Shown here: piece by piece, positions 1-64,000 of the stretch
Layout: the number at the start of each line of letters is the position of its first letter
Position numbering within the stretch: position 1 is the stretch's first letter
NCBI GenBank assembly: GCA_017999345.1
Contig: JAGNLY010000001.1
Location: forward strand, 156,535-220,534
DNA: 64,000 bases
Source of the DNA: Candidatus Woesebacteria bacterium
GTDB taxonomy: Bacteria; Patescibacteriota; Microgenomatia; UBA1400; PJMF01
Direction: 5' to 3'
The notes under the pieces: generated by a model
Seen by the model: the letters and a program-made list of their open reading frames with translations, nothing else
The model's database searches: none
What the model was told of the DNA's origin: nothing
Program-made: the position numbers and the translations under genes

Positions 1-2
1 AC

Positions 3-185
3 AGGCATGTCTTTGATAAGTTTTTCACAGCAGACAATAATTTCAGATCAAGTCAAAAAGGATCAGGGCTAGGTTTGTTTATTGCAAAATCATATATTGA
101 AAGGATTGATGGTAGTATCTCTTTTTCAAGCAGCGAAGACAAAAAAACTATCTTCATTGTTAGAATTCCAGTCACACAAAATTAA
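3..185 (+). CDS. Sensor histidine kinase, C-terminal fragment (5' end outside window)
   Basis: The frame open from the window edge translates ...VFDKFFTADNNFRSSQKGSGLGLFIAKSYIERIDGSISFSS...IVRIPVTQN*. This is the G2-box/ATP-lid end of an HATPase_c domain. Stop TAA at 183-185. It is absent from the ORF track because no start lies in the window. Confidence 0.8.
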   Translation, partial: RHVFDKFFTADNNFRSSQKGSGLGLFIAKSYIERIDGSISFSSSEDKKTIFIVRIPVTQN

Positions 186-1398
186 TAAAAAATTCTACGT
201 TTTTCTATTCTTTTTTAGTTTGCTCTTGTATTCGGCCACAATATTTAGAGTTAAGAGTATTCTTTGGGGAGATAGTTTGTATTATTTTGCTCACACTCAC
301 TCAATTATTGTTGATAAAGATTTTGATTTTACAAATGAAGCATTTAGGGAGGTTGACGGTTTTCCTAATAAACCTGAGTTTTCAAAAATAACTGGCAAGG
401 TGATCAATAAGTTTTCTCCAGGAAGTTCTATTCTATGGATTCCAGGATTTTTAATTGGATATATATTTTCTGGCGGTGATGGGTACGCTTTTGTTACTCA
501 ATATTTTGTAGCAATTTCTGCCATTATATTTTCAGTTGTTGGATTGTATTTTACAAATAACATACTTTTATTTTTTGTTAATGAAAAAATTTCTGCTCTT
601 ACAGTTGTCTTTCTATATTTAACAACGCAAATGTTTTACTACACTTCACTGGATCCACTTAATTCTCATTCAGCATCTTTTATGGTGTCAGCAATTTTTT
701 TCTACTATTTGATTTCTTTTTCAAAAAATAAATATTTATTTTTGGGTCAGATTTTTAGCTGGCAAAAAATGCTAATTTTAGGTTTACTTGGTGGATTAAT
801 GGCATTAATTAGAAACCAAGACTTAATAATATTATTGCCAACTTCAGTTCTATTTTTAATAAAAAATAAAAGAGGAATCATCGAAGCATTTAACAGGCTT
901 ATTTTATTTTGGGGTTCTATCTTTTTAGTGTTGAGCATACAACTATTTATAACTTTAGAATTATATGGTCAGCTGGGCAGTCCATATTTAATTGGTGGTG
1001 AAAAACTAAGTTGGTTTAGGCCAGATTTTTTCAGAGTTTTATTTAGTTTTGAAAATGGCTTATTTACCTTTGCTCCAATTTTGTTGATTTCATTTTTAGG
1101 ATTAATTTATCAAATTTATACGCAAAAAAATATCAGCATGAAACAACTTTTCATAGTTTCAATTTGTGCATTTTTGCTTCAACTTTATGTTATCGCCTCT
1201 TGGTCTAAAGAAATTATTGGAGGACCATATGGTTCTAGAATGTTTATTAGCGTTTTGCCATATTTATCAATAGGTTTGGCAAGTATTTTGGACAAATATC
1301 AGGACAAAAATATTTTCAAAATAGTCGTTATTACCACAATCATTATTTTATTTTCAAATAATCTGATTCAAACCGCGATAATGTTGATTAGGTTTTAA
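82..1398 (+). CDS. Polytopic membrane protein, candidate GT-C (ArnT/PMT-like) glycosyltransferase
   Basis: Long ORF with many hydrophobic segments. The early loop GDSLYYFAHTHSIIVDKDFDFTNE resembles the acidic first-loop motif of GT-C enzymes. The track start at 82 is TTG and overlaps the kinase stop at 185, so the true start is probably downstream (in-frame TTG at 154 or 220). Confidence 0.5.
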   Translation: MQNHILKGLMVVSLFQAAKTKKLSSLLEFQSHKINKKFYVFLFFFSLLLYSATIFRVKSILWGDSLYYFAHTHSIIVDKDFDFTNEAFREVDGFPNKPEFSKITGKVINKFSPGSSILWIPGFLIGYIFSGGDGYAFVTQYFVAISAIIFSVVGLYFTNNILLFFVNEKISALTVVFLYLTTQMFYYTSLDPLNSHSASFMVSAIFFYYLISFSKNKYLFLGQIFSWQKMLILGLLGGLMALIRNQDLIILLPTSVLFLIKNKRGIIEAFNRLILFWGSIFLVLSIQLFITLELYGQLGSPYLIGGEKLSWFRPDFFRVLFSFENGLFTFAPILLISFLGLIYQIYTQKNISMKQLFIVSICAFLLQLYVIASWSKEIIGGPYGSRMFISVLPYLSIGLASILDKYQDKNIFKIVVITTIIILFSNNLIQTAIMLIRF

Positions 1399-1404
1399 CT
1401 TAAT

Positions 1405-2406
1405 TTAAAAAGACAACCTGTCGAGCAATCTTCCTAGAGCAGTTGTATTTTCAATTTCAGTTTCAGTAACTTCGCCAGTATTGTCATTTAAGACAATCTG
1501 AGTATTTATATTCCTATCTATAAGGCCAAATAACTTAGTCTTTTTGGTAGCTTTTACTTTGTATTCTGTAGTGCCATCATCGTTAACTTCAATTTCCACT
1601 TCATCTTCATTAATATCTTCAACTCTATTCTCCATAATTCTTTCTATGGCTTGATCTGGAAGATGATTAAGTTCGTGGACTTCGCCATTTTCAGTGGTTA
1701 CGCTTAATAAACCAGTTTCTTGATCATATTCGAAGTCAGCATTTTTTAAAGTTGCACTAATACCTCTTGTTTCAAGCTCTAATTCTTGTTCGCCATCTTC
1801 TCTTTGTTTATTTCTAAGTTCAATTTTTTCTTCAACTCTTTGTTTTCTTTCTTCACGTAATTTTTCTGCCATTTCATTTTGAGCTTGATTTAATTTTTCT
1901 AGTTTTGTTTTTCTTGCCTCAATTTTCTTTTGTTGTTTTTCAGATTGTTTGGCAGGTAATTCAATTTTAAGTCTTTCTAATTCAGCACTTTCTACTTCAT
2001 TGAAACCAGATTCTTTTATTTTTAAATTTTGCTTATTTTTTTTAAGGTCGACTCTTATTTTGGAATCATTTTTTCCAACACGAATATTTCCATCTTCAAT
2101 TACTGTTGTTCTAATTATTTTTCTTTCGTCTGCTTCTTTTACTTCATTTTCTTTGTGTTCTACTTCGTTCTCGACCTCATTTTCTTTTTCATCCTCAGTT
2201 TCTTTTTCTTCTTCTTTTTGCTCTACTTCATTTTCACTTTCTTTTTCTTGTTCCTCTTCTTTTTCATCTCCAAGAACACTATCATTATAAAAATAGACAG
2301 TGCCATTGTCGGAAACTTTTAATTCAAGCGCAAATGCTTGGGGTATCATTGATGCAAAAAATATTACTAGTAAGAAAGCGTTTAATAAGTTTTTTTTCAT
2401 AATCAT
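1405..2406 (-). CDS. Secreted E/K-rich coiled-coil protein, unknown function
   Basis: N-terminal signal-peptide-like MKKNLLNAFLLVIFFASMIPQAFA, followed by long EKE/ENEVE low-complexity and charged helical sequence. Confidence 0.6.
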   Translation of the reverse strand: MIMKKNLLNAFLLVIFFASMIPQAFALELKVSDNGTVYFYNDSVLGDEKEEEQEKESENEVEQKEEEKETEDEKENEVENEVEHKENEVKEADERKIIRTTVIEDGNIRVGKNDSKIRVDLKKNKQNLKIKESGFNEVESAELERLKIELPAKQSEKQQKKIEARKTKLEKLNQAQNEMAEKLREERKQRVEEKIELRNKQREDGEQELELETRGISATLKNADFEYDQETGLLSVTTENGEVHELNHLPDQAIERIMENRVEDINEDEVEIEVNDDGTTEYKVKATKKTKLFGLIDRNINTQIVLNDNTGEVTETEIENTTALGRLLDRLSF

Positions 2407-2514
2407 TGAGTATAAATATTAATGAATTAAAGTATTGCAAATTTATTGTTATATTGCAAATTTTTCCAAGTACCTTATTGACTAAAATATAAAAATCATC
2501 TTCAATGGAAGTAT

Positions 2515-3402
2515 ATGAAAAATATTAACGAAACTCAAAAAGAAAATTCGAAGAATTGCTGTGGCTCAGACGAAGGATGTGGGCAGTGCATGAAAGGTGG
2601 GTTTCCGTTAAAAAAAGAATTTTTATCATTTCTCACCCTATTTTTAGTTGGAGCAGCAACAGTTTTGAGTGTTTTGTTAATTGATGCAAAAAGAGACTTA
2701 TTAGCCAATCAGCCAGAGGCCAGTTCTTCCGATGCTGATAAAGTGATGGCAAAAACTTATGAAATGCCAGCTATAAAGTCAATAAAAGAAGTTACAGATC
2801 TTCCAGCACCAAAACTCACCGGCAAACTTTCAGTTGAGGAAGCAATCCAAACAAGAAGAAGCAAAAGAGCTTTTTCAGATAAACCAGTAACTATGTCAGA
2901 ATTAGGTCAGATTTTATGGTCAGCACAGGGAATTACAGATGAAGCAGGACACAGAACTGCTCCTTCAGCTCGTGGTGTCTATCCTTACTCACTTTATGTT
3001 GTTGTTAGAAATGTAACAGGTCTAGAGTCTGGATTATATTTATACAATCAAGTTGATCATAGTCTTGGAAGTTTGGGCCTGGCAAATGCCGGAGAAATTT
3101 TAGCTTCCTCTGGAGTACAAGATAATTCTCAAAAAGCACCAGTTGTTGTCGCTATGGCAGCAGCTATGGCAAAAGCAGCGGTGAGTTTTCCAGATAATCC
3201 TGAAGAAGTAGCTTTCTTGGAAGGTGGACATATTGGTCAAAATATTTATTTACAAGCTGAATCATTAAAGATGGCAACAGTAGTTACCGCAGGATTTGAT
3301 GCAGCTAAAGTAGGTGAAATGTTGGGATTAGATAAAAATGAGGTAATAGTTTATTTAGTTCCATTTGGTCATATTGGCGAAGAAGTACCAGAAGAAAAAT
3401 AA
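2515..3402 (+). CDS. SagB/ThcOx-type nitroreductase-family protein with Cys-rich N-terminus and one TM segment
   Basis: RRSKRAFSDKPVTMSELGQILWSAQG...RTAPSARGVYPYSLYVV...GLYLYN matches the SagB-type nitroreductase pattern. The N-terminus carries NCCGSDEGCGQC followed by a hydrophobic helix FLSFLTLFLVGAATVLSVLLI. Confidence 0.7.
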   Translation: MKNINETQKENSKNCCGSDEGCGQCMKGGFPLKKEFLSFLTLFLVGAATVLSVLLIDAKRDLLANQPEASSSDADKVMAKTYEMPAIKSIKEVTDLPAPKLTGKLSVEEAIQTRRSKRAFSDKPVTMSELGQILWSAQGITDEAGHRTAPSARGVYPYSLYVVVRNVTGLESGLYLYNQVDHSLGSLGLANAGEILASSGVQDNSQKAPVVVAMAAAMAKAAVSFPDNPEEVAFLEGGHIGQNIYLQAESLKMATVVTAGFDAAKVGEMLGLDKNEVIVYLVPFGHIGEEVPEEK

Positions 3403-3452
3403 AATTATTAGACACTGCCATAATTTTCTTATGGTCTAGAGGAATTATATAA

Positions 3453-4184
3453 ATGAAAAAATCAATAATATTTGTTGTTTTAATTTTAACTGTTTTTGTG
3501 TTCTCACTAAGTCTCAGTTCTAGCGTTGGCAGAGTATTCGCAGCTGAGTCAGTGCCAGTTTTAACTACAAAAGTTTTTAGTGTGGAAGAACTGGCTAAGT
3601 ACAACGGTAAAGATGGCAGCAAAGCTTACACTTCATACAAGGGCTCAGTTTATGACGTAACTGATAGTACCTTGTGGAAACTTGGTGAACATTTTGGCTT
3701 AATGGCCGGTATCGATCTAACTGACAAAATGAAAGAGGCTCCTCATGGAGAAGAGGTCTTTAAAGGATTTAAAATCATAGGGACTTTAGAGGGATATGAT
3801 GATGCGGCAAATGTAGTTGTGAAAGAAGAAGCGGTTGAGATTGCTAATGATTCAATTGCTGATAATGATGATGAGGTGCAAGAAGTTTCTAAAGGTGCTT
3901 GGTATGAGAAAAGAATTAAAATTGGTAGTTTTTCTATTTTAGGTTGGACTGGAATAATTTTAGCGGTATTTTTTGTGCTTACATTTGCCAGCTGCTTTGC
4001 TTTGCCATGGGCAAAATTACCACTTCCTTGGAAAGGTTCTAAGATTGGCCCAGATTTACTAGATGGAGCAGCAAAGCATCTAACATGGAGCTCAGTTCAT
4101 AAACATTTTGTTTGGGTGACCGTGGTCATTGGCATTATCCATGGAATAATTGGATTTTTACAAATGATGGGCATATATTTGTGA
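3453..4184 (+). CDS. Cytochrome b5-like heme/steroid-binding domain protein with signal peptide and His-containing C-terminal TM helices
   Basis: Signal-like N-terminus. FSVEELAKYNGKDGSKAYTSYKGSVYDVTDSTLWKLGEHFGLMAGIDLTDKMKEAPHG matches the bacterial b5-like (COG4892-type) domain. The C-terminus has two hydrophobic segments containing several His residues. Confidence 0.65.
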   Translation: MKKSIIFVVLILTVFVFSLSLSSSVGRVFAAESVPVLTTKVFSVEELAKYNGKDGSKAYTSYKGSVYDVTDSTLWKLGEHFGLMAGIDLTDKMKEAPHGEEVFKGFKIIGTLEGYDDAANVVVKEEAVEIANDSIADNDDEVQEVSKGAWYEKRIKIGSFSILGWTGIILAVFFVLTFASCFALPWAKLPLPWKGSKIGPDLLDGAAKHLTWSSVHKHFVWVTVVIGIIHGIIGFLQMMGIYL

Positions 4185-4222
4185 TAAAAAAATTACTTGG
4201 AAAATTTTTCTTAGGTTTATCA

Positions 4223-6409
4223 ATGACTAAGGTAATTGAGACAGATCTCGATTACTCAAATTTGGATACTATGTTTTATCCAAATTCAGTAGCTATTATT
4301 GGTGCTTCAAATGATGAGAAAAAGCTGGGTTCAATTGTTTTAAAAAACATCATTGATTCTGGGTTTAAAGGTGACATTTTTCCTCTTAACCTCAAAGAAA
4401 GTTCAATTTTGGGTTTAAAGGTTTATAAAGATTATCATAATTTGCCAATCACACCTGATTTAGCAATGATTGCGATTCCGTCTGAATTTATTTTAGAAGT
4501 TTTAGATAAAATTATTAAAAAAGGCACTAAGAATGTTGTAATTTTTAGTGCAGGCTTCAAGGAAGCCGGCGAACAAGGCGCAGCTTTGGAAGAACAACTA
4601 TTGAATATTGTTTCTAAAAATAAAATTAATTTACTTGGACCAAATTGTTTGGGATTTGTAAATAATTTAAAACCAATAAATGCTACCTTTGGTAAGGTAG
4701 CTAATATCAAAGGAAATTTAAGATTTCTTTCTCAATCAGGAGCGATCGCTTCTAGCGTTTTTGATTGGGCTCAGGATAGTGAAATTGGTTTTAGTGAGTT
4801 TGTGACTTTGGGTAACAAAACCAATCTAAATGAAAATCATATTTTGAGATATTTTTTAGAGCATGACAGTTTGTCAGAAAATCAAGAACAAGGAGTTTCA
4901 GGATTAGCACCAATTGGAATGTACTTGGAATCAATTATCGATGGCAATGAATTTATACATGTATCAAGAGAAATTTCAAAGAAAAATCCAATTTTTGTTT
5001 TAAAACCTGGAAAATCTAACGAGTCCAAAGAGGCCATGAAATCTCACACTGGATCAATCGCGGGCGAAGATTATATTTTTGAGGTGGCATTAAAAAAGGC
5101 TGGAATTATTCGTTGTGATGGTATTGAAGATTTTTTTGATTTGGCAAAAGTTTTTTCGTGGGAGAAAGTACCAACAGGCAAAAACATAGCAATAGTTTCT
5201 AATGCAGGTGGTCCAGCGGTGTTGAGCTCTGATTTTATAGCTCAAGAAGGTTTAAAACTTGTCCGTTTTGATCAGACAACACGTAATGAATTGGAGTCTC
5301 ATCTTCCAAGAGCCTCCAGTATTCTTAATCCCGTTGATGTATTGGGAGATGCTTTGGCTCAAAGATATGAATCAGCAATTAAAACACTTATAACAGATAA
5401 AGACGTTGATTCGTTACTAGTAATTCTTACACCACAGGTCATGACTCAAATTGAGGCAACAGCTGAAATCATCGGCCGTTTATCTTTCCAGTATGGAAAA
5501 CCAATTTTTTGTTCATTTATGGGTGGCAGTGATATTTCTAAAGGAGAAAAAATCTTAAATAAATTTAGAATTCCTTCATTTAGATTTCCTGAAAGAGCAG
5601 TTAGAGCTATTGCTAAGATGTCACTTTGGGATGAGTATAAAAAGTCACTAAATAGCATCTCTCTTGATAATCAAGGTAATGTTTTGTTTAACAAGAAAAT
5701 TAATAATTTTGAACCATCACCAGAATCAAAACAAATATTGGCTAATGTTATAAATTCAAATAGAAAAAATTTAGAAAGCTTTGAATCAAATCAAATGCTT
5801 AAACTATTTGATATCAAAACTCCTGTTACGGCAAAATGTAAAAGTTTGGATGATGCCAAAATTTTCGTGAAGGCTAATAATTTCCCAGTTGTTTTGAAAA
5901 TATCATCACCAACTATGTTGCACAAAAGTGATGATGGAGGTGTTGTCGTGGGAATTAGCAGTGATGAAGAATTAACAAAATCATTTGAAAAATTGCAAAA
6001 AATAATTAATGAGATGGGAAATACAGAATTTAATTCAATTCAAATCCAGCAACAAGTTTCAAAAGGTATTGAGTTAATTATTGGTTCTAAAAAAGATTCG
6101 GTTTTTGGAAATGTTTTAATGTTTGGGGCCGGTGGTGTATTAGCAAATTTAATCGAAGATAGAAACCTTGGTCTTATGCCACTCAGCAAAGCTGAAATAA
6201 TTAAGTTAATCAAACTTTCAAAAGCAAATAAACTAATCGATGGATACAGAGGTGATAAAAGTTATGATATTGATGGTTTGGTTGATTTAATTATTAAATT
6301 TCAAAATATGATTTTATCTAATCCAGAAATTTTGGAGTCAGACATAAATCCAGTTATATTAAATGATTCTGGAATTTGGGCAGTTGATGGTAAAATAATC
6401 TTAACATGA
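4223..6409 (+). CDS. Acetate--CoA ligase (ADP-forming), fused alpha/beta (ACD type)
   Basis: CoA-binding N-terminus (FYPNSVAIIGASNDEKKLGS), a succinyl-CoA-synthetase-like ligase domain with the phosphohistidine segment (MKSHTGSIAG), and a C-terminal ATP-grasp. The track start at 4112 overlaps the upstream gene; ATG 4223 (MTKVIETD) or GTG 4181 is more likely. Confidence 0.85.
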   Translation: MTKVIETDLDYSNLDTMFYPNSVAIIGASNDEKKLGSIVLKNIIDSGFKGDIFPLNLKESSILGLKVYKDYHNLPITPDLAMIAIPSEFILEVLDKIIKKGTKNVVIFSAGFKEAGEQGAALEEQLLNIVSKNKINLLGPNCLGFVNNLKPINATFGKVANIKGNLRFLSQSGAIASSVFDWAQDSEIGFSEFVTLGNKTNLNENHILRYFLEHDSLSENQEQGVSGLAPIGMYLESIIDGNEFIHVSREISKKNPIFVLKPGKSNESKEAMKSHTGSIAGEDYIFEVALKKAGIIRCDGIEDFFDLAKVFSWEKVPTGKNIAIVSNAGGPAVLSSDFIAQEGLKLVRFDQTTRNELESHLPRASSILNPVDVLGDALAQRYESAIKTLITDKDVDSLLVILTPQVMTQIEATAEIIGRLSFQYGKPIFCSFMGGSDISKGEKILNKFRIPSFRFPERAVRAIAKMSLWDEYKKSLNSISLDNQGNVLFNKKINNFEPSPESKQILANVINSNRKNLESFESNQMLKLFDIKTPVTAKCKSLDDAKIFVKANNFPVVLKISSPTMLHKSDDGGVVVGISSDEELTKSFEKLQKIINEMGNTEFNSIQIQQQVSKGIELIIGSKKDSVFGNVLMFGAGGVLANLIEDRNLGLMPLSKAEIIKLIKLSKANKLIDGYRGDKSYDIDGLVDLIIKFQNMILSNPEILESDINPVILNDSGIWAVDGKIILT

Positions 6410-6879
6410 CAAATACTTCAGAACTTCCAATCCACATAATTTATGCATCAACATCTGGCAATACCGAGTATGTTATGGACATGGTTGCTCAGTTATGGAG
6501 AGAAAAAGGAAAAAAAGTAATCCTCCATCGCTCAGAAAAAACTGATATCAGTGTGGTCAAAGATAATCATAATTTTTTATTAGCTACCTCTACCTGGGAT
6601 CATGGCACAATTAATCCTTTTTTTGATGTTTTACTTGCTAAAATTAATAAAACAAATCTAACGGGCAAGAAGTCTGCTTTTATTGGTTTGGGTGACCGCA
6701 GATATGAAAAACACTTTTTTTGTAGCGGTATGACTTTGCTTAAAGAGGTTTGGGAGAAAAATGGTGGTGAATCGACAGGAGTTGCTTTGACAATCGGTAG
6801 AGAACCTTATGACGATGCCATTGCCAAACTTGTTTCAGATTGGGCAGAAACAACACTTAGGTTATTTGATGAAAATTAA
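6406..6879 (+). CDS. Flavodoxin
   Basis: The N-terminal IIYASTSGNTEYV matches the flavodoxin FMN phosphate-binding loop. Length is 157 aa. The start overlaps the ACD stop (ATGA). Confidence 0.8.
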   Translation: MTNTSELPIHIIYASTSGNTEYVMDMVAQLWREKGKKVILHRSEKTDISVVKDNHNFLLATSTWDHGTINPFFDVLLAKINKTNLTGKKSAFIGLGDRRYEKHFFCSGMTLLKEVWEKNGGESTGVALTIGREPYDDAIAKLVSDWAETTLRLFDEN

Positions 6880-6896
6880 TATTTAGGTTTTTGATT

Positions 6897-8636
6897 ATGA
6901 CATTTAAAAATCGTTTTGTAATAAAAGCTGTTGGTGAATCTGGTCAAGGAGTTAATTCTGTTGGTGAGGCATTAGCCAAAGCGCTCAAAGACGGTGGTCA
7001 CTACATCTTTGGCTATAGAGAATATCCATCCTTAATTAAAGGTGGTTATGGTAGCTATCAAATTGATATTTCTAATCAAGAAATAAAATCATCATCAAAA
7101 GAGTGTGATGTCTTGATGTGCCTAGACAGGGTTGCTTTTGGCAAATATTTACCTTCTGTAAGAGAAAATGGTTCTGTGATTCATAACGTTGTTAAAATGG
7201 CTTTAAGTCCTGAGCAACAAAAGTTTGTGAACGATAAAAATATCAAAATTGAATTTATTCCAGCCAAGGATATCGCAGTTGAAATTGGTGGTAAAAAAAT
7301 AATGTCTAATACTGTTATGTTGGGAGCAATGTGGCAGATGTTAGATTTAGATCTTGATGAACTTAAAGAAAATATCAAAGTAATATTTGCAAGAAAACCA
7401 GAAGTTATTGAATCAAACATTAAATGTTTAGAAGCTGGTTATGAATTTGATTTATCAAATTTGAGTAAAGCAAAATTGAAGATCAGAGAGCATAAAAATT
7501 TTAAGGATGACCTACTTCTTAGCGGCAACCACGCAATTAGTTTGGGTGCAATCGCTGCTGGAGTAAGAGTGTTTTATGCATACCCAATGACGCCAAGTAG
7601 TTCGATTCTTAGTTATTTATCAAGTGTTTGCCACAAAACTGGCATGATCGTAAAGCAAATAGAAGACGAAATTTCAGTTGCAAATATGGCTGTTGGATCA
7701 ATGTTTATGGGAGCTAGAACGATGATTGCTACTTCAGGTGGTGGTTTTGATTTAATGACTGAGGCTGTCTCGCTTGTGGGAATAACTGAAACGCCATTTG
7801 TTTGTGTTTTAGCACAGCGCCCGGGTCCAGCAACAGGTTTGCCTACTTGGACCGCTGCTTCCGACCTGAATGTGGCAGTTTATGGAGGTCATGGTGAATA
7901 TGCTAGGTGCGTTATTGCAGCTCATGATATTGCTTCATGTTACTCAATTACTCAAGAAGCATTTAACATTGCCGAAAAATATCAAATTCCCGTCATTATT
8001 TTGACTGAAAAACAAATTGCTGAATCAATTTTTCAAGTTGATAAGATGCCAAAAGACCTCCCAATTGAAAGAGGAATTTTGTCAGGCGATGAACTAGAAG
8101 GAATTACATCTTCTGATAGATTTAAGATCACTGAAACAGGAGTTTCTCCAAGATGGTTGCCTGGAAGTTGTGATGTGGTGTATGACGCAAATAGCGATGA
8201 GCATTTGCCTGATGGATCAATCACTGAGGATGCAGAAGAATCAAAGCAAATGTATGACAAGAGAATTAGAAAAGAGCAATATCTTTTGGAAAATTTACCA
8301 GAGCCGGTGGTTTACGGAAGCGATCATCCTGATATCTCATTTGTTGGTTGGGGAAGTGTTAAAAATACAGTTTTAGATTTAATCAATTCAGAAATGACTG
8401 ATAAAAAAATAGCTTATTTGCATTATGAGTATGTTTACCCAATCAAGACAAAAGTGTTCAAAGAATTTGCAAAAAAAGCTAAAAAACTAGTCTTGATAGA
8501 AAATAATGCCACTGGTCAGCTAGGCAATCTAATCACTATCAATACTGGAGTTATGTTTGAACATAAACTGTTAAAAATGGATGGTAGACCATTTTTTATC
8601 GAAGATATTATTGATTATATAGAAGGTGAAAAATAA
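6897..8636 (+). CDS. 2-oxoacid:ferredoxin/flavodoxin oxidoreductase, fused gamma-alpha subunit
   Basis: The gamma-like N-terminus (VIKAVGESGQGVNSVGEALAKA) is followed by the alpha catalytic domain (YPMTPSS, GGGFDLM). The track start at 6891 is TTG; ATG 6897 is preferred. Confidence 0.85.
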   Translation: MTFKNRFVIKAVGESGQGVNSVGEALAKALKDGGHYIFGYREYPSLIKGGYGSYQIDISNQEIKSSSKECDVLMCLDRVAFGKYLPSVRENGSVIHNVVKMALSPEQQKFVNDKNIKIEFIPAKDIAVEIGGKKIMSNTVMLGAMWQMLDLDLDELKENIKVIFARKPEVIESNIKCLEAGYEFDLSNLSKAKLKIREHKNFKDDLLLSGNHAISLGAIAAGVRVFYAYPMTPSSSILSYLSSVCHKTGMIVKQIEDEISVANMAVGSMFMGARTMIATSGGGFDLMTEAVSLVGITETPFVCVLAQRPGPATGLPTWTAASDLNVAVYGGHGEYARCVIAAHDIASCYSITQEAFNIAEKYQIPVIILTEKQIAESIFQVDKMPKDLPIERGILSGDELEGITSSDRFKITETGVSPRWLPGSCDVVYDANSDEHLPDGSITEDAEESKQMYDKRIRKEQYLLENLPEPVVYGSDHPDISFVGWGSVKNTVLDLINSEMTDKKIAYLHYEYVYPIKTKVFKEFAKKAKKLVLIENNATGQLGNLITINTGVMFEHKLLKMDGRPFFIEDIIDYIEGEK

Positions 8637-8637
8637 T

Positions 8638-9537
8638 ATGAGTTGCTCAAGTTGTGATTCAAATCATCAGCCATCGACAATGAGGGATTTTGTTTCCAAA
8701 AACCTATTTACATGGTGTACTAATTGTGGCAATTACGGAATTCATATTGCGCTAAGAAGAGCTTTGGTTGCCAAGGAAATCCCAGCCTGTAGTACGCTCA
8801 CCTGTTTTGATATAGGTTGTAACGGCAATGGTTCAGACAAAATAGGTGGTTACAACATTCATGGATTGCACGGCAGAGTGATTCCTTTGGCAGTAGGCGC
8901 TGAAATGGCTAATAGAAAAATTACTGTAATTGCTTTTGGCGGTGATGGAGGAACTCTGGGAGAGGGTATTGGCCATTTAGTTCACGCGGTAAGAGGAAAT
9001 TATAATATTACATTTGTTTTACATAATAACTTGAATTATGGATTAACCAAAGGTCAGGCATCTGTAACCACAAAGAAGAATATGAAGATGGACTCTACTC
9101 CTGATGGAACTACTTCTGAGCTTTTGCATCCAGCAAACTTTGTTTTATCACTAGAATCAACATTTGTTGCTAGGAGTTTTTCTGGAGACGTAAAACACAT
9201 GACAAAAGTATTTGAAGCTGCAATAGAACACAAGGGTTTTAGTTTTGTTGAAATTATGCAAAGTTGCCCAACTTACAATAAAGAAACTCCTCATGAGTGG
9301 TATATGGATAGGGTTTACGACGTAGAAGGTTTGTCAGATTTTGATAATTCAAATAGAGAGCAAGCTCTGAAAATTGCACAGGATCAAGAAGAAAATATTG
9401 CAGTTGGAGTTCTTTATCAAGACAAGTCGAGCGTGCCACAAATTGATAGACAATTAAATCGTGTTGGTATTCAAACTGATGTTTATGAAGAAACAAAACA
9501 GTACGATATTTCAAACCTACTTGAAAAATTTAGGTAG
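8638..9537 (+). CDS. 2-oxoacid:ferredoxin/flavodoxin oxidoreductase, beta (TPP-binding) subunit
   Basis: WCTNCGNYGI and FGGDGGTLGEG...NNLNYGLTKGQ match the TPP-binding beta subunit. ATG 8638 lies just after the alpha stop; GTG 8626 is the alternative start. Confidence 0.85.
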   Translation: MSCSSCDSNHQPSTMRDFVSKNLFTWCTNCGNYGIHIALRRALVAKEIPACSTLTCFDIGCNGNGSDKIGGYNIHGLHGRVIPLAVGAEMANRKITVIAFGGDGGTLGEGIGHLVHAVRGNYNITFVLHNNLNYGLTKGQASVTTKKNMKMDSTPDGTTSELLHPANFVLSLESTFVARSFSGDVKHMTKVFEAAIEHKGFSFVEIMQSCPTYNKETPHEWYMDRVYDVEGLSDFDNSNREQALKIAQDQEENIAVGVLYQDKSSVPQIDRQLNRVGIQTDVYEETKQYDISNLLEKFR

Positions 9538-9538
9538 T

Positions 9539-12145
9539 CTATTTTTTAAGATTAATTTTGTTGTAAATGAATTTAAATAATTCAATTGTAGTCAAAACAC
9601 CCATACTGACCCCAAATACTATTAGCCAATCCATGAGAGTGAGGGAAGTGGTTCCAAGTAAAATTTGCAGTGGTCTGAGATGAACTGAGAGCACTGTAGC
9701 AATAATTCCAAATAATGAAGCTATTATAAGCCATTTATTTTTGAATATAGATTCTTGCCAAATGTTTTTAGTGAGTGATCTACAAGAAAAAACATAGACC
9801 AGCGAGTCGATGCTCAATGTGGCAAATACCATAGTTCTTGCTAGTTCTAGACCTCTATTTTGCCAGTCAATCCAAAATACCAGTAAACAACTGGCAGCAG
9901 TGACTACTGAAATTAGTATAATAAGACCCAACATCTCCCCGTTAATAAGTTTGGCATCAGATTTAAGAGGCTTTCTCTTGAGAAGACCTGAATCTTTTGG
10001 ATCAATTGTAAGCGCTAGGTTTGGTAGACCGTCATCTACTAGGTTAATCCACAGAATTTGAACTGCAGTTATGGCTATTGGCCAACCTAATAAAAGGCTG
10101 ACTAAAACGATAATTATTTCTGAAAAAGAATCGCTTAACAAATACATCGCAACTTTTTTTAGGTTTTCCAACATTGACCGACCTTCTTCAATAGACGCGG
10201 TGATAGTTTCCATATTTGAATCTAGCAAAATTAGATCCGAAGCCTCTTTGGCAATTTCACTTGCATCTTCAACCACTATTCCAATGTCCGCAATTGCTAG
10301 TGCTGGCGCATCATTTATTCCATCACCCATCATGCCAACTATTTCGCCGTTGCTTTGGAGAGCTTTAACTATTCTTAGTTTTTGAGATGGCTTTGTTCTT
10401 GAGAAAAGCAAGGTTGTTTTCACTCTTTTTTGAAGTTGTGCATCGCTCATTTTTTCAAGCTCATCACCCTCTATGATTTGATCGTTTTTAATTTTAAAGC
10501 CAATTTTTTCCATGACGGCAACTGCCGTAATTCTATAGTCACCGGTAATAACTTTAACTTTTATGCCTGCTTGAAGAGTCCTATCAATTGTATTTTTAAC
10601 TGATTTTCTAATTGGATCATCAAAAGCCATTAGCCCCAACCAATTTATTAGTTTTTTGTTAACTTTTTCTTCTTTAAGCAGAGCGAAAACTTCTTTGGCC
10701 TCTTCTTTAGACTTGCATTGAATGTAAGCAAAGCCGATTAACCTTCTGCCTTTACTAGCCCAATCCTCGATCAATTTTTGGTATTCATCAGCTTTACTAG
10801 AATTAATATTTGATCTTGCTATCATTTCTTCTGGCGCACCAGCAAGGTAAATATTTATTCCATGCCTTGAGGCTAGGAAGCGTTTTTCAACTGAAAAAGG
10901 AATGTTTTGGTCTCTTGGTTCTAGCTCTAATAATTCATCGGGATCTACAAGTTTTATCCGATTATCACCAATTAAATTATTTTTTGAAACTTCATGAGCC
11001 CATTGCCATCTTGCAATCTCGATAGGATCTTTTAGGTCATTTGCAAAGCAACTTGCTTTGTAGGCGAGAACATCATTTTCAAGTCTGGTCTCAACGACCT
11101 TCATTTTTCCTTCGGTCAGAGTGCCGGTTTTATCAACACAAACAGTGGTCACACTGCCCAAAGTTTCAGCCGCAACTAATGATTTAACTAAGCCTTTTCT
11201 TTTTAAAATTCGATGCATGCCAATTGCCAAGATTGCTGTTAGCCCAACTACCAATCCTTCTGGAATTGCGGCAACTGCTAATGCAACAGCAGTTTTGAAC
11301 ATTTCAGTTGGATCTTTTTTAAGAACTACTCCTGTAATAAAAATAAAAATAGATAAAAATACTATGCCGATGGTAATATTTTTGGCCAAATTATCTAATT
11401 TTTTTTCTAGAGGTGTTTTTGATTCTTGGTTCTCCTCTAGGTGAGTGGCAATCTTCCCAATTTCTGTATTCATTCCAGTTTTGGTGACAATAATCTTTCC
11501 TGAGCCACCTATCACTGTTGTCCCCATCAATAATGATTGACTGTTTTTTTCATTATCTTTTGCCAGTGATTTGATAAAATTTTCTAAATTTTCTTCTTTT
11601 ATATTATTGACGACAGTCTTTTTTGAGACTGAAATACTTTCCCCAGTCAGAATTGCCTCGTCAATTAAAAGATCGTTATTTTCGATAATGATGCCATCAG
11701 CTGGAACTTTGTCACCTTCATATAGCACGACAACATCTCCAGGAACAATTTGAGATATCGCAATTTGAATTTTCTTGCCAATTTTTTCGTTGTCATCTTT
11801 TCTAATGACCCATGCTTCATGAGAAACAACTTTTTTTAATGAGTCTAATGATTTGAAAGCTTTTCTTTCCTGAACAAATCCCAAAAGTGTATTTACAATG
11901 ATTGCCAGAAAAATAACAAAAGCATCAGTAAAATCACCAACAATGATTGTTACTATAGTTGCAGTTAATAAAACCAGAACAAGTGGATTTTTAAATTGTT
12001 TACTAATAAAATAAAAATCGTTGGGAGGTTTTTTACCAATTAGTTCATTTGGTCCAAAAATTTCAAGTTGTTTTCTGGATTGATCATTAGTAATTCCTGA
12101 AGATTTCATTTCTTCAACAGAAAACTTGGTTTTTACCATACTCAA
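9539..12145 (-). CDS. Cation-transporting P-type ATPase (type II, Ca2+/Mg2+-like)
   Basis: Contains the phosphorylation motif CVDKTGTLTEG, TGES, MGDGINDAPAL and about 10 TM helices. Confidence 0.9.
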   Translation of the reverse strand: MSMVKTKFSVEEMKSSGITNDQSRKQLEIFGPNELIGKKPPNDFYFISKQFKNPLVLVLLTATIVTIIVGDFTDAFVIFLAIIVNTLLGFVQERKAFKSLDSLKKVVSHEAWVIRKDDNEKIGKKIQIAISQIVPGDVVVLYEGDKVPADGIIIENNDLLIDEAILTGESISVSKKTVVNNIKEENLENFIKSLAKDNEKNSQSLLMGTTVIGGSGKIIVTKTGMNTEIGKIATHLEENQESKTPLEKKLDNLAKNITIGIVFLSIFIFITGVVLKKDPTEMFKTAVALAVAAIPEGLVVGLTAILAIGMHRILKRKGLVKSLVAAETLGSVTTVCVDKTGTLTEGKMKVVETRLENDVLAYKASCFANDLKDPIEIARWQWAHEVSKNNLIGDNRIKLVDPDELLELEPRDQNIPFSVEKRFLASRHGINIYLAGAPEEMIARSNINSSKADEYQKLIEDWASKGRRLIGFAYIQCKSKEEAKEVFALLKEEKVNKKLINWLGLMAFDDPIRKSVKNTIDRTLQAGIKVKVITGDYRITAVAVMEKIGFKIKNDQIIEGDELEKMSDAQLQKRVKTTLLFSRTKPSQKLRIVKALQSNGEIVGMMGDGINDAPALAIADIGIVVEDASEIAKEASDLILLDSNMETITASIEEGRSMLENLKKVAMYLLSDSFSEIIIVLVSLLLGWPIAITAVQILWINLVDDGLPNLALTIDPKDSGLLKRKPLKSDAKLINGEMLGLIILISVVTAASCLLVFWIDWQNRGLELARTMVFATLSIDSLVYVFSCRSLTKNIWQESIFKNKWLIIASLFGIIATVLSVHLRPLQILLGTTSLTLMDWLIVFGVSMGVLTTIELFKFIYNKINLKK

Positions 12146-12225
12146 TCTTAGTATCTATTGATTTATTCTGCAATATGCTTGGATTGTTTGTTATAGTACA
12201 TTATTAAGAATCAAGAAAGTTAATT

Positions 12226-13089
12226 ATGCCAGATAAATTTTCAGCAGTTTGGGTTTCTCACTCTTCAATCAGCGATTTTTTAAAATGTCCTAGATCATAT
12301 TATCTAAAAAATATTTATAAAGATCCCAATACAGGTAATAAAGTACAGGTTATTTCGCCACCACTGACTTTGGGAACAGCAGTTCATGAAGTAGTAGAAG
12401 CATTGTCAGCTATTTCAACCAGAGATCGTTTTAAAGAGTCGTTGCTTGAAAAATTTGAGAAAGTTTGGAAAAAATATTCTGGCAAAAAAGGTGGATTTCT
12501 TAGTGAGGCAGAAGAGGAAGATTACAAAAACCAAGGTCGAGAAATGATTAGAAAAATAATCAAAAATCCTGGTCCACTTAAGTCATTATCTGTAAAAATG
12601 AAAGAGGATTTACCATTTTACTGGTTATCTGAAGAAGACAACATTATTTTATGTGGCAAAATTGACTGGTTGGAATACTTGCCTGACTCTGATGGTGTGC
12701 ATGTAATTGATTTTAAGACTTCAAAAAAGGAAGAAGATGAGGATTCACTCCAGCTTCCAATTTATCATTTGTTAGTAGCTAATATTCAAAATAGAAAAGT
12801 TGAAAAAGCAAGTTATTGGTACTTGAGATTAAGTGATGAACTTCAAGAAAAGAAACTTCCTGATTTGGATGAAGCAAAAGAAAAAATACTTACAATTGCA
12901 AAAAAAATTAAGACTGCAAAAAAATTAAATGTTTTTAAGTGCCCTGAAGGTGATAAAGGTTGTTTTGCTTGCAAGCCAATGGAGGCTGTAATTAGAGGAG
13001 AGGCAGAATATCTTGGAGTAGGTGGTTATAAGAGAGATATTTATTTATTTTCAAAAGAAAACAATGATAATAGTAGCGAGATTTTGTAG
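12226..13089 (+). CDS. PD-(D/E)XK nuclease family protein with Cas4/AddB-like Cys cluster
   Basis: N-terminal Cys (FLKCPRSYYLK), a core GKIDWLEY...VIDFKTSK (D...D/ExK) and C-terminal CPEGDKGCFACKP. This 1+3 Cys arrangement is typical of Fe-S RecB-family nucleases. Confidence 0.65.
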   Translation: MPDKFSAVWVSHSSISDFLKCPRSYYLKNIYKDPNTGNKVQVISPPLTLGTAVHEVVEALSAISTRDRFKESLLEKFEKVWKKYSGKKGGFLSEAEEEDYKNQGREMIRKIIKNPGPLKSLSVKMKEDLPFYWLSEEDNIILCGKIDWLEYLPDSDGVHVIDFKTSKKEEDEDSLQLPIYHLLVANIQNRKVEKASYWYLRLSDELQEKKLPDLDEAKEKILTIAKKIKTAKKLNVFKCPEGDKGCFACKPMEAVIRGEAEYLGVGGYKRDIYLFSKENNDNSSEIL

Positions 13090-13094
13090 TTTCA

Positions 13095-13388
13095 ATGTAT
13101 ACTTATTTTATGGAAGAAAATAATTTAGATTTGGATAATAGTATAGCAAGTTTGGAAAGATCTGTTGAAAGATTAGAAAAAAAAGTTATACAAGTTACAT
13201 CTTATAAAAGAGTCTTTTTTATTTCTTTATTGCATGGCTTTGGAACAGCAGTTGGTGCAACATTCATTTTTGGAATAATTATTGCTTCTCTTGTTCAGGC
13301 TGCCAAAACGATTGACTATGTGCCAATAATCAATAACTTACTAAATTCGCAGGCAATTGAAGCAATTATAAATAATTTTACTCAATGA
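13095..13388 (+). CDS. Small membrane protein, unknown function
   Basis: 97-aa ORF with an N-terminal charged helix and one or two hydrophobic helices (FFISLLHGFGTAVGATFIFGIIIASLV). Confidence 0.45.
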   Translation: MYTYFMEENNLDLDNSIASLERSVERLEKKVIQVTSYKRVFFISLLHGFGTAVGATFIFGIIIASLVQAAKTIDYVPIINNLLNSQAIEAIINNFTQ

Positions 13389-13400
13389 CCAAATTAATTT

Positions 13401-14162
13401 ATGACTCAGGATTTAAAATTTGTTACATCGGTTAGCGGGCATACAAAAAATGGTCTAGTGCTTAGAGATGAAAATCTTTCAGATCTAATTCATGAGGCTG
13501 ATTTTGTTAGCACTATATTTTTATCAATAGTAGGAAGAAAGCCAGAAAATAAAGAAAAAATACTTTTGAATGCAATTTTAGTAGCTGGTATTGATCATGG
13601 AATTAATCCAGCAAGTGCTTTTGTACCAAGAGTAGTGGCTTCATCTGGAAATTCAGTTTTTGTTTCGATGGCAACGGCTTTGCTTTCTTTAGGAAAATAC
13701 CATGGTGGAGCCGTTACAGGGGCAATGAAACTTTTTAAAAAAATTAATGATGCTGGCGATGATATTGAAAAGAAATCAGATGAATTGGTTGAATTTTATT
13801 TGTCAAATAATAAAATCATTCCAGGATTTGGCCATCCAATTTATAAAGAGGTTGATCCAAGATCTAGAGATTTATTTGATTTGGCAAGAAAAAATAATTT
13901 TGATATTGAATACATGAATATTGCCAAACAGCTAGAGCATACAATTGAAGAGAAGTTTGGCAAAAGATTAGTTTTAAACATTGACGGTTCAATTGCTGCA
14001 TTATTAATGACCATGAAAATTGATCCACTGGCTGGTAATGCAATTTTTGGAATTTCTAGAGTGGCTGGGAGTATTGCTCATATCCTAGAAGAAGAAAAAT
14101 CAGGAAATTGGGTGAGAAGAATTAAAGATGAAGATATAGAATATAAATCGAGCAAAAATTAA
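13401..14162 (+). CDS. Short citrate-synthase-family protein (citryl-CoA lyase-like)
   Basis: GIDHGINPAS...LGKYHGGA...PGFGHPIYKEVDPR match the citrate synthase catalytic-domain motifs. At 253 aa it is only the small form. Confidence 0.6.
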   Translation: MTQDLKFVTSVSGHTKNGLVLRDENLSDLIHEADFVSTIFLSIVGRKPENKEKILLNAILVAGIDHGINPASAFVPRVVASSGNSVFVSMATALLSLGKYHGGAVTGAMKLFKKINDAGDDIEKKSDELVEFYLSNNKIIPGFGHPIYKEVDPRSRDLFDLARKNNFDIEYMNIAKQLEHTIEEKFGKRLVLNIDGSIAALLMTMKIDPLAGNAIFGISRVAGSIAHILEEEKSGNWVRRIKDEDIEYKSSKN

Positions 14163-14188
14163 TTATTTTTTATTTGGAGGAACCAGAC

Positions 14189-14866
14189 ATGGATGCTATT
14201 ACTTACTTCATTAATTTTATTTTACATTTAGACAAGCACTTAGCTGAGATAATTGCCGCTTATGGATCGCTCACTTACTTAATATTTTTTGGAATTGTTT
14301 TTGCTGAAACTGGATTAGTAATTTTCCCATTTTTACCAGGAGATTCACTTTTATTTGCAGCGGGTACTTTTACCGCACTAGGCTCTTTGCACTTTTTAGC
14401 AACTTTCTTAATTTTATTTGCAGCAGCAGTTCTTGGAGATTCTGTGAACTATTGGATTGGAAATATATTTGGAAAGAAAATTGTCGATAATCCAAAAATT
14501 ACTTTTGTTAATCAAGAGCATATCGATAAAACAGAAGCCTTTTATAAAAAATATGGTGCTAAAACCATTATTTTAGCCAGATTTGTGCCAATAGTTAGAA
14601 CTTTTGCTCCATTTGTTGCGGGTGTAGGTAAGATGAACTACCAACATTTTTTTGTCTATAATATTGTCGGTGCATTTGTTTGGGTTGGCATATTTATGAC
14701 TTTGGGTTATTTCTTTGGCAATGTTGAAATAGTTAAAGAACATTTTTCTTTGGCAATGTTGGCTATCATTGGCATTTCTGTCTTACCAATGGCTTATGAA
14801 TATATTAAACATAAAAACAGTCCATCTACACCACAAAGAATATTAGAAAAAGATGTCAACAAATAA
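14189..14866 (+). CDS. DedA/SNARE-associated family membrane protein
   Basis: Carries the DedA signature VFAETGLVIFPFLPGDSLLFAAG...ILARFVPIVRTFAPFVAG. GGAGG lies 8 nt upstream of ATG 14189; the track start at 14174 is TTG inside the RBS. Confidence 0.8.
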   Translation: MDAITYFINFILHLDKHLAEIIAAYGSLTYLIFFGIVFAETGLVIFPFLPGDSLLFAAGTFTALGSLHFLATFLILFAAAVLGDSVNYWIGNIFGKKIVDNPKITFVNQEHIDKTEAFYKKYGAKTIILARFVPIVRTFAPFVAGVGKMNYQHFFVYNIVGAFVWVGIFMTLGYFFGNVEIVKEHFSLAMLAIIGISVLPMAYEYIKHKNSPSTPQRILEKDVNK

Positions 14867-15449
14867 AGAAATTGAGTATCCGTCTTCGTTGCAGCCAATA
14901 CCAGAAAATGCAAAGTTAGTTTTTAAGGGTTTGATTTTCGAAGTCTGGCAATGGCAGCAAACAATGTTTGATGGAACCGTCAAGACTTTTGAAAAAGCAA
15001 AAAGAAGATCATCTGTGGGAATTTTACCAATTACTAAAGACGGTAAAATCATAATTTCATATCAGCAACAACCACAAATGAGGCCATTTATTAGTTTGCT
15101 TGGTGGAGTAGTTGATGAGGGCGAAGATCCATTTGATGCAGCTGAGCGAGAGCTTTTGGAAGAAGCTGGGATGAAAGCTGAAAAAATAGATTTATGGTTT
15201 GCAGTGCAACCTGTGACTAAAGTTGAGTGGCCAATCTATATTTACATTGCTAAGGGTTGTGAGGAAATTGCTAATCAGAATTTAGACTCTGGGGAGAAAA
15301 TTGAAATCAAAAAGATAGATTGGGAAGAGTTTAAAGATTTGGTTTTGGATGAAAATTTTAGAGATTCAGAAATAAAATACAGCTTTTTGAAAGCCATGCA
15401 AGAAGATGGCGGACTGGAAAAACTTAAGAATTTTATTTTTTCAAAATAA
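14853..15449 (+). CDS. NUDIX hydrolase (ADP-ribose pyrophosphatase-like), intact Nudix box
   Basis: GGVVDEGEDPFDAAERELLEEAGM fits the signature GX5EX7REUXEEXGU. Confidence 0.8.
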   Translation: MSTNKEIEYPSSLQPIPENAKLVFKGLIFEVWQWQQTMFDGTVKTFEKAKRRSSVGILPITKDGKIIISYQQQPQMRPFISLLGGVVDEGEDPFDAAERELLEEAGMKAEKIDLWFAVQPVTKVEWPIYIYIAKGCEEIANQNLDSGEKIEIKKIDWEEFKDLVLDENFRDSEIKYSFLKAMQEDGGLEKLKNFIFSK

Positions 15450-16407
15450 GTTCAATTTTACTTTTAATTTCTGACTTAATATCGTGAGCCATAAAACCAA
15501 TAAAAATCATTAAATTTTGATTTACATTTTCAATCTCTAATTCAGCAAAATCAGTTCTTTTTCCAACTGTATTAAACAAGTGGAACTTTTCGTCTTCCAT
15601 TTTTACAAAACCTTTAACTCTAAAAATATTTTTTGGCAGTTCGCTTAAAAGCATTTTCAGTTCTTCAGCGTTAAACTTTCCTAATGGGTTTAGATTAAAT
15701 GTTTGTATTTTATCTTTTTCCACATGATCTGATTCGCTACGCTCAGATTCATTATGATGATCTTCATCTTTATATTTTTCAAGTAAGTTTGACAAATCTT
15801 TTGAATCTAGTCCAAAAACTAAATCTGAAGAAATTTTGCCATTTTGAGCTTCAATAATTGGGGAGTTGGAATTTAGTTCTCTAACATAACCAACAACAGC
15901 CTTTTTTTGTTCAAGACTTGCCAGTTCAACTTTATTGAAAACTAGCAAATCTGTGAATTTTGTTTGATTTTGCGCGGTCACACTCAGGTCTTTGTAGCCC
16001 TCAAAATTTACGACATCAATTATTCCTATCACACCATCTCTTGTTAAGTGAGGATGAGAAGAAATCATTAAAGCGAGCGCTGATGGATCAGCTGCGCCCG
16101 AAGCTTCAATAATAATTCTATCTGGAGAAAATGATTCTACTATTTCATTAATTGAGTTTATAAAAGGTCCAACTAGAGTGCAACAAATACAGCCATTTAA
16201 GAGTTCTTTAGTTTTAATTCCTTTACCTTCAATAATTTTGCCATCTACATCGCTATCGCCAATTTCATTTTTGATGTATATGACCTGTTGGCCTTTTGAT
16301 TGGATTTCATCGATCAGGCTTGAAATTATGGTTGTTTTGCCTGAGCCTAAAAAACCTGAAAAAACTGTGGTAGGAATTTTTTTATTAGTATTAATCTGAT
16401 CGATCAT
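15433..16407 (-). CDS. CobW/COG0523-family GTPase (metal chaperone)
   Basis: Contains the P-loop GFLGSGKTT, the CxCC motif GCICCT and a C-terminal CobW_C-like region. Confidence 0.8.
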   Translation of the reverse strand: MIDQINTNKKIPTTVFSGFLGSGKTTIISSLIDEIQSKGQQVIYIKNEIGDSDVDGKIIEGKGIKTKELLNGCICCTLVGPFINSINEIVESFSPDRIIIEASGAADPSALALMISSHPHLTRDGVIGIIDVVNFEGYKDLSVTAQNQTKFTDLLVFNKVELASLEQKKAVVGYVRELNSNSPIIEAQNGKISSDLVFGLDSKDLSNLLEKYKDEDHHNESERSESDHVEKDKIQTFNLNPLGKFNAEELKMLLSELPKNIFRVKGFVKMEDEKFHLFNTVGKRTDFAELEIENVNQNLMIFIGFMAHDIKSEIKSKIELILKK

Positions 16408-16474
16408 GATAGGATGATTTTAGCTTTGATTAAAGCATAAAACAATAAGCCAAGATTTGAAGTTATAAAAGATT

Positions 16475-17401
16475 TTATTTCTTAATTTTTAAAATTCCAA
16501 AATTAACGCCGCCAAATCTTGACTCAACAATTTCCACATCCCAGTCATTAGAAAATTCTTTCATTTTTTCTTGAGTATGCGTGACATCTAATTCAAGCAA
16601 AATTATTCCTATTTCTGATAACAGATTTTTTGATTGGTCCAAGAGCTTTCTAACTATATATAGACCATCAATTCCGCCATCTAAAGCTAAATGAGGTTCA
16701 AAGTCTTTGACCGAGCTATCAAGTTTATTTATTCTCTCAGTGGGAATATATGGAAGATTGGCAATAATTAGGTCAAATTTAATTTTTGAATCGTCAATTT
16801 GATTTGAATTACTAATAGAATTTGTTCTGCTAACAGAATTTGCGCTGTCCCCAGAAATTGAGCTATTGTTAGAAGTTTGATTGTTCACTGAGCTAAGTAA
16901 ATCTGACTCAATAAAATTTACAGGAAGTTGTGGGTCAAGATTTTCTAAATTTATTTTTGCAGTGTTGAGGGCTTTTTGTGAGATATCAACTCCTGTTATT
17001 TGAAATAAAATCCCCATTTTCTTTAATGCTTTGGCAAGGCTTATGGCAATTGCACCACTACCAGTTCCTATATCCACTATTTGGAGAATTTTATTTTTAT
17101 GCCCCGGTGAAACTTCTGTTCCTTCGGAATTCATCTCGTCTTCGGAGCGATGTGCTATTTGCGAATTTTTAATCACAGTTTTAATTGCTAATTCAACTAA
17201 TTCTTCTGTTTCAATTCTTGGAATCAAAACATCTTGATTAACTTCAAATATTGAATTTAGAAATTCCACTTTGCCAGTTAAGTATTCCACCGGCATCTCA
17301 GTTTTTTCAAGTTCTTCAAAATCTATTTTATATTTGAGAAGCTGGTTTTTTTCGTAGGGAGTTAGTTTCCTATTGTTGATCATGTTATTTTTATTTTTCA
17401 A
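16475..17401 (-). CDS. prmC: Release-factor glutamine N5-methyltransferase (PrmC/HemK family)
   Basis: Contains the SAM motif VDIGTGSGAIAISLA and the catalytic tetrapeptide region IIANLPYIP (NLPY instead of canonical NPPY). Low-complexity S/N-rich insertions are present. Confidence 0.7.
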   Translation of the reverse strand: MKNKNNMINNRKLTPYEKNQLLKYKIDFEELEKTEMPVEYLTGKVEFLNSIFEVNQDVLIPRIETEELVELAIKTVIKNSQIAHRSEDEMNSEGTEVSPGHKNKILQIVDIGTGSGAIAISLAKALKKMGILFQITGVDISQKALNTAKINLENLDPQLPVNFIESDLLSSVNNQTSNNSSISGDSANSVSRTNSISNSNQIDDSKIKFDLIIANLPYIPTERINKLDSSVKDFEPHLALDGGIDGLYIVRKLLDQSKNLLSEIGIILLELDVTHTQEKMKEFSNDWDVEIVESRFGGVNFGILKIKK

Positions 17402-17533
17402 AAGCTTTAAATTTATTTAATAAAATCTACTACATTAAATAGTACTTGTTTTTTTTGCTCTTTTGTATGAAGATAAAAAAGCATCTAACGTTGCATATTT
17501 ATAAACATTATATCAATAAGAAGGATATCACCA

Positions 17534-18328
17534 ATGCCAAAGAATGAAGCAAGTCCAAAAAATATGTTTTCTTTTGCGAGTTTCGTAAATTTTCTTTCAG
17601 AAAATTTTGTTCTCATCGTAATCGCACTAGCATTTTTATTAGGAGGATTTTTATTAGGATCAATCTGGACTGAAAATAAAATGTTAAAGAGTGGCACCAA
17701 AGCTGGTGCACCAACGGCAGCAGTAGCAGCCCCAACAACCGGTGGCGCTGCTCCAGCAAGAGACCTTTCAATCGCAGGATTAGTCGCTAAAGGCAAAGAA
17801 GTTGGAGTCAAAGAGTCTGACCTTCAAAAATGTATAGACAGTGGTGAAATGGCCGACAAAGTTGCCGCTGATCAAACAGCCGGTTCTAATGGCGGTATTA
17901 CAGGTACCCCAGGAACAGTCATTTTTGTAAATGGCAAACCAGCTGAAGTAATTCCAGGTGCATTACCATACGCTCAGGTTAAAACCTTGATCGACAACTA
18001 TGTAAATGGTGGAGCTATTGACCCAACTAAATCTGCATCAGTTGCAAATATTCCTCCAGTTGCTGATTCAGATCATTACAGAGGTAGTAAATCTGCAAAT
18101 ATCGTTTTAGTTGAATACTCAGATTACGAATGCCCATTCTGCGAGAAGTTCCATCCAACCATGACTCAAGTAATGGATGAATATGGCGATAAAGTTGGCT
18201 GGGTACTCAGAAACTTCCCATTATCCTTTCACCCAAGTGCACAAAAAGCAGCTGAAGCAGCAGAATGTGTAGCAAGTTTGGCTGGAAATGACACTTTCTG
18301 GGAATACTCAGACGCACTTTTTAATTAA
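17534..18328 (+). CDS. Membrane-anchored DsbA-like thioredoxin-fold oxidoreductase (apparently permuted)
   Basis: Has an N-terminal TM helix and the CxxC segment VLVEYSDYECPFCEKFHP...FWEYSDALFN at the C-terminus. The usually C-terminal GITGTPGTVIFVNG...GALPY segment comes first. Confidence 0.7.
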   Translation: MPKNEASPKNMFSFASFVNFLSENFVLIVIALAFLLGGFLLGSIWTENKMLKSGTKAGAPTAAVAAPTTGGAAPARDLSIAGLVAKGKEVGVKESDLQKCIDSGEMADKVAADQTAGSNGGITGTPGTVIFVNGKPAEVIPGALPYAQVKTLIDNYVNGGAIDPTKSASVANIPPVADSDHYRGSKSANIVLVEYSDYECPFCEKFHPTMTQVMDEYGDKVGWVLRNFPLSFHPSAQKAAEAAECVASLAGNDTFWEYSDALFN

Positions 18329-18349
18329 ATTGCTTACAAGAAAGATTAT

Positions 18350-18781
18350 ATGAACATTAAAACTCAGTTGATTGAGGATATGAAGACCGCCATGAAGGCT
18401 AAGGATACAGTAAAACTAGGTGTCATTAGATTCTTAAGATCAGAAATTAAAAATTTCGAGATCGATAATGGTGATCAAGATGACAAGGGAGTTGAAAAAG
18501 TAATTTCATCTCAGGCCAAAAAAATCAAAGATGCATTGAATGACTTTAGAGCTGCAGGTAGAAATGACCTTGTCGTTGAGGAAGAAGCCAAGCTAGTTAT
18601 TCTCGAATCTTATTTACCAAAACAAATGAGTGATGATGAACTTAGAGCAATAGTTTCAAAAATTGTAGACGAAACAGAAGACAAAAACATGGGAAAGTTA
18701 ATTGGTGCTGTTGTTAAAGCCGTCGACGGTAAAGCAGACGGTGGCAGAGTTTCGGCAATGGTAAAAGAAAAACTACAATAA
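18350..18781 (+). CDS. GatB/YqeY domain protein
   Basis: The full length (LIEDMKTAMKAKD...LRSEIKN...ESYLP...) resembles the YqeY family. Confidence 0.8.
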   Translation: MNIKTQLIEDMKTAMKAKDTVKLGVIRFLRSEIKNFEIDNGDQDDKGVEKVISSQAKKIKDALNDFRAAGRNDLVVEEEAKLVILESYLPKQMSDDELRAIVSKIVDETEDKNMGKLIGAVVKAVDGKADGGRVSAMVKEKLQ

Positions 18782-18823
18782 TTTTTCTCTAGTCAAATAA
18801 TCTGCAAATTTAATGGGTGAGAT

Positions 18824-19468
18824 ATGAGAACTAAAACTATTGGCGAAGCTCTTAAAGAAGAGAGAGTTAGCCATCGCCTTCTAATTGAAGACTTATCAAA
18901 GAGAACAAGAATCAGAGTTAACTATCTTGAGGCGTTGGAAGAAAATAGATTTTCTGAATTACCCTCAACTACTTTTGTTAAAGGCTACATAAAGACCTAC
19001 GCAAAGATTTTTGGTTTTGATCATAAGCCATTGATTGCAATGCTTAGACGTGACTATAAGGAAAGTGCCAAGGGCAGACTTGTTCCTAGAGAATTTATCA
19101 AACCAATTTTTAAAAGACGGTCCTCGCGAACATCAATCACTCTCGTCATGGTGGCTCTTATCAGTATTTTTCTTAGTTTAGTGGGATATATTGGTATTCA
19201 ATGGCACAACTTGAACAAACCACCGGAATTAATTATCACCAGTCCGGGTGAGCAAGACGTTGTTTCATCAAAGGTTGTAATTGAAGGAAAGACAATTCCA
19301 GACGCAGTTTTGCTAGTCAATAATCAGCCTATTTCTTTACAGCCATCTGGAGAATTCAAATCTGAAATATTGATCCCCACTGAAGGAATCGCAATTATTA
19401 CAATAGAATCAAGAGACAGAAGAGGTAAAGTCAATACCGTTCAGCGTTCAGTTAATGTCCAATTTTAA
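18824..19468 (+). CDS. RodZ-like HTH membrane protein
   Basis: The N-terminal HTH IGEALKEERVSHRLLIEDLSKRTRIRVNYLEALEENRF...FVKGYIKTYAKIFG is followed by a single TM helix and an extracytoplasmic domain. Confidence 0.7.
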   Translation: MRTKTIGEALKEERVSHRLLIEDLSKRTRIRVNYLEALEENRFSELPSTTFVKGYIKTYAKIFGFDHKPLIAMLRRDYKESAKGRLVPREFIKPIFKRRSSRTSITLVMVALISIFLSLVGYIGIQWHNLNKPPELIITSPGEQDVVSSKVVIEGKTIPDAVLLVNNQPISLQPSGEFKSEILIPTEGIAIITIESRDRRGKVNTVQRSVNVQF

Positions 19469-19524
19469 GCAAAATGCTCATTTTTGTTGTATGATTAGAT
19501 AAGAAAAAAATATAAAAGGATCTC

Positions 19525-19812
19525 ATGGAAGTTTTACCAATAATATTTGCTGTAGTAGTTGTTGTATTAACCATTGTCTTGAGTGTGGTCGGCGTACAGG
19601 TGGTTATGGTTTTGGCAGAAATCAAGAAAACCTTAAGAAGGGTCAATGATACTTTAGAAGTTGTTGAAGAAAAAATTCATATAATTACAAATCCATTTCA
19701 AAATCTAGGTGGAGCGCTAGCAGGAATTAAAACAGGCATGCAATTTTTTGAGGCTTTCACATCTTGGCTAGGAAAGAGCAAAAAAGATGATGATGACGAA
19801 GAAGATAAATAA
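19525..19812 (+). CDS. Small membrane protein with acidic tail, unknown function
   Basis: 95 aa with an N-terminal TM helix, a helical middle and a KKDDDDEEDK tail. Confidence 0.45.
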   Translation: MEVLPIIFAVVVVVLTIVLSVVGVQVVMVLAEIKKTLRRVNDTLEVVEEKIHIITNPFQNLGGALAGIKTGMQFFEAFTSWLGKSKKDDDDEEDK

Positions 19813-19836
19813 TACTTTATTCAGAGGATCTTTTTG

Positions 19837-20202
19837 ATGGTAGAAAAAGAAGAAAATAATTTTTCATTGGGTTTTGTTGTTGGGGCACTTGTTGGTGTCA
19901 CAGCTTATTTTTTGACCAAAACTAAAGAAGGCCAGGATATCAAAAAACAGGCTTCAGTTAAATGGGATAACATTAAGAAAAAACTAGAGAATGAAGGGAT
20001 TATTTCTAAAAATACCAAAGATTTTCCCGATATTATTTTTAACTTTAGAAAAAAAATTTTCACTTATTTAAATGAAGAAATGTCAAAACATCACAAGAAT
20101 CCTTCTTCAGTGAAATCTAAAAGAGGTAGACCAAAAACAAAAGCTCCTGAAAAAAATGAAGACAAAACAAGTCTTAGAAAAAAAATGTTCAAGGGAATAT
20201 AG
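19837..20202 (+). CDS. YtxH-like small protein
   Basis: A hydrophobic N-terminus GFVVGALVGVTAYFLTKTKEG is followed by a basic tail (KRGRPKTK). AGGA lies 9 nt upstream of ATG 19837; the track start at 19834 is TTG. Confidence 0.55.
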   Translation: MVEKEENNFSLGFVVGALVGVTAYFLTKTKEGQDIKKQASVKWDNIKKKLENEGIISKNTKDFPDIIFNFRKKIFTYLNEEMSKHHKNPSSVKSKRGRPKTKAPEKNEDKTSLRKKMFKGI

Positions 20203-20205
20203 TTT

Positions 20206-20388
20206 TTACTTGCCAAGCGCCATTCGAATCATCATTTTCAAAGCATCCAAAATAGCTTTTAATGCTAAAGCTATCCAATTAGCAATGAATTTTATTGTGC
20301 CATCGGCAATATTTGTTGATCTTTTTTTGAATTCCGGAGAGTTTACAAAACTTTGGAATCCTGATGTTTGTTCATTTTGCATTTGCAT
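20206..20388 (-). CDS. Possible 60-aa peptide with amphipathic C-terminal helix (last ORF of the orphan locus)
   Basis: ORF MQMQNEQTSGF...IANWIALALKAILDALKMMIRMALGK lies 48 nt downstream of the 559-aa gene on the same strand. No clear SD. It competes with a junk-like plus-strand ORF (20156..20401). Confidence 0.3.
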   Translation of the reverse strand: MQMQNEQTSGFQSFVNSPEFKKRSTNIADGTIKFIANWIALALKAILDALKMMIRMALGK

Positions 20389-20436
20389 AAGTAATTGTTA
20401 ATTATAATGTGCGTTGGATGATATGGCAATGATTTA

Positions 20437-22116
20437 TTAATTTTGTTTAAGTTTTGCTAAATTAATATTTACCATCTCTTTTTGAAGTAACATTTTTATT
20501 AAGACTGCAATTGTGACATTATCCCATCTTAAAGATCTAATTCCTTCAACAGCATCAAATATCGAGATCGCTCGCCAAGGTTTAGTAGAATTATTAATTG
20601 TCTCCGCAGTTGTTTCATTGTTGGCAAAACCAATATTATGGTGGTCACGATGTATACCGCTATTTCTACTAAATGGACACTCTAGGTGTTGATCAAAGTT
20701 ATTTGGATCATCGCGCCAGATTGTTAGCTGTTCGCCTCCATCTCTCCAGTTTTGGACAACTTCCATGGCAATTGAAAGATCACTGATGTTTTCACCAGTT
20801 AGTGTGGTTTCTTTAAGTGTTAAAATTTCATTTTCAAATAGCCAAGTACCCAACATTGCAATTGAAAAAGAATCGGTAAAAGAATGACCATCTCTAATGG
20901 CATTAATTGTGTCTTCTATTTTCATCCAAGTTGGAACTAGTTGCTCAACATTTTTAAGCGGCTCAGTTGATTTGGAGCCGGTGGGATTAAATTCAAGCTC
21001 ATCAGGAATTTGAACTGTTATTTGTCTTGAATGAACGTCTTCAAGGACTGTGTCTGATTTCATCATTTTCTGGCTCTTTATTTTTACAGAGGTTTCACTT
21101 GTAATACCAACTTCATTTTCTAAAATATAGTTTGCCAAAATAGAGTTAATGATTTTTCTAATATTAAATCCTCTAGGTAGTTCGTAAGCAATTCCTTCAA
21201 ATCCTTCTGCTTGACCATTTAATCTATTCAATTGAATTACCATGATGTGTGCTTCGCCATTAATATTTGTAGTGATTGTGTAGGTTGATCCTTCATGAAT
21301 TTCTTGTGTTTCCGGGTTTACTTCACTGCGATTAATTAACCTTGTTCGAGTCGAACCATCTTTCATTTTAAATACAACTACAGAATAAAATTTATCACTA
21401 GCTTGAGAAAAAGTTATTCCTTCAGCACCTTCCATTACATTTGATTGTTCACTTTCTTTAACAATTAAATTTGGAGATAAAGGTATTCTTTTGCCATCAT
21501 ATTCAGCTTCAACTTTTTGGTAATGAGCATTAATAAAATCAAATTGCTCTTGTGTAAGTCGAATTGATTCAAATGAAGGGGAATTTTCAGCCATCCTTTG
21601 CATTTCTTGACTATTTCCTGTCAAACAAACTGGAAAAGAAGCAGGAAGCGATTTTTTCTCCATGATTATGGACATCAATAGTTGTTTTGGAGCTTCGCCA
21701 ATCAACGGAGGACCTGGGTCCATTGCAAAAGTTACCATAAATAAATTTTCTGCAATTTGTTGGACAGGTGGTACTTCTTCATATTCCATTCCTTTTAGTA
21801 TTTCTCTTTTGAATAATAAAGGAGTATGTCTAACTTCTTTTTTTCCATGTTCATTAACAACCTCAACGGCCAATAATTGGCTAGGAGTATGCATGACAAA
21901 TGAGCCATCAAGATTTGTTGGCAGTTCTGCAATCCGAAACTCATTAAACTCATGTTGTTTAAGAAATTGGTTTAACGCATCTCGATATCTTTCTAGATTT
22001 TCAATGGAATTTGCCAATGGTTCACGACTAAATCGATTGCCAGCGCTCACCACAAATTGTTCAAGAACAGTTCCTCTTTGTGTGATATTTTGGACAAACC
22101 TTTCCTGTCTATTCAT
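20437..22116 (-). CDS. Orphan 559-aa protein with internal degenerate Nudix-like core
   Basis: AAGGA lies 7 nt upstream of ATG 22116 (the track TTG at 22131 is less likely). The start overlaps the upstream stop by 8 nt (ATGAATAG). Residues around INGEAHIMVIQLNRLNG...YELPRGFNIRKIINSILANYILENEVGI align with the 235-aa protein and with Nudix-box spacing. No TM or signal sequence. Confidence 0.75.
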   Translation of the reverse strand: MNRQERFVQNITQRGTVLEQFVVSAGNRFSREPLANSIENLERYRDALNQFLKQHEFNEFRIAELPTNLDGSFVMHTPSQLLAVEVVNEHGKKEVRHTPLLFKREILKGMEYEEVPPVQQIAENLFMVTFAMDPGPPLIGEAPKQLLMSIIMEKKSLPASFPVCLTGNSQEMQRMAENSPSFESIRLTQEQFDFINAHYQKVEAEYDGKRIPLSPNLIVKESEQSNVMEGAEGITFSQASDKFYSVVVFKMKDGSTRTRLINRSEVNPETQEIHEGSTYTITTNINGEAHIMVIQLNRLNGQAEGFEGIAYELPRGFNIRKIINSILANYILENEVGITSETSVKIKSQKMMKSDTVLEDVHSRQITVQIPDELEFNPTGSKSTEPLKNVEQLVPTWMKIEDTINAIRDGHSFTDSFSIAMLGTWLFENEILTLKETTLTGENISDLSIAMEVVQNWRDGGEQLTIWRDDPNNFDQHLECPFSRNSGIHRDHHNIGFANNETTAETINNSTKPWRAISIFDAVEGIRSLRWDNVTIAVLIKMLLQKEMVNINLAKLKQN

Positions 22117-23599
22117 GTTTTTGTCCTTCAAAAATTTTTTTCATAGAGGTTCTAAACCAATCTGCTAAAAGATAATGGATGGGCACTTCAATTACTAACT
22201 CACCAATACTAATTTTTGCCACGCTATCTATTGCGGATGGATTTTCTACAGTTGGCCTAAGCCTAAGACCATATTTTTCTGGCGTTGATTTAATAGATTT
22301 ACTTTTTGGTGCGGCCAATCCTTCTTCAGATGGCATGGTTCTGTGAAATGCAAAATTGGTCCTCCAAGGACTTAATTTATTAAAATTTAGGTTTCCTAAA
22401 TGTCTGAGTTTTGCTACGTCAGTTTCTGGAGCATCTGTCAAGCCATCACCAAATTGATAATGCAAGGTTGCTGCTTGATTGTCATTTTCAATAATTGTTT
22501 TTATTTTAATTGCTAAAGTTTCTATTGCTAGTTTAACAAATTCTTTATCGTTCATTAAACTTTTATAAAGATCCTCTGATTTTTCAGCATCTTGCTCGCT
22601 GACTAAGCCTTTTAAAATCGCAACTTCTTTAAGCAATGCTTCTTTGAAGTTCGGAGTAAGTATTCCTAAAACTTTCATCACTTGTTCTGGAATATTTTTG
22701 TATGATTCTAAGTTAAATAAATTTTCTTGTGCGAAATCTTGTAAAAATTTATTGTAGAAAAATCTTGGATTCTTATCTACAGAATCAGATCCAGAGGAAA
22801 TCCAAGCTACAGTGGGAATTTTTTGCCACGACTCAACGTCTAGCTCAGTTGCTTTTTGTTTATATATTTCTTCACTTTCAATCCAAAAATCGGTAATTTG
22901 TCTAGTTAAATTTTCTAAATTTAAAGATTCATTAGTTTGGGTTGTTGATATTTCAATATTAATTGCAGTTTGATCAATTTCACTTTGCCCAGTTAAGATT
23001 CCTGCAAGTTGTAAAAGTTTTTGAATATATTTTTGCAGATCATCTTGAGAAACCTTATCAGAAAGGATTGGTTCAACAGCAATTTTAAGTTTTAAATTTG
23101 CTTTAATAAATGCATCTTTTTTTTGGTATTGAGAGACAATCTCCATGAGCCCAACAATATTTTTGACTACTGCTAGTTCATTAATTGTTAAGATATCAGG
23201 GTTAATTTCACCCACCCAAAGAATTCCAAGATCAAGTTCTAATGGTTGTTTATTATTTAATGTCTCTATCACTTTTTGTTGTCGATTGCTCTGTATTTCT
23301 GCAGATAAACCGCTGGTTCTCATTTCGGCAGATGGATATAACTTCCATGCAATTTCATCTTCCCAAGTCTGTACACTTTCTGGAATTCTTTCGTTTTCTT
23401 TGGAATTTACAAAACTACCTGGATCTAATATTGTTTCTGCAATTTTTTGAGCGATGAGCTCTGCTTCAGGAAGTGCTGGATCTGTTTCAACGACAAGCTT
23501 ATCTTTGACCACTTGAACTTTTTCTAGTTGTGGCGAACCGGCAGCTATTTTTTCTAGCTGATCCTGAATTGATTGCCATTGTTCTGTCTTACTAATCAT
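22109..23599 (-). CDS. Orphan 496-aa protein, unknown function
   Basis: Long uninterrupted ORF. The track start at 23794 runs back through an intrinsic terminator and into the upstream gene, so ATG 23599 (MISKTEQWQ...) is preferred and ATG 23674 is the alternative. I recognise no motif. Confidence 0.7.
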   Translation of the reverse strand: MISKTEQWQSIQDQLEKIAAGSPQLEKVQVVKDKLVVETDPALPEAELIAQKIAETILDPGSFVNSKENERIPESVQTWEDEIAWKLYPSAEMRTSGLSAEIQSNRQQKVIETLNNKQPLELDLGILWVGEINPDILTINELAVVKNIVGLMEIVSQYQKKDAFIKANLKLKIAVEPILSDKVSQDDLQKYIQKLLQLAGILTGQSEIDQTAINIEISTTQTNESLNLENLTRQITDFWIESEEIYKQKATELDVESWQKIPTVAWISSGSDSVDKNPRFFYNKFLQDFAQENLFNLESYKNIPEQVMKVLGILTPNFKEALLKEVAILKGLVSEQDAEKSEDLYKSLMNDKEFVKLAIETLAIKIKTIIENDNQAATLHYQFGDGLTDAPETDVAKLRHLGNLNFNKLSPWRTNFAFHRTMPSEEGLAAPKSKSIKSTPEKYGLRLRPTVENPSAIDSVAKISIGELVIEVPIHYLLADWFRTSMKKIFEGQKHE

Positions 23600-23634
23600 A
23601 ATAAAAATAGTTAAATCAATCTTTAAATTACCAA

Positions 23635-23665
23635 AAACTAATACTTTTTGATTAAGTATTAGTTT
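23635..23665. promoter_or_regulatory. Perfect 12-bp inverted repeat (AAACTAATACTT-7 nt-AAGTATTAGTTT), candidate operator or 5' hairpin
   Basis: Read directly from the sequence. On the minus strand it starts immediately after a TATACT -10-like hexamer (23671..23666), between the terminator and the 496-aa gene start. Confidence 0.45.
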
Positions 23666-23730
23666 AGTATACATTTTTTGAGTAATGTTGGGGAGGGGGT
23701 GGACAGTGTTGGTGGGTCTACATTTGGGAA

Positions 23731-23760
23731 CAGAAAAGGGCGACCTTGCGGTCGCCCTTT
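23731..23760 (-). terminator. Rho-independent terminator after the 235-aa gene
   Basis: The minus strand reads AAAGGGCGACC-GCAA-GGTCGCCCTTTTCTG: an 8-11 bp GC stem, a GNRA loop and a U-tract. It lies 19 nt after the stop at 23779. Confidence 0.8.
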
Positions 23761-23778
23761 GCGTTCTGTATTGCTGGA

Positions 23779-24486
23779 TTATTCGTCTGGCCAAAGGGCA
23801 TCTTTGAGAAGCCCAATGCCGGCTACGGTGAACATGTCATCCATGTCAGCGTTCTGCAGAATCTTACTGACGGGCATGAAGATGCTCGCCACAAGACGTT
23901 TACCTGCAACATCTTCTTTATCTGAGGGAATCACTTCATTTTTGAATTTGAAGTATCCCATTCCAGAAATCAGTTGCAGCGCTCGTTTGTTGACGAGCAA
24001 TGAAAAGAACCGACAGCCCTCGCCTTGATTGGTTAGCAACCAAGCAGAGTTGCTGTTGAGTGCATTGCCAAGAGGATTTGTTTTGAACGGAACGTCCAAA
24101 CCAAATTCCACTTTAGCTGTTTCTTCCGCCAAGGTCAGGTGTTGCTGGCCTGGCTTCAAAAATGCTCGCGGCAGATTCAAAACTTCGCGACCGTTTCTCA
24201 TCTCACGAATGACAGCGACGTGAAGGTTTTTGCGTGTGTGTTCTCCATTAAAGAAGTACGCCACGCTAATGCTTCCACCACCACCTTTTTCGGTGGTAAC
24301 GAATGCATCATAACCTTCAGGTCGTTTACCATAGGAGATGGCTGCGCCAAGCCGTTCCTGGAAGGTATCAATCTTTGCGACTGCGGCCATGTCAATGACA
24401 GCCCCGTCTTTCAAAGTGATGATGCCAGTCCATCCTTGACCATCATTGATGGTCACGGGTCGTACGAATTCTCTTGCAGTAGTCAT
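23779..24486 (-). CDS. 235-aa Nudix/ADP-ribose-pyrophosphatase-like fold protein with degenerate Nudix box; G+C-rich
   Basis: AAAGGAAAAG lies 5 nt upstream of ATG 24486 (MTTAREF). VAVIREMRNGREVLNLPRAFLKPGQQHLTLAEETAKVEFGL has ADPRase-like spacing, but only the final E-x-G-U of the Nudix signature is kept. The C-terminal DMFTVAGIGLL resembles the ADPRase C-terminal helix. Sampled lines give about 47% G+C. Confidence 0.7.
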   Translation of the reverse strand: MTTAREFVRPVTINDGQGWTGIITLKDGAVIDMAAVAKIDTFQERLGAAISYGKRPEGYDAFVTTEKGGGGSISVAYFFNGEHTRKNLHVAVIREMRNGREVLNLPRAFLKPGQQHLTLAEETAKVEFGLDVPFKTNPLGNALNSNSAWLLTNQGEGCRFFSLLVNKRALQLISGMGYFKFKNEVIPSDKEDVAGKRLVASIFMPVSKILQNADMDDMFTVAGIGLLKDALWPDE

Positions 24487-24574
24487 GTTACTTTTCCTTT
24501 CGCATTGGCCTACTGGCCTCCGCACTAAGATTATTTTGCTCTTGGTCTACTGACTTCGAGCGCTTTGATTGTCC

Positions 24575-24594
24575 ACCTTCCAAACATGGAAGGT
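24575..24594 (-). promoter_or_regulatory. Small hairpin in the 5' leader of the 235-aa gene
   Basis: ACCTTCCA-AACA-TGGAAGGT: an 8-bp perfect stem with a 4-nt loop, about 90 nt upstream of the start codon. Confidence 0.4.
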
Positions 24595-24613
24595 AAGAAT
24601 CTGGAATCTTTTG

Positions 24614-24729
24614 TTCACAGATCCAGTTTAGGGGCGCGAGTTTCATTTTTTTTGTCAAACTAGGGTTTTTGCAAAATTGAGCAAAAAATTAAAAAAAAAC
24701 TTGAAACACCACCAAACTGGATCTGTGAA
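24614..24729. repeat. 116-bp palindromic element with 16-bp perfect terminal inverted repeats
   Basis: TTCACAGATCCAGTTT (24614-24629) and AAACTGGATCTGTGAA (24714-24729) are exact reverse complements. Inner arms also pair: GTTTCA+T8 with A8-9+TGAAAC, and an apical TTTTTGC-8 nt-GCAAAAA. Confidence 0.7.
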
Positions 24730-24767
24730 AAAGGAAAATATTATCCAACAATTTATTAAAGAACGAT

Positions 24768-24869
24768 GGTTTTTAGTTTAGTGAGTCGACAAAGTGGGAA
24801 AAATCCTACAAGTCAACTCAATCAACGATGACTGGAAACCAAAACCAGTCAAAGTGTTCTAAACTAACC
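24768..24869 (-). ncRNA. Candidate structured RNA (unclassified three-stem element) at the 5' end of the minus-strand transcript
   Basis: Closing stem TTAGTTTAG (24773-81) / CTAAACTAA (24859-67), plus flanking GG/CC. Long hairpin GAGTCGAC..GTGGGA-AAAA-TCCTAC..GTCAACTC (24783-24819). Hairpin TGACTGG-9 nt-CCAGTCA (24829-24851). The predicted TSS of the adjacent promoter falls on the closing stem. Strand is assigned from the promoter only. Confidence 0.4.
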
Positions 24870-24872
24870 TAT

Positions 24873-24901
24873 AGTATATCAATATAATCAACAAATGTCA
24901 A
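24873..24901 (-). promoter_or_regulatory. Near-consensus sigma70-type promoter (TTGACA-17-TATACT) on the minus strand
   Basis: The reverse complement of 24873-24901 reads TTGACA TTTGTTGATTATATTGA TATACT. Confidence 0.6.
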
Positions 24902-24993
24902 GTATTTTACTCAAGTAGGCTCAAAAATTTCCTGATTTGCAGGTTGCTCCCTAAAGGATTTTAAAATATAAAATCTGATAAAAATTTTTAACC

Positions 24994-25023
24994 AAGACAA
25001 ATATTCTGCAAATGCATTATAAT
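24994..25023 (+). promoter_or_regulatory. alaS promoter (AAGACA-18-TATAAT), near-leaderless
   Basis: TATAAT at 25018-25023 ends 8 nt before the alaS ATG at 25032. No SD sequence is present. Confidence 0.5.
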
Positions 25024-25031
25024 TCTGCTAT

Positions 25032-26969
25032 ATGAAACCAGACGAACTAAGAAATTTATACCTAACTTCATTTAAAAATAACGGTCATGAAATTGTGCCG
25101 TCATCATCAATTGTGCCTGAAAATGATCCGACTACTCTATTTACAGGATCTGGCATGCAACCAATGATGGAGTATTTACTCGGGGCAAAGCATCCTAAAG
25201 GAACTAGAATTGTTGACAGTCAAAAATGTTTTAGATCTCAGGATATCGAGGAGGTTGGTGACAATCGTCACACTACATTTTTTGAAATGCTGGGCAACTG
25301 GTCTTTCGGGGATTATTTTAAAGAAGAGCAGTTAAAATGGTTTTTTGAGTTTCTGACTAAAGATGTAGGCCTTGATCCTAAAAAGCTTTTTATCACTGTT
25401 TTTAGAGGTAACGATAAGCTTGAGATAGGCAAAGATCTTGAATCTGTTGAAATTTGGAAGAAAATTTTCGCTACAGTAGGAATTGAAGCAAAAGACATTG
25501 ATAATTCTCAAGAAGTTGGTATGCAAGATGGCAGAATCTTTTATTATGATGAAACCAAAAACTGGTGGTCTAGAGCAGGTGTTCCTGACAATATGCCTGT
25601 TGGTGAGCCCGGTGGTCCAGACAGTGAGGTTTTCTTTGATTTTGGCTCCGACAGGAAAATTCATGAAAATTCTCAATATAAAGATCAAGTTTGTCATGTA
25701 AATTGTGATTGTGGTCGTTTTTTGGAGATTGGTAACAACGTGTTTATGCAGTTTCAAAAACAAGCAGATGGCAGTTTCAAGGAGTTAGCTCAGAAAAATG
25801 TTGATTTTGGTGGTGGTTTTGAAAGAATTTTGGCTGTTAAAAATAATATTGACGATGTTTTTCAAACTGCATTATTTGAGCCAATTATTGCATTTTTGGA
25901 GAAAATTTCAGGCAAAAAATATCTTGAAAGTGGCGCAGAAAAATCTGGCGCACCACAAGGCGGTACACGAGACGGCGGCGCACCAGAAAGCGGTGGAGAA
26001 GCAAAATCAGAATCGCAAAAAACCAAACAGTCTTTTAGAGTGATCGCCGATCACATGAGAGCAGCTGTAATGTTGGCAGTAGATGGAGTTTATCCTTCAA
26101 ACAAAGAGCAAGGCTATTTTGCTAGAAGATTAGTGCGAAGATCAATCAGATATGCAAAAATGATTGGTATCGATCAACTTTTTATAGCTGATTTGGTTCC
26201 GGTTATTGCCGAAATTTATAAAAATTCTTATCCAGATGTTTTCCAAAAATTGGAGCAGATAAAACAAGGCTTAGCACTTGAAGAAAAAAAGTTTGCTCAA
26301 ACGATTGAAAAAGGTTTGAAAGAATTAGAAAAGCATCAAAAACTTGATGGAGTTGTTGCCTTCAAATTATATGAAACTCATGGTTTTCCTTTTGAACTTA
26401 CTCAAGAAATAGCAAAAGAAAGAGGTCAAGTCTTAAGTTTCGAGGAATTTGAAATAGCCAAAAAATCACATGCTGATCAATCAAGAAGCGCTTCATCAGA
26501 TAAATTTAAAGGTGGTTTGCAAGATAGTAGCGAGCAAACAACCAAATACCACACAGCAACCCATCTGCTTCACGCCGCCTTGAGGAAAATATTAGGCACT
26601 CACGTCCAACAAAAAGGTTCAAATATTACAGTAGACCGATTGAGATTTGACTTTTCTCATCCAAATGCGCTCACTCAAGAGGAAAAAGTTCTGGTTGAAA
26701 ATCAGATAAATCAATGGATTGAAGCTGCTTTACCAGTGACTGTTGCTCACATGAAAAAAAGTGACGCTCTCAAATCTGGAGCAATTGCTTTTTTTGTGGA
26801 GAAATATCCAGATGAAGTTACGGTTTACACAGTCGGCTCTGATGACACTTGGATTTCTAAGGAATTTTGCGGAGGACCTCATGTCAAAAATACCTCAGAA
26901 ATTGGCAAAATTACAATTCAAAAGGAAAAAGCTGCTTCCGCCGGCGTAAGAAGAGTTTATTTAGTTTAA
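25032..26969 (+). CDS. alaS: Alanine--tRNA ligase (short form, no C-terminal DHHA1-like domain)
   Basis: Class II core (FTGSGMQP, FFEMLGNWSFGDYFK), the editing-domain motif HTATHLLHAALR and CGGPHV. The protein ends soon after at 645 aa. Confidence 0.92.
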   Translation: MKPDELRNLYLTSFKNNGHEIVPSSSIVPENDPTTLFTGSGMQPMMEYLLGAKHPKGTRIVDSQKCFRSQDIEEVGDNRHTTFFEMLGNWSFGDYFKEEQLKWFFEFLTKDVGLDPKKLFITVFRGNDKLEIGKDLESVEIWKKIFATVGIEAKDIDNSQEVGMQDGRIFYYDETKNWWSRAGVPDNMPVGEPGGPDSEVFFDFGSDRKIHENSQYKDQVCHVNCDCGRFLEIGNNVFMQFQKQADGSFKELAQKNVDFGGGFERILAVKNNIDDVFQTALFEPIIAFLEKISGKKYLESGAEKSGAPQGGTRDGGAPESGGEAKSESQKTKQSFRVIADHMRAAVMLAVDGVYPSNKEQGYFARRLVRRSIRYAKMIGIDQLFIADLVPVIAEIYKNSYPDVFQKLEQIKQGLALEEKKFAQTIEKGLKELEKHQKLDGVVAFKLYETHGFPFELTQEIAKERGQVLSFEEFEIAKKSHADQSRSASSDKFKGGLQDSSEQTTKYHTATHLLHAALRKILGTHVQQKGSNITVDRLRFDFSHPNALTQEEKVLVENQINQWIEAALPVTVAHMKKSDALKSGAIAFFVEKYPDEVTVYTVGSDDTWISKEFCGGPHVKNTSEIGKITIQKEKAASAGVRRVYLV

Positions 26970-27050
26970 TAATCTGCTCTTCTATTTTAGTCAATAATTT
27001 GCTTTAATTAAGTACAGTAAGCTCAATAAATTAATGAGCAAATTGTTTTA

Positions 27051-29429
27051 GTGGATAAATATATGGAATTGCCCAACCTATTTTCAACCAGTTCAGACAA
27101 AGAAAATAAAATAATGACTATTTTCATTGATCTAACAGACATTAAAATTCAGTCTTTTTTACTTTCTATTGCAAATGATGGTATTAAAACATTGTCAAAA
27201 TCAGAAGTAGCTTCCTATGAAGGTGCAGATAACTGTTTGGTTCGCGTAGATGAAAGTTTGCAACAACTTGGCAAAGAATCAGAAAATGTAAGCTCAGTTA
27301 TTTTTGGACTCAACAACTCTTGGGTTAGAAGTGGCGAAGTAATTGCAGAAAAAAAACCGTTGCTTAAAAGACTCACCGATGATCTTTCACTCAAGCCAAT
27401 GGGTTTCATTGTTATTTCAGAAGCAATTGTCCAACAAAAAATTTCTGCAGATTCAATTTTTTCAGGAATTATCTCGGTTTTTAGTAGTAAAGACCTTATT
27501 TTATCGCTTGTTCATCAAGGCAAAGTTAAATCAATTGAGATTGTTGGTAGGTCTAGTGACAGCAAAGGTGATTTCTTAGAGGGCTTGGCTCGTTTTGCTG
27601 ATAAATCCAAAAAAGACGATTTCTATTTACCATCAAAAATTATTTTAGCTTCTCTTGATTTAGATGCTCAAGAACTAAAAGAGCAACAACAATATATTTA
27701 CGATTATGATTGGAAAGCTCAAACACAATTTTTAAAACCACCGACTGTAACAGCTGTTACTCAAAAAGAATATGAAGAGATGATTACCAAAGAAGCAGCC
27801 AAAGCCGTAGCTCTTCAAAAAGGTATGACCGCAGCAGCCATGACAATTATGGCAAAAAATAATTCTTCAACTGATCTTAATAAGAAAGATCTTGGATTTA
27901 GTGAAGTTTCCACAGATGATGAGTCTACTACAGACTTTGACGATAATGATTTTAATAAAGAACCAGAAAATAATGACGATGATTTTGATGTTGACTCAAA
28001 AGATGAAGCCGAAAGCCCAACTTCGTTTGGCGTGCCAATCTCAAATAAAAATTTTGATAAAGAATTGATATCTTCAAGCGCAAATAACAATCTTAAAGAA
28101 CCTGATTTTGAAGATGACAGTGAGCTAGCAGTGGATTTTTCAAATAAAGATGCTGACAAAACAGATGATTTTGGTGAAGAAACCAAGCATATTTTTGACG
28201 ATAATAGGGGCCATCATTCTAGTGTTGTTAAACCACCTGAGAAAGTTAAGAAACACTATAAAAACTTTAGACTTTATTCAATAGTAGGCTTTGTGGCTGG
28301 ACTAGTTGCTTTGGCAATCATTGCTTTTTTTGGAATTTCTTATGCATCTACAATGGAAATTGTTTTAGAGCTTGATACAAAGCCAATTTCAAAAGATTTA
28401 GAAATTACTTTGGATAGTACTGTAACTGAAAGTGACAGTGAAAATTTGATATTAGCTGCCGACAAAACCACTAAAGAAATGCAATCTGAAAGCATGATGC
28501 AAACGACTGGCATAAAGATTGTTGGTGAAAAAGCTAAAGGCAAAGTTGTGATTTATAACAATATTGTATCTGGAGAAAAATTATTAGAAAAAGGTACGAT
28601 TTTAAGTGCTGGAGATATAAAGTTTGAGCTAGATGCCGATGTGACTGTTCCAGCTGCAAATGCTCCAAGTCCAGGAAAATTGAATCCAGGAGAAATTGAA
28701 GCAACTGTGACCGCAGCTCAAATTGGTGCAGATGCAAATATTGCAGAAAAAACTGAGCTAGCAGTTGTTCCTTATGACAAAAGTTCATACTACGCCTACT
28801 CACTTGATGAAGATTTTGTTGGTGGTGCAAGTAGAGAAGTAAAAGTAGTTTCTGAAGATGATCGATCAGAATTATTGGCAGATTTGAAAAAAGAACTAAC
28901 AGAGAAAATTAATCAAGAGTTTGCGAATGAGTCTGTTGGAGGAAAATATATTTTGCCTTCAAAAAATATCATTACAGAAGACGCAAGTTTTAATTTTGAA
29001 GTAGGTAATGAAGCTGAAGAGCTTACTTTAGATTTAGCAATCGAGATAGAAGCCCTTACTTACACTGCTGAAGACTTAAAACCATTAGCAACAAAAGTGC
29101 TTGCTTCTGAAATTCCTGAAAATTATAAGTTATCAGATGCAGATCCTCAAATTCTTTCTGCCCCAACTGATACAGATTTGAATAATTTGGAAGAAGTTAG
29201 TAAAACCGTGACTTTGTCAGCCAACATTAGTTCTTTAGCTATCCCAGTTTTGTCTGAGGAAGAAGTAAGAAATGAAATTGCGGGAAAATCTTTAGATGAG
29301 GCAAAACAAATTTTAATTGATAAATCAACAATTAAAGGTGTAGAAATAACTATCAATCCAAGCATTGCAAAATCATTTATCAAGAAATTACCTGGAAATG
29401 TAGAGAAGATAAAGGTAGAATTTAAATGA
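27051..29429 (+). CDS. Large membrane-anchored protein; C-terminal baseplate-J-like region (tentative)
   Basis: GTG start at 27051; ATG 27063 or 27114 are alternatives. The N-terminal ~270 aa are cytoplasmic, followed by a D/N/E-rich linker, one TM helix (LYSIVGFVAGLVALAIIAFFGI) and an extracytoplasmic region (GEKAKGKVVIYNN...GTILSAGDIKFELDADVTVPAA). From memory, that region is reminiscent of proteins annotated baseplate J/gp47-like in CPR genomes. Confidence 0.6.
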   Translation: MDKYMELPNLFSTSSDKENKIMTIFIDLTDIKIQSFLLSIANDGIKTLSKSEVASYEGADNCLVRVDESLQQLGKESENVSSVIFGLNNSWVRSGEVIAEKKPLLKRLTDDLSLKPMGFIVISEAIVQQKISADSIFSGIISVFSSKDLILSLVHQGKVKSIEIVGRSSDSKGDFLEGLARFADKSKKDDFYLPSKIILASLDLDAQELKEQQQYIYDYDWKAQTQFLKPPTVTAVTQKEYEEMITKEAAKAVALQKGMTAAAMTIMAKNNSSTDLNKKDLGFSEVSTDDESTTDFDDNDFNKEPENNDDDFDVDSKDEAESPTSFGVPISNKNFDKELISSSANNNLKEPDFEDDSELAVDFSNKDADKTDDFGEETKHIFDDNRGHHSSVVKPPEKVKKHYKNFRLYSIVGFVAGLVALAIIAFFGISYASTMEIVLELDTKPISKDLEITLDSTVTESDSENLILAADKTTKEMQSESMMQTTGIKIVGEKAKGKVVIYNNIVSGEKLLEKGTILSAGDIKFELDADVTVPAANAPSPGKLNPGEIEATVTAAQIGADANIAEKTELAVVPYDKSSYYAYSLDEDFVGGASREVKVVSEDDRSELLADLKKELTEKINQEFANESVGGKYILPSKNIITEDASFNFEVGNEAEELTLDLAIEIEALTYTAEDLKPLATKVLASEIPENYKLSDADPQILSAPTDTDLNNLEEVSKTVTLSANISSLAIPVLSEEEVRNEIAGKSLDEAKQILIDKSTIKGVEITINPSIAKSFIKKLPGNVEKIKVEFK

Positions 29430-30367
29430 AAAAACAACCAAGTGATGTTGTGATGCAGAGCGACATCATCGATTTATATAGAAAAGCACTCAAGCAAGGT
29501 GTAAAAATATCTCAAGTAGAAAAGAAAATTAATCACTACCTGAAGCGAATGAATGCTAGTGAAGAAATTGAAACTAAAGAAGATATTTTAAGATCTGATA
29601 ATCAAAAAAAAGTTATTCCTAAAATTGTTAGAGCTGGCGCATTTTTATTGCCAATTCTCTTTTTAATCATTGGTTTTTATTTAGTGGGCAGTGCTGTTTT
29701 GCCAATTATTGGCTCATACATCATTGTTGCTAAAGACGTTCAACTTACCAATTTAACCTCTCCAATTCCAAACGAACAAGTGATGGATGTTACTCCCTTA
29801 GTTATTACTCAAACTGAAGATTTTGAAAAATCTGAGCGTGAGCTTAGAATCATTAATGAAGAACTTGATTATACAAACCTTTCCAATTGGTTTACTTCTT
29901 CTGCATTACCTCAAATGGGATTACCGGAAGTTGATTACAATATTGAAAGCTACACCATAGATATTCCAGAAGTTGATATTAGCAATGCTGTTGTGGCTGT
30001 TGGTGGAACAGATTTAAATAGTAGCCTAATTGCATTTAAGGGAACTGCTTTGCCAGGAAATCCTGGGTCTCCAGTAATCTTTGGTCATTCAGTTTTGCGA
30101 CAATTTTATAATCCAAGTGAAAAGAATCCACGCAGATACAACTCGATTTTTAGCACAATTATGACTTTAGATATTGGTGACAAAATTTATGTTACGTCCG
30201 GAGGTGTTAAATATACTTATGCAGTTTCACTTAAAAAAGAGGTTAACCCAGAAGATGTTTATATCCTGACTCAAAAATATGATGCCAAACAATTGAAGTT
30301 AGTGACCTGCACACCTGAAGGTACTTATTTGCGTCGTGGAGTTGTAACTGCCCAACTGATAGAATAG
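29426..30367 (+). CDS. Sortase-family transpeptidase
   Basis: Contains a TM anchor, the catalytic His region VIFGHSV, the Cys motif LKLVTCTPEG (TLxTC-like) and a downstream Arg (LRRG). The start overlaps the upstream stop (ATGA). Confidence 0.8.
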   Translation: MKKQPSDVVMQSDIIDLYRKALKQGVKISQVEKKINHYLKRMNASEEIETKEDILRSDNQKKVIPKIVRAGAFLLPILFLIIGFYLVGSAVLPIIGSYIIVAKDVQLTNLTSPIPNEQVMDVTPLVITQTEDFEKSERELRIINEELDYTNLSNWFTSSALPQMGLPEVDYNIESYTIDIPEVDISNAVVAVGGTDLNSSLIAFKGTALPGNPGSPVIFGHSVLRQFYNPSEKNPRRYNSIFSTIMTLDIGDKIYVTSGGVKYTYAVSLKKEVNPEDVYILTQKYDAKQLKLVTCTPEGTYLRRGVVTAQLIE

Positions 30368-30450
30368 TATGATTTTTGAGACAAATAACTTAATAACTCT
30401 CGCAGGCATCAGCCGTGAATGTTCGTTATTTAAGTATTCATAAATAACTT

Positions 30451-30855
30451 ATGCATAACCCAGAAGAAAAAATATTAGCAATTGACTTCGGCACAGTCAG
30501 AATCGGTTTAGCAATATCTAGATATATTTTGGCTGAACCACTCGACATTATTCCTAATGACGATAAGATGTTCTCGAAAATTCAAACGATATGCTCTGAG
30601 AATGAAGTCAAAAAAATCATAATTGGAATGTCTGAGAATGAGATGGCTTTGAAAACAAAAGACTTTGCTTTCAAACTAGAAAATGAAATCAACAAGAGTT
30701 GGGATTACAAACCATCAATTGAGTTTATGGACGAAACCTTGAGTTCTTATTACGTGCATCAAAAGCTAAAAAATTCAAAAAAATCAAAACGAACAGCTGA
30801 CATCGATCATCTAGCCGCAGCTGAATTTTTACAAAATTGGCTTGATGAAAATTAG
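30451..30855 (+). CDS. ruvX: Holliday-junction resolvase-like YqgF/RuvX
   Basis: ILAIDFGTVRIGLAIS N-terminal motif; length 134 aa. Confidence 0.8.
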   Translation: MHNPEEKILAIDFGTVRIGLAISRYILAEPLDIIPNDDKMFSKIQTICSENEVKKIIIGMSENEMALKTKDFAFKLENEINKSWDYKPSIEFMDETLSSYYVHQKLKNSKKSKRTADIDHLAAAEFLQNWLDEN

Positions 30856-30881
30856 TAATTAATTTAAAGTGTTGGATATTT

Positions 30882-31871
30882 ATGAAAAAAATGAGCATAA
30901 AACTTAAAATATTTCTCGGATTGATTTTGATTATTTCAGTAACTTTTGGTTTATTGCTTTATTTTATTTCTAAGATGGCAAAGCCGGTGGATCCTAATAC
31001 AAAAGAAGTAATGAAGTTTGTGGTGCCAAAAGGACAAGCAGTTTCTGTTATTGCTGGCAGATTGCAAGAAGAAAATTTAATTCAAAATTCGTATATTTTT
31101 AGGTATGTGGCAAAAAAAGATGGTTTGGAGAGCAAAATCCAAGCAGGCTCGTTTGATCTGTCTAAAAATATGAGCACCAGTGAAATTGCCTTAAAATTGA
31201 CTTCAGGCACAGAAGACGTTTGGGTCACAATTTTAGAAGGTTGGCGAGCTGAAGAAATTGCAGAAAGTTTGAGTTCTCAAAACTTAGACAACTTTGATGC
31301 AACCGAATTTTTGGATTTGGCAAAATCCAGTGAAGGAATGTTATTTCCAGACACTTACCTAATTCCAAGAGAAATGTCTGCTGAGCAAATTTATAGCCTG
31401 CTGATTAATACTTTTGAATCAAAAGTGAATAAGGCTTTATCGGAAGAAATAGAATCATCGTCAAGAGAATTTGAGCAAATATTAATCATGGCTTCATTAG
31501 TTGAGAGAGAAGCAAAAACCTATGACCAGATGAGAAGAGTGGCAGGAATTTTATGGAATAGAATCGATAAGGGAATGGCTTTGCAGGTAGATGCGACTCT
31601 ACAATATGCAAATGGTTTTGATAAACAACAAAACAAGTGGTGGGCAGTCCCAAATGCAAGCGACAAGAAAATCCAGTCGCCTTTTAATACTTATTTGAAT
31701 TCTGGATTACCACCAAGGCCTATTTCAAACCCTGGACTAGATGCAATTAAATCTGCACTAGATCCTCTTGAGTCAGATGACCTTTACTATATTCATGCTA
31801 ATGATGGTAAGATGTATTATTCAGCTACACTAGATGGTCACAACGCCAATATAAACGCATACTTGCGCTAG
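30882..31871 (+). CDS. mltG: Endolytic murein transglycosylase MltG (YceG-like)
   Basis: N-terminal TM helix, the ASLVEREAK catalytic-Glu motif, and NTYLNSGLPPRPISNPG. Confidence 0.85.
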   Translation: MKKMSIKLKIFLGLILIISVTFGLLLYFISKMAKPVDPNTKEVMKFVVPKGQAVSVIAGRLQEENLIQNSYIFRYVAKKDGLESKIQAGSFDLSKNMSTSEIALKLTSGTEDVWVTILEGWRAEEIAESLSSQNLDNFDATEFLDLAKSSEGMLFPDTYLIPREMSAEQIYSLLINTFESKVNKALSEEIESSSREFEQILIMASLVEREAKTYDQMRRVAGILWNRIDKGMALQVDATLQYANGFDKQQNKWWAVPNASDKKIQSPFNTYLNSGLPPRPISNPGLDAIKSALDPLESDDLYYIHANDGKMYYSATLDGHNANINAYLR

Positions 31872-31891
31872 GCTTAAGTTGTTGTTATAAT
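31863..31891 (+). promoter_or_regulatory. rpoB promoter (TTGCGC-17-TG-n-TATAAT, extended -10)
   Basis: Read directly: TTGCGC at 31863-68, TG at 31883-84, TATAAT at 31886-91. Confidence 0.55.
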
Positions 31892-31980
31892 ACACAGTTC
31901 AGTGTACTAAATAATAGTGGGGCTAAATTTCTTGAGTACCGTAACGTACGTCACTTCAAGTGCAATACTCTAAAACATAA

Positions 31981-32013
31981 GGGGAGCAACTTTAACCAGT
32001 CTCTCCATTTTTT
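31981..32013 (+). terminator. Terminator/attenuator-like hairpin in the rpoB leader
   Basis: GGGGAG-14 nt-CTCTCC (one G.U pair) is followed by ATTTTTTAGTTT. It is enclosed by a long-range pairing of GGGGCTA (31919-25) with TAGCCCC (32031-37). Confidence 0.35.
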
Positions 32014-32075
32014 AGTTTATCGCCGATTTGTAGCCCCCAACTAGATGAAACAAACAATAATAGCAAGGGAGCTTC

Positions 32076-35000
32076 ATGTCACAAAACAAGCGTCAAAACT
32101 GGGGTCAGTCACACTCAATTTTACCAGAATTAGATTTGATCAAACTTCAAATCGACAGTTATAAAATATTTTTAGAAACTGGAATTAGAAAATCCCTTAA
32201 TGAGGTCAACTCAGACAAAGGTATTGACGATTACACTGGCAAAAATTGGTCCCTAAAATTTGGTGAATACAGATTTGGCAAAGCTAAATACAACGTTACC
32301 CAAGCAAAAAACAAAGGTGTTACTTATGACATGCCCCTTTATGTCGAAGCAACTCTTTTAAACAAGAGAACTGGTGAAGAAAAAACTCAAGAAGTCTTTT
32401 TAGGCGATATTCCAAAAATGACAAAAATTGGTACCTTTATTATTAATGGTATCGAGCGTGCTGTTGTTACTCAACTTGTTAGATCCCCAGGTGTTTTCTT
32501 TGGCGGAGCTCTTGAAAGAACTCAAGGAAGACAACTTTTTAATGCTGAACTAAGACCAAAAAGAGGTTCTTGGATTGAAATTTCAGTTGGAAAAAGAGAC
32601 GTTATTACCGTCAAAATTGACAGAAGAAGAAAAATGCCAGTCACCGTGCTGCTTAGAGCATTGGGATATGGTTCTGATGAAGAAATTTTAGATTTATTAA
32701 AATCAGAGAACTCAATGGATGAACTTAATTTGCTTCAAAATACCATTGATAAAGATGCAACTAAAACTCAAGAAGAAGCATTAATTGAAATTTACGAAAA
32801 AATGAGACCTGGAGAGCCAGCAGTTCTCGAAACATCAAGAGAATACTTCAAACAATTATTCTTTGATGCAAGAAGATATGATTTAGCAAGAGTTGGTAGA
32901 TACAAACTTAACAGAAGACTAAAGCTTAGTGTTGATACAGAAACAACAGTTTTAACTTCAGAAGATATCGTTGCCACTGTTAAATACTTGATTAGACTCC
33001 AAAATGGAGAAGGTAAAGTTGATGATATTGACCATCTTAGTAATAGAAGAGTTCGCCAAATTGGTGAATTAGTCAAGGAATCAGCTTTCAGAATTGGTTT
33101 AATCAGATTAGAAAAATCAATCAGAGAAAAAATGTCACTTACCAAGACTGAAGAAGTTTTAACTCCTGCAGCTTTAGTTAATGCTCGCCCACTGATTGCA
33201 ACAATCTCAGAATTTTTTAGAAGAAATAGATTGTCAACAATTTTGGATCAAACCAATCCATTATCAGAAATTGATAATTTAAGACGTTTGTCAGTTATGG
33301 GAACCGGTGGAGTTACCAGAGAGCGTGCTTCATTCTCCATGCGTGATATTAATGCGTCCCAATATTCTCGTATCGATCCGGTTAGATCACCAGAAGGTCC
33401 AAACATTGGTTTGGTGACTTACCTTTCACTTTATGCAAAAGTTAATGACTTTGGTTTCTTGGAAGCACCTTACAGAAAACTTAAAAATGTTAACGGCAAG
33501 ATGCAAGTTCAAAACGAAATTGTTTACTTGTCTGCAGACGAAGAAGAAGATTATAGAATTACTCACGCAAGTCTAGATATTGATGAAAAAGGTTTCATAA
33601 AAGACGAGTGGGTGGCTATGAGATATATGAATAGCTTCTCTGAAGGTTCTGTTGAAGAAGCAGAATATATTGACGTTATTCCAAATCAAGTTATTGGTAC
33701 CTCTGCATCATTAATTCCATTTATTGCTAATGACGAAGCAAACCGTGCCTTGATGGGTACTCATATGCAATGTCAAGCTGTTCCTTTGGTCAAACCACAG
33801 GCTCCAATCGTTGGAACTGGTATGGAAGCAGCTGTTGCCTCTGCAATGGGAAGAACCGTTAAAGCTATAAACAGTGGTGAAGTCACTTATGTTGATGCAA
33901 ACAGAATTGAAATTACCCTTTCAAAAGCAGATTCAAAAAAGGCTTCAGAATTGTCTGAAAACTTTGACGAGTTGTACAAGCATGAAGATGGAAAAGATAT
34001 TTACGTTATCACTAAATTTATTAGAACATCTCAAAGTACTTGTTACTCACAAAATCCAATCGTTAGTATTGGTGACAAAATCAATGTAGGAGACGTCATT
34101 ATTGACGGACCTGCTGCTGATGGTGGTGAGTTAGCACTTGGTAGTAACTTAGTTATTGCTTATGCTTCTTTTGAAGGATTGGGATATGAAGACGCTATCG
34201 TTATCTCTGACAGATTAGTTAGAGAAGATACCCTTACTTCTGTTCAAATCAATGAATACAAAGCAAAAATAATGGACACAAAGTTAGGTCCTGAAGAGCT
34301 AACCAACGATATTCCAAATGTTTCTGAAGTTTATTTGAGTAATCTAACTTTGGACGGAATTATTCGTGTTGGAAGTATCGTTAGTTCTGGCGACATCTTA
34401 GTTGGAAAAATTGCTCCAAAAGGTGAAACTGAGCTTTCTCCAGAAGAAAGATTACTTAGAGCTATTTTCGGTGAAAAATCTAGAGAAGTTAGAGATACCT
34501 CACTTAGATTGCCACATGGCCAATCAGGTACAGTTATCGAAGTTGCTGTTTTAGACAGTGACTTGGGTGATGAACTTGATCCAGGAACTCTAAAAGAAGT
34601 CGTTGTTAAAGTTGCACAAATCAGAAAAATAACTGTTGGAGACAAATTAGCTGGTAGACATGGAAACAAGGGTGTTATCTCAAAGATAGTTCCAGTTGCT
34701 GACATGCCACACACAGAAGATGGTACTCCAGTAGATATTATTATTTCTCCTTTGTCTGTTTTAGCTCGTATGAACTTAGGCCAATTGCTTGAAGCTCATG
34801 CAGGTTGGGCAGCACAGAAATTGGGTTACAAAATTGCTATTCCAGCTTTCGAAAGCTTCGACGAAAAGAAGATTTGGGAAGAACTTGGAAGAGCTGGTTT
34901 GCCAGTTTCAGGAAAAGCACAATTAATTGATGGTAGAACTGGTGAGCCATTCAGTGAAACCACAACTGTTGGTATTGGATACATCTTAAAACTATCACAC

Positions 35001-35543
35001 ATGGTTGAAGATAAGATGCACGCAAGATCAACTGGTCCATACTCATTAGTCACTCAACAACCTCTTGGTGGTAAAGCACAAATGGGAGGTCAGAGACTTG
35101 GAGAAATGGAAGTTTGGGCTCTTGAAGCACATAAAGCAGCACATACACTTCAAGAAATGTTAACCATTAAGTCTGACGATGTGATGGGAAGAGCAAAGGC
35201 ATTTGAGTCTATTGTTAAAGGACTCGATATTCCAGAGCCAGCAGTTCCAGAATCATTCAGAGTTTTGATGAGAGAACTAAATTCACTTGGTATTGATGTT
35301 GTTCCTCATGAAGTTATCGAAGAGGATGAAGTCATTTTAGAAGTAGCAGCACCAGGATTAAATATTGATGCTGACGAAGTAAATGCTCTTGATCAAAGTA
35401 AAGATGAAGATGAAGCAGATGATGATTCCGAAGACGACGACTTGGATGACGTAGAACTAGATGATATCGAACCAGAGTTCAATGAGGAAGTAGCGGCAAA
35501 AATCGAAGCCGGCGAAGACATTGAGGAAGAAATCGAGGAGTAA
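32076..35543 (+). CDS. rpoB: DNA-directed RNA polymerase beta subunit
   Basis: Conserved blocks include GDKLAGRHGNKGVISKI and PLGGKAQMGGQRLGEMEVWALEA. Has an acidic C-terminal tail. Confidence 0.98.
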   Translation: MSQNKRQNWGQSHSILPELDLIKLQIDSYKIFLETGIRKSLNEVNSDKGIDDYTGKNWSLKFGEYRFGKAKYNVTQAKNKGVTYDMPLYVEATLLNKRTGEEKTQEVFLGDIPKMTKIGTFIINGIERAVVTQLVRSPGVFFGGALERTQGRQLFNAELRPKRGSWIEISVGKRDVITVKIDRRRKMPVTVLLRALGYGSDEEILDLLKSENSMDELNLLQNTIDKDATKTQEEALIEIYEKMRPGEPAVLETSREYFKQLFFDARRYDLARVGRYKLNRRLKLSVDTETTVLTSEDIVATVKYLIRLQNGEGKVDDIDHLSNRRVRQIGELVKESAFRIGLIRLEKSIREKMSLTKTEEVLTPAALVNARPLIATISEFFRRNRLSTILDQTNPLSEIDNLRRLSVMGTGGVTRERASFSMRDINASQYSRIDPVRSPEGPNIGLVTYLSLYAKVNDFGFLEAPYRKLKNVNGKMQVQNEIVYLSADEEEDYRITHASLDIDEKGFIKDEWVAMRYMNSFSEGSVEEAEYIDVIPNQVIGTSASLIPFIANDEANRALMGTHMQCQAVPLVKPQAPIVGTGMEAAVASAMGRTVKAINSGEVTYVDANRIEITLSKADSKKASELSENFDELYKHEDGKDIYVITKFIRTSQSTCYSQNPIVSIGDKINVGDVIIDGPAADGGELALGSNLVIAYASFEGLGYEDAIVISDRLVREDTLTSVQINEYKAKIMDTKLGPEELTNDIPNVSEVYLSNLTLDGIIRVGSIVSSGDILVGKIAPKGETELSPEERLLRAIFGEKSREVRDTSLRLPHGQSGTVIEVAVLDSDLGDELDPGTLKEVVVKVAQIRKITVGDKLAGRHGNKGVISKIVPVADMPHTEDGTPVDIIISPLSVLARMNLGQLLEAHAGWAAQKLGYKIAIPAFESFDEKKIWEELGRAGLPVSGKAQLIDGRTGEPFSETTTVGIGYILKLSHMVEDKMHARSTGPYSLVTQQPLGGKAQMGGQRLGEMEVWALEAHKAAHTLQEMLTIKSDDVMGRAKAFESIVKGLDIPEPAVPESFRVLMRELNSLGIDVVPHEVIEEDEVILEVAAPGLNIDADEVNALDQSKDEDEADDDSEDDDLDDVELDDIEPEFNEEVAAKIEAGEDIEEEIEE

Positions 35544-35563
35544 CAATCAATCCAAAGGACTTT

Positions 35564-38500
35564 ATGAAAAATATAATCAACTTCTCTGCTTTAGAAATTC
35601 GCATCGCATCACCTGAGACTATAAAGTCTTGGTCTTTCGGCGAAGTCAAGAAACCAGAGACAATCAACTACAGATCACTTAAGGCAGAAAAAGATGGCCT
35701 TTTTGATGAAAAAATCTTTGGACCTATCAAAGATTACGAATGTTATTGTGGAAAATACAAGAGAATTCGTTATAAGGGTATCGTTTGTGACAAATGCGGT
35801 GTCGAGGTTACTCAGTCAAAAGTTAGACGTGAAAGAATGGCTCACATTACTTTGTCAGCTCCAGTAGCTCACATCTGGTTTTTCAAAGGTGCTCCATCAA
35901 AATTGTCACTCTTGTTAGACATTTCACCAAGAAATCTTAGTTCAATAATTTATTTCTCAAAATACTTAGTTTTGGATATAAATTCTGAAGAGAGAACCGA
36001 AATTGCAGATAGATTAGATATTGATTTAGTCGCTGCTCAAGACGAACTCAAAGAAGAAGCTAAGAAAGAAATGGAAGCTGTTAAGAATGCTTTGACTGAA
36101 GACAAATCTAGTTTGAAGGAAAAAGTTACCAGCAAAGAAACATTGCAACTTAAACTTACCGAAGTTGAGTTAAAAGCAAAAAACAAGTTAGTTTCACTCA
36201 AGAAACATCTAGAAGTCAAGTTAGATCAAACTGAAGAGATCTACAAAACCATTAAACAAATGGTTAAGAAGATTAACAAAGGTATGATCTTGACTGAAGA
36301 TGAGTACATGAAGCTAGATGATTACAATGCAGCTTCTCACCTAAGAGTCGGAATGGGTGCAGAAAGTATTTTAGAGTTAGCAGATGCAATTGATATCAAT
36401 AAATTAGTTTTAAAGCTTAGAGAAGAAATTGAAGATTCAAAAGGCGCAAAATTAATTAAAGCTCTCAAAAGATTAAGAGTTGCTGAAGGTTTAAGAAAAG
36501 CAAAGATCAAAGCATCATGGATGTTCATGACTGTTTTGCCAGTTATTCCTCCAGATTTAAGACCTATGGTTCAACTTTCAGGTGGTAGATTTGCAACTTC
36601 AGACCTAAATGATCTTTATAGAAGAGTTATCAATAGAAACAATCGTTTAAAACACCTTATAGAACTTGGAGCTCCTGAAATCATTTTAAGAAATGAAAAA
36701 AGAATGCTTCAAGAAGCTGTAGACTCATTAATTGATGGTTCTAGTGCAAGACAAACCAGAAGAAGACAGACAAGAAGACCTTTAAAATCTTTATCAGAAA
36801 TGTTAAAGGGTAAACAAGGACGCTTCCGTCAAAACTTACTTGGTAAACGTGTTGACTACTCAGGACGTTCAGTTATCGTTGTTGGTCCAGAGCTCAAACT
36901 TAATGAGTGCGGCTTACCAAAAGATATGGCTTTGGAAATGTTCAAACCATATGTTTTAAGAGAATTAATTGTTAACGGTACTGCTCCAAACGTTAAGAGT
37001 GCAAAGCACCTTATTGAACGTCACGAACCAGAAGTTTACGATATTCTTGAAGAAGTTACCAAGAATCATCCAGTTATTCTAAATCGTGCCCCAACCTTGC
37101 ATAAACTTGGTATGCAGGCATTTTTCCCAATTTTGATTGAGGGAAATGCAATCAGATTGCATCCTTGTGTATGTTCTGGCTACAATGCTGACTTCGATGG
37201 AGACCAAATGGCCGTTCACGTACCTTTGACCAAAAAAGCACAGCAAGAAGCTATTGATTTGTTAATGGCAACTAATAATTTGCTTAAACCAGCTAATGGT
37301 GAGCCTATTACTATTCCAAACAAAGAGATGGCAATGGGTATTTATTACCACACAGTTGTTGACAGAAAATTAAAAGTTTATCCAGGTGTTTTCTCATCTA
37401 AAGATGAAGCATATCACGTTTACCAAATCGGTAAACTTCAACTAAGACAGCCAGCAATGGTTAGAGTTGCTTCACTCGGTAAAATAATTGAGACAACAGT
37501 TGGAAGATTACAATTTAATGATTTGTTGCCAGCAGAATTCGGTTTCATGAATGATGCAATTGGTGCAAAAACTATCAAGAAATTGGTTACAAGTGCAATT
37601 AAAGAACTCGACAAACAAAGAGTTGCAAACTTAATTGACTCAATCAAGAACTTAGGTTTTGAAGCAGCAACAACATCAGGAATTTCAGTTTCAGTTAGTG
37701 ACTGTGAAATGATTGAAAACAAAGATGAAATTATCGCAACTGCCAACAAAAAAGTTGAAGAAATTCAGTCTCAATACAATGAAGGTATGATTGCTCTCGA
37801 AGAGAGAAAGAGACTTTCATTTGATGTTTGGATCGATACAACTGAAGATATTGCAGAAAAAACTTGGAATACATATTCCGAAGATAATGCTGTTAAAGTC
37901 ATGATTGAATCAGGTGGAACTCGTGCTTCTAAAGATCAGGTCAAACAGCTGGCTGCAATGCGTGGATTGGTTGTTGACCCAAATGGTAACATCGTCGAGA
38001 TGCCTACCAAGTCTAACTTTAGAGAAGGTTTGACAATTTTTGAGTACGTTACATCTGCAAGAGGTTCTCGTAAAGGTTTGACTGACTCTGCTATTAAAAC
38101 TGCAGACGCTGGTTACCTTACAAGACGTTTGTGTGACGTGTCTCATGATGCAATCATTAGACTTAATGACTGTGGAACCGAAAATTTCATCAACATTAAT
38201 GACACTGACAGAACTGAAGTATTTGCAACCAGAATTGCAGGCAGAATTTTGGCAAAAGATATCGTTCTTAACAAAAAAGTTGTTGCTGAAAAAGGTATTT
38301 TGGTTACTCCAGAGTTAGCAAATGATCTGGTAAAAGCAGGTGTGAAATCTGCTGATGTTAGATCACCACTTACTTGTGAGTCTCCAAAAGGACTTTGTGC
38401 TTCTTGTTACGGAATTGACTTCTCAACATCAAAGATGATTGAGATTGGAGTTCCAGTTGGAATCGTTGCAGCACAATCTATTGGAGAGCCAGGTACTCAG

Positions 38501-39253
38501 CTTACAATGAGAACCAAACATAGTGGAGGTATTTTGGGTGCCGACGTGACTCAAGGTTTGCCACGTGTTGAAGAACTCTTAGAAGCAAGAACTCCAAAGA
38601 ATCAAGCAATCATCAGTGAAATTGCTGGAAAAGTTTCTATTGAAGAAAGTGACAAAGATGTCATTGTTACAATTAGAACAACATCATCTCCAGTAGAAGA
38701 AGTTGAATACAAGATTTCAAATCACTCTGACCTTTTGGTTAAAGATGGCGATTTGGTTCATGTTGGACAACAACTAACTGTCGGTTCTGTAAGTTTGAAA
38801 GAACTAGCAGTCGTCAAAGGTTTGTTACAAGCTCAACAATACACTATTGATCAAGTTCAAGCTGTTTATGAATCTCAAGGAATTCCAATTCATGACAAAC
38901 ATTTTGAAACAATCATTAGAAAGATGTGTGACAAGCTTCAGGTTGAATCTGCAGGCGACACTGATTTCTTAACTGGTGAAATTGTTGAAAAAACCAAATT
39001 TATTGAAGCAAATGACGAAGCAATGGCTGCCGGTGGTGAACCAGCAACTGCAAAAGTTCTCTTCTTGGGAATTACTCGTTCTTCATTGTTTACAGCTTCT
39101 TGGTTGTCAGCAGCTTCTTTCCAACACACAAAGAATGTTCTTACTGATGCTTCAGCAGCAGGTAAGATCGATTACTTGGATGGTTTGAAAGAAAATGTCA
39201 TTATTGGTAGATTGATTCCAACCAGTAAAGAGAGAGCAAGTATCGAGATGTAG
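35564..39253 (+). CDS. rpoC: DNA-directed RNA polymerase beta' subunit
   Basis: Zn-binding CYCGKYKRIRYKGIVCDKCG, the catalytic NADFDGDQMAVH motif, and trigger-loop/bridge-helix regions. Confidence 0.98.
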   Translation: MKNIINFSALEIRIASPETIKSWSFGEVKKPETINYRSLKAEKDGLFDEKIFGPIKDYECYCGKYKRIRYKGIVCDKCGVEVTQSKVRRERMAHITLSAPVAHIWFFKGAPSKLSLLLDISPRNLSSIIYFSKYLVLDINSEERTEIADRLDIDLVAAQDELKEEAKKEMEAVKNALTEDKSSLKEKVTSKETLQLKLTEVELKAKNKLVSLKKHLEVKLDQTEEIYKTIKQMVKKINKGMILTEDEYMKLDDYNAASHLRVGMGAESILELADAIDINKLVLKLREEIEDSKGAKLIKALKRLRVAEGLRKAKIKASWMFMTVLPVIPPDLRPMVQLSGGRFATSDLNDLYRRVINRNNRLKHLIELGAPEIILRNEKRMLQEAVDSLIDGSSARQTRRRQTRRPLKSLSEMLKGKQGRFRQNLLGKRVDYSGRSVIVVGPELKLNECGLPKDMALEMFKPYVLRELIVNGTAPNVKSAKHLIERHEPEVYDILEEVTKNHPVILNRAPTLHKLGMQAFFPILIEGNAIRLHPCVCSGYNADFDGDQMAVHVPLTKKAQQEAIDLLMATNNLLKPANGEPITIPNKEMAMGIYYHTVVDRKLKVYPGVFSSKDEAYHVYQIGKLQLRQPAMVRVASLGKIIETTVGRLQFNDLLPAEFGFMNDAIGAKTIKKLVTSAIKELDKQRVANLIDSIKNLGFEAATTSGISVSVSDCEMIENKDEIIATANKKVEEIQSQYNEGMIALEERKRLSFDVWIDTTEDIAEKTWNTYSEDNAVKVMIESGGTRASKDQVKQLAAMRGLVVDPNGNIVEMPTKSNFREGLTIFEYVTSARGSRKGLTDSAIKTADAGYLTRRLCDVSHDAIIRLNDCGTENFININDTDRTEVFATRIAGRILAKDIVLNKKVVAEKGILVTPELANDLVKAGVKSADVRSPLTCESPKGLCASCYGIDFSTSKMIEIGVPVGIVAAQSIGEPGTQLTMRTKHSGGILGADVTQGLPRVEELLEARTPKNQAIISEIAGKVSIEESDKDVIVTIRTTSSPVEEVEYKISNHSDLLVKDGDLVHVGQQLTVGSVSLKELAVVKGLLQAQQYTIDQVQAVYESQGIPIHDKHFETIIRKMCDKLQVESAGDTDFLTGEIVEKTKFIEANDEAMAAGGEPATAKVLFLGITRSSLFTASWLSAASFQHTKNVLTDASAAGKIDYLDGLKENVIIGRLIPTSKERASIEM

Positions 39254-39310
39254 TTTGATATTTTATTCGCGATCTATGGTCGTTGGTAAGAATATTTAAG
39301 CATTGAAATA

Positions 39311-39340
39311 AAAAATCCCGCCAGAAATGGCGGGATTTTT
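39311..39340. terminator. Bidirectional intrinsic terminator between convergent rpoC and the 604-aa gene
   Basis: AAAAATCCCGCCA-GAAA-TGGCGGGATTTTT: a 9-bp stem and GNRA loop, flanked by an A-run and a T-run. Confidence 0.8.
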
Positions 39341-39359
39341 GGATAAAAATGTAATTATT

Positions 39360-41174
39360 TCATTTATTAGCCATAATTAAATCACTATATTGTTTCAATG
39401 TCATATATCTCTGATCCACAGATATTTTTCCTCCATCTCCTTGTTCAGATATTCCATGACTTGCAAGATGAGCTACGATAGTACTAATTCTTACAGGACC
39501 ATTTTCATCAACTAATGTTACATCTCTATTTTTTGTCAATCTATACCCACAGTTTAAACAAGGACAAGGTACATCAATATTTGATCTTAATCCTCTTGAG
39601 ATCAAAAATTCTTCTAAGGGCATTTTTCTCCCAAATAAATTATTTTTTCCTGCCACAAAGTCTTTCCATTCTTCATCTATAATAGTTTTTACTTTTTGTT
39701 TAGCTTCCAAGTCAAATTCTGCATCAGTTTGTCCATCTTTAGTTCTACTATTGTAAATTTCTTCTAAGATCTGCTCTTTTCTCTTTTGAACCAAATATTC
39801 CGTTGCATGCAATAATTCAAACATGTCGCTAGAAATCTCAGCAGGAGTAAGTCTAATTTTTCCAGATTCTTCTAGATCTATAGCAATTGCTCTATCTAAC
39901 TGTTCTTGGGTAAGGACTGCTAATTTCCCAAAATCAACACCATCAATAATTTTATTAATAATAAATTTTTCACCACCGCCAAATCCATTTAGAAATACGT
40001 ATCCTGCCTTTAGCAAATCATTTCTAGTTATGTGACTAAGATTAATACCTTTTAGGATAAAATCTAGTTGCATGTCTTCAGTTAAATTATCGTTAAGGTC
40101 CATCACCTCGAAAGGATTTGGTTCACCTTTTATTTCTTGCAAACTTGACAAGAAATCTTGTAGACTTTTTATTGGTTTTGATTGATTTTTCACTGTCTCA
40201 ACTTCAGCTTTATTTTGAGTTTCATTTGGAAACATGATGCTTGATTTAATAACAAATAAATTTTCAGCTGGTGGAAGATAATTATTTTGATAACTTTCAA
40301 AATACGATACCGTCTTCTCTTTAAAATATTTATCTTTTGTTCTATATATAGCCCAAATATGTAGTTGAGGAAAATAATAGCTCTTACCATCATCTTCTTC
40401 AGTCAGACTTGATGAACTCACCAAATGAGGGGACTTCTCTTTGTCATTTAAAATCATATTTAACACTTTTGCATACTTACTTTGATCCTGGTTTAACGTG
40501 GGTTCTAAATTTTCTTTTAATTTTTTTGCTAACTCCAACACGCCTCTGAGCTTGTTTGGGTAAAGTGTCCTATTAGTAGTTTCCTGTGATAGTTTTAACC
40601 AAAAACGACTTTCTTCAACATTCTCTTCATCACTTTTTGCAGGATTAGTTCTCTTGGAATATTCCATATATTGTGCAGCGCGATCGTCCCATTCTGGATC
40701 ATTAACATTTTTTATAAAATTAATAAATTTTTCAATCTCATCTGATATTCTAGTTTCACTGGCACCAGAGATAATCAGATTAAATATTGATTTTAGCTCA
40801 GAATTTAAATGATCAGAATGCTTTTTAATTGTCCGCCACTTATTTTCAACTTCTTTAAATTTTTCTTTTTTTCCATAACTTGAGTAAACTTTTCTAATAG
40901 TTGAGCTAATTCTTGGTTCCTGTTTAGTTTCTATTTCATGACCAATAATATTCAAAATATTATCAAGGGTAATTTCTAGCTGTTTTAGATTTTCCCAGTT
41001 GTCATCATGATCTGGCTTGCGAATATTAGAATATCCAAAATATGATTCGACAGAAGATAAAATATAAGCAATTTGCTTGATTATCATTTTTAATTCTGGA
41101 ACGTCTTTAAAATTGGTTATCTCTTTACCATAAAGTTTTTCTGGCTTCTGGGGGTCATCATTTTCTTTATACAT
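39360..41174 (-). CDS. Orphan 604-aa protein, unknown function
   Basis: Long uninterrupted ORF with neighbourhood-like AT-rich composition. No TM or signal sequence. The C-terminus has the Cys/His cluster DVPCPCLNCGY...AHLASHG. TATAAT (41189-41184, minus strand) lies 9 nt upstream of the ATG. Confidence 0.7.
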   Translation of the reverse strand: MYKENDDPQKPEKLYGKEITNFKDVPELKMIIKQIAYILSSVESYFGYSNIRKPDHDDNWENLKQLEITLDNILNIIGHEIETKQEPRISSTIRKVYSSYGKKEKFKEVENKWRTIKKHSDHLNSELKSIFNLIISGASETRISDEIEKFINFIKNVNDPEWDDRAAQYMEYSKRTNPAKSDEENVEESRFWLKLSQETTNRTLYPNKLRGVLELAKKLKENLEPTLNQDQSKYAKVLNMILNDKEKSPHLVSSSSLTEEDDGKSYYFPQLHIWAIYRTKDKYFKEKTVSYFESYQNNYLPPAENLFVIKSSIMFPNETQNKAEVETVKNQSKPIKSLQDFLSSLQEIKGEPNPFEVMDLNDNLTEDMQLDFILKGINLSHITRNDLLKAGYVFLNGFGGGEKFIINKIIDGVDFGKLAVLTQEQLDRAIAIDLEESGKIRLTPAEISSDMFELLHATEYLVQKRKEQILEEIYNSRTKDGQTDAEFDLEAKQKVKTIIDEEWKDFVAGKNNLFGRKMPLEEFLISRGLRSNIDVPCPCLNCGYRLTKNRDVTLVDENGPVRISTIVAHLASHGISEQGDGGKISVDQRYMTLKQYSDLIMANK

Positions 41175-41268
41175 AGTAAATATATTATAAAATCACAGTG
41201 CTAATTTATAGTGGAGCACAATAAAGTTTAAGTCAAGATTAATAAAACAATAAACTATCCTATAATTA

Positions 41269-41297
41269 TTGACAAAAGCACATTCTGGAGCTATAAT
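41269..41297 (+). promoter_or_regulatory. Perfect consensus sigma70 promoter TTGACA-17-TATAAT
   Basis: TTGACA at 41269-74, a 17-nt spacer, TATAAT at 41292-97. Confidence 0.65.
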
Positions 41298-41303
41298 TAG
41301 GGT

Positions 41304-41518
41304 GTGAGATAAATTAGTTTTTTGAATTAAAGCAATTCAATTTAACACTAATTTATCGATCAAAACGCACATTAATAACTTGCAAAATACTTTATCCAAA
41401 TGAGTAGCACTTTGGGAATCATTGATTATGGTTCTTGAGGCGCTACTCATTCACATGAGTTGACATTACTCCAACTGGAGCGATGACAAACATTCATTCA
41501 AAAAAAGGATTAGACACC
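41304..41518 (+). promoter_or_regulatory. Structured 5' leader with alternative hairpins (candidate riboregulator)
   Basis: Hairpin 1 pairs GATAAATTAGT (41308-18) with ACTAATTTATC (41347-57), with an inner TTGAATT/AATTCAA stem. ATGAGTAGC (41400-08) pairs with GCTACTCAT (41442-50), and part of the latter can instead pair with ATGAGT (41455-60). Confidence 0.4.
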
Positions 41519-42046
41519 ATGAAAAAGAATATCACTATCCTAGTTCTTGCACTTGTTTTACTGTTTTTAGCCGGGATTTACAGAAAAGACGAGGCCCGGA
41601 TCTTGGAATTGGAGACGCAAGTCTCTGAGCTCCAAGAAAAAAACAACGCGTTTGCCGATCATGCCGTTGCTCTTCAAGAGCAGTTGGCTACTCTTGATTA
41701 CAATAATACTGTGATCAAGATTGTGGACAAGCAGGGGCTTTTGAATGACAGTCTTGTGTTGGGCCCATCGTTTGTTGTCTTGGAAGATGAGCTCCACTCA
41801 AAAAATGGAGAAGTTCGTCTTGTCAACACTCTGCTGGAAGCAGGGAGTAACAACTCCCTGTGGCTGTATGATGGTAGCACGGGCGAAAAGACTTATCTCA
41901 ACGCGTTCGCCGGAGAAACCGTCATTTTAAATGCGGGACCAGCGAATGAAGTAGGAGAAGTTTACCTTCAATACACAACCTGTTACACGAATAACAATTT
42001 CGCGTGTATCGGGAAGGTTTATCCAACTTCCATCAAAATCAAATAA
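41519..42046 (+). CDS. G+C-rich 175-aa membrane-anchored/secreted protein, unknown function
   Basis: ATG 41519 gives MKKNITILVLALVLLFLAG (a signal/anchor) with AAAGGA 10 nt upstream. The track start at 41483 adds 12 aa. A coiled-coil segment is followed by a beta-rich domain. Sampled lines give about 47-52% G+C. Confidence 0.65.
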   Translation: MKKNITILVLALVLLFLAGIYRKDEARILELETQVSELQEKNNAFADHAVALQEQLATLDYNNTVIKIVDKQGLLNDSLVLGPSFVVLEDELHSKNGEVRLVNTLLEAGSNNSLWLYDGSTGEKTYLNAFAGETVILNAGPANEVGEVYLQYTTCYTNNNFACIGKVYPTSIKIK

Positions 42047-42072
42047 GAAAAAGTAGCGCAAGTTAACAATGT

Positions 42073-42101
42073 GAAGAGCCTCGGCGCAAGCCGAGGCTTT
42101 T
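42073..42101 (+). terminator. Rho-independent terminator after the 175-aa gene
   Basis: GCCTCGGC-GCAA-GCCGAGGC followed by TTTTT. Confidence 0.8.
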
Positions 42102-42149
42102 TCACGCATTAATCTTAATAATTCCACAAGACACAAAAATTAATTGTTA

Positions 42150-42158
42150 TGATATAAT
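42150..42158 (+). promoter_or_regulatory. Extended -10 promoter (TGaTATAAT) for the str operon
   Basis: TG-a-TATAAT lies 35 nt upstream of rpsL. GGAG SD at 42180-83. Confidence 0.5.
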
Positions 42159-42192
42159 CAGTGTTCGTGTTATTTTATTGGAGTAATTATTT

Positions 42193-42606
42193 ATGCCTAC
42201 AATTAATCAGTTAATCAGAAAGGGAGGCCGTAAGCCAAACCCTAAAAGAGTTAAAGCTCAAGCACTTCGCAGAAGTTATAACTCAAACACTGGAAAACAG
42301 ATTATGACTAATAACCCACAAAAACGTGGTGTATGTACCGTGGTTAAAACCATGACCCCAAAGAAACCTAACTCAGCTTTACGTAAAGTTGCTCGTGTCA
42401 GACTTTCCAACAAAATGGAAGTTACTGCTTACATCATGGGCGAAGGTCATAGTTTAGCAGAACACAGTATCGTTTTGGTCAGAGGTGGTAGAGTTAAAGA
42501 CTTACCTGGTGTGAAATATCACATTATCAGAGGAAAATATGATGCTACCGGAGTTGACAAGAGAAAAACTTCACGTAGTAAGTATGGTGTTAAAAAAAGT
42601 AGTTAA
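42193..42606 (+). CDS. rpsL: 30S ribosomal protein S12
   Basis: [11 protein letters not shown]...[14 protein letters not shown]...[17 protein letters not shown]. Confidence 0.97.
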
Positions 42607-42657
42607 TAATATATAAATGAAAGTATTTGCTAAATAATTAGCAGAGAAGAAATTATC

Positions 42658-43134
42658 ATGAGAACTAAAACAGCTCCAACTAGAGTAACTAGACCAGACG
42701 GAAAATATCAATCTGTCAGAATTGCAAAATTAATAAATTGCGTTATGCGTGATGGTAAAAAATCCGTTGCTCAAAAACAAGTTTATTTAGCTCTAGAAGA
42801 TTTAGCAAAAAAGACTGGTAAAAAACCACTCGAATCATTTGAAGATGTTATCAAAGCAGTTTCCCCACAGATGGAAGTAAGATCCAGACGTGTTGGAGGT
42901 GCTTCTTATCAAGTACCTATGCCTGTAAGACCAAATAGAGCATTCGCTTTATCTTTAAGAGCATTGGTAGAATCAGCTAATAAAAGACCAAGTAAGCAAT
43001 ATCACACTTTTGCTGAAAAGTTTGTTGCTGAAATGCTCGACGCCCTACAAGGTGTTGGTGGAGCAATTAACAAGAAAAATACTGCCCATCGTATGGCCGA
43101 TGCTAACAAAGCATTTGCTCACTTCAGATGGTAG
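42658..43134 (+). CDS. rpsG: 30S ribosomal protein S7
   Basis: Full-length S7 similarity, ending ANKAFAHFRW. Confidence 0.97.
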   Translation: MRTKTAPTRVTRPDGKYQSVRIAKLINCVMRDGKKSVAQKQVYLALEDLAKKTGKKPLESFEDVIKAVSPQMEVRSRRVGGASYQVPMPVRPNRAFALSLRALVESANKRPSKQYHTFAEKFVAEMLDALQGVGGAINKKNTAHRMADANKAFAHFRW

Positions 43135-43169
43135 AAATTTATTAATAGTAATAGCTACAGGTGGTGAAT

Positions 43170-45299
43170 ATGGCCGACAACAAAAATATAAAAGTTCCAT
43201 TAGAGAGAATTAGAAACATTGGTATTATCGCGCATATTGACGCAGGAAAAACCACAACTTCAGAAAGAATTTTGTATTTTACCGGAAGAACCTATAAAAT
43301 TGGTGAGGTTCATGAAGGTGCCGCAACTATGGACTGGATGGCACAAGAGCAAGAGCGTGGAATTACAATCGTTTCTGCTGCAACCACTTGTTTTTGGACT
43401 CCTCATTTTGAAGTTCACTTAGAGCACGCACCATATAGATTTAATATTATTGATACTCCAGGGCACGTCGATTTTACAGCAGAAGTTGAAAGATCACTTC
43501 GTGTTTTGGATGGAGGAATTACAGTTCTTGATGCAAGTGAAGGTGTTCAGTCACAATCTGAAACAGTTTGGCGCCAAGCTGATAAATACAATATTCCAAG
43601 AATTTGTTTTATTAACAAAATGGACAAATTGGGTGCAGATTTTTTTGCTACCGTTGATGACATTAGAGTTAAATTTGGTGTTACCCCAGCAGTTATGGTT
43701 TTGCCAATGGGATCCGAAAATGATTTCAAAGGCGTAATTCAAATCCTAGAAGAAAAAGCTTTATTTTGGAAAGATTCAGCTGCAGATATTGAGCCAGAAG
43801 TTAAAGAAGTCCCAGAAGAATATAAAGCAAGAGTCGCGGAATTAAGAGCTCAATTAGTTGAGCAAATCGCAGAAAATGACGATGCACTTTTACAAAGATA
43901 TTTTGACGGTAAAGAAATCGCTTTGAATGAGCTAAAAGCATCATTAAGAAAAGCAGTTATTGGTTATAAATTAGTTCCTGTTTATGCTGGTTCTTCACTT
44001 AAAAATACAGGTGTTCAACCAATGCTTGATGCAGTTGTAGACTATTTGCCATCACCAGTTGATATTGATCATATAACTGGCATTAATCCAAAAACTGAAG
44101 AAGAAGAAGTTAGACAATTAGTACCAAAAGAAAAATTTTGTGCTTTAGCATTTAAAATTCAGACAGATCCACACGTTGGTAGAATTACTTATACTAGAAT
44201 TTATTCTGGAGTTCTTACTGCTGGAAGTTATACATACAACTCAACCACCAAACAAAAGGAAAGAGTTGGACGTTTGTTACTTATGCATGCTAATCAGAGA
44301 GAAGAAATTCAGGAAGCAAAAGCAGGAGAAATCGTTGCAATTGTTGGCTTAAAAAATACCAGAACAGGAGACACTCTTTGCGATGAAGAAAATAAAATCG
44401 TCTTAGAGGGAATTACTTTTGCTGAGCCAGTTATTTCTTTATCTATTGAACCAAAAACCAAATCAGACCAAGAAAAAATGGGTATGGCTTTGGCAAAACT
44501 TAGTGAAGAAGATCCAACTTTTTCTATCAAATCTAATCCAGACACCGGACAAACAATTATTGGTGGTATGGGAGAATTACATCTTGAAATCATCGTTGAT
44601 CGTATGAAGAGAGAGTTTAGTGTTGATGCTAATGTCGGAACTCCTCAAGTTGCATATAGAGAAACAATTACCAAAATGGCTGAAGCCGAAGGTAAATATA
44701 TCAAACAATCTGGAGGTCGTGGTCAATATGGTCACGTTCTTTTGAGACTTGAACCAAAAGATAGAGGTACGGGTTACGAATTTGTAAATGATATCAAAGG
44801 TGGAACTGTTCCTAGAGAATTTATTAAGCCAACTGACAAAGGTGTACAAGAATCTTTGGAGCGTGGTTTCTTGGCTAACTTCCCAATGAGCGACATTAAA
44901 GTTACTCTTTATGATGGTTCATACCATGATGTTGACTCAAGTGAAATTGCATTTAAAATGGCTGGTTCTTTGGCAATGAGACATGGAACGGCTGAGGCAG
45001 GTATGGTCTTGCTCGAGCCTATCATGAAAGTTGAAGTTTCAACTCCAGAAGAATACATGGGAGATGTCATCGGAGATTTAGGTTCAAGAAGAGCTCAAAT
45101 ACAGGGGACAGCATCAAGAGGTAGTGTTACAATCATTACAGCACTTTCTCCTTTAGCAGAAATGCAAGGTTATGTTACAATTCTAAGAAGTATGACAAAA
45201 GGAAGAGCATCCTCAGTGATGTTGCCAAGTCATTACGATATTGTTCCAAACAGTATTACAGAAAAGTTAATCGCCGAGAGAAAAACTGGCGGAAGATAA
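43170..45299 (+). CDS. fusA: Elongation factor G
   Basis: [27 protein letters not shown]. The track start at 43161 is GTG; ATG 43170 is preferred. Confidence 0.97.
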
Positions 45300-45356
45300 A
45301 GTGTTCGATAAATAGTATTATATATAGTAATTAAGTAAATATAATTAGGAGGCCTT

Positions 45357-46553
45357 ATGGCAGACGCAAAAAAATTTATACGTGACAAAAAGCACGTCAA
45401 TATCGGTACAATTGGTCACGTTGACCATGGAAAAACAACTCTTACAGCAGCTATAGCAACTACTTTATCAGTTAAAGTTCCAAGTAGTATCAACAAAGCA
45501 ATGAACTACCTAGATATTGATAATGCTCCAGAAGAAGCAGCTCGTGGAGTCACAATCAATATTTCACATATTGAGTACGAAACAACAAAGAGACATTACG
45601 CTCACATTGATGCTCCAGGACATGCTGACTATATTAAAAATATGATCACAGGTGCAGCTCAAATGGACGGTGCAATTTTAGTTGTTGCCGCTACCGATGG
45701 TCCTATGCCACAAACACATGAGCATATTTTGTTGGCAAAACAAGTTAACGTTCCAAACCTAGTTGTTGCATTGAACAAATGTGACATGGTTGATGACGCA
45801 GAACTTTTAGACTTAGTTGAAATGGAAGTCAGAGAATTACTAACAAAGCATGGCTTTGATGGTGACAATGCTCCAGTTCACAGAGTTTCAGCACTTAAAG
45901 CACTTGAGGGTGATGATGCAGAACAAATGAAGATCATGGCACTCATGGATTCAGTAGACTCATTTATCCCAGATCCAGTAAGAGAATTGGACAAACCATT
46001 CTTGATGCCTGTTGAAGATGTTTTCTCTATCAAAGGTAGAGGAACTGTCGTTACTGGTCGTATCGAATCAGGAATAATCAAGGTTGGTGATGAAATTGAA
46101 ATTGCTGGTATCAAAGATACAGCAAAATCAACCGTCACTGGTGTTGAAATGTTTAGAAAAATGCTTGATCAAGGTGAAGCAGGAGACAATGTTGGAATAC
46201 TTTTGAGAGGTGTTGGCAAAGATGACGTCGAAAGAGGTCAAGTTTTGGCAAAACCAGGTACAGCAAGTGTTCATACAGAATTTGAAGCTGAAGTTTATAT
46301 CTTAACCAAAGAAGAAGGTGGAAGACATAAACCATTCTTCTCAGGTTATAGACCACAATTTTACGTTAGAACAACTGACGTAACTGGAGAAATTAAACTT
46401 CCAGACGGCGTTGAAATGGTTATGCCTGGCGACAATGCAAAGATGCACGTCAAATTAATCGTTCCAGTCGTAGCTTCAGAAGGATTGCGTTTTGCTATCC
46501 GTGAAGGTGGACACACAATTGGTGCTGGTGCAATTACCAAGATTACCAAGTAA
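45357..46553 (+). CDS. tuf: Elongation factor Tu
   Basis: [29 protein letters not shown] upstream. Confidence 0.98.
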
Positions 46554-46569
46554 TTTAAGATAGAATATA

Positions 46570-46601
46570 TTTTCGCCCCGCATAAAAGTGCGGGGCGAAA
46601 A
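46570..46601 (+). terminator. Terminator-like hairpin after tuf
   Basis: TTTTCGCCCCGCA-TAAAAG-TGCGGGGCGAAAA, a 13-bp stem. The downstream T-tract is weak. Confidence 0.55.
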
Positions 46602-46659
46602 GTTTAAAAAGTAAAAATAGAAGTAGAAGAAAGACGAGAAAATTAAAATAAAATTGGGG

Positions 46660-46688
46660 TTTACATCTTGAGGAATTTTATGTATAAT
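46660..46688 (+). promoter_or_regulatory. S10-operon promoter TTTACA-17-TATAAT
   Basis: TTTACA at 46660-65, TATAAT at 46683-88. The leader contains the small hairpin TATGGT-6 nt-ACCATA (46696-46713). Confidence 0.6.
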
Positions 46689-46750
46689 CTCGTCCTATGG
46701 TTTAAACACCATAAATAAGATAAAAATTAATAATTAATAAGTTGTTTAAA

Positions 46751-47083
46751 ATGGCTAAACTAGATCAAAAAACTAAAACTGGATATAAAATTCGCGTAAG
46801 ATTAAAATCTTACGATCATCGTGTTATAGACAGTGCAAGTCAAAAGATTTTAGAAACAGCACTCTCAACAGGAGCAAAGGTTGTTGGTCCAGTACCACTT
46901 CCTACTCATAAAAGAGAGTTCACTGTTTTAGCTTCTCCTCATTCTGATAAGAATGCTCAGGAGCACTACCATATTAAGACACATAAGAGACTGATTGACA
47001 TTGTCAATCCAACAAGTAAGACTATCGATTCATTAATGCATTTGGAATTACCAGCAGGTGTTTCAATTCAAATTAAGATGTAG
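46751..47083 (+). CDS. rpsJ: 30S ribosomal protein S10
   Basis: S10 similarity ([14 protein letters not shown]...). The track start at 46742 is TTG; ATG 46751 is preferred. Confidence 0.96.
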
Positions 47084-47168
47084 TAGTAAAAACAGGAGTT
47101 AATGTTGCGAATAAAATTTAGCAACCTTAAGTTAAATAGATTAATTAAATTATATAGATATTATTGGT

Positions 47169-47990
47169 ATGATACGAGATATATTTGCTACCAAAACAGG
47201 AATGACACAAGCTTGGACCAAAGCAGGCAAGCGCTTGGCTGTTACCCGTTGTAAAGTTTTACAGATGCCTGTAATCGGCAAGCAAGATATTGAAGTAGTT
47301 GATAAGAATTCACAAAATAGAGATAAACTTACTTGCTCAATTATTGAAGTTGGCTTTGGTAAGAAAAAACTTAAAAACATGAGCAAGCCACTCAAGACCA
47401 AAATGGAAAAGAGTGGTTTTTCTTTTGGCGTAAAAAAAATCAAAGGTTTAAGAACCTATGATGAAAAGATGAAGTTATCTATAGATGAAGATATTAAAGT
47501 CGGAGACAACATAAGTTTAGACAGTGTTTTAGAAGTCGGCGATGTTGTTAAAGTTCAAGGCACAACCAAAGGAAGAGGTTTTGCTGGAGGAATGAAGAGA
47601 CATGGTTTCCATGGAGGTCCAAAAACTCACGGTCAATCTGATAGATCACGCGCAGTTGGATCAATTGGTCCTGGAACAACTCCAGGTAGAGTTTGGGCCG
47701 GCAAAAAAATGCCAGGTAGATATGGAAATGATCTCCAATCAGTCAAAGGCTTAGTAATTTTACATATTGATAAAGAAACACAAGAAATTTGGCTAAGTGG
47801 TCCTGTTCCAGGTTCAATTATGTCAGATATTAAAATTTCAAAGATTGGTAAAAAGAAAAACATTGAAATTAATTACGAAGCTTCAAATATTAAAATTAAA
47901 GCAGCAAAAACTGAAGAAGTAGCTTCAACAGAAGTTGTTTCAGCAGAAGCAGAAGTAGAACCAGAAGTTAACCAAGAGGTTGCAGCATAA
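47169..47990 (+). CDS. rplC: 50S ribosomal protein L3 (with acidic C-terminal extension)
   Basis: TKTGMTQAW...GTTKGRGFAGGMKRHGFHGGPKTHGQS. Confidence 0.96.
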   Translation: MIRDIFATKTGMTQAWTKAGKRLAVTRCKVLQMPVIGKQDIEVVDKNSQNRDKLTCSIIEVGFGKKKLKNMSKPLKTKMEKSGFSFGVKKIKGLRTYDEKMKLSIDEDIKVGDNISLDSVLEVGDVVKVQGTTKGRGFAGGMKRHGFHGGPKTHGQSDRSRAVGSIGPGTTPGRVWAGKKMPGRYGNDLQSVKGLVILHIDKETQEIWLSGPVPGSIMSDIKISKIGKKKNIEINYEASNIKIKAAKTEEVASTEVVSAEAEVEPEVNQEVAA

Positions 47991-47992
47991 AC

Positions 47993-48655
47993 ATGAAAAT
48001 TAAGAGTATTACAGCTACCAATAAACTTTCATCAATCACAGTAAGTGATGAGGTTTTTGGTTCAAAAACAAACGATCAACTTTTGAGTCAAGCTATCAGA
48101 GTTTATTTGTCTAATAAGAGACAAGGCACTAGTAAAGTCAAAACAAGAGGTGAAGTTACTGGTTCAAGAAAGAAAATTTGGAAACAAAAAGGAACTGGAA
48201 ATGCTCGTCACGGTGCAAAATCAGCTCCAATTTTTGTTGGTGGAGGAGTTGCTCATGGTCCAAAAGGTATTGAGAACTGGGATCTAAAGCTTTCTAGACA
48301 CATGAAGAAAAAAGCATTAATCGTAGCTTTGAGTTTACAAGTTGAAAACATTTATGCTTCTGATAATCTCACAGGAATGGATGGCAAAACCAAAACAGCA
48401 GCAACACTTTTGAACGAACTCAAAATAACTGACAAAAAAGTTTTAATAGTTGTTGACGATGTTAATGAATTAGTTAGAAGATCATTTAGAAATATTAAAA
48501 GAGTAACTGTTATGCAAGTTTCACTTTTAAATGCTTTAAATATCGCATCAGCAGATGCAGTTATTTTCAGTAAAGATGCCATAAAGTCATTAGAAACAAG
48601 ATTAGTTAAAAAAGAAAAGAAAGTAGCTGAGATTACTACTAAGAAAGCTATCTAA
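47993..48655 (+). CDS. rplD: 50S ribosomal protein L4
   Basis: KQKGTGNARHG...GGGVAHGPK. Confidence 0.96.
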   Translation: MKIKSITATNKLSSITVSDEVFGSKTNDQLLSQAIRVYLSNKRQGTSKVKTRGEVTGSRKKIWKQKGTGNARHGAKSAPIFVGGGVAHGPKGIENWDLKLSRHMKKKALIVALSLQVENIYASDNLTGMDGKTKTAATLLNELKITDKKVLIVVDDVNELVRRSFRNIKRVTVMQVSLLNALNIASADAVIFSKDAIKSLETRLVKKEKKVAEITTKKAI

Positions 48656-48657
48656 TC

Positions 48658-48954
48658 ATGAACCCATACATAGTTATCAAACCAGTAATTACAGAAAAAT
48701 CACTAAGATTAGCAAATAGTGAAAATACTTATGTTTTTGAAGTTCAAATGACTTCAAATAAAAATCAAATTAAAGAAGCTATAGAAAAATTATTTGCAGT
48801 AAGTGTCGAAAAAATTCGTACAATTGTAAATCAAAAAGAAATCAAGAGAACTGGTAAAAAAAGAGTTTCAGTAAGTACTGGAAAAACCAAAAAAGCATTA
48901 GTAACTCTTAAATCAGGACAATCAATTGATTTATTTGATACATCGGAAGAATAA
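48658..48954 (+). CDS. rplW: 50S ribosomal protein L23
   Basis: Position in the S10 operon and L23-like sequence (VIKPVITEKS...). Confidence 0.95.
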   Translation: MNPYIVIKPVITEKSLRLANSENTYVFEVQMTSNKNQIKEAIEKLFAVSVEKIRTIVNQKEIKRTGKKRVSVSTGKTKKALVTLKSGQSIDLFDTSEE

Positions 48955-48960
48955 TATAAA

Positions 48961-49794
48961 ATGTTAATAATACAAAAACCAACCAGCGCAGGAAGAAGAC
49001 ATCAAGTTTCTATTGATAGATCTGATTTATATAAAGGTAAGCCAGAAAAATCATTGCTTGAATCAGGTCACAAAAAAAGACAAGGAAGAGGTTTTAAAGG
49101 CCATGTTACCGTAAGACACAGAGGTGGTGGTGTTAAGAAGAAAATGCGTATTATTGATTGGAAAAGAAGCAATCACGGAGTAGAGGGAACAGTTATCAGA
49201 TTAGAGTATGATCCAATGAGAAGTTCTCATTTGGCATTAATTTACTACAAAGATGGTAGCAAAGGCTATATTTTAGCCCCTCAAGGACTAGTAGCTGGAG
49301 ATATCATCGTATCTGGTGAAAAAGCAGAAGTTAAAGTCGGAAACTCCTTACCACTTAAAAACATTCCTATTGGTATGTTTATTCACAACGTTGAATTAAG
49401 AGCTGGAAAAGGCGCACAAATGGTTCGTGGCGCAGGAACAGCAGCTATTATTCAAGCAAAAGAAGGAAAATACGTCACAATTCAATTACCTTCAAAAGAG
49501 CTAAGATTGATCAACGCAGAATGTTGCGCTACAATTGGCCAGATTGGTAATCAAGAATGGAAGAATAGAAAAATTGGTAAAGCAGGTAGAAGTAGATTAA
49601 TGGGTATTAGACCGGCTGTTCGTGGAACAGCTCAACATCCAGGAAGCCATCCACACGGAGGTGGAGAAGGTAGATCAGGAGTTGGATTGAAACATCCAAA
49701 GACTCCATGGGGTAAGCATGCATTGGGTAAGAAAACTCGTGCAAAGAATCATAGAACAAATAAATGGATAATTAGAGACAGAAGAGCTAAATAG
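48961..49794 (+). CDS. rplB: 50S ribosomal protein L2
   Basis: RHRGGGVKK...HPHGGGEGR. Confidence 0.97.
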   Translation: MLIIQKPTSAGRRHQVSIDRSDLYKGKPEKSLLESGHKKRQGRGFKGHVTVRHRGGGVKKKMRIIDWKRSNHGVEGTVIRLEYDPMRSSHLALIYYKDGSKGYILAPQGLVAGDIIVSGEKAEVKVGNSLPLKNIPIGMFIHNVELRAGKGAQMVRGAGTAAIIQAKEGKYVTIQLPSKELRLINAECCATIGQIGNQEWKNRKIGKAGRSRLMGIRPAVRGTAQHPGSHPHGGGEGRSGVGLKHPKTPWGKHALGKKTRAKNHRTNKWIIRDRRAK

Positions 49795-49803
49795 GAAAAT
49801 ATT

Positions 49804-50088
49804 ATGTCAAGATCAAGCAAAAAAGGACCATTCGTTGACCCAACACTTTTGAAAAAAGTTTTGGTTCAAAAAGCATCTGGAGACAAGTCTGCTATCAAAA
49901 CTTGGAGTAGAGCTTGTGTAATTTCACCAGATTTCGTTGGCCACACTTTTTTGGTTCACCAAGGCAAAAATTTTGTTGAAGTTTTTGTTAATGAAAGTAT
50001 GGTTGGACACAAATTGGGAGAATTTTCTCCAACAAGAACATTTAGAGGTCACGGTAAAATCGTTAAACGTACATTAACCAAGACTTAA
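49804..50088 (+). CDS. rpsS: 30S ribosomal protein S19
   Basis: [12 protein letters not shown]...[10 protein letters not shown]...[16 protein letters not shown]. Confidence 0.97.
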
Positions 50089-50107
50089 GGTTTACAAAAA
50101 AATTAAA

Positions 50108-50629
50108 ATGATAATTAAAGCAACACAAAAAAATACCAGACAACCAGCAAGAAAAGTTAGAATAGTAGCTAATACAGTTAAAAAACTTTCTTTGCCTGAT
50201 GCAGTAAGTCAATTGGCTTCTATTGAAAGAAAGTCAACTTTGGTGATTTTGAAGGTACTAAGACAAGCAATCGCAAATGCAGTTCATAATCATGGATTTG
50301 CAATTGAAGATCTGACCATCAAATCAATTACTGTTGCTCCTGCTCCACAACTTAAGAGATTTAGAGCTGTAAGTAGAGGAAGAGCACATACAATTGTAAA
50401 GAGAACCTGTCACGTCACTGTTGAATTAGAAGCAGCTGAATCAAAATCAACTTCTTCAGTTAAACCTGCTGATAAAGTTGTAAAAGCAAAGACAGAAACA
50501 AAAAATACTGAAGAAAAGAAAGCAGTAAAGAAAGTTTCATCTGGACCAGTTGTTAACAGAAAAGTTGTTGCAACCAAGAATGTTGTTGCAAAAATGAGTA
50601 ATACTAAACAGAAAAAGGGACAAGCATAG
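50108..50629 (+). CDS. rplV: 50S ribosomal protein L22 (with ~60-aa K/A/V-rich C-terminal extension)
   Basis: L22 core (ARKVRIVANTVKK...RAHTIVKRTCHVTV) plus a tail. Confidence 0.95.
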   Translation: MIIKATQKNTRQPARKVRIVANTVKKLSLPDAVSQLASIERKSTLVILKVLRQAIANAVHNHGFAIEDLTIKSITVAPAPQLKRFRAVSRGRAHTIVKRTCHVTVELEAAESKSTSSVKPADKVVKAKTETKNTEEKKAVKKVSSGPVVNRKVVATKNVVAKMSNTKQKKGQA

Positions 50630-50679
50630 TAATAATTAGAAAATAAAATTTTAGTAGAGAATATCGGACTTAGAAGTAG

Positions 50680-50692
50680 TATAATACACAGT
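50680..50692 (+). promoter_or_regulatory. Possible internal promoter -10 (TATAATACACAGT) between rplV and rpsC
   Basis: This 13-nt string is identical to the rpoB promoter -10 and downstream region (31886-31898). No good -35. Confidence 0.35.
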
Positions 50693-50733
50693 CTGTAATT
50701 AAGAATTAGAAAATAAATTTAAGATCAAAAAAT

Positions 50734-51384
50734 ATGGGACAAAAAGTAAATCCAATCGGCTACAGAATAGGCTCCACCTTTAGTTGGAAGTCTCGTTGGT
50801 TTGCAGCACCAAAAGATTATTCTAATAGATTGATTGAAGATTATAGAGTTAGAAAATTTTTAAATGATAAATTAGCTAGTGCTGGTTTAACAACCATAGA
50901 AATTGAGAGATCTTTAAAAGCTATAAAAGTTGTTTTGTTCGTTTCAAGACCAGGTGTAGTTATTGGAAAAGGTGGAACAAATTTAGAAGTTGTTAAAAAA
51001 GAAATTGAGAGAATACTTAATGTTTCTAAAGTTCAAAAAGACAAAGTTAAAATTGACTTAAGAGTTGAAGAAGTTAAGAAGCCAGATTTAAGTGCAAAAT
51101 TAGTTGCAGAAAGAATTGTTGGCCAGCTTCTTAAAAGATTTCCACATAGAAGAGCTGTTATTCAAGCTCTTGAAAAAACTATGCAAGCTGGAGCAAAGGG
51201 AATTAAAATTCAACTTTCTGGAAGAATTAATGGTGCAGAAATTGGAAGAACAGAAAAATACTTTCAAGGAAGTGTCCCAACTCAAACAATTAGAGCCAAC
51301 ATTGATTATTACCAAGTTCCAGCTCCAACAAGATCTGGATATGTTGGAATTAAGGTATGGATTTATAAAGGTGAAATAGTCTAG
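50734..51384 (+). CDS. rpsC: 30S ribosomal protein S3
   Basis: MGQKVNPIGYRIG...; KH and S3-C domains. Confidence 0.97.
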   Translation: MGQKVNPIGYRIGSTFSWKSRWFAAPKDYSNRLIEDYRVRKFLNDKLASAGLTTIEIERSLKAIKVVLFVSRPGVVIGKGGTNLEVVKKEIERILNVSKVQKDKVKIDLRVEEVKKPDLSAKLVAERIVGQLLKRFPHRRAVIQALEKTMQAGAKGIKIQLSGRINGAEIGRTEKYFQGSVPTQTIRANIDYYQVPAPTRSGYVGIKVWIYKGEIV

Positions 51385-51386
51385 TT

Positions 51387-51791
51387 ATGCTACAACCAAG
51401 AAAAGAAACATACCGAAAACAATTTAGAGGCAAAATGAGAGGAACCGCTCAACGTGGCACAACTGTTGCTTTTGGTGAGTATGGACTTCAAGCAGTTTCT
51501 AGAGGATGGGTTTCAGCAAGACAAATTGAAGCAGCTAGAAAAAAAATCACTTTTATGACTAAAAGAGATGGTAAGTATTGGGTAAGAGTTTTCCCACACA
51601 AGCCAATTACTAGTAAGCCAGTTGGAGTTAAAATGGGATCTGGAAAAGGAGCTGTTCAAGAGCACGTAGCTGTTGTCAGACCAGGATCAATTTTATTTGA
51701 ATTAAGTGGAGTAACAGAAGAAACAGCAAAATTAGCATTTGTAAAAGCAGGACATAAGTTGTCTGTAAAAACAGCAATTGTAAAGAAATAA
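51387..51791 (+). CDS. rplP: 50S ribosomal protein L16
   Basis: MLQPRKETYRKQFRGKMRG... Confidence 0.97.
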   Translation: MLQPRKETYRKQFRGKMRGTAQRGTTVAFGEYGLQAVSRGWVSARQIEAARKKITFMTKRDGKYWVRVFPHKPITSKPVGVKMGSGKGAVQEHVAVVRPGSILFELSGVTEETAKLAFVKAGHKLSVKTAIVKK

Positions 51792-51794
51792 TAA

Positions 51795-51986
51795 ATGAGA
51801 ACAAACGATATAAAAGCACTACATGATAAATCAGTTGAGGAATTAAAAGTTCAGCTCGATGAATTATCTGTAGAATTAGCAAAAGCAAGATTGCAAAAAA
51901 GAGCTGGTAAATTAAAAAATACACACATCTCTTTATTAGCAGACGATGTTGCTAGAATTAAAACTGTAATAGGAAATAAATCATGA
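51795..51986 (+). CDS. rpmC: 50S ribosomal protein L29
   Basis: 63 aa, operon position, L29-like helical sequence. Confidence 0.93.
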   Translation: MRTNDIKALHDKSVEELKVQLDELSVELAKARLQKRAGKLKNTHISLLADDVARIKTVIGNKS

Positions 51987-52231
51987 AAACTATAAAAGGA
52001 ACTGTCGAATCACTAAAATCTGACAAGACTGCAAAAGTCAAAGTTGTTAGATTGTGGCAACACCCTTTATATCTAAAATCTGTAAAGCGTACAAAAGCAT
52101 TTGCTTGCCACTACGAAAATATAGATTTAGAAGTTGGAGATGAAGTTGTTATTACTGCTACCAGACCAATTAGTAAAACAAAGAGATTCACAATAGTTTC
52201 AAAAGTTTCAAAAATTGAAGGAAACAACTAA
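51983..52231 (+). CDS. rpsQ: 30S ribosomal protein S17
   Basis: KGTVESLKSDKTAKVKV...PLYLKSVKRTKAFACH. Confidence 0.95.
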   Translation: MKTIKGTVESLKSDKTAKVKVVRLWQHPLYLKSVKRTKAFACHYENIDLEVGDEVVITATRPISKTKRFTIVSKVSKIEGNN

Positions 52232-52605
52232 TGATTCAATTAAGATCTATACTACTAATTGCTGATAATTCAGGTGCAAAAAGAATAAGAGTTATTCAGG
52301 TTCATGGTGGATCAAAAAAGAGATTCGGCTATGTTGGAGATATAGTTGCTGCATCAGTGATTTCTTCAGATGCAACCGGAACAATCAAAAAAGGTGAAAA
52401 AGTTAAGGCTGTCATTGTAAGAACCAGAAAAGAAGTTAGAAGACCATCTGGAGAATATATTAGATTTGACGACAATGCAGCAGTTATCATTGAATCAAGA
52501 GCTAATCCAATTCCAATCGGCACTCGTGTCTTTGGACCAATTGCAAGAGAAGTTAAAAATAGAGGTTATAATAAGATTGCAAGTTTAGCTCAAGAGGTTT
52601 TATAG
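52231..52605 (+). CDS. rplN: 50S ribosomal protein L14
   Basis: MIQLRSILLIADNSGAK... Confidence 0.97.
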   Translation: MIQLRSILLIADNSGAKRIRVIQVHGGSKKRFGYVGDIVAASVISSDATGTIKKGEKVKAVIVRTRKEVRRPSGEYIRFDDNAAVIIESRANPIPIGTRVFGPIAREVKNRGYNKIASLAQEVL

Positions 52606-52614
52606 GCTATAAAT

Positions 52615-52950
52615 ATGAAATTTAAAGTAAACGATAAAGTACTAGTAACAGCAGGAAAAGATAAGGGTAAAACTGGATTGATCAAAATGATCTATCCAAA
52701 ACTCGATAAAGTTGTTGTAGAGGGTGTAAATAAATATACCAAACACATCAAGCCTATTAGTGGACGTGCTGGTGATAAAGTATCGGTTGAGAGAGCACTA
52801 CATACAGCAAGTATTGCTATCATTAATGAAAAAGGAAAAGCTGACAGAGTCGGATTTAAAGTAGCCAAGGATGGTACAAAATCAAGATTCTACAAGAAAA
52901 CAGGAAAAGTTATTACAGAAGATGCGCCAAAAGGCAAAGATAAAAAATAA
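52615..52950 (+). CDS. rplX: 50S ribosomal protein L24
   Basis: KVNDKVLVTAGKDKGKTG (KOW motif). Confidence 0.95.
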   Translation: MKFKVNDKVLVTAGKDKGKTGLIKMIYPKLDKVVVEGVNKYTKHIKPISGRAGDKVSVERALHTASIAIINEKGKADRVGFKVAKDGTKSRFYKKTGKVITEDAPKGKDKK

Positions 52951-52955
52951 GAATC

Positions 52956-53507
52956 ATGCAATTAAAACAACTATACGCCAGCAAAATTTTGTCACAACTT
53001 AAAAAAGAATTTAAGATAGAGAATGATTTTCAAGTTCCAAAATTAGAAAAGATTATTGTTAATATTGGTGTTGCAGATCCAGCAGATCCAAAAGCAAGAA
53101 AACAAGCAATCGCTAATATAGTTGACCAATTTGCAACCATGACAGGACAACAACCTGTTGTAACAGTTGCACATAAATCAATTGCAAACTTTAAATTGAG
53201 AAAAGGTGATCCACTAGGCGTTAAAGTTACACTTAGAGGCAAAAGAATGTGGGGATTTATTGAGAAATTAATTGCTGTCGCATTACCTCGTGTTAAAGAT
53301 TTCAGAGGCGTTCCAACAACAGCTTTTGATCACGCAGGAAACTATAGTTTGGGAATTGAAGAGCAAATTATTTTCCCAGAAATTAATTACGATAAAATTG
53401 AGAGAATAAGAAGTTTTCAAGTAGTAATAGTAACTTCTACAAAATCAGATGAAAAGGCTCGCAGATTGTTAGAACTGCTAGGAATGCCTTTCGAGAAAAA
53501 GGAATAA
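52956..53507 (+). CDS. rplE: 50S ribosomal protein L5
   Basis: Full-length L5 similarity (VPKLEKIIVNIGV...FRGVP...NYSLGIEEQIIFPEI). Confidence 0.97.
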   Translation: MQLKQLYASKILSQLKKEFKIENDFQVPKLEKIIVNIGVADPADPKARKQAIANIVDQFATMTGQQPVVTVAHKSIANFKLRKGDPLGVKVTLRGKRMWGFIEKLIAVALPRVKDFRGVPTTAFDHAGNYSLGIEEQIIFPEINYDKIERIRSFQVVIVTSTKSDEKARRLLELLGMPFEKKE

Positions 53508-53512
53508 TTTAA

Positions 53513-53743
53513 ATGGCTAAAAAATCAAAGATTGCAAAATCAAAAAAACTATTGGCACAAAGAGAGATTCTAAGAAAATTAGGAACTCACAAGCCTAACA
53601 AGGTATCGACCAGAGGAGAAAATCGTTGTAGAATAACTGGTCGTCCAAAAGGTTATATGAGATTTTTTGGTTTGAGTAGATTAACATTTAGAGAATTAGC
53701 TTTGAAAGGTGAACTCCCTGGAGTAGTTAAATCAAGTAAGTAA
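53513..53743 (+). CDS. rpsN: 30S ribosomal protein S14 (76 aa, no zinc-ribbon Cys pairs)
   Basis: [12 protein letters not shown]...[35 protein letters not shown]. Confidence 0.93.
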
Positions 53744-53797
53744 AAATAAATTTGATTGATTAACAAAAAAATCAATCATAAACAAGCGAAATAAAGT

Positions 53798-54190
53798 ATG
53801 ACAACCGACCCAATAGCAGATACAATCACAAGAATAAAGAATGCTCTCATGGCTCGCCATGAAAAGATAGAGATTCCTTATTCTAAAATGAAGAAGGCAG
53901 TTGTTGATATCCTCTTGAAAGAGGGATATGTCAATGATGTTGTAGTTAAAGAAGCTAAGCCATTTAACTACTTAGTAATTACATTAAAATACATTGGAAA
54001 ATCTCCAGCTGTAAATAATGTAAAAAGACTTTCTAAGCCAGGAAGAAGATTGTACGCACCTGTTAGTAAGTTGCCAAAAACACTCGGTGGTTATGGAATT
54101 ACCATTGTTTCTACAAGTAAGGGTGTCATGACTGATAAAGATGCACGTAAAGCAAATTTGGGAGGAGAACTTCTTTGCCAAATTTGGTAA
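53798..54190 (+). CDS. rpsH: 30S ribosomal protein S8
   Basis: DPIADTITRIKNA...; ends GGELLCQIW. Confidence 0.97.
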   Translation: MTTDPIADTITRIKNALMARHEKIEIPYSKMKKAVVDILLKEGYVNDVVVKEAKPFNYLVITLKYIGKSPAVNNVKRLSKPGRRLYAPVSKLPKTLGGYGITIVSTSKGVMTDKDARKANLGGELLCQIW

Positions 54191-54204
54191 AAAGTTAAAA
54201 ACAT

Positions 54205-54741
54205 ATGTCAAGAATTGGAAGAAAATCTATAGCATTACCTTCAGGTGTAACAGTAACAGTTAACGCTAATATTGTTGATATCAAAGGTCCTAAAGGTCAG
54301 CTTAAGGTTGAAGTTTTACCAAACATTACTGTTGAAGTAAAAGATAACGAAGTTTTGGTTGGCAGAAAAAATGAAGATAAACAAACCAAGGCATTTCATG
54401 GTTTGATCAGAAGTTTAATTCAAAACAGCGTAAGTGGTGTTACAACTGCTTATACAAAAACTTTAAAATTAATTGGTACTGGATACAGAGCAAAGGCTCA
54501 AGGAAACGGAGTTTCTTTAGCAGTTGGTTTTTCTCATCCAATTGAAGTCAAATCAGTTTCTGGAGTTGTTATAAAAGTAGAAGGCACAGACACAATCATT
54601 TTAGAAGGAATTGACAAACAAGCTGTTGGTCAATTGGCAGCAAATATTAGAAAAATCAGACCTCCAGAGCCTTACAAGGGTAAAGGAATTAGATACGAGA
54701 ATGAAGCTGTTATTAGAAAACAAGGAAAGGCAGCTGCGTAA
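54205..54741 (+). CDS. rplF: 50S ribosomal protein L6
   Basis: MSRIGRKSIALPSGV...GTGYRA. Confidence 0.97.
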   Translation: MSRIGRKSIALPSGVTVTVNANIVDIKGPKGQLKVEVLPNITVEVKDNEVLVGRKNEDKQTKAFHGLIRSLIQNSVSGVTTAYTKTLKLIGTGYRAKAQGNGVSLAVGFSHPIEVKSVSGVVIKVEGTDTIILEGIDKQAVGQLAANIRKIRPPEPYKGKGIRYENEAVIRKQGKAAA

Positions 54742-55112
54742 TGGCTAATATTAATCACTACACAACCAAAACAGAAAGCAGAAAGAAAAGAGTTAGTGGA
54801 AAAATTTCTGGAACTGCTGAAAGACCAAGATTAACTGTCTATCGTGCTAATAAATACGCTTATATTCAACTAGTAGATGATGTTAAGGAAGTAACTTTAT
54901 TATCTATGAGTGATGCAAAAATTAGAAAATCACTTAAAAAAACAGAGAAGATGACTAAGACAGAATCTATTACAAAAGCTACAGAAGAATTAGTAGCTAA
55001 GATGAAAAAAGCAAAAATCTCAGCTGTGGTTTTTGACAGAGGTCAATATAAATATCACGGCAGAGTCAAAGCAGTTGCTGAGACTTTAAGAAACGGTGGA
55101 ATAAGGGTATAA
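54741..55112 (+). CDS. rplR: 50S ribosomal protein L18
   Basis: ERPRLTVYRANKYAYIQLVDD...FDRGQYKYHGRVKA. Confidence 0.96.
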   Translation: MANINHYTTKTESRKKRVSGKISGTAERPRLTVYRANKYAYIQLVDDVKEVTLLSMSDAKIRKSLKKTEKMTKTESITKATEELVAKMKKAKISAVVFDRGQYKYHGRVKAVAETLRNGGIRV

Positions 55113-55114
55113 AC

Positions 55115-55699
55115 ATGAACAAACAGTCAGATACAAACAAACGACAAAATAACGCAGAACCAAAAGAGTTCGAAGAGAAAGTTATTAGAATTTCTCGCGT
55201 TTCAAAAAAGACCAAAGGTGGAAATAACGTAGGTTTTTCTGTCCTTATGGTTGTTGGCGATAAAAAAGGTAGAGTTGGTGTTGGACTTGGCAAAGCAAAA
55301 GATGTTTTAGGTGCTATCAAAAAAGGCATTAAAAAAGCTAAGAAAAAAATGATTACTGTTCCTCTAGATGGAACCACAATTCCTTTTGCAATCACAGTTA
55401 AAAAAGGTGCAGGAGTAGTTATGCTAAAGCCAGCCCCAAGAGGTTCTGGAGTTATCGCAGGTGGTCCAGTTCGTGCGGTTGTTGAAGCTGCAGGAGTTAG
55501 AGATATTTCAAGCAAGATTCTTGGATCAGAAAATCAATCTTCAAGTGTTTACGCAACATTTGAAGCTTTAACACAAATTCAAAAAATTGTTGAATTAAAA
55601 GGAATCAAGTTAAAATCAATAGCACAAGTTGAAGCAGAAGAAGCAGAAAAACTAAAAGAAATTCAAGAAAAAGCAAAGGCAAGTACTTCAAAGAAATAA
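55115..55699 (+). CDS. rpsE: 30S ribosomal protein S5 (with terminal extensions)
   Basis: VIRISRVSKKTKGGNNVGFSVLMVVGDKKGRVGVGLGKA... Confidence 0.96.
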   Translation: MNKQSDTNKRQNNAEPKEFEEKVIRISRVSKKTKGGNNVGFSVLMVVGDKKGRVGVGLGKAKDVLGAIKKGIKKAKKKMITVPLDGTTIPFAITVKKGAGVVMLKPAPRGSGVIAGGPVRAVVEAAGVRDISSKILGSENQSSSVYATFEALTQIQKIVELKGIKLKSIAQVEAEEAEKLKEIQEKAKASTSKK

Positions 55700-55705
55700 T
55701 ACAAC

Positions 55706-56146
55706 ATGTCAATCTTATCTACACTCAAAAAAATCACAGAAACATCAAAGAAGCGCGTAGGTCGTGGATATGGTTCTGGAAAAGGTGGTCATACTTCTAG
55801 TAGAGGTCAAAAAGGCCAAAAATCAAGAGGTGGATCAAAAATTCCATTGTGGTTTGAAGGTGGTCAATTACCATTAATTAAGAGATTACCAATGTTAAGA
55901 GGAAAAGGTAGACTTGAGGTTGTTAGACCAGCTGCAGAAATTAATTTAAGTGACATTCAAAGAATGAAAGCTGATGTTATAACTTTGGATGCCTTGAAGT
56001 TGGAAAAACTCATTGACGTTAAATTTAAAAAAGCAAAAATTATCGCTTCAGGTGAAATTTCAAGAAAAGTTACTATTAAAGGCTTGAAAGTTTCAGAATC
56101 AGCAAAAGCAGCTATCGAAAAAGTTGGTGGAACCATTGAAAATTAA
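55706..56146 (+). CDS. rplO: 50S ribosomal protein L15
   Basis: RVGRGYGSGKGGHTSSRGQKGQKSR. It follows rpsE directly, with no rpmD between them. Confidence 0.96.
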   Translation: MSILSTLKKITETSKKRVGRGYGSGKGGHTSSRGQKGQKSRGGSKIPLWFEGGQLPLIKRLPMLRGKGRLEVVRPAAEINLSDIQRMKADVITLDALKLEKLIDVKFKKAKIIASGEISRKVTIKGLKVSESAKAAIEKVGGTIEN

Positions 56147-56197
56147 ACATCGGGTATTGAAGAAGCGCGAAAAAAGTTATACCCTGATTGGGTGCTT

Positions 56198-57478
56198 ATG
56201 AAGAAAATAACTGAATTTTTGAAAAGAGTTAATTCCACCCCAGAGTTAAAAAAGAAACTCTTATTTACGGCAGGCATACTCTTCGTTTTTAGATTTTTTG
56301 CCCACATTCCATTACCATCAGTAAATTTACAACAATTAAGATTACTCTTTGATTCAAATCAATTTTTAAGCTTATTGAATGTTTTTTCTGGTGGCACCCT
56401 ATCAAATTTCTCAGTTTTAGCAGTTGGAATTAATCCATATATTACAGCCTCTATTATAATGCAGCTCAGTGGTATGGTGATTCCAAAGATAAAGGAAATG
56501 CAAAAAGATGGTGAGGCTGGCAGAGAGAAGCTAAATCAATATACTAGATATTTATCTGTTCCTTTAGCAGTTGGCCAGAGTATCTCGGTTTTGGCACTGC
56601 TTAGATCTCAGGGCTTACTAGAATCTACCACTCCAATGGTTTTTATTGCGATGATTTTATCTTTAGTTGCAGGCGCAATGATAGTCACCTGGCTTGGAGA
56701 ACTAGTTTCATTACACGGGATTGGTAATGGCATTTCATTAATACTTTTTGCAGGTATTATGAGTCAGTTGCCACAATCATTTGCACAAATACTTCTAACC
56801 GGAACGAATAGATTTTTCATTGCAACTTCATTTTTCGCAGTGTTTTTCATCATAATTGGTCTTATCGTTTTTATGAATGAGGCTGTTAGAAAAGTAACCA
56901 TTCAATATGCAAGAAGAACTAGAGGAAAAACTTCTTACGGCGGACAAACTTCACATTTGCCTATTAAAGTAAACGTCGCTGGTGTTATGCCAATTATTTT
57001 TGCTGTTTCTATCATGCTTGTCCCTTCTTTTATTGCTAGATTATTAATTGCATCAGGAAATCCGAAATTTATTGACTTTGGCAATACTTTAACTATTCAT
57101 TTTCAACAAACATCAGCTTTATACATGGTAATTTATTTCTTGATTGTTTTCTTTTTTACTTTCTTTTCTTCTATGATCTTTTTTAATGCTGGCGATATTT
57201 CCGATGAACTTAAAAAAAGTGGCGCTTTCGTTCCAGGAATCAGACCAGGAGCTAACACTAAAAAATATTTAGAGTATGTTGTTTCAAGAATCACAATTGC
57301 AGGAGCATTTTTTCTTGGATTTATTGCTTTGATGCCTTCTCTTGCTCAAATATTTACAGGAATTGGACAATTATCAGTAAGTGGTACAAGTATATTGATT
57401 GTTGTTTCTGTTGTTCTGGAAACATACAAGCAGGTGGATAGCATGCTCGTAGAACAAAATTACGATAGATTTATTTAA
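56198..57478 (+). CDS. secY: Preprotein translocase subunit SecY
   Basis: 10-TM SecY pattern (GINPYITASIIMQL...). The track start at 56192 is GTG; ATG 56198 is preferred. Confidence 0.96.
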   Translation: MKKITEFLKRVNSTPELKKKLLFTAGILFVFRFFAHIPLPSVNLQQLRLLFDSNQFLSLLNVFSGGTLSNFSVLAVGINPYITASIIMQLSGMVIPKIKEMQKDGEAGREKLNQYTRYLSVPLAVGQSISVLALLRSQGLLESTTPMVFIAMILSLVAGAMIVTWLGELVSLHGIGNGISLILFAGIMSQLPQSFAQILLTGTNRFFIATSFFAVFFIIIGLIVFMNEAVRKVTIQYARRTRGKTSYGGQTSHLPIKVNVAGVMPIIFAVSIMLVPSFIARLLIASGNPKFIDFGNTLTIHFQQTSALYMVIYFLIVFFFTFFSSMIFFNAGDISDELKKSGAFVPGIRPGANTKKYLEYVVSRITIAGAFFLGFIALMPSLAQIFTGIGQLSVSGTSILIVVSVVLETYKQVDSMLVEQNYDRFI

Positions 57479-57515
57479 TAAAATAATAAATTGAAACCTA
57501 AAAAAGGGGCAACAA

Positions 57516-58061
57516 ATGAAATTAGTCTTAATCGGTATTCAAGGTGCCGGAAAATCTACTCAAGGAAATTTTTTGGCAGACAAATATAAAATTCCTTATT
57601 TGTCTTCAGGTCATATTTTTAGAGAAATGGCTAAAGAAAAAACTCAAATGGGCAGATGGCTAAAAGAAACCATCAATTCTGGGGCTTTAGTACCAGACGA
57701 AAAGACGCTTGAAATTATTTTAACCTATCTAGAAAAACCAGAATATTCAGACGGCTATATATTAGATGGTTTTCCAAGAACAGTTGTTCAAGCAGAAGCA
57801 TTTAATGGCGATGTAGACAGAGTAGTTTTCCTTGAAGTTTCAGATAAAGAAGCACTTTGGAGAATTTCTGGAAGAGCAAGTGACAGAGAAGATGAAACAA
57901 TTCATGCTCTTAAGAAAAGAATTGAACTTTTTCATGAATACACTGAGCCAGTTATTCAATATTACAGAGATGAAAAAAAACTAATTACAGTTAACGGAGA
58001 AAATGACATAGACGAAGTGTTTAAAGATGTTTGTAAGGAACTAGACAAGATAGATGAGTAA
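57516..58061 (+). CDS. adk: Adenylate kinase (short, lid-less form)
   Basis: P-loop GIQGAGKSTQ, GFPRT; 181 aa. Confidence 0.93.
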   Translation: MKLVLIGIQGAGKSTQGNFLADKYKIPYLSSGHIFREMAKEKTQMGRWLKETINSGALVPDEKTLEIILTYLEKPEYSDGYILDGFPRTVVQAEAFNGDVDRVVFLEVSDKEALWRISGRASDREDETIHALKKRIELFHEYTEPVIQYYRDEKKLITVNGENDIDEVFKDVCKELDKIDE

Positions 58062-58797
58062 AAATATTGACTTCAAAATAGAATCAATGCGACAAGGCGG
58101 CAAAGTGCTTGGTCAGATTAAAAAAAGTTTGGCGAACTTTGCAGTTGTTGGAGTAACTTTTGAGCAGATTGAAGCAGAGGCTCAAAAGTTGATCAAAGAT
58201 GCCGGTATGAAGCCAAGTTTCTCAACTGTTCCTGGATATCATTGGGCAACCTGCATAATGAAAAACGATGAAGTTTGTCATGGAATTCCAAAAAATAAAG
58301 TTATAAATGATGGGGATCTTATTACAATTGATATTGGGTTGATAAATAATAACTATCACCTTGATACAACCATAACTTTCCCAGTTGGTGAGGTAAGTTC
58401 TCAATTAAGTGAATTTCTTAATGTAGGTAAGAAGTCTCTTGCTAAAGCTATTGATAAGGCCAGAATAGGAAATTCTGTCTATGATATTAGCCAAGCTATG
58501 GAAAAACCTCTTCAGAAAAAAGGGTACGGTGTTGTTTATCAACTCACTGGGCATGGAGTTGGCGAAGAACTACATATGGAGCCATCTATCCCTTGCGTTC
58601 CCTCACGATCTGACAAAAACATTAAGCTTCATGAAGGACAAACCCTTGCAATTGAAAATATGTATTGCATGGGAAATCCAACCTTAAAAGAAGATTCTGA
58701 TGGTTGGACATATAGAACTATTGATGGCTCGATTTCTGGCATGTTTGAAGAAACAGTGTTGATAACTAAAAAAGGTCCTGAGATACTGACAAATTAG
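58054..58797 (+). CDS. map: Methionine aminopeptidase, type I
   Basis: VCHGIP, DIGLI...D, GHGVGEELH, and E...E metal-ligand spacing. Confidence 0.93.
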   Translation: MSKNIDFKIESMRQGGKVLGQIKKSLANFAVVGVTFEQIEAEAQKLIKDAGMKPSFSTVPGYHWATCIMKNDEVCHGIPKNKVINDGDLITIDIGLINNNYHLDTTITFPVGEVSSQLSEFLNVGKKSLAKAIDKARIGNSVYDISQAMEKPLQKKGYGVVYQLTGHGVGEELHMEPSIPCVPSRSDKNIKLHEGQTLAIENMYCMGNPTLKEDSDGWTYRTIDGSISGMFEETVLITKKGPEILTN

Positions 58798-58964
58798 TCT
58801 CTTTTTTTAATTAGGTGCTTAAAGTAGGGTTTCTATGGAAACATAGGTGAAATTTGGTTATGGCGCTAGCCAGAGAAGACACCTTGAGGTATAATACTAA
58901 CTTCTGGTTGCATTCTACAGATAGTTTGTATGTAGTATGTTTCGAATACAATCAGGTAGTATTT

Positions 58965-59288
58965 ATGGGAAAAGTTCAAGATCATAAAAGATCTGCAAAA
59001 TCTAAAAGACAAGTTGACTCTACCTCCGACAAATCTGATCGAGATGATCGTTTTGAAGTTGAGGGAGTGGTTGAAACTTGTTTGCCAAATACAATGTTTA
59101 GAGTGCTGGTAACAGATTCTCTAGTCAAGCCAATGATTGGCAAAGTTTTGCTTGGAACTTTAGTTGGTAAGATGAGATTGTTCAGAATTAGAGTCATGCC
59201 AGGCGATTTGATCAGAGGATATGTCTCTAAATATGACCTCAATAAGTGTAAAATCACCTATAGATCAACCAAACAGGCTTCGCAGTAA
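58965..59288 (+). CDS. infA: Translation initiation factor IF-1 (extended, 107 aa)
   Basis: S1-like core FEVEGVVETCLPNTMFRV...GKMRLFRIRVMPGDLIRGYVSKYDLNKCKITYR. The track start at 58854 adds an implausible 37 aa. Confidence 0.85.
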   Translation: MGKVQDHKRSAKSKRQVDSTSDKSDRDDRFEVEGVVETCLPNTMFRVLVTDSLVKPMIGKVLLGTLVGKMRLFRIRVMPGDLIRGYVSKYDLNKCKITYRSTKQASQ

Positions 59289-59367
59289 AACTAATTCTTT
59301 TCAATTTGAACAAATTGATGTATAGTTCAAGCCTGTTGAAAATAAAGAAACAACAAAAAGGTAATAA

Positions 59368-59481
59368 ATGAAAGTAAAATCATCTTTGAAAACAATTTGC
59401 ATTCATTGCAAGTTAGTCAAACGTAAAGGAGTTCTGAGAAGAATTTGTACAGAACCAAAACATAAAGGAAAGCAAGGATAA
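59368..59481 (+). CDS. rpmJ: 50S ribosomal protein L36
   Basis: Not in the ORF track (37 aa). Translates as [37 protein letters not shown], between infA and rpsM as expected. Confidence 0.93.
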
Positions 59482-59487
59482 TAAAAT

Positions 59488-59898
59488 ATGCCTCGTATTA
59501 TTGGTGTTGATATACCAGAAAATAAAAAAATACTTTATTCACTACAGTCACTCTATGGTGTCGGTCTTAATACAGCTGAAACTGTTTTAAGAGAGGCTCA
59601 AGTAGATCCAGACAAAAGAGCAAGAGATCTCACAAACGATGAACTTAATAGAATTCAAAGAATTCTTGATAGATATGAAATCGAAGGAGATTTGAGAAGA
59701 CATGTTAGTGATAACATTGACAGATTAAAACGTATTAGAAGTTATAGAGGTCTAAGACATATTGCTAAACTTCCAACTAGAGGTCAAAGAACAAAAACCA
59801 ATTCCAGAAATGCAAGAGGTGGTTCTAAGAGAAGAACTGTTGGCGCAATGTCAAAAGAAATGGCAACTAAACTAGAAACAGCAAAAAAAGGTAAATAA
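59488..59898 (+). CDS. rpsM: 30S ribosomal protein S13
   Basis: MPRIIGVDIPENKK...SYRGLRH...GQRTKTN. Confidence 0.97.
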   Translation: MPRIIGVDIPENKKILYSLQSLYGVGLNTAETVLREAQVDPDKRARDLTNDELNRIQRILDRYEIEGDLRRHVSDNIDRLKRIRSYRGLRHIAKLPTRGQRTKTNSRNARGGSKRRTVGAMSKEMATKLETAKKGK

Positions 59899-59903
59899 TT
59901 ATC

Positions 59904-60299
59904 ATGGCTCAAGAAAGAAAGAACACAACTACAAAAAAAGTAACTAAAGCTGTCCCAAAAGGCAGAATGTATGTTACAGCAACTTTTAACACTACAATGG
60001 TCAGTGTTACTGATGACAATGGAAACGTTGTCTGCTGGTCATCAGCAGGTGAATCAGGTTTTTCTGGTTCAAGAAAATCAACACCATACGCAGCAACAAT
60101 TACTGTTGAAAATGTTGTTAATAAGGCTAAAGCTTTTGGAATGAATACAATCGATTTATTTATCAAGGGACCTGGTCCAGGAAGAGATGTCGCTCTTAGA
60201 GTATTAAGAGCTCAGGGCATAAGAGTTAGTATGATTGCTGATATGACTCCAGATCCTCATAATGGTACAAGACCAAGAAAAGCAAAGCATAACAAGTAA
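59904..60299 (+). CDS. rpsK: 30S ribosomal protein S11
   Basis: TFNTTMVSVTDDNGNVVCWSSAG...GSRKSTPYAA. Confidence 0.97.
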   Translation: MAQERKNTTTKKVTKAVPKGRMYVTATFNTTMVSVTDDNGNVVCWSSAGESGFSGSRKSTPYAATITVENVVNKAKAFGMNTIDLFIKGPGPGRDVALRVLRAQGIRVSMIADMTPDPHNGTRPRKAKHNK

Positions 60300-60311
60300 G
60301 AAAAAAATAAT

Positions 60312-60917
60312 ATGGCAAGATACACTGGACCAAAAAATAAACTAGCAAGAAAAATTGGAGAAGACTTAGGTCTTAAAACCAATGCTCTCAAAGTTGCAAG
60401 ACGTTTGACCTCTAAACCAGGCCAACATGGTGCAAAATCTAAGAGAAAAAATTCTGATTTCGGTACTCAATTGAATGAGAAACAAAAAGTAAAGTATATT
60501 TACGGTATTTTGGAAAAACAACTCAGAAAGCTTTACACACAAGCAAGTAAAAATCCAACAGCAACTGGAGCAGCTCTTTTAAGTTTATTAGAGAGAAGAT
60601 TAGACAACGTTATTTATAGATTAGGATGGGCTGGAACAAGAGCAGCAGCAAGACAACTCGCAAGTCATTCTCATGTAAGAATAAACGGTAAAAAAATGGA
60701 CATTCCTTCTTATGAAGTTAAAGTTAACGATGTTATAACGTTAACATCTAAAGCTACAAAAATACCTTTAGTTGCAGAAGGAATCAAAGAAAACGGTAAC
60801 AAAGTAACATGGCTAGAACAAAAAGGTGCTGTTGCTAAAGTTACTAGATATCCTGAAAGAACAGACATTTCAGAATCAATCGAAGAACAACTAATTGTCG
60901 AATATTACAGTAGATAA
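60312..60917 (+). CDS. rpsD: 30S ribosomal protein S4
   Basis: MARYTGPKNKLARKIGEDL...; S4 RNA-binding domain RLDNVIYRLGWA. Confidence 0.97.
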   Translation: MARYTGPKNKLARKIGEDLGLKTNALKVARRLTSKPGQHGAKSKRKNSDFGTQLNEKQKVKYIYGILEKQLRKLYTQASKNPTATGAALLSLLERRLDNVIYRLGWAGTRAAARQLASHSHVRINGKKMDIPSYEVKVNDVITLTSKATKIPLVAEGIKENGNKVTWLEQKGAVAKVTRYPERTDISESIEEQLIVEYYSR

Positions 60918-61009
60918 AGTTAAATATTATAAAGTAAAAAAGTATTAAATATCTAGAAACAGATTCCAAAAGGACAAAAGCCTAATGGGAGAAGAAACAA
61001 AGGAAAAAT

Positions 61010-61972
61010 ATGCAAAATTTAAAAAACGATAACCAAGAAACAAAGCTAATATCAGCTATGAATCCAACTTTTCAAGTCGAAGAGAAGGATGCTAGTGCTA
61101 CTTCATCAACAATAATCATTGAACCATTGGAAAATGGTTATGGTCATACTTTGGGAAATGCTTTGAGAAGAGTTCTCTTATCTTCATTGCCAGGAACAGC
61201 TATAACTCAATTTAGAGTTGCTGGTGCAGATCACCAATTTTCAACAATTGATGGCCTAAAAGAAGATGTTTTAGAAATGGCATTGAATATAAAACAAATT
61301 AAAGTTTTTGCTTCAACAAGAGAAGCTGGTGTTTTAAAGCTTTCAGTCAAAGGACCAAAAGAAGTTACAGCAGCAGATATTGAATGTGAAGCAGGATTTG
61401 AAATCATCAACAAAGAAATGCCAATTGCAACAATCGCAAAAGGAAAGACATTAGAAGTTGAAATGAGAGTCGAGTCTGGAACAGGTTACGTAATTGCAGA
61501 TGAGAAAAATGCTCTCGCAATTGGAGACATAGTTTTAGACGCTCTTTATTCACCAGTTGTAAAAGTATCTTACAAAGTTGAACAAACTCGTGTCGGAAGA
61601 ATTACTGATTTTGATAAATTGATTCTCTCTGTTCAAACAGATGGATCTATTTCACCTATGGACGCTGTCCAACTTTCAGCAAAGATTTTAACAAAACAAT
61701 TTAGTCAAGTTTTTAATCCAGTAGTTCCAGAGGTTGTTGAGCCAGAAATAAGCTTATCACCTGAGGAAGCTGAGACATTAAGATTAACAGTTGAAGAATT
61801 AGATTTACCAACAAGAATTGCAAATGCACTTAGAAAAGGTGGATTCAAAACTGTCGGTGACTTAACTGGAGCTCCAAAAGATGTAGTTTCAAAAGTTAAG
61901 AATTTGGGTGGAAAGAGTGTTGTACTAATTGACGCAGCTTTAGCTAAAAAAGGCGTAAGCTTGGGAGAGTAA
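61010..61972 (+). CDS. rpoA: DNA-directed RNA polymerase alpha subunit
   Basis: N-terminal domain GHTLGNALRRVLLSSLPG; C-terminal domain LDLPTRIANALRKGGFKTVGDL. AAGGA SD upstream of ATG 61010. Confidence 0.96.
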   Translation: MQNLKNDNQETKLISAMNPTFQVEEKDASATSSTIIIEPLENGYGHTLGNALRRVLLSSLPGTAITQFRVAGADHQFSTIDGLKEDVLEMALNIKQIKVFASTREAGVLKLSVKGPKEVTAADIECEAGFEIINKEMPIATIAKGKTLEVEMRVESGTGYVIADEKNALAIGDIVLDALYSPVVKVSYKVEQTRVGRITDFDKLILSVQTDGSISPMDAVQLSAKILTKQFSQVFNPVVPEVVEPEISLSPEEAETLRLTVEELDLPTRIANALRKGGFKTVGDLTGAPKDVVSKVKNLGGKSVVLIDAALAKKGVSLGE

Positions 61973-61978
61973 ATAACC

Positions 61979-62491
61979 ATGAGACATAGATCAAACGTTA
62001 AACATTTTAATAGAGACAGTAAGTCCAGAAAAGCACTTTTTAAGGGCTTGGTTCGTTCTTTAGTTGAACATGGTTCAATCGTTACAACTGAAAGTAAAGC
62101 AAAGGAAATTAAAAGAATTTCTGATAAGATTATTGCTACAGCTAAAGTTGATTCAGTTGCTACCAGAAGACTTCTTCACAGATTCTTTGGCAGAAAAGAT
62201 GTTGTTAATTCATTAGTTGATAGAATTGCTCCAGAATTTTCAGACAAGAATTCAGGTTTTACTTCCATAGCAGAAGTTGGCTTAAGAAGAGGAGATAATA
62301 CAAAATTAGTAAAACTTTCTTTAACAAAAATGCCATCAAGAATGGATACTTTGAGAAGTGAAGGCAAAAAAGTTGAAAAAAAAGTCGTTAAAGTTGAAAA
62401 AAGGGCTGAAGTAAAAAAGACTGAAGTAAAAAAGACCGCAACAAAGAAAGTAGCTTCTTCAAAGGAAAAATCCAAGAAAGAGGTAAAATAG
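61979..62491 (+). CDS. rplQ: 50S ribosomal protein L17 (with K-rich C-terminal extension)
   Basis: MRHRSNVKHFNRDSKSRKALFKGL... Confidence 0.96.
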   Translation: MRHRSNVKHFNRDSKSRKALFKGLVRSLVEHGSIVTTESKAKEIKRISDKIIATAKVDSVATRRLLHRFFGRKDVVNSLVDRIAPEFSDKNSGFTSIAEVGLRRGDNTKLVKLSLTKMPSRMDTLRSEGKKVEKKVVKVEKRAEVKKTEVKKTATKKVASSKEKSKKEVK

Positions 62492-62494
62492 ATA

Positions 62495-62914
62495 ATGCAA
62501 AAAACTTATTCACAAAAGACTAGCGAAATTAAAAGAAAATGGTATTTAGTTGATGCCACCGACAAAGTTTTAGGTCGTATTTCTACAGAAATTGCTACCA
62601 AACTAATTGGTAAGGGTAAAAAAGAATATACCCCAAATATAGATTCAGGTGACTACGTTGTAGTTATAAATGCAGAAAAAATTGTTGTTACCGGCAATAA
62701 AGAAGAAGAAAAAATGTATCAAAGACACTCTGGTTTTCCAGGTGGATTTAAGGAAAGAAATCTTGCTAAAACAAGAGCTCAATTTCCTGAAAGAATTATA
62801 GAAAACTCAGTTAGAAACATGTTACCTAAAAATAAACTTCAAGATTTGAGAATGGCTCGCTTGAAAGTTTACGCAGGTCCAGATCATAATCACGAAAGTC
62901 AATTAGGAGCATAA
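62495..62914 (+). CDS. rplM: 50S ribosomal protein L13
   Basis: KWYLVDATDKVLGRISTEIA...HSGFPGG. Confidence 0.97.
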   Translation: MQKTYSQKTSEIKRKWYLVDATDKVLGRISTEIATKLIGKGKKEYTPNIDSGDYVVVINAEKIVVTGNKEEEKMYQRHSGFPGGFKERNLAKTRAQFPERIIENSVRNMLPKNKLQDLRMARLKVYAGPDHNHESQLGA

Positions 62915-62920
62915 TCAGAT

Positions 62921-63436
62921 ATGGCATTAAAATTAAATAAAAAGAAAAAAGTAATTAAAAAAATAGTTAAAAAAACACAGCCAATCAAAAGTGTTATTAA
63001 AAAGACTGGCGTTCAAGCATCTTCTGAGTTAACTTACCCAACAGGTAAATATTACGAAGCTGTAGGTAGAAGAAAAGTTGCAACTGCAAGAGTTAGACTC
63101 TATGAATCCGAAGGTGATTTTATTGTAAATGACAAAGTTGTTGGACAATATTTTGACACAGTAAGTGATGCAGTTTTAAGATACAAGAATCCTTTTGAAC
63201 TAACTGGCACAGTTGGAAAATTCTCAGTTGTTGCTAAAGTTTCAGGATCAGGATCATCATCACAATTAGATGCTGTAGTTCATGGAATTGCTAGAGCACT
63301 TGTAAAATTTGACCCAACCTTAATAGGCTTGTTGAAACCAGCAGGTTTAATGACAAGAGACGACAGAATGAAAGAAACCAGAAAAATTGGAACCGGTGGT
63401 AAAGCTAGAAGTAAGAGACAGTCTCCAAAGCGTTAA
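62921..63436 (+). CDS. rpsI: 30S ribosomal protein S9 (with ~35-aa K-rich N-terminal extension)
   Basis: GRRKVATARVRL...GGKARSKRQSPKR C-terminus. Confidence 0.96.
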   Translation: MALKLNKKKKVIKKIVKKTQPIKSVIKKTGVQASSELTYPTGKYYEAVGRRKVATARVRLYESEGDFIVNDKVVGQYFDTVSDAVLRYKNPFELTGTVGKFSVVAKVSGSGSSSQLDAVVHGIARALVKFDPTLIGLLKPAGLMTRDDRMKETRKIGTGGKARSKRQSPKR

Positions 63437-63488
63437 GGTTTCATCGGAAAGTCAAAAGCTTTCTCTTAAAAATAAAAATAGAATTAGA

Positions 63489-63517
63489 AAAGCCCTCGAA
63501 TATTCGGGGGCTTTTTT
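63489..63517 (+). terminator. Rho-independent terminator after rpsI
   Basis: AAAGCCCTCGAATATTCGGGGGCTTTTTTG: a GC-rich stem with one G.U pair followed by T6. Confidence 0.75.
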
Positions 63518-63558
63518 GTTTCATCATTTATTTTTACTCTGATATAATTTAATTTGTT

Positions 63559-64000
63559 ATGCCATTAATACTTGGAACACAAAGATTTACTATAATCGGT
63601 CATGATAATCCTCATCATGATAGAGACAATGGAGGTCATGCAAAAATTACTCCAAAAACTACATACGTCGATAGAACAAAAATGCCGTTAGATTTGTATT
63701 TAGAAATGATGGAGCTTGTTTTGATAACCGGTGAAGCTATTACTAACGTGATGATTAAAAAGGGAATTGATGTCCAAAGAATTAATTATCAAGATAATGG
63801 TAATTGGGCTTATTTTCCCGGAGTCAAAATAAAACCGGCGGTTCATGTTCACTTATACGTGAGATCAAAAAATGAAAAGCATCCAGACAATGACTTAAGA
63901 TTTAAAGCTTTTCCTAATGCTCTGTTTTTCCCATTTGTTGAAGAATCACCAGAATATTACCAAAATTTTAAGCCTTACAGCTTGCAAGATTGTGCAGACA
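63559..64000 (+). CDS. HIT-like domain protein (3' end outside window), tentative
   Basis: Open frame from ATG 63559 to the window edge: MPLILGTQRFTIIGHDNPHH...KPAVHVHLYVRSKNEKHP. HVHLY resembles a histidine-triad-like HxHxH/Y motif. TATAAT (63543-48) lies 10 nt upstream of the ATG. Confidence 0.4.
   Translation, partial: MPLILGTQRFTIIGHDNPHHDRDNGGHAKITPKTTYVDRTKMPLDLYLEMMELVLITGEAITNVMIKKGIDVQRINYQDNGNWAYFPGVKIKPAVHVHLYVRSKNEKHPDNDLRFKAFPNALFFPFVEESPEYYQNFKPYSLQDCAD

Follow-up and report, generated by a model that had tools for sequence, protein, structure and literature searches.

A divergent Nudix-family protein with an eroded active site, a probable second Nudix-derived module and a structured leader RNA in a recurrent Patescibacteria gene set

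The stretch of DNA analysed here (the window, 64,000 nucleotides from a Candidatus Woesebacteria genome) carries three neighbouring genes on the minus strand, which we call A, B and C in their 5' to 3' order (Table 1). The original prediction concerned C, a 559-aa open reading frame whose coordinates, strand and length proved to be as described, with an ATG start codon at 22116 and a stop codon at 20437-20439. Its product is identical to the NCBI hypothetical protein KA111_01025 from a Candidatus Woesebacteria MAG. C had been proposed to contain an internal copy of the degenerate Nudix-like core of the 235-aa protein A, and another gene of the window had been named as a contrasting, bona fide Nudix hydrolase. 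The latter does have the intact box attributed to it, and it served as our positive control, matching the A family by hhalign with P=2e-8 and a probability of 95%.

Table 1. Genes and sequence features of the A-B-C locus, with the control Nudix gene (window coordinates)
Feature	Position	Strand	Basis
Bona fide Nudix hydrolase, 198 aa, intact box; contrast and positive control	14853..15449	+	Pfam NUDIX 6.4e-14
Gene C, 559-aa orphan protein	20437..22116	-	ORF list, NCBI identity
Putative degenerate Nudix-like module of C, residues 286-425	20842..21261	-	hhalign against PRGF/NudE-like Nudix family, shuffles
Nudix-box remnant in C (G316...E335-x-G337-I338): GFNIRKIINSILANYILENEVGI	21103..21171	-	family alignment
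Gene B, ~496 aa, own stop overlapping the C start by 8 nt	22109..23599	-	ORF list, homologue alignment
GC-rich terminator hairpin directly 3' of the A stop codon	23729..23769	-	sequence; 5 loci
Gene A, 235-aa divergent Nudix-family protein, degenerate box	23779..24486	-	profile searches, box column counts
Degenerate Nudix box of A: AFLKPGQQHLTLAEETAKVEFGL	24097..24165	-	box column counts against wider family
Hairpin GGCC-AGUA-GGCC just 5' of the A ribosome-binding site	24507..24518	-	alignment of 11 loci
Long hairpin of the A leader, 24-nt arms	24611..24732	-	inverted repeat
5' domain of the A leader, three-way junction P1, P2, P3 and tail	24745..24871	-	covariance model, covariation
Promoter-like site TTGACA-17-TATACT (TG-extended)	24873..24901	-	conserved in other loci

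By its sequence relationships, A is certainly a Nudix-family protein that has lost catalytic residues. A search with a profile of the A subfamily recovers 287 relatives at E<=1e-3 and 147 at E<=1e-10. Among 88 aligned relatives, 74 match Pfam NUDIX and 38 match NCBIfam NudE, and the family profile finds the structures of ADP-sugar/ADP-ribose pyrophosphatases (NUDT5/ADPRase) at 1e-8. The degenerate Nudix core originally claimed for the 235-aa protein is supported by these relatives and structural matches. When the subfamily of A is left out of the wide family, hhalign still aligns A to it with P=8e-41. A is best explained as a free-standing protein from a ~230-aa Nudix family that resembles NudE and ADP-sugar pyrophosphatases. 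Searched alone, A returns neither Pfam PF00293 nor an NCBIfam Nudix family at E<=1, a PDB sequence search with a shallow A profile gave no match, and PHROG and PADLOC scans gave nothing usable.

The relatives of A carry an intact box, PRGFLxPGExHxxxAxRExxEExG. A does not carry the full signature GX5EX7REUXEEXGU with its catalytic R-E and E-E pairs, and has instead A108, Q114, E122, T123, A124, V126, E127, G129 and L130. Within its subfamily, the glycine is replaced by alanine in 10/10 members, both the arginine and the glutamate of the R-E pair are found in 0/10, and the first box glutamate is Q, E or K (position 114 is E in 3/10). The E-E pair is kept in 8/10 and reads VE (E126->V) in the window protein. 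A is strongly conserved along its whole length (50-82% identity), including at R97, P106-F109, E127, G129 and D217...G223. Missing from the subfamily are the R-E pair, which serves metal binding and catalysis, and the first G of the box, and because of this loss A would most likely bind nucleotide-diphosphate-X compounds without hydrolysing them.

Judged by its flanking signals, A is a separate transcription unit with its own promoter-like site, leader and terminator. The leader is strongly conserved and extends over ~385 nt, and it constitutes a well-supported, structured RNA motif that is absent from Rfam. A covariance model of its 5' domain gives one match per A-bearing locus, with scores from 152 to 34 bits. 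In the three-way junction, compensatory changes occur in 21/28 base pairs, and 89.7% of the alignment cells can pair, compared with 29-43% in slid controls; 0/500 shuffles did as well. Each leader sequence, when folded singly, adopts the same junction shape, and this covarying structure lies between the promoter-like site and the start codon. The P2 loop UUUUGGU and the tail AACCAUCGUUCUUUAA are invariant. The arms of the long hairpin vary in sequence in other loci while their complementarity is kept, and the short hairpin next to the ribosome-binding site occurs among the 11 loci also as GGUC/GACC and GACC/GGUC. At the other end of the unit, the terminator hairpin is present in 5 loci with differing stem sequences between conserved AGAACG...CGTT flanks.

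Leaders from the window and four other loci have no match in Rfam 15 at E<=0.1-1, ykkC included. A scan of viral contigs with AACCATCGTTCTTTMA returned 50 loci, of which the covariance model confirmed 0. A sub-threshold Rfam match to MicX at 23601-23770 (41.7 bits; gathering score 75), which overlaps the A terminator and the adjoining AT-rich spacer, was treated as a chance hit.

As a gene set, A, B and C recur across genomes of Patescibacteria (candidate phyla radiation). The open reading frame of B extends to 23794, and its homologues align only from ~M66. B has no PDB or Pfam match, and NCBIfam, PADLOC and PHROG scans yielded nothing usable; by hhalign it scores P=0.3-0.7 against the Nudix family and shows no similarity to A or C. 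The B-C pair occurs in 8 independent loci, and in all of them the two genes overlap, by 4-26 nt. B follows A in every locus in which the gene downstream of A is visible. Because A is missing from 3/8 of the B-C loci, it is not obligatory for the pair. The genes that take its place in two loci (L007 and L009) are not detectably related to any of the three, nor to one another. The leader is also found in L007, ahead of its non-homologous gene. A MarR-like gene near some cassettes encodes a separate protein and is not fused to A or C. The contrast in base composition noted originally between A and C was confirmed, with 47.9% GC and a GC3 of 0.48 for A versus 34.5% and 0.23 for C. The value for A is abnormally high compared to a GC3 of 0.15-0.26 for the EF-Tu and ribosomal protein genes of the window, and we rejected high expression as its cause.

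C belongs to a very rare family, of which we found 8 members. Pfam, NCBIfam, PHROG and PADLOC scans of C gave no match, nor did a PDB sequence search with a shallow C profile, and none of 7 family members matches Pfam NUDIX, even at E<=10. A homologue search with a 7-sequence C alignment returned only five proteins that were already known, and scans of genomes and metagenomes for C relatives found nothing beyond two known contigs. The putative module is flanked by ~285 N-terminal and ~134 C-terminal residues, more than the ~230 and ~110 first estimated. The His-rich patch to which the original prediction drew attention is lineage-specific, and because its histidines are not conserved across the C family, we rejected it as a metal site.

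The three segments that the original prediction aligned between A and C are present as quoted, and the 23-residue boxes of both proteins read as stated. The box of C does not match the full signature, and only G316, E335, G337 and I338 remain. The R-E and E-E positions are lost in all C family members; G337 is invariant, and E335 is replaced by Q in 2/7. The 23-residue spacing itself is not conserved, and the homologues of C differ there by indels of -4, -2 and +2. Such indels between PRGF and E-x-G are odd for a Nudix helix.

Direct comparison of the two proteins shows no similarity beyond chance. BLASTP of A against C recovers segment 1 alone (E=0.58), and pairwise HHalign, proposed with the original prediction as a check, was not significant with the shallow family profiles (P=0.24). 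Against the wider A family (88 or 144 sequences), hhalign places all three segments collinearly, with C 286-425 corresponding to A 80-227, at P=3.7e-5 (71% probability) for the central region and P=2.9e-4 (40%) for full-length C. Once the A subfamily is taken out of this family, the central region scores P=2.4e-4 and full-length C scores P=1.4e-3. Over all runs of C against the Nudix family, probabilities range from 18 to 71%, and from 18 to 40% for full-length C. None of 400 column shuffles reaches the real score of 34.3 (shuffle maximum 27.4, mean 13.7, s.d. 2.7), and the addition of an eighth C sequence improves the score. The matched positions R298, E312, R315, F317, G337 and F413...A420 are conserved within the C family, as are, within the A family, the positions of A that they meet (those listed above from R97 to G223). 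Negative controls, namely B and the N- and C-terminal parts of C itself, give P=0.02-0.7. When 46 open reading frames of the window were scanned as single sequences against the Nudix family of A, C ranked third (P=0.002) behind A (1e-61) and the true Nudix hydrolase (1e-7), and its alignment falls at the same place as the profile match. The next unrelated frame scores 0.016-0.03 and aligns elsewhere. After Bonferroni correction for 46 frames, the value for C becomes ~0.09. By hhalign the C module does not match three canonical Nudix proteins (P=0.46), and by hmmsearch it reaches only 4-8 bits.

These observations suggest that the middle of C probably holds a more eroded copy of the same Nudix domain as A, and we put the homology of this module to the Nudix family at a little under two chances in three. 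The domain is not, however, a copy of A, because C matches the family from which A has been removed (P=2.4e-4) and fails to match the A subfamily (P=0.24). Moreover, C is more like the family consensus (PRGF) than it is like A (PRAF), which contradicts the internal copy originally claimed. If homologous, the C module would be an independent and older offshoot of the Nudix family.

The structure predictions do not confirm the fold. Both AlphaFold2 models rest on shallow alignments made ahead of the deep A family. The A model, from 10 sequences, has a mean pLDDT of 42.8, too low to judge whether an alpha/beta/alpha sandwich is present. The C model has a pLDDT of 56 overall and of 26-46 over the putative box (residues 300-340). 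A Foldseek search with it against the PDB gave no match at E<=0.001, only noise, a result that is meaningless given the quality of the model, which does not allow a test of the fold. Its secondary-structure elements do come in a compatible order: the two low-confidence models agree at 59%, compared with 29-44% at most shifted registers, and also at 59% with a shift of +6.

The most serious alternative is chance resemblance: C would have no Nudix-derived domain, and PRGF, E-x-G and D-x-F-[ST]-x-A would be coincidences that were spotted because the genes adjoin. We give this roughly one chance in three. It would account for the non-significant direct comparisons of A with C, the limited probabilities for full-length C, the corrected single-sequence value, the lack of matches to Pfam NUDIX and to canonical Nudix proteins, the indels within the supposed box, and the poor model with its uninformative Foldseek output. 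It does not sit well with the shuffles, or with a match in which three distinct motifs line up collinearly, at the columns that each family conserves most. The match is also no worse to the family without A than to the A subfamily, it improves with more C sequences, and the next-best unrelated frame is ~10-fold weaker and aligned elsewhere. Alternatively, C might have a Nudix-like domain arranged otherwise, such that the true closing helix is a second motif copy at 514-548 (W..V.L.E.V.GI...WDNVTIAA..K.LLQ) following an insertion, or such that two eroded modules lie in tandem. This arrangement would explain why C 399-429 resembles 518-546 (hhalign P=0.009), why the 'NSG' at 483-490 aligns with the NPNSAFF motif of the family, which in A comes after the box, and why a secondary hhalign match pairs C 532-544 with A 217-229. 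Each of these lines is non-significant alone (P=0.009-0.22), the region 431-559 reaches only P=0.02-0.04 against the Nudix family, and the best-scoring single alignment uses C 407-425. We therefore regard such a rearrangement as improbable, and as the least likely of the alternatives considered.

For A, the question is whether the protein might still be active in hydrolysis through a non-canonical set of catalytic residues, composed of the retained E-E pair and others outside the box, in which case it would be an enzyme and not a binding protein. The E-E pair in 8/10 subfamily members and the glutamate at position 114 in 3/10 are consistent with this, as is conservation of the whole protein at a level expected for a defined pocket. 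The relatives of A are ordinary Nudix enzymes, and some ADPRases have a catalytic base outside the box. Nevertheless, both residues of the R-E pair and the first G are absent from 10/10 members, and the window protein has the additional E126->V change. Loss of box glutamates in Nudix enzymes lowers kcat by 10^3 to 10^5. On balance, we consider an active A unlikely, though slightly less so than a rearranged C.

Taken together, the best explanation of the locus, to which as a whole we assign a probability of roughly 0.55, is that it combines a Nudix-derived A, a Nudix-derived module in C, a coupled B-C pair and a separate A unit with its leader. C would be a three-part protein whose central ~140 residues (286-425) are most likely Nudix-derived, with all catalytic residues lost. 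This module would keep the strand-R...E-L-P-R-G-F entry and the position of the helix, as well as the closing E-x-G-U and a C-terminal D-x-F-[ST]-x-A helix, making it a second, independent pseudo-Nudix. Translational coupling is predicted for B and C, whose products probably form a complex; we infer this contact, as we would any between A and C. A would be transcribed from its own promoter, behind a long, riboswitch-like three-way-junction leader, and would end at its own terminator. A further joint proposal, which we offer as speculation with long odds, is that the leader represents a riboswitch of a new class, or else an RNA to which A binds in autoregulation, that it controls a pseudo-Nudix sensor, and that A and B-C, with its second pseudo-Nudix, form a new nucleotide-signal-sensing module of the candidate phyla radiation. 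Neighbours of this proposed module are often a MarR regulator and an ABC exporter of the MacB type.

Genomes of the candidate phyla radiation are full of orphan proteins. One of them, A, now has a firm place in a known superfamily, where it is probably a pseudoenzyme, and a second, C, gains a domain hypothesis that can be tested. If the C module is not Nudix-like, the ordinary remainder is a divergent, inactive Nudix protein beside two unrelated orphans. The leader may be a more useful lead than the protein pair. As a well-supported RNA motif that has no Rfam entry and precedes a Nudix-type gene, it offers a concrete candidate for ligand screens, and its ligand, if there is one, would hint at what A and C bind.

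Among known systems, the closest to A is the NudE/ADP-sugar (ADP-ribose) pyrophosphatase branch (PF00293; NF008736; NUDT5 2dsc/3bm4; Mycobacterium tuberculosis ADPRase 1mk1), which the relatives of A match. A, and apparently the C module, share with this branch the strand-R-x(n)-E-h-P-x-G entry to the box, the 23-residue box and the C-terminal D-x-x-[ST]-x-x-[AG]-L helix. They differ from it in that A lacks the G, the R and the first E of GX5EX7REUXEEXGU, that C keeps nothing of this signature but the closing E-x-G-U, and that both fall below every Pfam and NCBIfam threshold. Unlike these enzymes, the C module sits between flanks of ~285 and ~134 residues with no assigned fold.

Eroded Nudix domains that serve as nucleotide sensors are known. 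Two such domains within a single conserved gene set would, if true, be a new arrangement. In the Nudix-related transcriptional regulator NrtR, a Nudix-like domain with a degraded box is an ADP-ribose-binding effector and not an enzyme (PMC2330246). Such ADP-ribose-type binding without catalysis is the mode that we propose for A and the C module. NrtR differs in having a C-terminal winged-helix DNA-binding domain, whereas neither A nor C matched an HTH or winged-helix family in Pfam and NCBIfam scans. Non-catalytic Nudix homology domains also occur in eukaryotes, in TRPM2 (NUDT9-H) and DBC1/CCAR2, where an eroded domain lies inside a larger multidomain protein and is thought to bind an NAD-derived nucleotide. 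Those proteins differ from C in being eukaryotic and in having unrelated flanking domains. Finally, riboswitches are associated with Nudix genes, for example ykkC subtype 2c, which senses nucleoside diphosphates (PMC7266159). Like that RNA, the A leader is a conserved, structured 5' element ahead of a Nudix-family gene; it differs in its architecture, in which a three-way junction that carries the invariant UUUUGGU loop and AACCAUCGUUCUUUAA tail leads into more hairpins along its ~385 nt.

The neighboring genes for A (a 235-residue protein), B, and C (a 559-residue orphan protein) encode products with no match at a meaningful level in Pfam, NCBIfam, PADLOC, or PHROGs. A and C each match exactly a protein annotated as ‘hypothetical’ in a Candidatus Woesebacteria MAG, and relatives of B with known function are not detectable. 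The stop codon of B and the ATG of C overlap by 8 nucleotides. An extension of the B reading frame (23600-23794) reaches back to a TTG at 23794 and overlaps the stop codon and terminator of A; homologs of B align only from about residue 66, corresponding to the ATG at 23599, and so the long form of B is probably not translated.

Features of the A-B-C locus and of related loci on other contigs (window positions unless a locus is named)
Feature	Position	Strand	Basis or remark
Three consecutive ORFs	20437-24486	minus	ORF list
Gene A, 235 aa	23779-24486	minus	ORF list
Gene B	22109 to ~23599	minus	homologs align from ~residue 66 on
Gene C, 559 aa	20437-22116	minus	ORF list
Intact Nudix hydrolase, 198 aa	14853-15449	plus	Pfam, 6.4e-14
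Promoter-like TTGACA-17-TATACT	24901-24873	minus	upstream of A
Leader of A, ~385 nt	region 24487-24901	minus	conserved in 11/11 A loci
Three-way junction, first ~127 nt of leader	24871-24745	minus	each sequence folded alone
Long covarying hairpin	24732-24611	minus	downstream in leader
Terminator hairpin, GC-rich	~23769-23729	minus	sequence; directly 3' of A's stop codon
3' part of leader in L007	L007:1-290		CTCGTTCTTTAAAAAATTGTTG and two GGCCAGTAGGCC hairpins
MarR-like gene (~150 aa) and/or YknX-like adaptor, ABC ATPase, MacB/FtsX permease	L002:9755-13238, L003:11519-14918, L004:12190-15213, L010:5469-7479		downstream of gene set

An exhaustive HMMER search with a profile of the A subfamily (10 close A-like proteins) recovered 287 relatives of A at E ≤ 1e-3 (147 at E ≤ 1e-10), nearly all of them 210-270 residues long. 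Among the 88 relatives that were aligned, 74 match Pfam NUDIX and 38 match the NCBIfam ‘ADP compounds hydrolase NudE’, and the profile of this wider family matches structures of ADP-sugar/ADP-ribose pyrophosphatases (NUDT5, M. tuberculosis ADPRase, and T. thermophilus Ndx) at ~1e-8 to 1e-6. The wider family carries a textbook Nudix box, PRGFLxPGExHxxxAxRExxEExG, whose G, E, R, E, E, E, and G are present in 79, 66, 69, 82, 77, 79, and 68 of 83 sequences, respectively. Within the A subfamily, the first G has become A and the E after the R has been replaced by T, A, or V in 10 of 10 members, the R occurs in none, and the EE pair is kept in 8 of 10 (VE in the window protein). The number of relatives, their Pfam matches, and this uniform erosion bear out the original prediction of a degenerate Nudix-like core in A, and the intact Nudix gene offered as a contrast indeed encodes a normal hydrolase. 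Judged by its sequence relatives, A is a member of the NudE/ADPRase-like Nudix family, and established Nudix enzymology leads us to infer that its hydrolase activity has very probably been lost.

Protein C had been proposed to hold an internal copy of this core on the basis of three segments aligned by eye. Taken alone, that alignment does not rise above chance: BLASTP of C against A yields E=0.58, with a top local alignment that is exactly the first segment, and hhalign of the shallow families, for which 5.8 billion proteins supply 5 members like C and 10 like A, yields P=0.24 (P=0.21 under permissive settings). Against the deep family of A, however, all three segments fall within one alignment. 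The full-length C family matches the 88-sequence family at P=5.5e-4 to 1.5e-3 (probability 16-30%), pairing C 286-341 with A 80-133 and thus covering the first two segments. The block C 270-430 matches at P=8.4e-5 (probability 60%) over 123 columns (C 286-425 versus A 80-227), and includes the third segment, IRDGHSFTDSFSIAMLG, opposite the DMFTxAG helix of the wider family. With an eighth C sequence, from locus L010, these values become P=3.7e-5 (71%) for the block and P=2.9e-4 (40%) for the full length.

Whether this match reflects descent or chance can be weighed from several sides. The real score of the C block is 34.3, compared to a mean of 13.7 (sd 2.7, maximum 27.4) for 400 column shuffles. 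As negative controls against the Nudix family, B gives P=0.3-0.7 and the N- and C-terminal thirds of C give P=0.02-0.11, while the true Nudix hydrolase of the window, as a positive control, gives P=2e-8. When the 46 window ORFs that encode 150 residues or more are all scanned as single sequences, C ranks third, in the same region (P=0.002), below A and the true Nudix protein, and the next ORF reaches 0.016-0.03. The match falls on the columns that are invariant in both families (R298, E312, R315, F317, G337, and F413-A420 in C; R97, P106-F109, E127, G129, and D217-G223 in A). Counted against homology are indels between PRGF and E-x-G among C homologs. Furthermore, no C member matches Pfam NUDIX even at E ≤ 10, and hmmsearch scores are only 4-8 bits. 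Comparison with a small canonical Nudix profile gives P=0.46 for C, a weak control because the A subfamily itself also misses (P=0.09). The AlphaFold2 models, built from alignments predating the deep family, are poor for both C (5 sequences; pLDDT 56, and 26-46 over residues 300-340) and A (10 sequences; pLDDT 43), and Foldseek with the C model returned noise. The order of secondary structure in these models agrees at 59% in the hhalign register versus 29-44% at most shifts, although the +6 shift also agrees, and is therefore ‘not contradictory’ to homology and no more. Taken together, we give a Nudix origin of the domain C 286-425 a probability of roughly 60-65%.

If homologous, the C module would be an independent, older offshoot and not an internal copy of A, given that C lies nearer to the family consensus. 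It has PRGF like the wider family where A has PRAF, and C 270-430 matches 144 relatives that exclude the A subfamily at P=2.4e-4 (probability 43%; full length P=1.4e-3, 18%), far better than C matches the A subfamily alone (P=0.24). Only G316, E335, G337, and I338 remain of the box in C; E335 is Q in two homologs, and G337 is the sole invariant box residue. The flanks of the module comprise ~285 and ~134 residues rather than the ~230 and ~110 first estimated, and the His-rich patch GIHRDHHNIG that had been singled out varies among homologs (NSGIFRTFPGVG, NSGINRRWHHIG, NNGNSRLYFDIG, and others), with only N485, G487, and G496 invariant. C also carries two similar helix motifs (window 20482-20929; hhalign P=0.009), W.K..D...AI.DG..F.D.FSIAMLG.WLF at residues 396-430 and W..V.L.E.V.GI...WDNVTIAA..K.LLQ at 514-548, and ‘NSG’ at 485-487 resembles NPNSAFF of the Nudix family. 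These features may be what is left of a second eroded module, or may reflect another domain boundary.

The conserved core of the gene set is B-C, which eight independent loci share (the window, L001, L002, L003, L004, L007/L008, L009, and L010) with overlaps of 4-26 nucleotides, suggesting that B and C are translationally coupled. A lies upstream of B-C in five of the eight; its position is occupied by an unrelated gene in L007 and L009 and by none in L002. In the other A loci with a visible downstream gene, a B homolog or B-sized gene comes next every time. Four loci have a MarR-like gene and/or a YknX-ABC-MacB/FtsX exporter downstream, which are absent beside the cassette in the window and L001. 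The contig bearing L003 and L005 (CAYWDM010000005.1) is labeled ‘uncultured Pseudomonadales bacterium’. This label may be wrong, since the genes on the contig and its A-B-C cassette fit Patescibacteria-type loci.

In this low-GC genome (34.7% GC for the window), the GC3 of A is 0.48, the highest among 46 window ORFs. B and C stand at 0.21 and 0.23, and the genes of EF-Tu and ribosomal proteins span 0.15-0.26, in agreement with the predicted pairing of a G+C-rich A with an AT-rich C. The same contrast recurs in L001, L003, and L004, and thus high GC3 is a maintained property of A, attributable to neither recent transfer nor expression-linked codon bias. This implies selection at synonymous sites, perhaps on mRNA structure or stability, over recent transfer. 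Only one further ORF has a GC3 this high (0.479); it lies at 41483-42046 on the plus strand and encodes a 187-residue protein with an N-terminal hydrophobic segment, MTNIHSKKGLDTMKKNITILVLALV...

A is a separate transcription unit with unusual RNA-level features. Its terminator hairpin (AAAGGGCGACC-GCAA-GGTCGCCCTTT, then TCTGTT), which a consensus terminator scan missed, occurs at the same position in five loci, with stems that differ in sequence and conserved AGAACG...CGTT flanks. The AGAACG flank is the exact complement of an invariant CGUUCU in the leader of A. A sub-threshold match to the Rfam MicX sRNA (23601-23770, minus strand; 41.7 bits versus a gathering score of 75; E=6.5e-7) covers the terminator and the spacer between A and B, and is probably driven by the hairpin.

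Sequence identity in the leader equals or exceeds that of the A coding region (86%, 72%, and 57-63% versus 73%, 59%, and 56-59%). A covariance model derived from three sequences matches once and only once at each A locus, invariably upstream of the gene (152 to 34 bits), and gives no match in L002 or L009. Compensatory changes occur in 21 of 28 pairs of an alignment that was itself fitted to this model; pairing cells amount to 89.7% versus 29-43% with slid partners, and the observed values were reached by 0 of 500 shuffles. Neither the P2 loop GGUUUUGGU nor the tail AAAACCAUCGUUCUUUAA varies, the invariant motifs of the leader being GGUUUUGGU and AACCAUCGUUCUUUAA, and parts of the loop and tail are mutually complementary, such that a pseudoknot between them is possible. 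Further hairpins follow downstream, including a conserved GGCC-loop-GGCC hairpin adjoining the ribosome-binding site. No Rfam 15 family matches the leader in the window or four other loci, and it is a candidate for a new cis-regulatory RNA or riboswitch. In L007, an unrelated 247-residue gene replaces A, and the 5' domain of the leader is lost to the contig end. Upstream of that gene the leader nevertheless keeps its 3' part, indicating that the leader tracks the cassette position and not the Nudix gene.

The original prediction is thereby partly confirmed as an observation and partly supported as an interpretation: a probable pseudo-Nudix protein sits within a new multidomain and gene context, and the locus gains value from its leader RNA. 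The ancestry of A, the lost residues, the order of the genes, and the structure of the RNA are demonstrated, whereas the homology of C is inferred. In our working model, A and the central module of C would both descend from one NudE/ADPRase-like family and would have eroded independently, keeping the nucleotide-diphosphate-X pocket and losing catalysis, so as to bind without hydrolysis. B and C would act as a complex, and the mRNA of A would be regulated separately, with a leader that may be riboswitch-like or a protein-binding regulatory RNA, with any such protein-protein or protein-RNA contact being conjectural. NrtR (PMC2330246) has a pocket without catalysis, as proposed for A and for the C module. 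Riboswitches that precede Nudix genes are likewise known, as with ykkC subtype 2c (PMC7266159), although the leader of A is a different RNA.

Follow-up and report, generated by a model that had tools for sequence, protein, structure and literature searches.

G+C-rich islands in A+T-rich genomes are routinely taken as foreign. Such an island surrounds a gene for a 235-aa protein in the 64,000-nucleotide stretch of a Candidatus Woesebacteria genome that was analysed here (the window). A preliminary description of the locus offered two readings, a recently acquired cassette or a sequence under unusual constraint. The first is not supported at a locus that is conserved and syntenic among relatives; the second is supported by covariation in the leader RNA and by the folding of the coding sequence.

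Anatomy of the G+C island

The interval 23690-24610 contains 48.3% G+C, as compared with a mean of 34.5% (sd 2.5, maximum 42.0%) in non-overlapping intervals of equal length, which corresponds to z = 5.5. Both edges are sharp in 60-nt bins: at ~23680 the G+C content rises from 0.17 (23620-23679) to 0.52 (23680-23739), and at ~24640 it falls from 0.45 (24580-24639) to 0.22 (24640-24699). By part, it is 57.3% in the terminator and C-rich tract (23690-23778), 47.9% in the 235-aa coding sequence, 46.1% in the proximal leader (24487-24640), and 31.0% in the distal leader (24641-24872). The bins and the parts agree with the extent originally proposed, namely gene, terminator, and proximal leader. 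The hand counts given for single lines were exact (46.7% at 24241-24300 and 21.7% at 22501-22560), ten ribosomal-protein genes have a mean of 34.9%, and the poly-G/C stretch is found as GGGGAGGGGGTGG at 23690-23702. Among the 61 ORF-defined genes of the window, the 235-aa gene ranks first for both G+C (0.479) and GC3 (0.483), the mean GC3 being 0.237 (sd 0.064). Many native genes of like composition had been named as what would speak against an unusual island; one further gene of the 61 (41483-42046, GC3 0.479) is comparable, which weighs little.

The G+C spike is one monocistronic minus-strand unit composed of a promoter, a structured leader, the 235-aa gene, and a strong terminator (Table 1).

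Table 1. Features of the unit, of its surroundings, and of a second G+C-rich unit (positions in the window)
Feature	Position	Strand	Details
Sigma-70-type promoter of the unit	24873..24901	-	-35 TTGACA 24901-24896, 17-nt spacer, extended -10 TGaTATACT (hexamer 24878-24873)
Long structured 5' leader	24487..24872	-	386 nt; conserved; G+C-rich only in last ~150 nt
Leader helix H1	24768..24846	-	GGUUUUGGUU 24846-24837 pairs with AACUAAAAACC 24778-24768; encloses hairpin H2 (24820-24782)
Invariant single-stranded box AUCGUUCUUUAAUAA	24753..24767	-	directly 3' of H1
Predicted anti-SD UUUUCCUUU	~24738-24729	-	just 5' of H3; placed by eye from sequence
Leader helix H3	24615..24728	-	22-bp long-range helix, 24728-24706 with 24637-24615; variable apical insert
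Proximal leader	24494..24561	-	hairpin H4 (24561-24538), hairpin H6 (24523-24502), ribosome-binding site (24501-24494)
235-aa gene, degenerate ADP-ribose-pyrophosphatase-type Nudix fold (modelled)	23779..24486	-	G+C 0.479, GC3 0.483; hyper-folded mRNA
Intrinsic terminator	23729..23766	-	GGGCGACC-GCAA-GGUCGCCC within AGAACG/CUGUUC extension, then UUUUCUGUU; dG -26 kcal/mol
C-rich tract CCACCCCCUCCCC and extended -10 TGTATACT	23702-23690 and 23673-23666	-	tract is the poly-G/C stretch first described
Partner genes	20437..23599	-	496 aa (23599-22109); 559-564 aa (22116/22131-20437)
Second island, same architecture	41259..42104	+	promoter, leader, orphan gene, terminator
Second-island promoter	41259-41297	+	CCTATAAT-TA-TTGACA-N17-TATAAT
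Second-island gene	41483 or 41519 to 42046	+	176/187-aa membrane-anchored orphan; GC3 0.479
Second-island terminator	~42072-42104	+	

In 8/8 orthologous loci the gene is succeeded by a comparable G+C-rich hairpin of 10-13 bp, with dG values of -26 to -35. A consensus terminator scanner did not call the hairpin at 23729..23766. A match of the Rfam family MicX at the terminator (41.7 bits, below the cut-off of 75) reflects a near-identical hairpin and was judged a coincidence. Beyond the terminator, the C-rich tract is followed by TGTATACT, GGTATAGT or GCTATAGT at the same place in 8/8 loci, and 23666..23702 is likely a separate promoter of the downstream operon. Wherever a locus extends far enough, the two partner genes follow the Nudix-like gene. 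Both are host-like in composition (GC3 0.205 for the 496-aa gene and 0.225 for the 559-564-aa gene). Their proteins evolve fast, with 36% and 49% identity to those of the relative L001, and are orphans without relatives of known structure or family, having no Pfam or PDB match even when profiles were used.

The island is not an assembly artefact, because the locus recurs in a second, independent assembly (L139 in GCA_964496685.1), where 16 kb align colinearly with 98% identity and 23600-25031 has only 3 differences (1432 nt; 99.8% identical). The chimerism against which the preliminary description had cautioned is thus contradicted. It is extremely improbable that the composition stems from a chimera or from a second, overlapping coding or antisense function: antisense ORFs of 116 and 129 aa do overlap the 235-aa gene, but the antisense strand of synonymous shuffles stays open over stretches at least as long, the frame is unconserved among orthologs, and dual coding was dismissed on these grounds.

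Leader covariation and the Nudix-like protein

The promoter of the unit matches the consensus at 11 of 12 positions and has the TG in addition. It ranks in the top two of the window for agreement with the consensus. In 7/7 loci with enough upstream sequence, a TTGAC[AT]-N17-TATA[CAT]T element holds a fixed place with respect to the leader. The full leader follows it in all of these, and the truncated locus L014 has the downstream part; leaders of the orthologs are 281-343 nt long. The window leader folds with an MFE of -124.7 kcal/mol (z -7.8 against dinucleotide shuffles). RNAalifold finds 59 pairs, 34 of which have changed on both sides in a compensatory manner. Pairing holds in 91% of cells, as opposed to 34-42% in slid controls, and 0/500 shuffles reached the observed values.

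The elements of the leader differ in how they have changed. Helix H1 is 91% paired yet nearly invariant; the enclosed hairpin H2 has compensatory changes in 11 of 15 pairs. The box on the 3' side of H1 forms an invariant run of columns, ACCATCGTTCTTT.A.A, across 7 loci. When viral contigs were scanned for the invariant 14-mer, only chance matches appeared, one of them in a G+C-rich phage fragment (L077). H3, which was also recovered as inverted repeat I1, is paired in 98% of cells with both-side changes in 17 of 22 pairs, and its 3' arm is the upstream edge of the G+C island. Closer to the gene, hairpin H6 (GCGGAGGCC-AGUA-GGCCAAUGC) is 98% paired. In most orthologs a GCGGAGG motif is duplicated, and a further SD-like copy of GGAGG precedes the true SD by ~20 nt. 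The window, L012, and L015 are predicted to form an anti-SD:SD pairing of 9-10 bp; in L013 the predicted duplex is weak, and L001, L002, and L004 lack it. A universal SD-sequestering helix, unsupported in 3/7 loci, was accordingly rejected, as was a 5'-3' panhandle (inverted repeat I3), which proved unconserved when the sequences of L001 and L014 were compared by eye.

Against Rfam 15 the leader gave no match at the gathering score, and relaxed thresholds added only sub-threshold hairpin-type matches. By its structure and position it may be regarded as a cis-regulatory leader RNA that belongs to no described Rfam family; it would be a new, covariation-supported candidate in a phylum with few known regulatory RNAs, and it may control translation or mRNA stability. 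It is well established that a high G+C content sets structured RNAs apart in genomes rich in A+T, and this 'GC-IGR' principle is used to find riboswitches and other ncRNAs (PMC6429828). The proximal leader is likewise G+C-rich, long, conserved, and supported by covariation in a 35% G+C genome; however, the G+C-rich zone here spans the whole coding sequence and is thus outside the cover of that principle. The ompA 5' UTR and the STAB-SD of cryIIIA are examples of 5' mRNA stabilisers or long regulatory leaders. Like them, the present unit combines a strong promoter with a long, structured 5' UTR, which has an extra GGAGG in most orthologs. The leader shows no sequence relationship to them, and a stabilising role here is putative.

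The 235-aa protein by itself has no match in Pfam, NCBIfam, PHROG, PADLOC or the PDB sequences, and it misses PF00293 even at E<=1. Its fold was resolved only via a 197-cluster family obtained by exhaustive search. PF00293 is matched by 62 of 76 aligned family members (75 relatives and the window protein), and the family profile matches ADP-sugar pyrophosphatases at 1e-7 across the Nudix-box region. The AlphaFold model reaches a pLDDT of 90 with the 76 sequences as input (43 with 10 close homologs). The top 50 PDB matches of Foldseek are all Nudix enzymes, mostly ADP-ribose/ADP-sugar pyrophosphatases (probability 1.0, TM 0.5-0.68). On this model, the protein has the Nudix alpha/beta/alpha fold.

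The full Nudix box (GX5EX7REUXEEXGU, with catalytic R-E...E-E) is not found in the window protein. The family sequence A-x-R-E-x-x-E-E-x-G reads A120-E-E-T-A-K-V-E127-F-G129 here, with E122, T123, V126, and E127 at the positions of R, E, E, and E in the family. Of these residues, the window protein has lost Arg, the leading Glu, and a single Glu from the EE pair. Among close homologs the R-E is absent in 10/10, and the E-E is kept by most. Judged by these residues, the protein is a degenerate Nudix-fold protein. It shares an N-terminal beta domain and Nudix core with ADPRase-type Nudix proteins (NudF, Rv1700, human NUDT5, and the B. methanolicus Nudix activator), but its subfamily differs in the degenerate box, the two fixed orphan neighbours, and the long structured leader. 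We know of no ADPRase in such a two-orphan, structured-leader context. A literature search turned up no work on the gene, nor any on Nudix genes from Saccharibacteria. The degenerate Nudix gene and the two partners that follow it form a three-gene module that is uncharacterised.

Conserved G+C excess and evidence of vertical inheritance

In the eight orthologous loci, which come from genomes of 35-49% G+C, the GC3 of the gene is 0.39-0.66 and always lies 0.14-0.25 above that of the neighbours. In all eight, the leader is G+C-rich over its final 150 nt. Since the subfamily is rare, scans of metagenomes and genomes yielded few further loci. The locus is syntenic with that of L001 over >16 kb, and all genes compared between the two are saturated at synonymous sites (pS 0.68-0.77). 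The Nudix-like protein has 75% identity to its L001 counterpart and the neighbours have 68-88%; across loci, the identity ranks of the Nudix-like gene agree with those of the partner genes.

Recent horizontal acquisition from a donor of ~48-50% G+C, not yet ameliorated, would account for the codon use of the gene, which is like that of a ~50% G+C genome, and for the sharp edges of the island; the wider family is indeed found in Patescibacteria of higher G+C. Nevertheless, we consider it very unlikely. The A+T-rich relatives L001 and L014 have the same island in the same syntenic position, and synonymous saturation between them and the window means that there was time enough for amelioration. 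Protein identity is highest, at 75-82%, to members of the A+T-rich clade and amounts to 53-59% to those of the G+C-richer one. The co-inherited partner genes are host-like in composition. There are no tRNA genes in the 64-kb window, a search for flanking direct repeats found short chance repeats only, and the neighbours with Pfam matches are housekeeping genes. Moreover, a foreign origin leaves unexplained the folding that exceeds what composition gives. The unit is like acquired genomic islands in its sharp composition shift and atypical codons, but unlike them it is syntenic across saturated divergence, with partners of native composition and with no mobility genes found. These comparisons point to vertical inheritance of the unit, and recent acquisition is not supported. 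Here the signal appears to be one of native RNA-level constraint; composition-based island callers would therefore mislabel the unit.

Excess folding of the coding sequence

About 10 of the 13 extra G+C points of the gene are synonymous. Its GC3 of 0.483 compares with 0.24 expected from its amino-acid content and host codon use, and recoding it with host codons lowers its G+C to 38%. Of its 12 Arg codons 10 are CGN, which makes up 18% in the background; CTG reaches 23% (background 3%) and CCC/CCG 55% (background 6%); host-rare GCG codons are used as well, and TTA and ATA are absent. Genes for ribosomal proteins, EF, and RNA polymerase use the A+T-rich codons of the background. Ordinary translational optimisation was discarded, since the 235-aa gene, unlike these, uses the rarest codons. 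A message that uses host-rare codons would presumably be translated slowly, and a simple 'highly expressed' reading is hard to reconcile with this.

The coding sequence is folded beyond what its composition and protein sequence require. In the window its z is -5.6 when synonymous shuffles serve as the reference; with dinucleotide shuffles it is -6.45, as compared with +0.25 for a control gene. Against synonymous shuffles, z in the eight orthologs is -5.6, -2.9, -5.3, -3.8, -7.2, -4.5, -6.8, and -3.7, as compared with a mean of -0.78 (sd 1.34) in 28 control genes and -0.04 in the downstream gene. Two distant canonical Nudix homologs have values of -0.2 and -0.6. The MFE is -255 kcal/mol for the native sequence, -215 when its codons are shuffled, and -175 when it is recoded with host codons, and thus composition and arrangement add ~40 kcal/mol each. 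Excess folding is not unique to the 235-aa gene, as the ribosomal-protein gene rpsG also has a z of -4.7. In the distant homolog L009 a G+C island occurs without excess folding; G+C richness and folding are therefore separable in the superfamily.

Conserved structure within the coding sequence was ruled out. No covariation was found there (RNAalifold covariation term +0.52), and changed pairs are canonical no more often than in slid controls. The case for structure in this part of the message is therefore a thermodynamic one, made by the z-scores.

Codon-level translational control is an alternative in which the host-rare, G/C-rich codons would slow or gate translation, or work when the major tRNAs are uncharged, with folding as a by-product. 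The use of the genome's rarest codons accords with it, as does a trait that is gene-specific and conserved. It explains neither the ~40 kcal/mol gained by arranging the same codons nor the G+C-rich untranslated proximal leader and terminator, and we regard it as unlikely.

We hold with moderate confidence that the island is the RNA-coding body of a native unit, whose high G+C is maintained in a gene-specific manner, most likely via selection on RNA. The high G+C of the proximal leader would stem from its place in a conserved, folded cis-regulatory RNA, which is what usually underlies G+C-rich islands where the genome is rich in A+T. Synonymous sites would have moved to G/C-ending, CGN/CTG-type codons, arranged in such a way that the whole mRNA pairs far beyond the needs of protein sequence and composition. 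Since the pairings differ from one ortholog to another, selection appears to act on global foldedness and not on a specific architecture. Foldedness itself may be the selected trait, and it could yield a compact, nuclease-resistant, long-lived message. Synonymous sites have apparently been recruited for global folding in eight lineages, which would be selection on foldedness without conserved structure.

Genome-scale ordered RNA structure (GORS) is a trait of some RNA viruses. The coding region studied here is comparable in being 15-23% more stable than sequence-order controls, with pairings unconserved between relatives. Here, however, the molecule is a 0.7-kb bacterial chromosomal mRNA, to which the viral functional rationale does not transfer.

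A more speculative proposal, which we put forward tentatively and consider rather doubtful, is that Patescibacteria possess a small new class of 'armoured' messages, defined by a shared TCCTATAAY-TTGAC element, a long structured leader, a G+C-recoded, over-folded coding sequence, and a strong terminator. Such messages would be selected for global RNA order, GORS-like, so that a few messages persist in ultra-small, slow cells, and the leader would be a new sensor RNA that controls a Nudix protein, itself catalytically degenerate and acting together with two orphan partners. If the shared promoter motif and architecture define a regulon, its members could be sought by a genome-wide screen that uses GC3 and the folding z-score.

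GC-biased gene conversion is another unlikely source of the composition; it would make the unit a recombination hot spot in which conversion tracts raise G+C at weakly selected sites. The near-identity of 23600-25031 between strains ~2% apart, with flanking genes at 1.95-2.9%, is as expected after recent exchange, and the second-island coding sequence is an allele swapped between otherwise nearly identical strains (68-74% identity as against 95-99% in the flanks). On the other hand, other nearby genes are equally undiverged (0.2-0.8%), and therefore the mosaic pattern is not island-specific. The G+C-rich zone tracks the transcript, from within the leader to just past the terminator, and gene conversion predicts neither folding in excess of composition-matched shuffles nor the covariation seen in the leader.

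The second island, with its G+C-rich part at 41.5-42.05 kb, has the TCCTATAAY-TTGAC promoter motif in common with the first. Its leader of ~215 nt is structured (z -6.1), the folding z of its coding sequence is -4.4, and orthologs of its gene have a GC3 of 0.44-0.48. The G+C-rich, over-folded pattern is thus repeated there, which we count in favour of selection on RNA.

Composition and codon use of the G+C island

The G+C island around the 235-aa gene (the Nudix-like gene) is real: positions 23690–24610 contain 48.3% G+C, which gives z = 5.5 against the other windows of equal length (mean 34.5%, sd 2.5, maximum 42.0%). The hand counts of the preliminary description were exact (46.7% at 24241–24300 and 21.7% at 22501–22560), and the poly-G/C stretch it pointed out, GGGGAGGGGGTGG, lies at 23690–23702. 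In line with the extent it gave, the island takes in the gene, its terminator, and the final ~150 nt of the leader, together with the C-rich tract, a probable promoter element. The edges are sharp, with G+C changing from 0.17 to 0.52 at ~23680 and from 0.45 to 0.22 at ~24640. The gene ranks first among the 61 ORF-defined genes of the window in both G+C (0.479) and GC3 (0.483; mean 0.237, sd 0.064).

Relative to the window means, the gene gains 0.10 in GC1, 0.04 in GC2, and 0.25 in GC3. Its own amino acids combined with host codon preferences predict a GC3 of 0.24 and 38% G+C overall; therefore, about 10 of the 13 extra G+C points are synonymous. For example, 10 of its 12 Arg codons are CGN (AGA makes up 78% in the host), CTG reaches 23% vs 3% in the host and CCC/CCG 55% vs 6%, and TTA and ATA are absent. 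Ribosomal-protein, EF-G/EF-Tu, and RNA-polymerase genes carry the A+T-rich background codons, and ordinary selection for translational efficiency is therefore ruled out as the source of this bias.

Features of the Nudix-like unit, its surroundings, and related loci (window coordinates unless a locus is named)
Feature	Position	Strand	Detail
Promoter TTGACA-N17-TGaTATACT	24901–24873	-	sequence
Leader, 386 nt	24872–24487	-	
Invariant leader box, 15 nt	24767–24753		single-stranded
Long-range helix H3, 22 bp	24728–24706 with 24637–24615		
Ribosome-binding site, then ATG (24486); coding sequence	end 23779	-	
Terminator hairpin and U-run	23766–23729	-	dG -26 kcal/mol
C-rich tract of the preliminary description	23702–23690	-	3' of terminator
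Extended -10 TGTATACT	23673–23666	-	after C-rich tract
Inverted repeat AAACTAATACTT / AAGTATTAGTTT	23635–23665		perfect, 12 bp
Partner genes	20437–23599	-	496 aa; 559–564 aa
AAGACA-N18-TATAAT	24994–25023		
alaS start codon	25032	+	8 nt past TATAAT box
Second island	41259–42104	+	between rpoC and rpsL
Second-island gene	41483–42046	+	176/187 aa
CCTATAAY-N0-3-TTGAC	41259–41273; L002 5788; L004 9740; L011 2622; L012 876; L013 4129; L015 2016; L016 4619; L017 3014		
YknX/MacB-type ABC efflux cluster	L002 11962–14993; L004 14190–17213; L012 5469–6955		
Distant canonical-Nudix homolog	L009 9989–10651		other Patescibacteria genome

The C-rich tract and the extended -10 probably mark the start of the downstream two-gene operon. 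The inverted repeat falls within what is presumably the 5' UTR of the 496-aa gene, and similar hairpins occur in the orthologous loci L001 and L014. At 23601–23770 (-), a sub-threshold Rfam hit to MicX, a Vibrio sRNA (41.7 bits, cut-off 75), was judged spurious, being driven by a near-identical terminator hairpin. Upstream of the unit, the alaS start codon closely follows a TATAAT box; therefore, the alaS mRNA may be leaderless.

Age of the island

The suggestion that the island is a recently acquired cassette is not supported by the comparison of eight orthologous loci, in view of a GC3 excess in all eight, synteny, and saturated divergence. The gene vs its neighbours has a GC3 of 0.48 vs ~0.24 in the window, 0.39 vs ~0.25 in L001, 0.43 vs ~0.22 in L014, 0.53 vs ~0.35 in L002, 0.50 vs ~0.37 in L004, 0.57 vs ~0.40 in L012, 0.63 vs ~0.37 in L013, and 0.66 vs 0.24–0.44 in L015. 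Gene order is common to the window and L001 over >16 kb (cobW to yceG and rpoB); in this comparison all genes have saturated synonymous sites (pS 0.68–0.77), and the Nudix-like proteins are 75% identical, inside the range of their neighbours. Amelioration has had ample time to act, yet both lineages have kept the excess. The nearest proteins come from the A+T-rich clade and not from the G+C-richer one, and a search for a tRNA gene or flanking direct repeats found none. Recent transfer is thus disfavoured.

Misassembly is disfavoured as well. A second, independent assembly (GCA_964496685.1, locus L139) is colinear at 98% identity, with 3 differences in 23600–25031; therefore, chimerism is excluded. 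Elsewhere in this close strain (L139 4053–7407, window 27063–30367) the gene calls for the 788-aa gene and the sortase are fragmentary (521 + 262 aa; 124 aa); pseudogenes or assembly errors may account for this.

Folding of the leader and the message

A shared near-consensus promoter is followed by a leader of 281–386 nt in all seven loci having enough upstream sequence. The RNAalifold prediction for the aligned leaders comprises six helices with 59 pairs in total, and 34 of these pairs show changes on both sides. Pairing is retained in 91% of cells vs 34–42% with slid partners, and none of 500 shuffles reached the observed values. H3 contributes 17 compensatory pairs, and the leader box is essentially invariant. 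The window leader has a folding z of -7.8 and matches no Rfam family. As a possible expression platform, a segment lying 5' of H3 is predicted to sequester the SD in some loci and not in others.

The coding sequence is also over-folded. Against shuffles preserving the protein and exact codon counts its z is -5.6, with none of 100 as stable, and the seven other orthologs give -2.9, -5.3, -3.8, -7.2, -4.5, -6.8, and -3.7. Among 28 other window genes the mean is -0.78 (sd 1.34; one outlier, rpsG, at -4.7); the adjacent 496-aa gene gives -0.04 and two distant canonical-Nudix genes -0.2 and -0.6. Dinucleotide shuffling gives -6.45 vs +0.25 for a control gene. The MFE is -255 kcal/mol for the native sequence, -215 after codon shuffling, and -175 after recoding with host codons. 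The individual pairings are not conserved in the ortholog alignment (covariation term +0.52), changed pairs remain canonical no more often than slid controls, and no conserved antisense ORF overlies the gene. Therefore, the selected property looks like global foldedness, which is part G+C enrichment and part arrangement. Selection acting on rare codons themselves leaves the arrangement effect and the G+C-rich untranslated parts unaccounted for.

The covarying leader and the coding sequence folded beyond shuffles support the alternative raised in the preliminary description, an unusual constraint. The best-supported cause is maintained, gene-specific selection on RNA, which would act on a folded regulatory leader and a globally over-folded message, most plausibly for message stability. 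GC-biased gene conversion, with the unit being recombination-prone, would fit its very low divergence between strains, but leaves folding beyond composition and leader covariation unexplained. In A+T-rich genomes, high G+C is an established guide to the discovery of structured RNAs (PMC6429828). New here is that the signal spans a whole protein-coding message, including an undescribed leader RNA. The L009 homolog, a distant canonical-Nudix gene, also forms a strong G+C island (0.56 vs 0.41, GC3 0.575), with no excess folding (z -0.2) and no long leader.

The encoded proteins and a second island

Queried alone, the 235-aa protein has no match in Pfam, NCBIfam, PHROG, PADLOC, or PDB sequences. 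Its NCBI entry, from a 'Candidatus Woesebacteria bacterium' MAG, calls it hypothetical; the labels of its relatives read Saccharibacteria or Patescibacteria. There are ten close homologs, and the wider family comprises 197 clusters at 50% identity. PF00293 (NUDIX) matches 62 of 76 aligned family members, and a search with the family profile reaches ADP-sugar pyrophosphatases at 1e-7. The AlphaFold model from the deep family alignment (pLDDT 90) is closest in the PDB to ADP-ribose-pyrophosphatase-type Nudix enzymes (probability 1.0). The family Nudix box A-x-R-E-x-x-E-E-x-G is A120-E-E-T-A-K-V-E127-F-G129 here, and the R-E pair is missing in all ten close homologs. Profile and structural model thus assign the protein a Nudix fold, and its catalytic motif is degenerate.

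Two orphan partner genes (~500 and ~560 aa) follow it in every locus that extends far enough, and are absent from the distant canonical-Nudix homologs. They are fast-evolving, being 36% and 49% identical to their L001 counterparts (68–88% for neighbours), have host-like GC3, and give no family or structure match, profiles included. In G+C-richer genomes an ABC efflux cluster adjoins the three-gene module, with a MarR regulator in L012; the window has no such cluster at this position.

A second island surrounds a membrane-anchored orphan gene (GC3 0.479; orthologs 0.44–0.48). It repeats the layout of the Nudix-like unit, with a perfect consensus promoter (TTGACA-N17-TATAAT), a structured leader (~215 nt, z -6.1), a coding sequence that is likewise over-folded (z -4.4), and a terminator of its own. 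In the window and 17 cellular loci (~0.3 Mb), CCTATAAY-N0-3-TTGAC occurs only at promoters of these two G+C-island gene families, immediately 5' of the -35 box and overlapping it; the Nudix promoters of the window and L001 lack it. The motif could represent either a tandem -10 or a site for a common regulator. Unlike the Nudix-like gene, the second-island gene is hypervariable between near-identical strains (L016, L017, L138): its coding sequence (41519–42046) has 68–74% nucleotide identity, vs 95–99% for its leader and flanks and 99% for rpsL and rpsG. This pattern is suggestive of either diversifying selection or the replacement of alleles, inside a frame that is itself conserved.

What the first reader, a model, noticed from the sequence alone, without database searches (positions are those of the whole stretch)
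24768..24901. Promoter-proximal ~100-nt three-stem RNA element (candidate novel ncRNA or riboswitch-like leader)
The predicted start site of the TTGACA-17-TATACT promoter falls on a closing stem (GG+TTAGTTTAG pairing with CTAAACTAA+CC). That stem encloses two hairpins. One is a 7-bp stem (TGACTGG/CCAGTCA) with a 9-nt loop. The other is a long interrupted hairpin (GAGTCGAC/GTCAACTC outer stem, GTGGGA/TCCTAC inner stem, AAAA loop). A discrete three-way-junction-like fold beginning at +1 is typical of riboswitch aptamers or stable sRNAs. I cannot match it to any class I know: I see no T-box, purine, TPP or SRP/RNase P/tmRNA signature strings. Each strand shows one wobble and one mismatch, so strand is inferred only from the promoter.
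Basis: seen in the sequence. Interest (0 to 1): 0.65.

Follow-up and report, generated by a model that had tools for sequence, protein, structure and literature searches.

The report
Conserved structured RNA leader, Nudix-like operon
The three-stem fold is real: it is the first domain of a long, conserved, highly structured RNA leader made from a strong promoter ahead of a three-gene operon (a degenerate Nudix-like protein plus two unknown proteins) in tiny "candidate phyla radiation" bacteria, it matches no known RNA family, and what it senses or binds is still unknown.

Summary
Confirmed, and extended. On the minus strand, a TTGACA-17-TATACT promoter with an extended -10 TG (24901..24873) is followed by a ~100-nt three-way junction (about 24867..24773). 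An invariant tail, AAACCAUCGUUCUUUAA, follows it.

The same element sits at the same distance from the same promoter in every full-length homologous locus recovered: eight besides the window, or six lineages beyond near-identical copies. It always lies upstream of the same cassette, whatever the upstream neighbour.

Each homologue folds on its own into the same junction. On a structure-based alignment, 89% of cells pair and 23 of 35 pairs show compensatory changes. Slid-partner controls give 28-44%. G·U pairs outnumber A·C 31 to 7, which fixes the strand as that of the operon.

Rfam 15, ARAGORN and the terminator scan find nothing. A covariance model separates the family (64-99 bits) from chance loci that match the search pattern (23 bits or less).

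The junction is only the first domain of a 335-390-nt structured leader that ends in a covarying hairpin abutting the ribosome-binding site. Gene A is a divergent Nudix with a degenerate catalytic box. B and C are fast-evolving orphans.

Best reading: a new cis-regulatory leader RNA, either a riboswitch-like or a protein-binding sensor. Ligand and switching mechanism are unproven.

The parts
24873..24901 (-). Sigma-70-type promoter: -35 TTGACA (24901..24896), 17-nt spacer with extended -10 TG (24881..24880), -10 TATACT (24878..24873)
   Evidence: The consensus scan matched 11 of 12 positions with TG. The same TTGAC-N17-TATAnT sits at a fixed distance from the RNA in all 10 loci compared.
24773..24867 (-). 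Three-way-junction domain. P1 is 24867..24859 with 24781..24773. P2 is 24851..24845 with 24835..24829, plus a 2-bp extension at 24855-24854 / 24826-24825. P3 is 24820..24812 with 24790..24782, and P3b is 24809..24804 with 24799..24794.
   Evidence: Minimum free energy -34.1 kcal/mol, z = -4.2. Every homologue folds alone into the same architecture. 89% of cells pair and 23 of 35 pairs have compensatory changes. The covariance model scores it 93.6 bits.
24836..24844 (-). P2 loop L2, UUUUGGUUU. The motif G-UUUUGGU is invariant across the family.
   Evidence: Invariant columns in alignments A1 and A3. UGGU can pair with ACCA of the tail in all 10 sequences, but neither side ever varies, so covariation cannot test it.
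24754..24772 (-). Invariant single-stranded tail AAACCAUCGUUCUUUAAUA, immediately 3' of P1. It is the most conserved stretch of the whole leader.
   Evidence: ACCATCGTTCTTT is identical in all 10 sequences of alignment A3. It occurs once in the window. GTTCTTTAA is the only part of the first domain kept in the divergent leader of L124.
24611..24732 (-). P4, a long hairpin. Its arms are 24732..24709 and 24634..24611, with an AT-rich insertion in this genome.
   Evidence: Inverted repeat I1: 24 nt, 88% complementary. A long hairpin with different sequence stands at the same place in every homologue. It explains the spurious sub-threshold miRNA-precursor matches in Rfam.
24730..24738 (-). Candidate anti-Shine-Dalgarno UUUUCCUUU at the 5' foot of P4
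   Evidence: It is a perfect 9-nt complement of 24492-24500 (I11). It is the best partner of the SD region in the window (-10.7 kcal/mol) and the equivalent site is best in L005. The two pair in the full-leader minimum-free-energy fold.
24502..24523 (-). P7, the SD-proximal hairpin GCG-GA-GGCC-AGUA-GGCC-AA-UGC
   Evidence: 98.5% of cells pair and 4 of 7 pairs have compensatory changes across 10 rows representing 12 loci.
24484..24500 (-). Shine-Dalgarno region AAAGGAAAA (24500..24492) and the ATG of gene A (24486..24484)
   Evidence: ORF list. The start agrees with the N-termini of homologues P0001-P0004.
23779..24486 (-). Gene A: 235 aa, a divergent Nudix-superfamily protein with a degenerate Nudix box
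   Evidence: The protein itself has no Pfam hit. A profile search found 287 relatives. Of 51 family members scanned (5 from this clade, 46 distant), 41 hit PF00293. The family profile hits ADP-sugar and ADP-ribose pyrophosphatase structures at E of about 1e-6.
22109..23674 (-). Gene B: 521 aa, an orphan protein
   Evidence: No Pfam, NCBIfam, PADLOC or PDB match. Only 3 homologue clusters were found, and identity to the L002 copy is 36%.
20437..22131 (-). Gene C: 559-564 aa, an orphan protein that overlaps the end of B
   Evidence: No family match. Five homologue clusters. The AlphaFold model has pLDDT 56, and no PDB fold match reached E<=0.001.

Best explanation
The element is the 5'-terminal sensor-like domain of a conserved 335-390-nt cis-acting leader RNA.

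Shown:
- A conserved extended -10 promoter on the minus strand is followed at a fixed distance by the RNA. From the promoter spacing, transcription should begin at about the first pairs of P1.
- The first ~100 nt fold into a three-way junction whose helices covary. The loop of P2 (G-UUUUGGU) and the tail after P1 (AAACCAUCGUUCUUUAA) do not change at all.
- The junction is followed, with no terminator, by further covarying hairpins (P4 to P7). These run up to the ribosome-binding site of a degenerate Nudix-like gene, which heads a three-gene cassette.
- RNA, promoter and cassette travel together through different genomic neighbourhoods.

Inferred mechanism:
- The junction positions the P2 loop next to the tail, so that UGGU pairs with ACCA in a loop-to-tail pseudoknot stacked on P1.
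- This pseudoknot, or the pocket it creates, is the site where an effector acts. The effector could be a small nucleotide-derived metabolite or one of the operon's own proteins.
- When the tail is released, it or a lineage-specific anti-SD segment pairs with the GGAGG region. Translation of gene A is thereby set by the folding state of the first domain.
For: Conservation and linkage:
- All nine full-length loci (the window, L002, L003, L004, L007/L008, L009, L010, L011, L109) carry the element 57-58 nt downstream of the -35.
- It lies about 230-280 nt upstream of the start of gene A.
- The upstream neighbours differ between loci: alaS, PIG-L/membrane protein, serine hydrolase, methyltransferase.
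- The 40 nt upstream of the -35 cannot be aligned between clades, whereas the RNA can.

Structure:
- Each homologue folds independently into the same junction.
- 89.2% of cells pair, against 70% in shuffles and 28-44% with slid partners. 23 of 35 pairs have compensatory changes, and 0 of 500 shuffles reach any of the measures.
- Strand: 31 G·U against 7 A·C cells, including a U·G pair kept in 9 of 10 sequences.

Specificity:
- The covariance model gives 64-99 bits for the family. Loci that carry the same 20 specified bases by chance score 23 bits or less.

A leader rather than an sRNA:
- No terminator-like site lies in 24300-25200.
- P7, next to the SD, covaries: 4 of 7 pairs.
- A P4 hairpin is present in every homologue.

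SD sequestration:
- The window has a perfect 9-nt anti-SD/SD pair (I11).
- In the L007 clade the SD region pairs with the 3' strand of P5 at -16 to -21 kcal/mol.
- The tail AACCAUCGU can pair with GCGGAGGUU. It does so in the full-leader minimum-free-energy folds of L007, L010 and L011, and the duplex is worth -7.5 to -11 kcal/mol in 8 of 9 sequences.

The constitutive-looking consensus promoter fits control after initiation.
Against: - There are no transcript data, so the start site and co-transcription are inferred.
- The pseudoknot UGGU:ACCA never varies, so covariation says nothing for or against it. The two flanking positions break in half of the sequences and never compensate.
- Junction strands J1/2 and J2/3 are poorly conserved. 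This is unlike most metabolite aptamers built on three-way junctions.
- No conserved, mutually exclusive structure links the first domain to the SD. Anti-SD partners sit at non-homologous places in different clades.
- Tail-SD pairing is weak in the window itself (-4.6 kcal/mol) and is never the best-ranked partner.
- The alignment was fitted by hand to the structure. It holds only about 7 independent lineages (effective number 2.3), so the shuffle counts overstate significance.
- L124 keeps the leader but replaces the junction with a single hairpin, losing both UGGU and ACCA. The first domain is therefore dispensable, or replaceable, in at least one lineage.
Confidence: 0.5

Rival explanations
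1. Protein-binding operator or RNP scaffold. The invariant single-stranded P2 loop and tail are recognised sequence-specifically by a protein, and the junction only presents them. The most likely partner is the catalytically degenerate Nudix-like protein A, or B or C. Binding would autoregulate the operon, or the RNA would be a working subunit of an A/B/C complex.
For: - 13-17 consecutive invariant unpaired nucleotides persist while the proteins diverge to 50-59% identity (protein A) and 36-48% (B, C). This fits sequence-specific recognition by a macromolecule better than a small-molecule pocket.
- The junction strands are not conserved.
- Protein A has lost parts of the Nudix catalytic box, as a pseudo-enzyme or binder might (one search compared with the family consensus).
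- RNA and cassette always move together.
- The B-C pair in L123 lacks both gene A and the RNA.
Against: - No RNA-binding domain is detectable in A, B or C.
- The structure models are too poor to judge: pLDDT 42 for A and 56 for C.
- Nudix-fold proteins are not typical sequence-specific RNA binders (general knowledge).
- Nothing distinguishes this reading from a riboswitch at the sequence level.
Confidence: 0.25
2. Passive 5' stabiliser or processing module. A stem that begins at +1 protects the transcript from 5'-end-dependent decay (pyrophosphate removal, RNase E/J/Y entry). The long P4 duplex would be an RNase III-type processing site. Nothing is sensed.
For: - P1 starts within about 3 nt of the predicted start site in all homologues.
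- The leader is a chain of stable hairpins, with full-leader minimum free energies of -94 to -139 kcal/mol.
- P4 is a duplex of at least 16-24 bp in every homologue.
Against: - A stabiliser needs only a terminal hairpin. It does not explain a three-way junction of fixed length (100 +/- 1 nt, with the P3b tetraloop at the same position in nearly all sequences).
- It does not explain the invariant loop and tail sequences.
Confidence: 0.15
3. Independent small RNA of about 100-130 nt. It would be released by termination or processing and act in trans, sharing only a promoter region with the operon.
For: It is a compact, stable fold directly after a strong promoter. P4 could be a processing site (inference).
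Against: - No intrinsic terminator follows it.
- Structure and sequence conservation continue without a break to the SD.
- No second promoter for gene A is predicted between the junction and the gene.
- There is a single copy in the window and no complementary target in it.
Confidence: 0.05
4. Not a minus-strand RNA at all. It would be chance hairpins, a DNA-level palindrome, or a plus-strand element serving the neighbouring alaS gene, such as a T-box-like or tRNA-like leader.
For: In the window alone the plus strand folds slightly better (z = -5.7 against -4.2). alaS starts 165 nt beyond the element on the plus strand.
Against: - alaS is the neighbour only in the window/L001 and L002. The element stays with gene A in six other contexts.
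- G·U outnumbers A·C 31 to 7, which favours the minus strand.
- No T-box or tRNA match.
- Compensatory changes in 23 of 35 pairs exclude chance.
Confidence: 0.02

Closest known systems
Orphan riboswitch candidates and three-stem-junction aptamers (purine, TPP, THF-I; loop-to-tail pseudoknots as in SAM-IV). Architectures recalled from general knowledge.
   Same: Both sit in a 5' UTR on the strand of the downstream gene. Both have a closing P1 helix around a three-way junction, covarying helices, invariant unpaired nucleotides, and a possible loop-to-3'-tail pseudoknot that could couple folding to the downstream sequence.
   Different: No Rfam model matches, even at E<=10. The conserved nucleotides are in a hairpin loop and the tail, not in the junction. 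The ribosome-binding site is 230-280 nt away, behind four more hairpins. No ligand is known.
ykkC subtype 2c riboswitches, which sense (d)ADP/(d)CDP and control NUDIX and HAD hydrolase genes (PMC7266159)
   Same: Both are structured leaders upstream of a Nudix-family gene. This makes a nucleotide-derived ligand the first thing to test.
   Different: No match to any ykkC-type model appeared in the Rfam scans. The fold is a different three-way junction. The Nudix protein here has a degenerate catalytic box and comes with two orphan genes.
Autoregulatory protein-binding leaders (ribosomal-protein leader type) and 5'-terminal stabiliser stem-loops such as ompA and aprE (general knowledge)
   Same: Both have a structured 5' end beginning at +1, a long leader, a predicted occluded SD, and invariant single-stranded sequence presented on a scaffold.
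   Different: No known RNA-binding protein is encoded in the operon. The architecture is far more elaborate and length-constrained than known stabilisers.
T-box leaders and tRNA-like structures
   Same: The element lies next to an aminoacyl-tRNA synthetase gene in this window. It also carries UGGU and ACCA motifs that recall T-box pairing with the tRNA 3' end.
   Different: It is on the opposite strand to alaS and is not linked to alaS in six other contexts. It has no T-box or tRNA match. UGGU and ACCA are both within the same RNA.

Membership tests
Any described RNA family (Rfam 15) | Covariance-model score at or above the family's gathering threshold | tested here: not met
   There were 0 matches in the 64-kb window at gathering thresholds. 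At E<=10 over 24400-25100, the only matches were sub-threshold miRNA-precursor, Phe_leader and U6atac hits, all of which fall on the P4 hairpin region and none on the junction.
Riboswitch (metabolite-sensing cis-regulatory RNA) | Conserved structured domain with covariation, in the 5' UTR and on the strand of the regulated gene | tested here: met
   23 of 35 pairs are compensatory and 89% of cells pair. G·U outnumbers A·C 31 to 7. The position between the promoter and gene A is fixed in all loci.
Riboswitch (metabolite-sensing cis-regulatory RNA) | Expression platform: a conserved alternative structure that couples the aptamer to a terminator or to the SD | tested here: inconclusive
   There is no terminator. 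The SD is predicted to be occluded, but by non-homologous partners in different clades. Tail-SD pairing is possible but weak, and it cannot be tested by covariation.
Riboswitch (metabolite-sensing cis-regulatory RNA) | Direct, selective binding of a small-molecule ligand | not testable with these tools
   This needs in-line probing, ITC or SHAPE with candidate ligands.
ykkC subtype 2c (NDP) riboswitch | ykkC fold and conserved core; association with NUDIX/HAD hydrolase genes | tested here: not met
   The gene association is met: protein A belongs to the Nudix superfamily (PMC7266159). The fold is not: no ykkC-type model matched at any threshold.
T-box leader | Upstream of, and on the same strand as, an aaRS or amino-acid gene; specifier loop and T-box sequence | tested here: not met
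   It lies on the opposite strand to alaS. It has no T-box match. Linkage to alaS is absent in L003, L004, L007, L009, L010, L011 and L109.
tRNA / tmRNA / tRNA-like gene | Cloverleaf detectable by ARAGORN or the Rfam tRNA model | tested here: not met
   ARAGORN found 0 genes in the window, and there is no Rfam tRNA hit.
Intrinsic terminator / transcription attenuator | GC-rich stem followed directly by a U-tract | tested here: not met
   There were 0 terminator-like sites in 24300-25200 on either strand. P1 is followed by AAAACCAUCG.
5'-terminal mRNA stabiliser | Stem beginning within a few nucleotides of the 5' end of the transcript; measurable effect on half-life | tested here: inconclusive
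   P1 begins 6-9 nt after the -10 hexamer in all homologues, so it lies at or near +1. The true 5' end and the half-life cannot be tested here.
Nudix hydrolase (for gene A) | Nudix fold plus the catalytic box GX5EX7REUXEEXGU | tested here: inconclusive
   Superfamily membership is supported by profile searches. In this clade the box reads A/G..Q/E..(ET|TT)..(VE|EE)FG, so the RE pair is lost and EE is partly lost. The protein itself falls below Pfam detection.

The most novel reading that the evidence does not exclude
The junction, P2 loop and tail together form a new riboswitch class found only in candidate-phyla-radiation bacteria. It would sense a nucleotide-derived metabolite, such as ADP-ribose, an NDP or an NAD-related compound. 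Alternatively, it is the dedicated RNA subunit or operator of a previously unknown RNA-protein system built from a pseudo-Nudix protein and two orphan proteins that moves between genomes as one cassette.
Probability: 0.3. Interest if true: 0.8.

Novelty: new member of a known kind. Interest (0 to 1): 0.6.

Why it matters
Candidate-phyla-radiation bacteria (here Woesebacteria-like, going by the source name of the identical protein) have tiny genomes, short intergenic regions and few described regulatory RNAs.

A ~500-nt intergenic region holding a length-constrained, covarying, multi-domain leader is therefore unusual. It is conserved better than two of the three proteins it precedes.

It gives a concrete handle on three proteins of unknown function, one of them a Nudix fold that seems to have lost catalysis.

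If the first domain binds a metabolite, it would be a new riboswitch class and would point to the operon's substrate. If it binds one of the proteins, it would define a new RNA-protein module.

Either way, it is a clean, testable orphan motif that could be deposited in Rfam.

Tried and rejected
1. Rfam at gathering thresholds and at E<=10: no relevant family. The miRNA-precursor hits are artefacts of the P4 hairpin.
2. ARAGORN: no tRNA or tmRNA.
3. Terminator scan: none, so attenuation and the sRNA-with-terminator idea were dropped.
4. Pattern scans with TTTTGGT-N58-75-ACCATCGTTCTTT gave 34 genome, 77 metagenome and 2 viral loci. nhmmer and the covariance model show that only the loci of this family are real: two re-finds (L023 = L003, L066 = L002) and one new locus (L109). 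The rest are chance.
5. RNAalifold on the raw MAFFT alignment failed (-2 kcal/mol), because variable bulge positions misalign P1 and P2. It was replaced by a hand alignment, checked pair by pair.
6. Loop-tail pseudoknot: it can form everywhere but shows no covariation, so it is kept only as a hypothesis.
7. Tail as anti-SD: the energies are moderate, it is never the top-ranked partner, and it is weak in the window.
8. Second copies in the window of the tail, the loop or the whole motif: none.
9. Protein function: Pfam, NCBIfam, PADLOC and PDB sequence searches were empty for A, B and C themselves. B and C are not paralogues. The AlphaFold models were poor (pLDDT 42 for A and 56 for C). Foldseek against the PDB gave nothing at E<=0.001. 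The afdb50 library was unavailable.
10. Literature searches found no description of this motif.
11. Link to alaS or a T-box: rejected on strand and on lack of linkage.
Full report
**Observation**

The region 24487-25031 is a 545-nt gap between two divergent genes. One is a 235-aa ORF on the minus strand (24486..23779). The other is a short alanyl-tRNA synthetase gene on the plus strand (25032..26969).

It matches 11 of 12 consensus positions and has an extended -10 TG. The RNA is therefore read leftwards, towards the 235-aa gene.

Folding 24870..24768 on the minus strand gives exactly the three-stem structure described. The energy is -34.1 kcal/mol, z = -4.2, and none of 200 shuffles folds as well.

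Rfam finds nothing at gathering thresholds in the whole window. At E<=10 it finds nothing on the junction itself. A handful of sub-threshold miRNA-precursor matches fall on a second, long hairpin at 24611-24732. ARAGORN finds no tRNA, and the scan finds no terminator-like site in 24300-25200.

**Comparative evidence**

The 235-aa protein (A) has only ten 90%-identity clusters in the 5.8-billion-protein collection. I fetched the contigs for all of them.

Wherever enough sequence is present, A is followed by two large ORFs: B of about 500-540 aa and C of about 550-570 aa. It is preceded by a gap of about 400-500 nt with no called gene. The gene beyond that gap differs between loci:
- alaS in the window/L001 and L002;
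- a Nudix plus an endonuclease/exonuclease/phosphatase pair in L003;
- a 545-aa ORF that looks like a membrane protein in L009 and L109, with an uncharacterised cut-off ORF in the same position in L007/L008 and L011;
- a serine hydrolase in L004;
- an unannotated 484-aa ORF next to a methyltransferase in L010.

The cassette and its upstream region therefore move as a unit.

The upstream regions align from the promoter onwards. TTGAC-N17-TATAnT is present in all ten loci compared. The extended -10 TG is present in all but L004, and the spacer is always 17 nt.

The P2 loop begins 57-58 nt after the start of the -35. The motif ACCATCGTTCTTT follows 65-67 nt later in every full-length locus. Upstream of the -35 the clades cannot be aligned, except for a CCTATAAYA box.

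A scan for TTTTGGT-N58-75-ACCATCGTTCTTT in the genome, metagenome and viral collections returned 113 loci. nhmmer and a covariance model show that only three belong to this family:
- L023 and L066 are re-finds of L003 and L002;
- L109 is one new lineage.
The rest are chance.

The covariance model R1 scores the family at 64-99 bits. The chance loci score 23 bits or less, even though they contain the 20 specified bases by construction.

**Structure and strand**

Each of the homologues (nine distinct sequences, or about seven lineages once near-identical pairs are merged) folds on its own into the same three-way junction. P1 closes the junction, P2 carries a 9-nt loop, and P3 is interrupted and capped by a small hairpin with a 4-nt loop. 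The total length is 100 +/- 1 nt, and the P3b tetraloop sits at the same position in nearly all sequences.

RNAalifold on the raw MAFFT alignment failed, because single-nucleotide bulges sit at different places in P2 and P3. I therefore built a structure-based alignment by hand, with N standing for gaps, and counted the pairs.

| Measure | Observed | Control |
|---|---|---|
| Cells forming standard pairs | 89.2% | 70.3% in shuffles; 28-44% with the 3' partner slid by 1-3 columns |
| Pairs with changes on both sides | 23 of 35 | mean 13.5 in shuffles |
| Shuffles reaching any measure | 0 of 500 | - |

All four helices contribute: 4, 8, 6 and 5 pairs with compensatory changes.

Caveats apply. 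The alignment was fitted to the structure. Only about seven lineages are independent (effective number 2.3). The shuffle control ignores phylogeny.

The independent folds and the slid-partner control do not depend on those choices.

For the strand, G·U cells number 31 and A·C cells 7. One U·G pair in P3 is kept in 9 of 10 sequences. The transcribed strand is therefore that of gene A, in agreement with the promoter.

**What is conserved**

The helices vary, and the junction strands J1/2 and J2/3 are poorly conserved. The invariant nucleotides are:
- GUUU in the 5' strand of P1;
- a UU(U) run at the foot of P2;
- the closing G and UUUUGGU of the P2 loop;
- the tail A.ACCAUCGUUCUUU.A.A immediately 3' of P1.

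UGGU in the loop can pair with ACCA in the tail in all ten sequences. This would form a loop-to-tail pseudoknot stacked on P1. Because neither side ever varies, covariation cannot test it. The two flanking positions pair in only half of the sequences and never compensate.

**The element is the first domain of a longer leader**

Sequence and structure conservation continue to the start codon. The downstream parts are:
- a linker;
- a long hairpin P4, with a stem of at least 16-24 bp, different sequences in each homologue, and an AT-rich insertion in the window (24611-24732);
- one or two further hairpins;
- P7, which has the form GCG-GA-GGCC-loop-GGCC-AA-UGC (24523..24502) and directly abuts the GGAGG-type ribosome-binding site.

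P7 pairs in 98.5% of cells, and 4 of its 7 pairs show compensatory changes. No terminator intervenes. This is a leader, not a separate gene.

The ribosome-binding site is predicted to be occluded by long-range pairing:
- In the window, UUUUCCUUU (24738..24730) is a perfect complement of AAAGGAAAA (24500..24492) (I11). The equivalent site is the best partner in L005 and the third best in L006.
- In the L007/L009/L011/L109 clade, the SD region pairs with the 3' strand of P5 at -16 to -21 kcal/mol.
- The invariant tail can also pair with GCGGAGGUU. It does so in the minimum-free-energy folds of L007, L010 and L011. The energies are modest, it is never the top-ranked partner, and the window scores only -4.6 kcal/mol.

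These partners are not homologous between clades. A conserved expression platform is therefore not demonstrated.

**A divergent relative**

L124 was reached through protein C. It keeps the promoter (with the CCTATAATA box), GUUCUUUAA, P4, a P7-like hairpin and the SD. It replaces the three-way junction with P1 plus a single hairpin, and it has lost both UGGU and ACCA. It scores nothing with nhmmer or R1.

The joint loss of the two motifs fits their being partners, but it is a single event. L123 has B and C without A and without the RNA.

**The genes**

Protein A has no Pfam, NCBIfam, PADLOC or PDB match by itself. A profile of the clade finds 287 relatives among 1.84 billion representative proteins.

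Of the 51 family members scanned (5 from this clade and 46 distant), 41 hit PF00293 (NUDIX). The family profile hits ADP-sugar and ADP-ribose pyrophosphatase structures at E of about 1e-6.

In this clade the catalytic box is degenerate. The RE pair is replaced by ET or TT, and EE by VE in the window's subclade (compared with the consensus). A may therefore be a binder or an altered enzyme. That is an inference.

B and C have no detectable family and are not paralogues of each other. They evolve fast: between the window and L002, identity is 36% for B, 48% for C and 76% for A. The AlphaFold models were poor (A pLDDT 42, C pLDDT 56), and the PDB fold search gave nothing at E<=0.001.

The source name attached to the identical C protein is Candidatus Woesebacteria.

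**Interpretation**

Shown:
- It is a real, conserved, covarying RNA domain on the minus strand.
- It lies directly after a conserved strong promoter.
- It is the first part of a structured leader of the A-B-C cassette.
- It matches no described family.

Inferred, as the most likely mechanism: it is a cis-regulatory sensor. The junction brings the P2 loop and the tail together in a pseudoknot, an effector stabilises or disrupts that state, and the outcome is passed on to ribosome access at gene A.

The consensus-like promoter fits control after initiation. Whether the effector is a metabolite or a protein cannot be decided here. Long invariant single strands with unconserved junction strands lean somewhat towards recognition by a macromolecule. 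The Nudix association and the precedent of ykkC subtype 2c riboswitches, which control NUDIX genes in response to (d)ADP/(d)CDP (PMC7266159), keep a nucleotide-derived ligand plausible.

A passive 5' stabiliser explains the stem at +1. It does not explain the fixed-length junction or the invariant loop and tail. An independent sRNA is unlikely without a terminator and with conservation running on to the SD. A plus-strand or alaS-related element is excluded by linkage and by the G·U asymmetry.

**Novelty and score**

No match in Rfam 15 and none in two full-text literature searches. It is a new, rare orphan motif, with about nine distinct sequences in the collections searched. It belongs to a familiar kind: a structured 5' leader that is a riboswitch or operator candidate. 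It occurs in a lineage where few regulatory RNAs are described.

Interest is moderate to high, at 0.6. The structural evidence is strong and the element opens an untouched operon to experiment. Many orphan motifs of this kind exist, and its function is still open.

Noticed in passing
L003, L004, L007, L009, L010, L011, L109, L124: the 9-10 nt directly upstream of the -35 (absent at window 24902-24911): A conserved CCTATAAYA box abuts the -35 hexamer in 8 of 10 loci, although the flanks cannot otherwise be aligned. It contains a -10-like TATAAT/TATAAC, so it could be an operator, an UP-like element or an overlapping second promoter. The window and L002 lack it.
   Followed up: partly
window 24611-24732: The P4 hairpin carries an AT-rich insertion of about 70 nt (runs of T9 and A8) that the other homologues lack. 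This hairpin produces the spurious sub-threshold plant miRNA-precursor matches in Rfam.
   Followed up: partly
window 23779-24486 (-): Protein A is a Nudix-superfamily member whose catalytic box is degenerate in this clade (RE replaced by ET or TT; EE replaced by VE in the window). More distant relatives keep the canonical box. It may be a pseudo-enzyme.
   Followed up: partly
window 20437-23674 (-): Genes B and C are orphans with no family, fold or defence-system match. They evolve much faster than A (36% and 48% against 76% identity to the L002 copies). The stop of B overlaps the start of C. The whole cassette sits in different genomic contexts, like an accessory island.
   Followed up: partly
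L123 3480-3560: In one metagenome contig a B-C pair occurs without gene A and without the leader RNA. A sequence that reads like a tRNA gene lies upstream of the pair (not scanned with ARAGORN). B appears split or truncated there.
   Followed up: no
L124 2330-2630: A divergent leader keeps the promoter, GUUCUUUAA, P4 and a P7-like hairpin. It has a single hairpin with an AGUUUUUAA loop in place of the three-way junction, and a shorter A-like gene of 156 aa.
   Followed up: partly
window 1-64000: No tRNA gene and no Rfam family at gathering score was found anywhere in 64 kb, even though the window carries rpoB/rpoC-sized ORFs and many other ORFs.
   Followed up: no
window 25032-26969 (+): The alanyl-tRNA synthetase is a short form (645 aa, best NCBIfam model PRK01584). 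It has a low-complexity Gly/Ala/Glu/Ser-rich insertion at about residues 295-335.
   Followed up: no
L005 and L006, position 1: Two Logan contigs from the same run (SRR22387796) both begin at exactly the same base inside the invariant tail (TTCTTTAAT...). This is probably an assembly-graph break where two strains share an identical upstream sequence, not a biological end.
   Followed up: no
L023 / L003 record title: The contig carrying the L003 copy is titled 'uncultured Pseudomonadales bacterium'. The window's identical C protein is named Candidatus Woesebacteria. The taxonomic labels of these metagenome bins may be unreliable.
   Followed up: no
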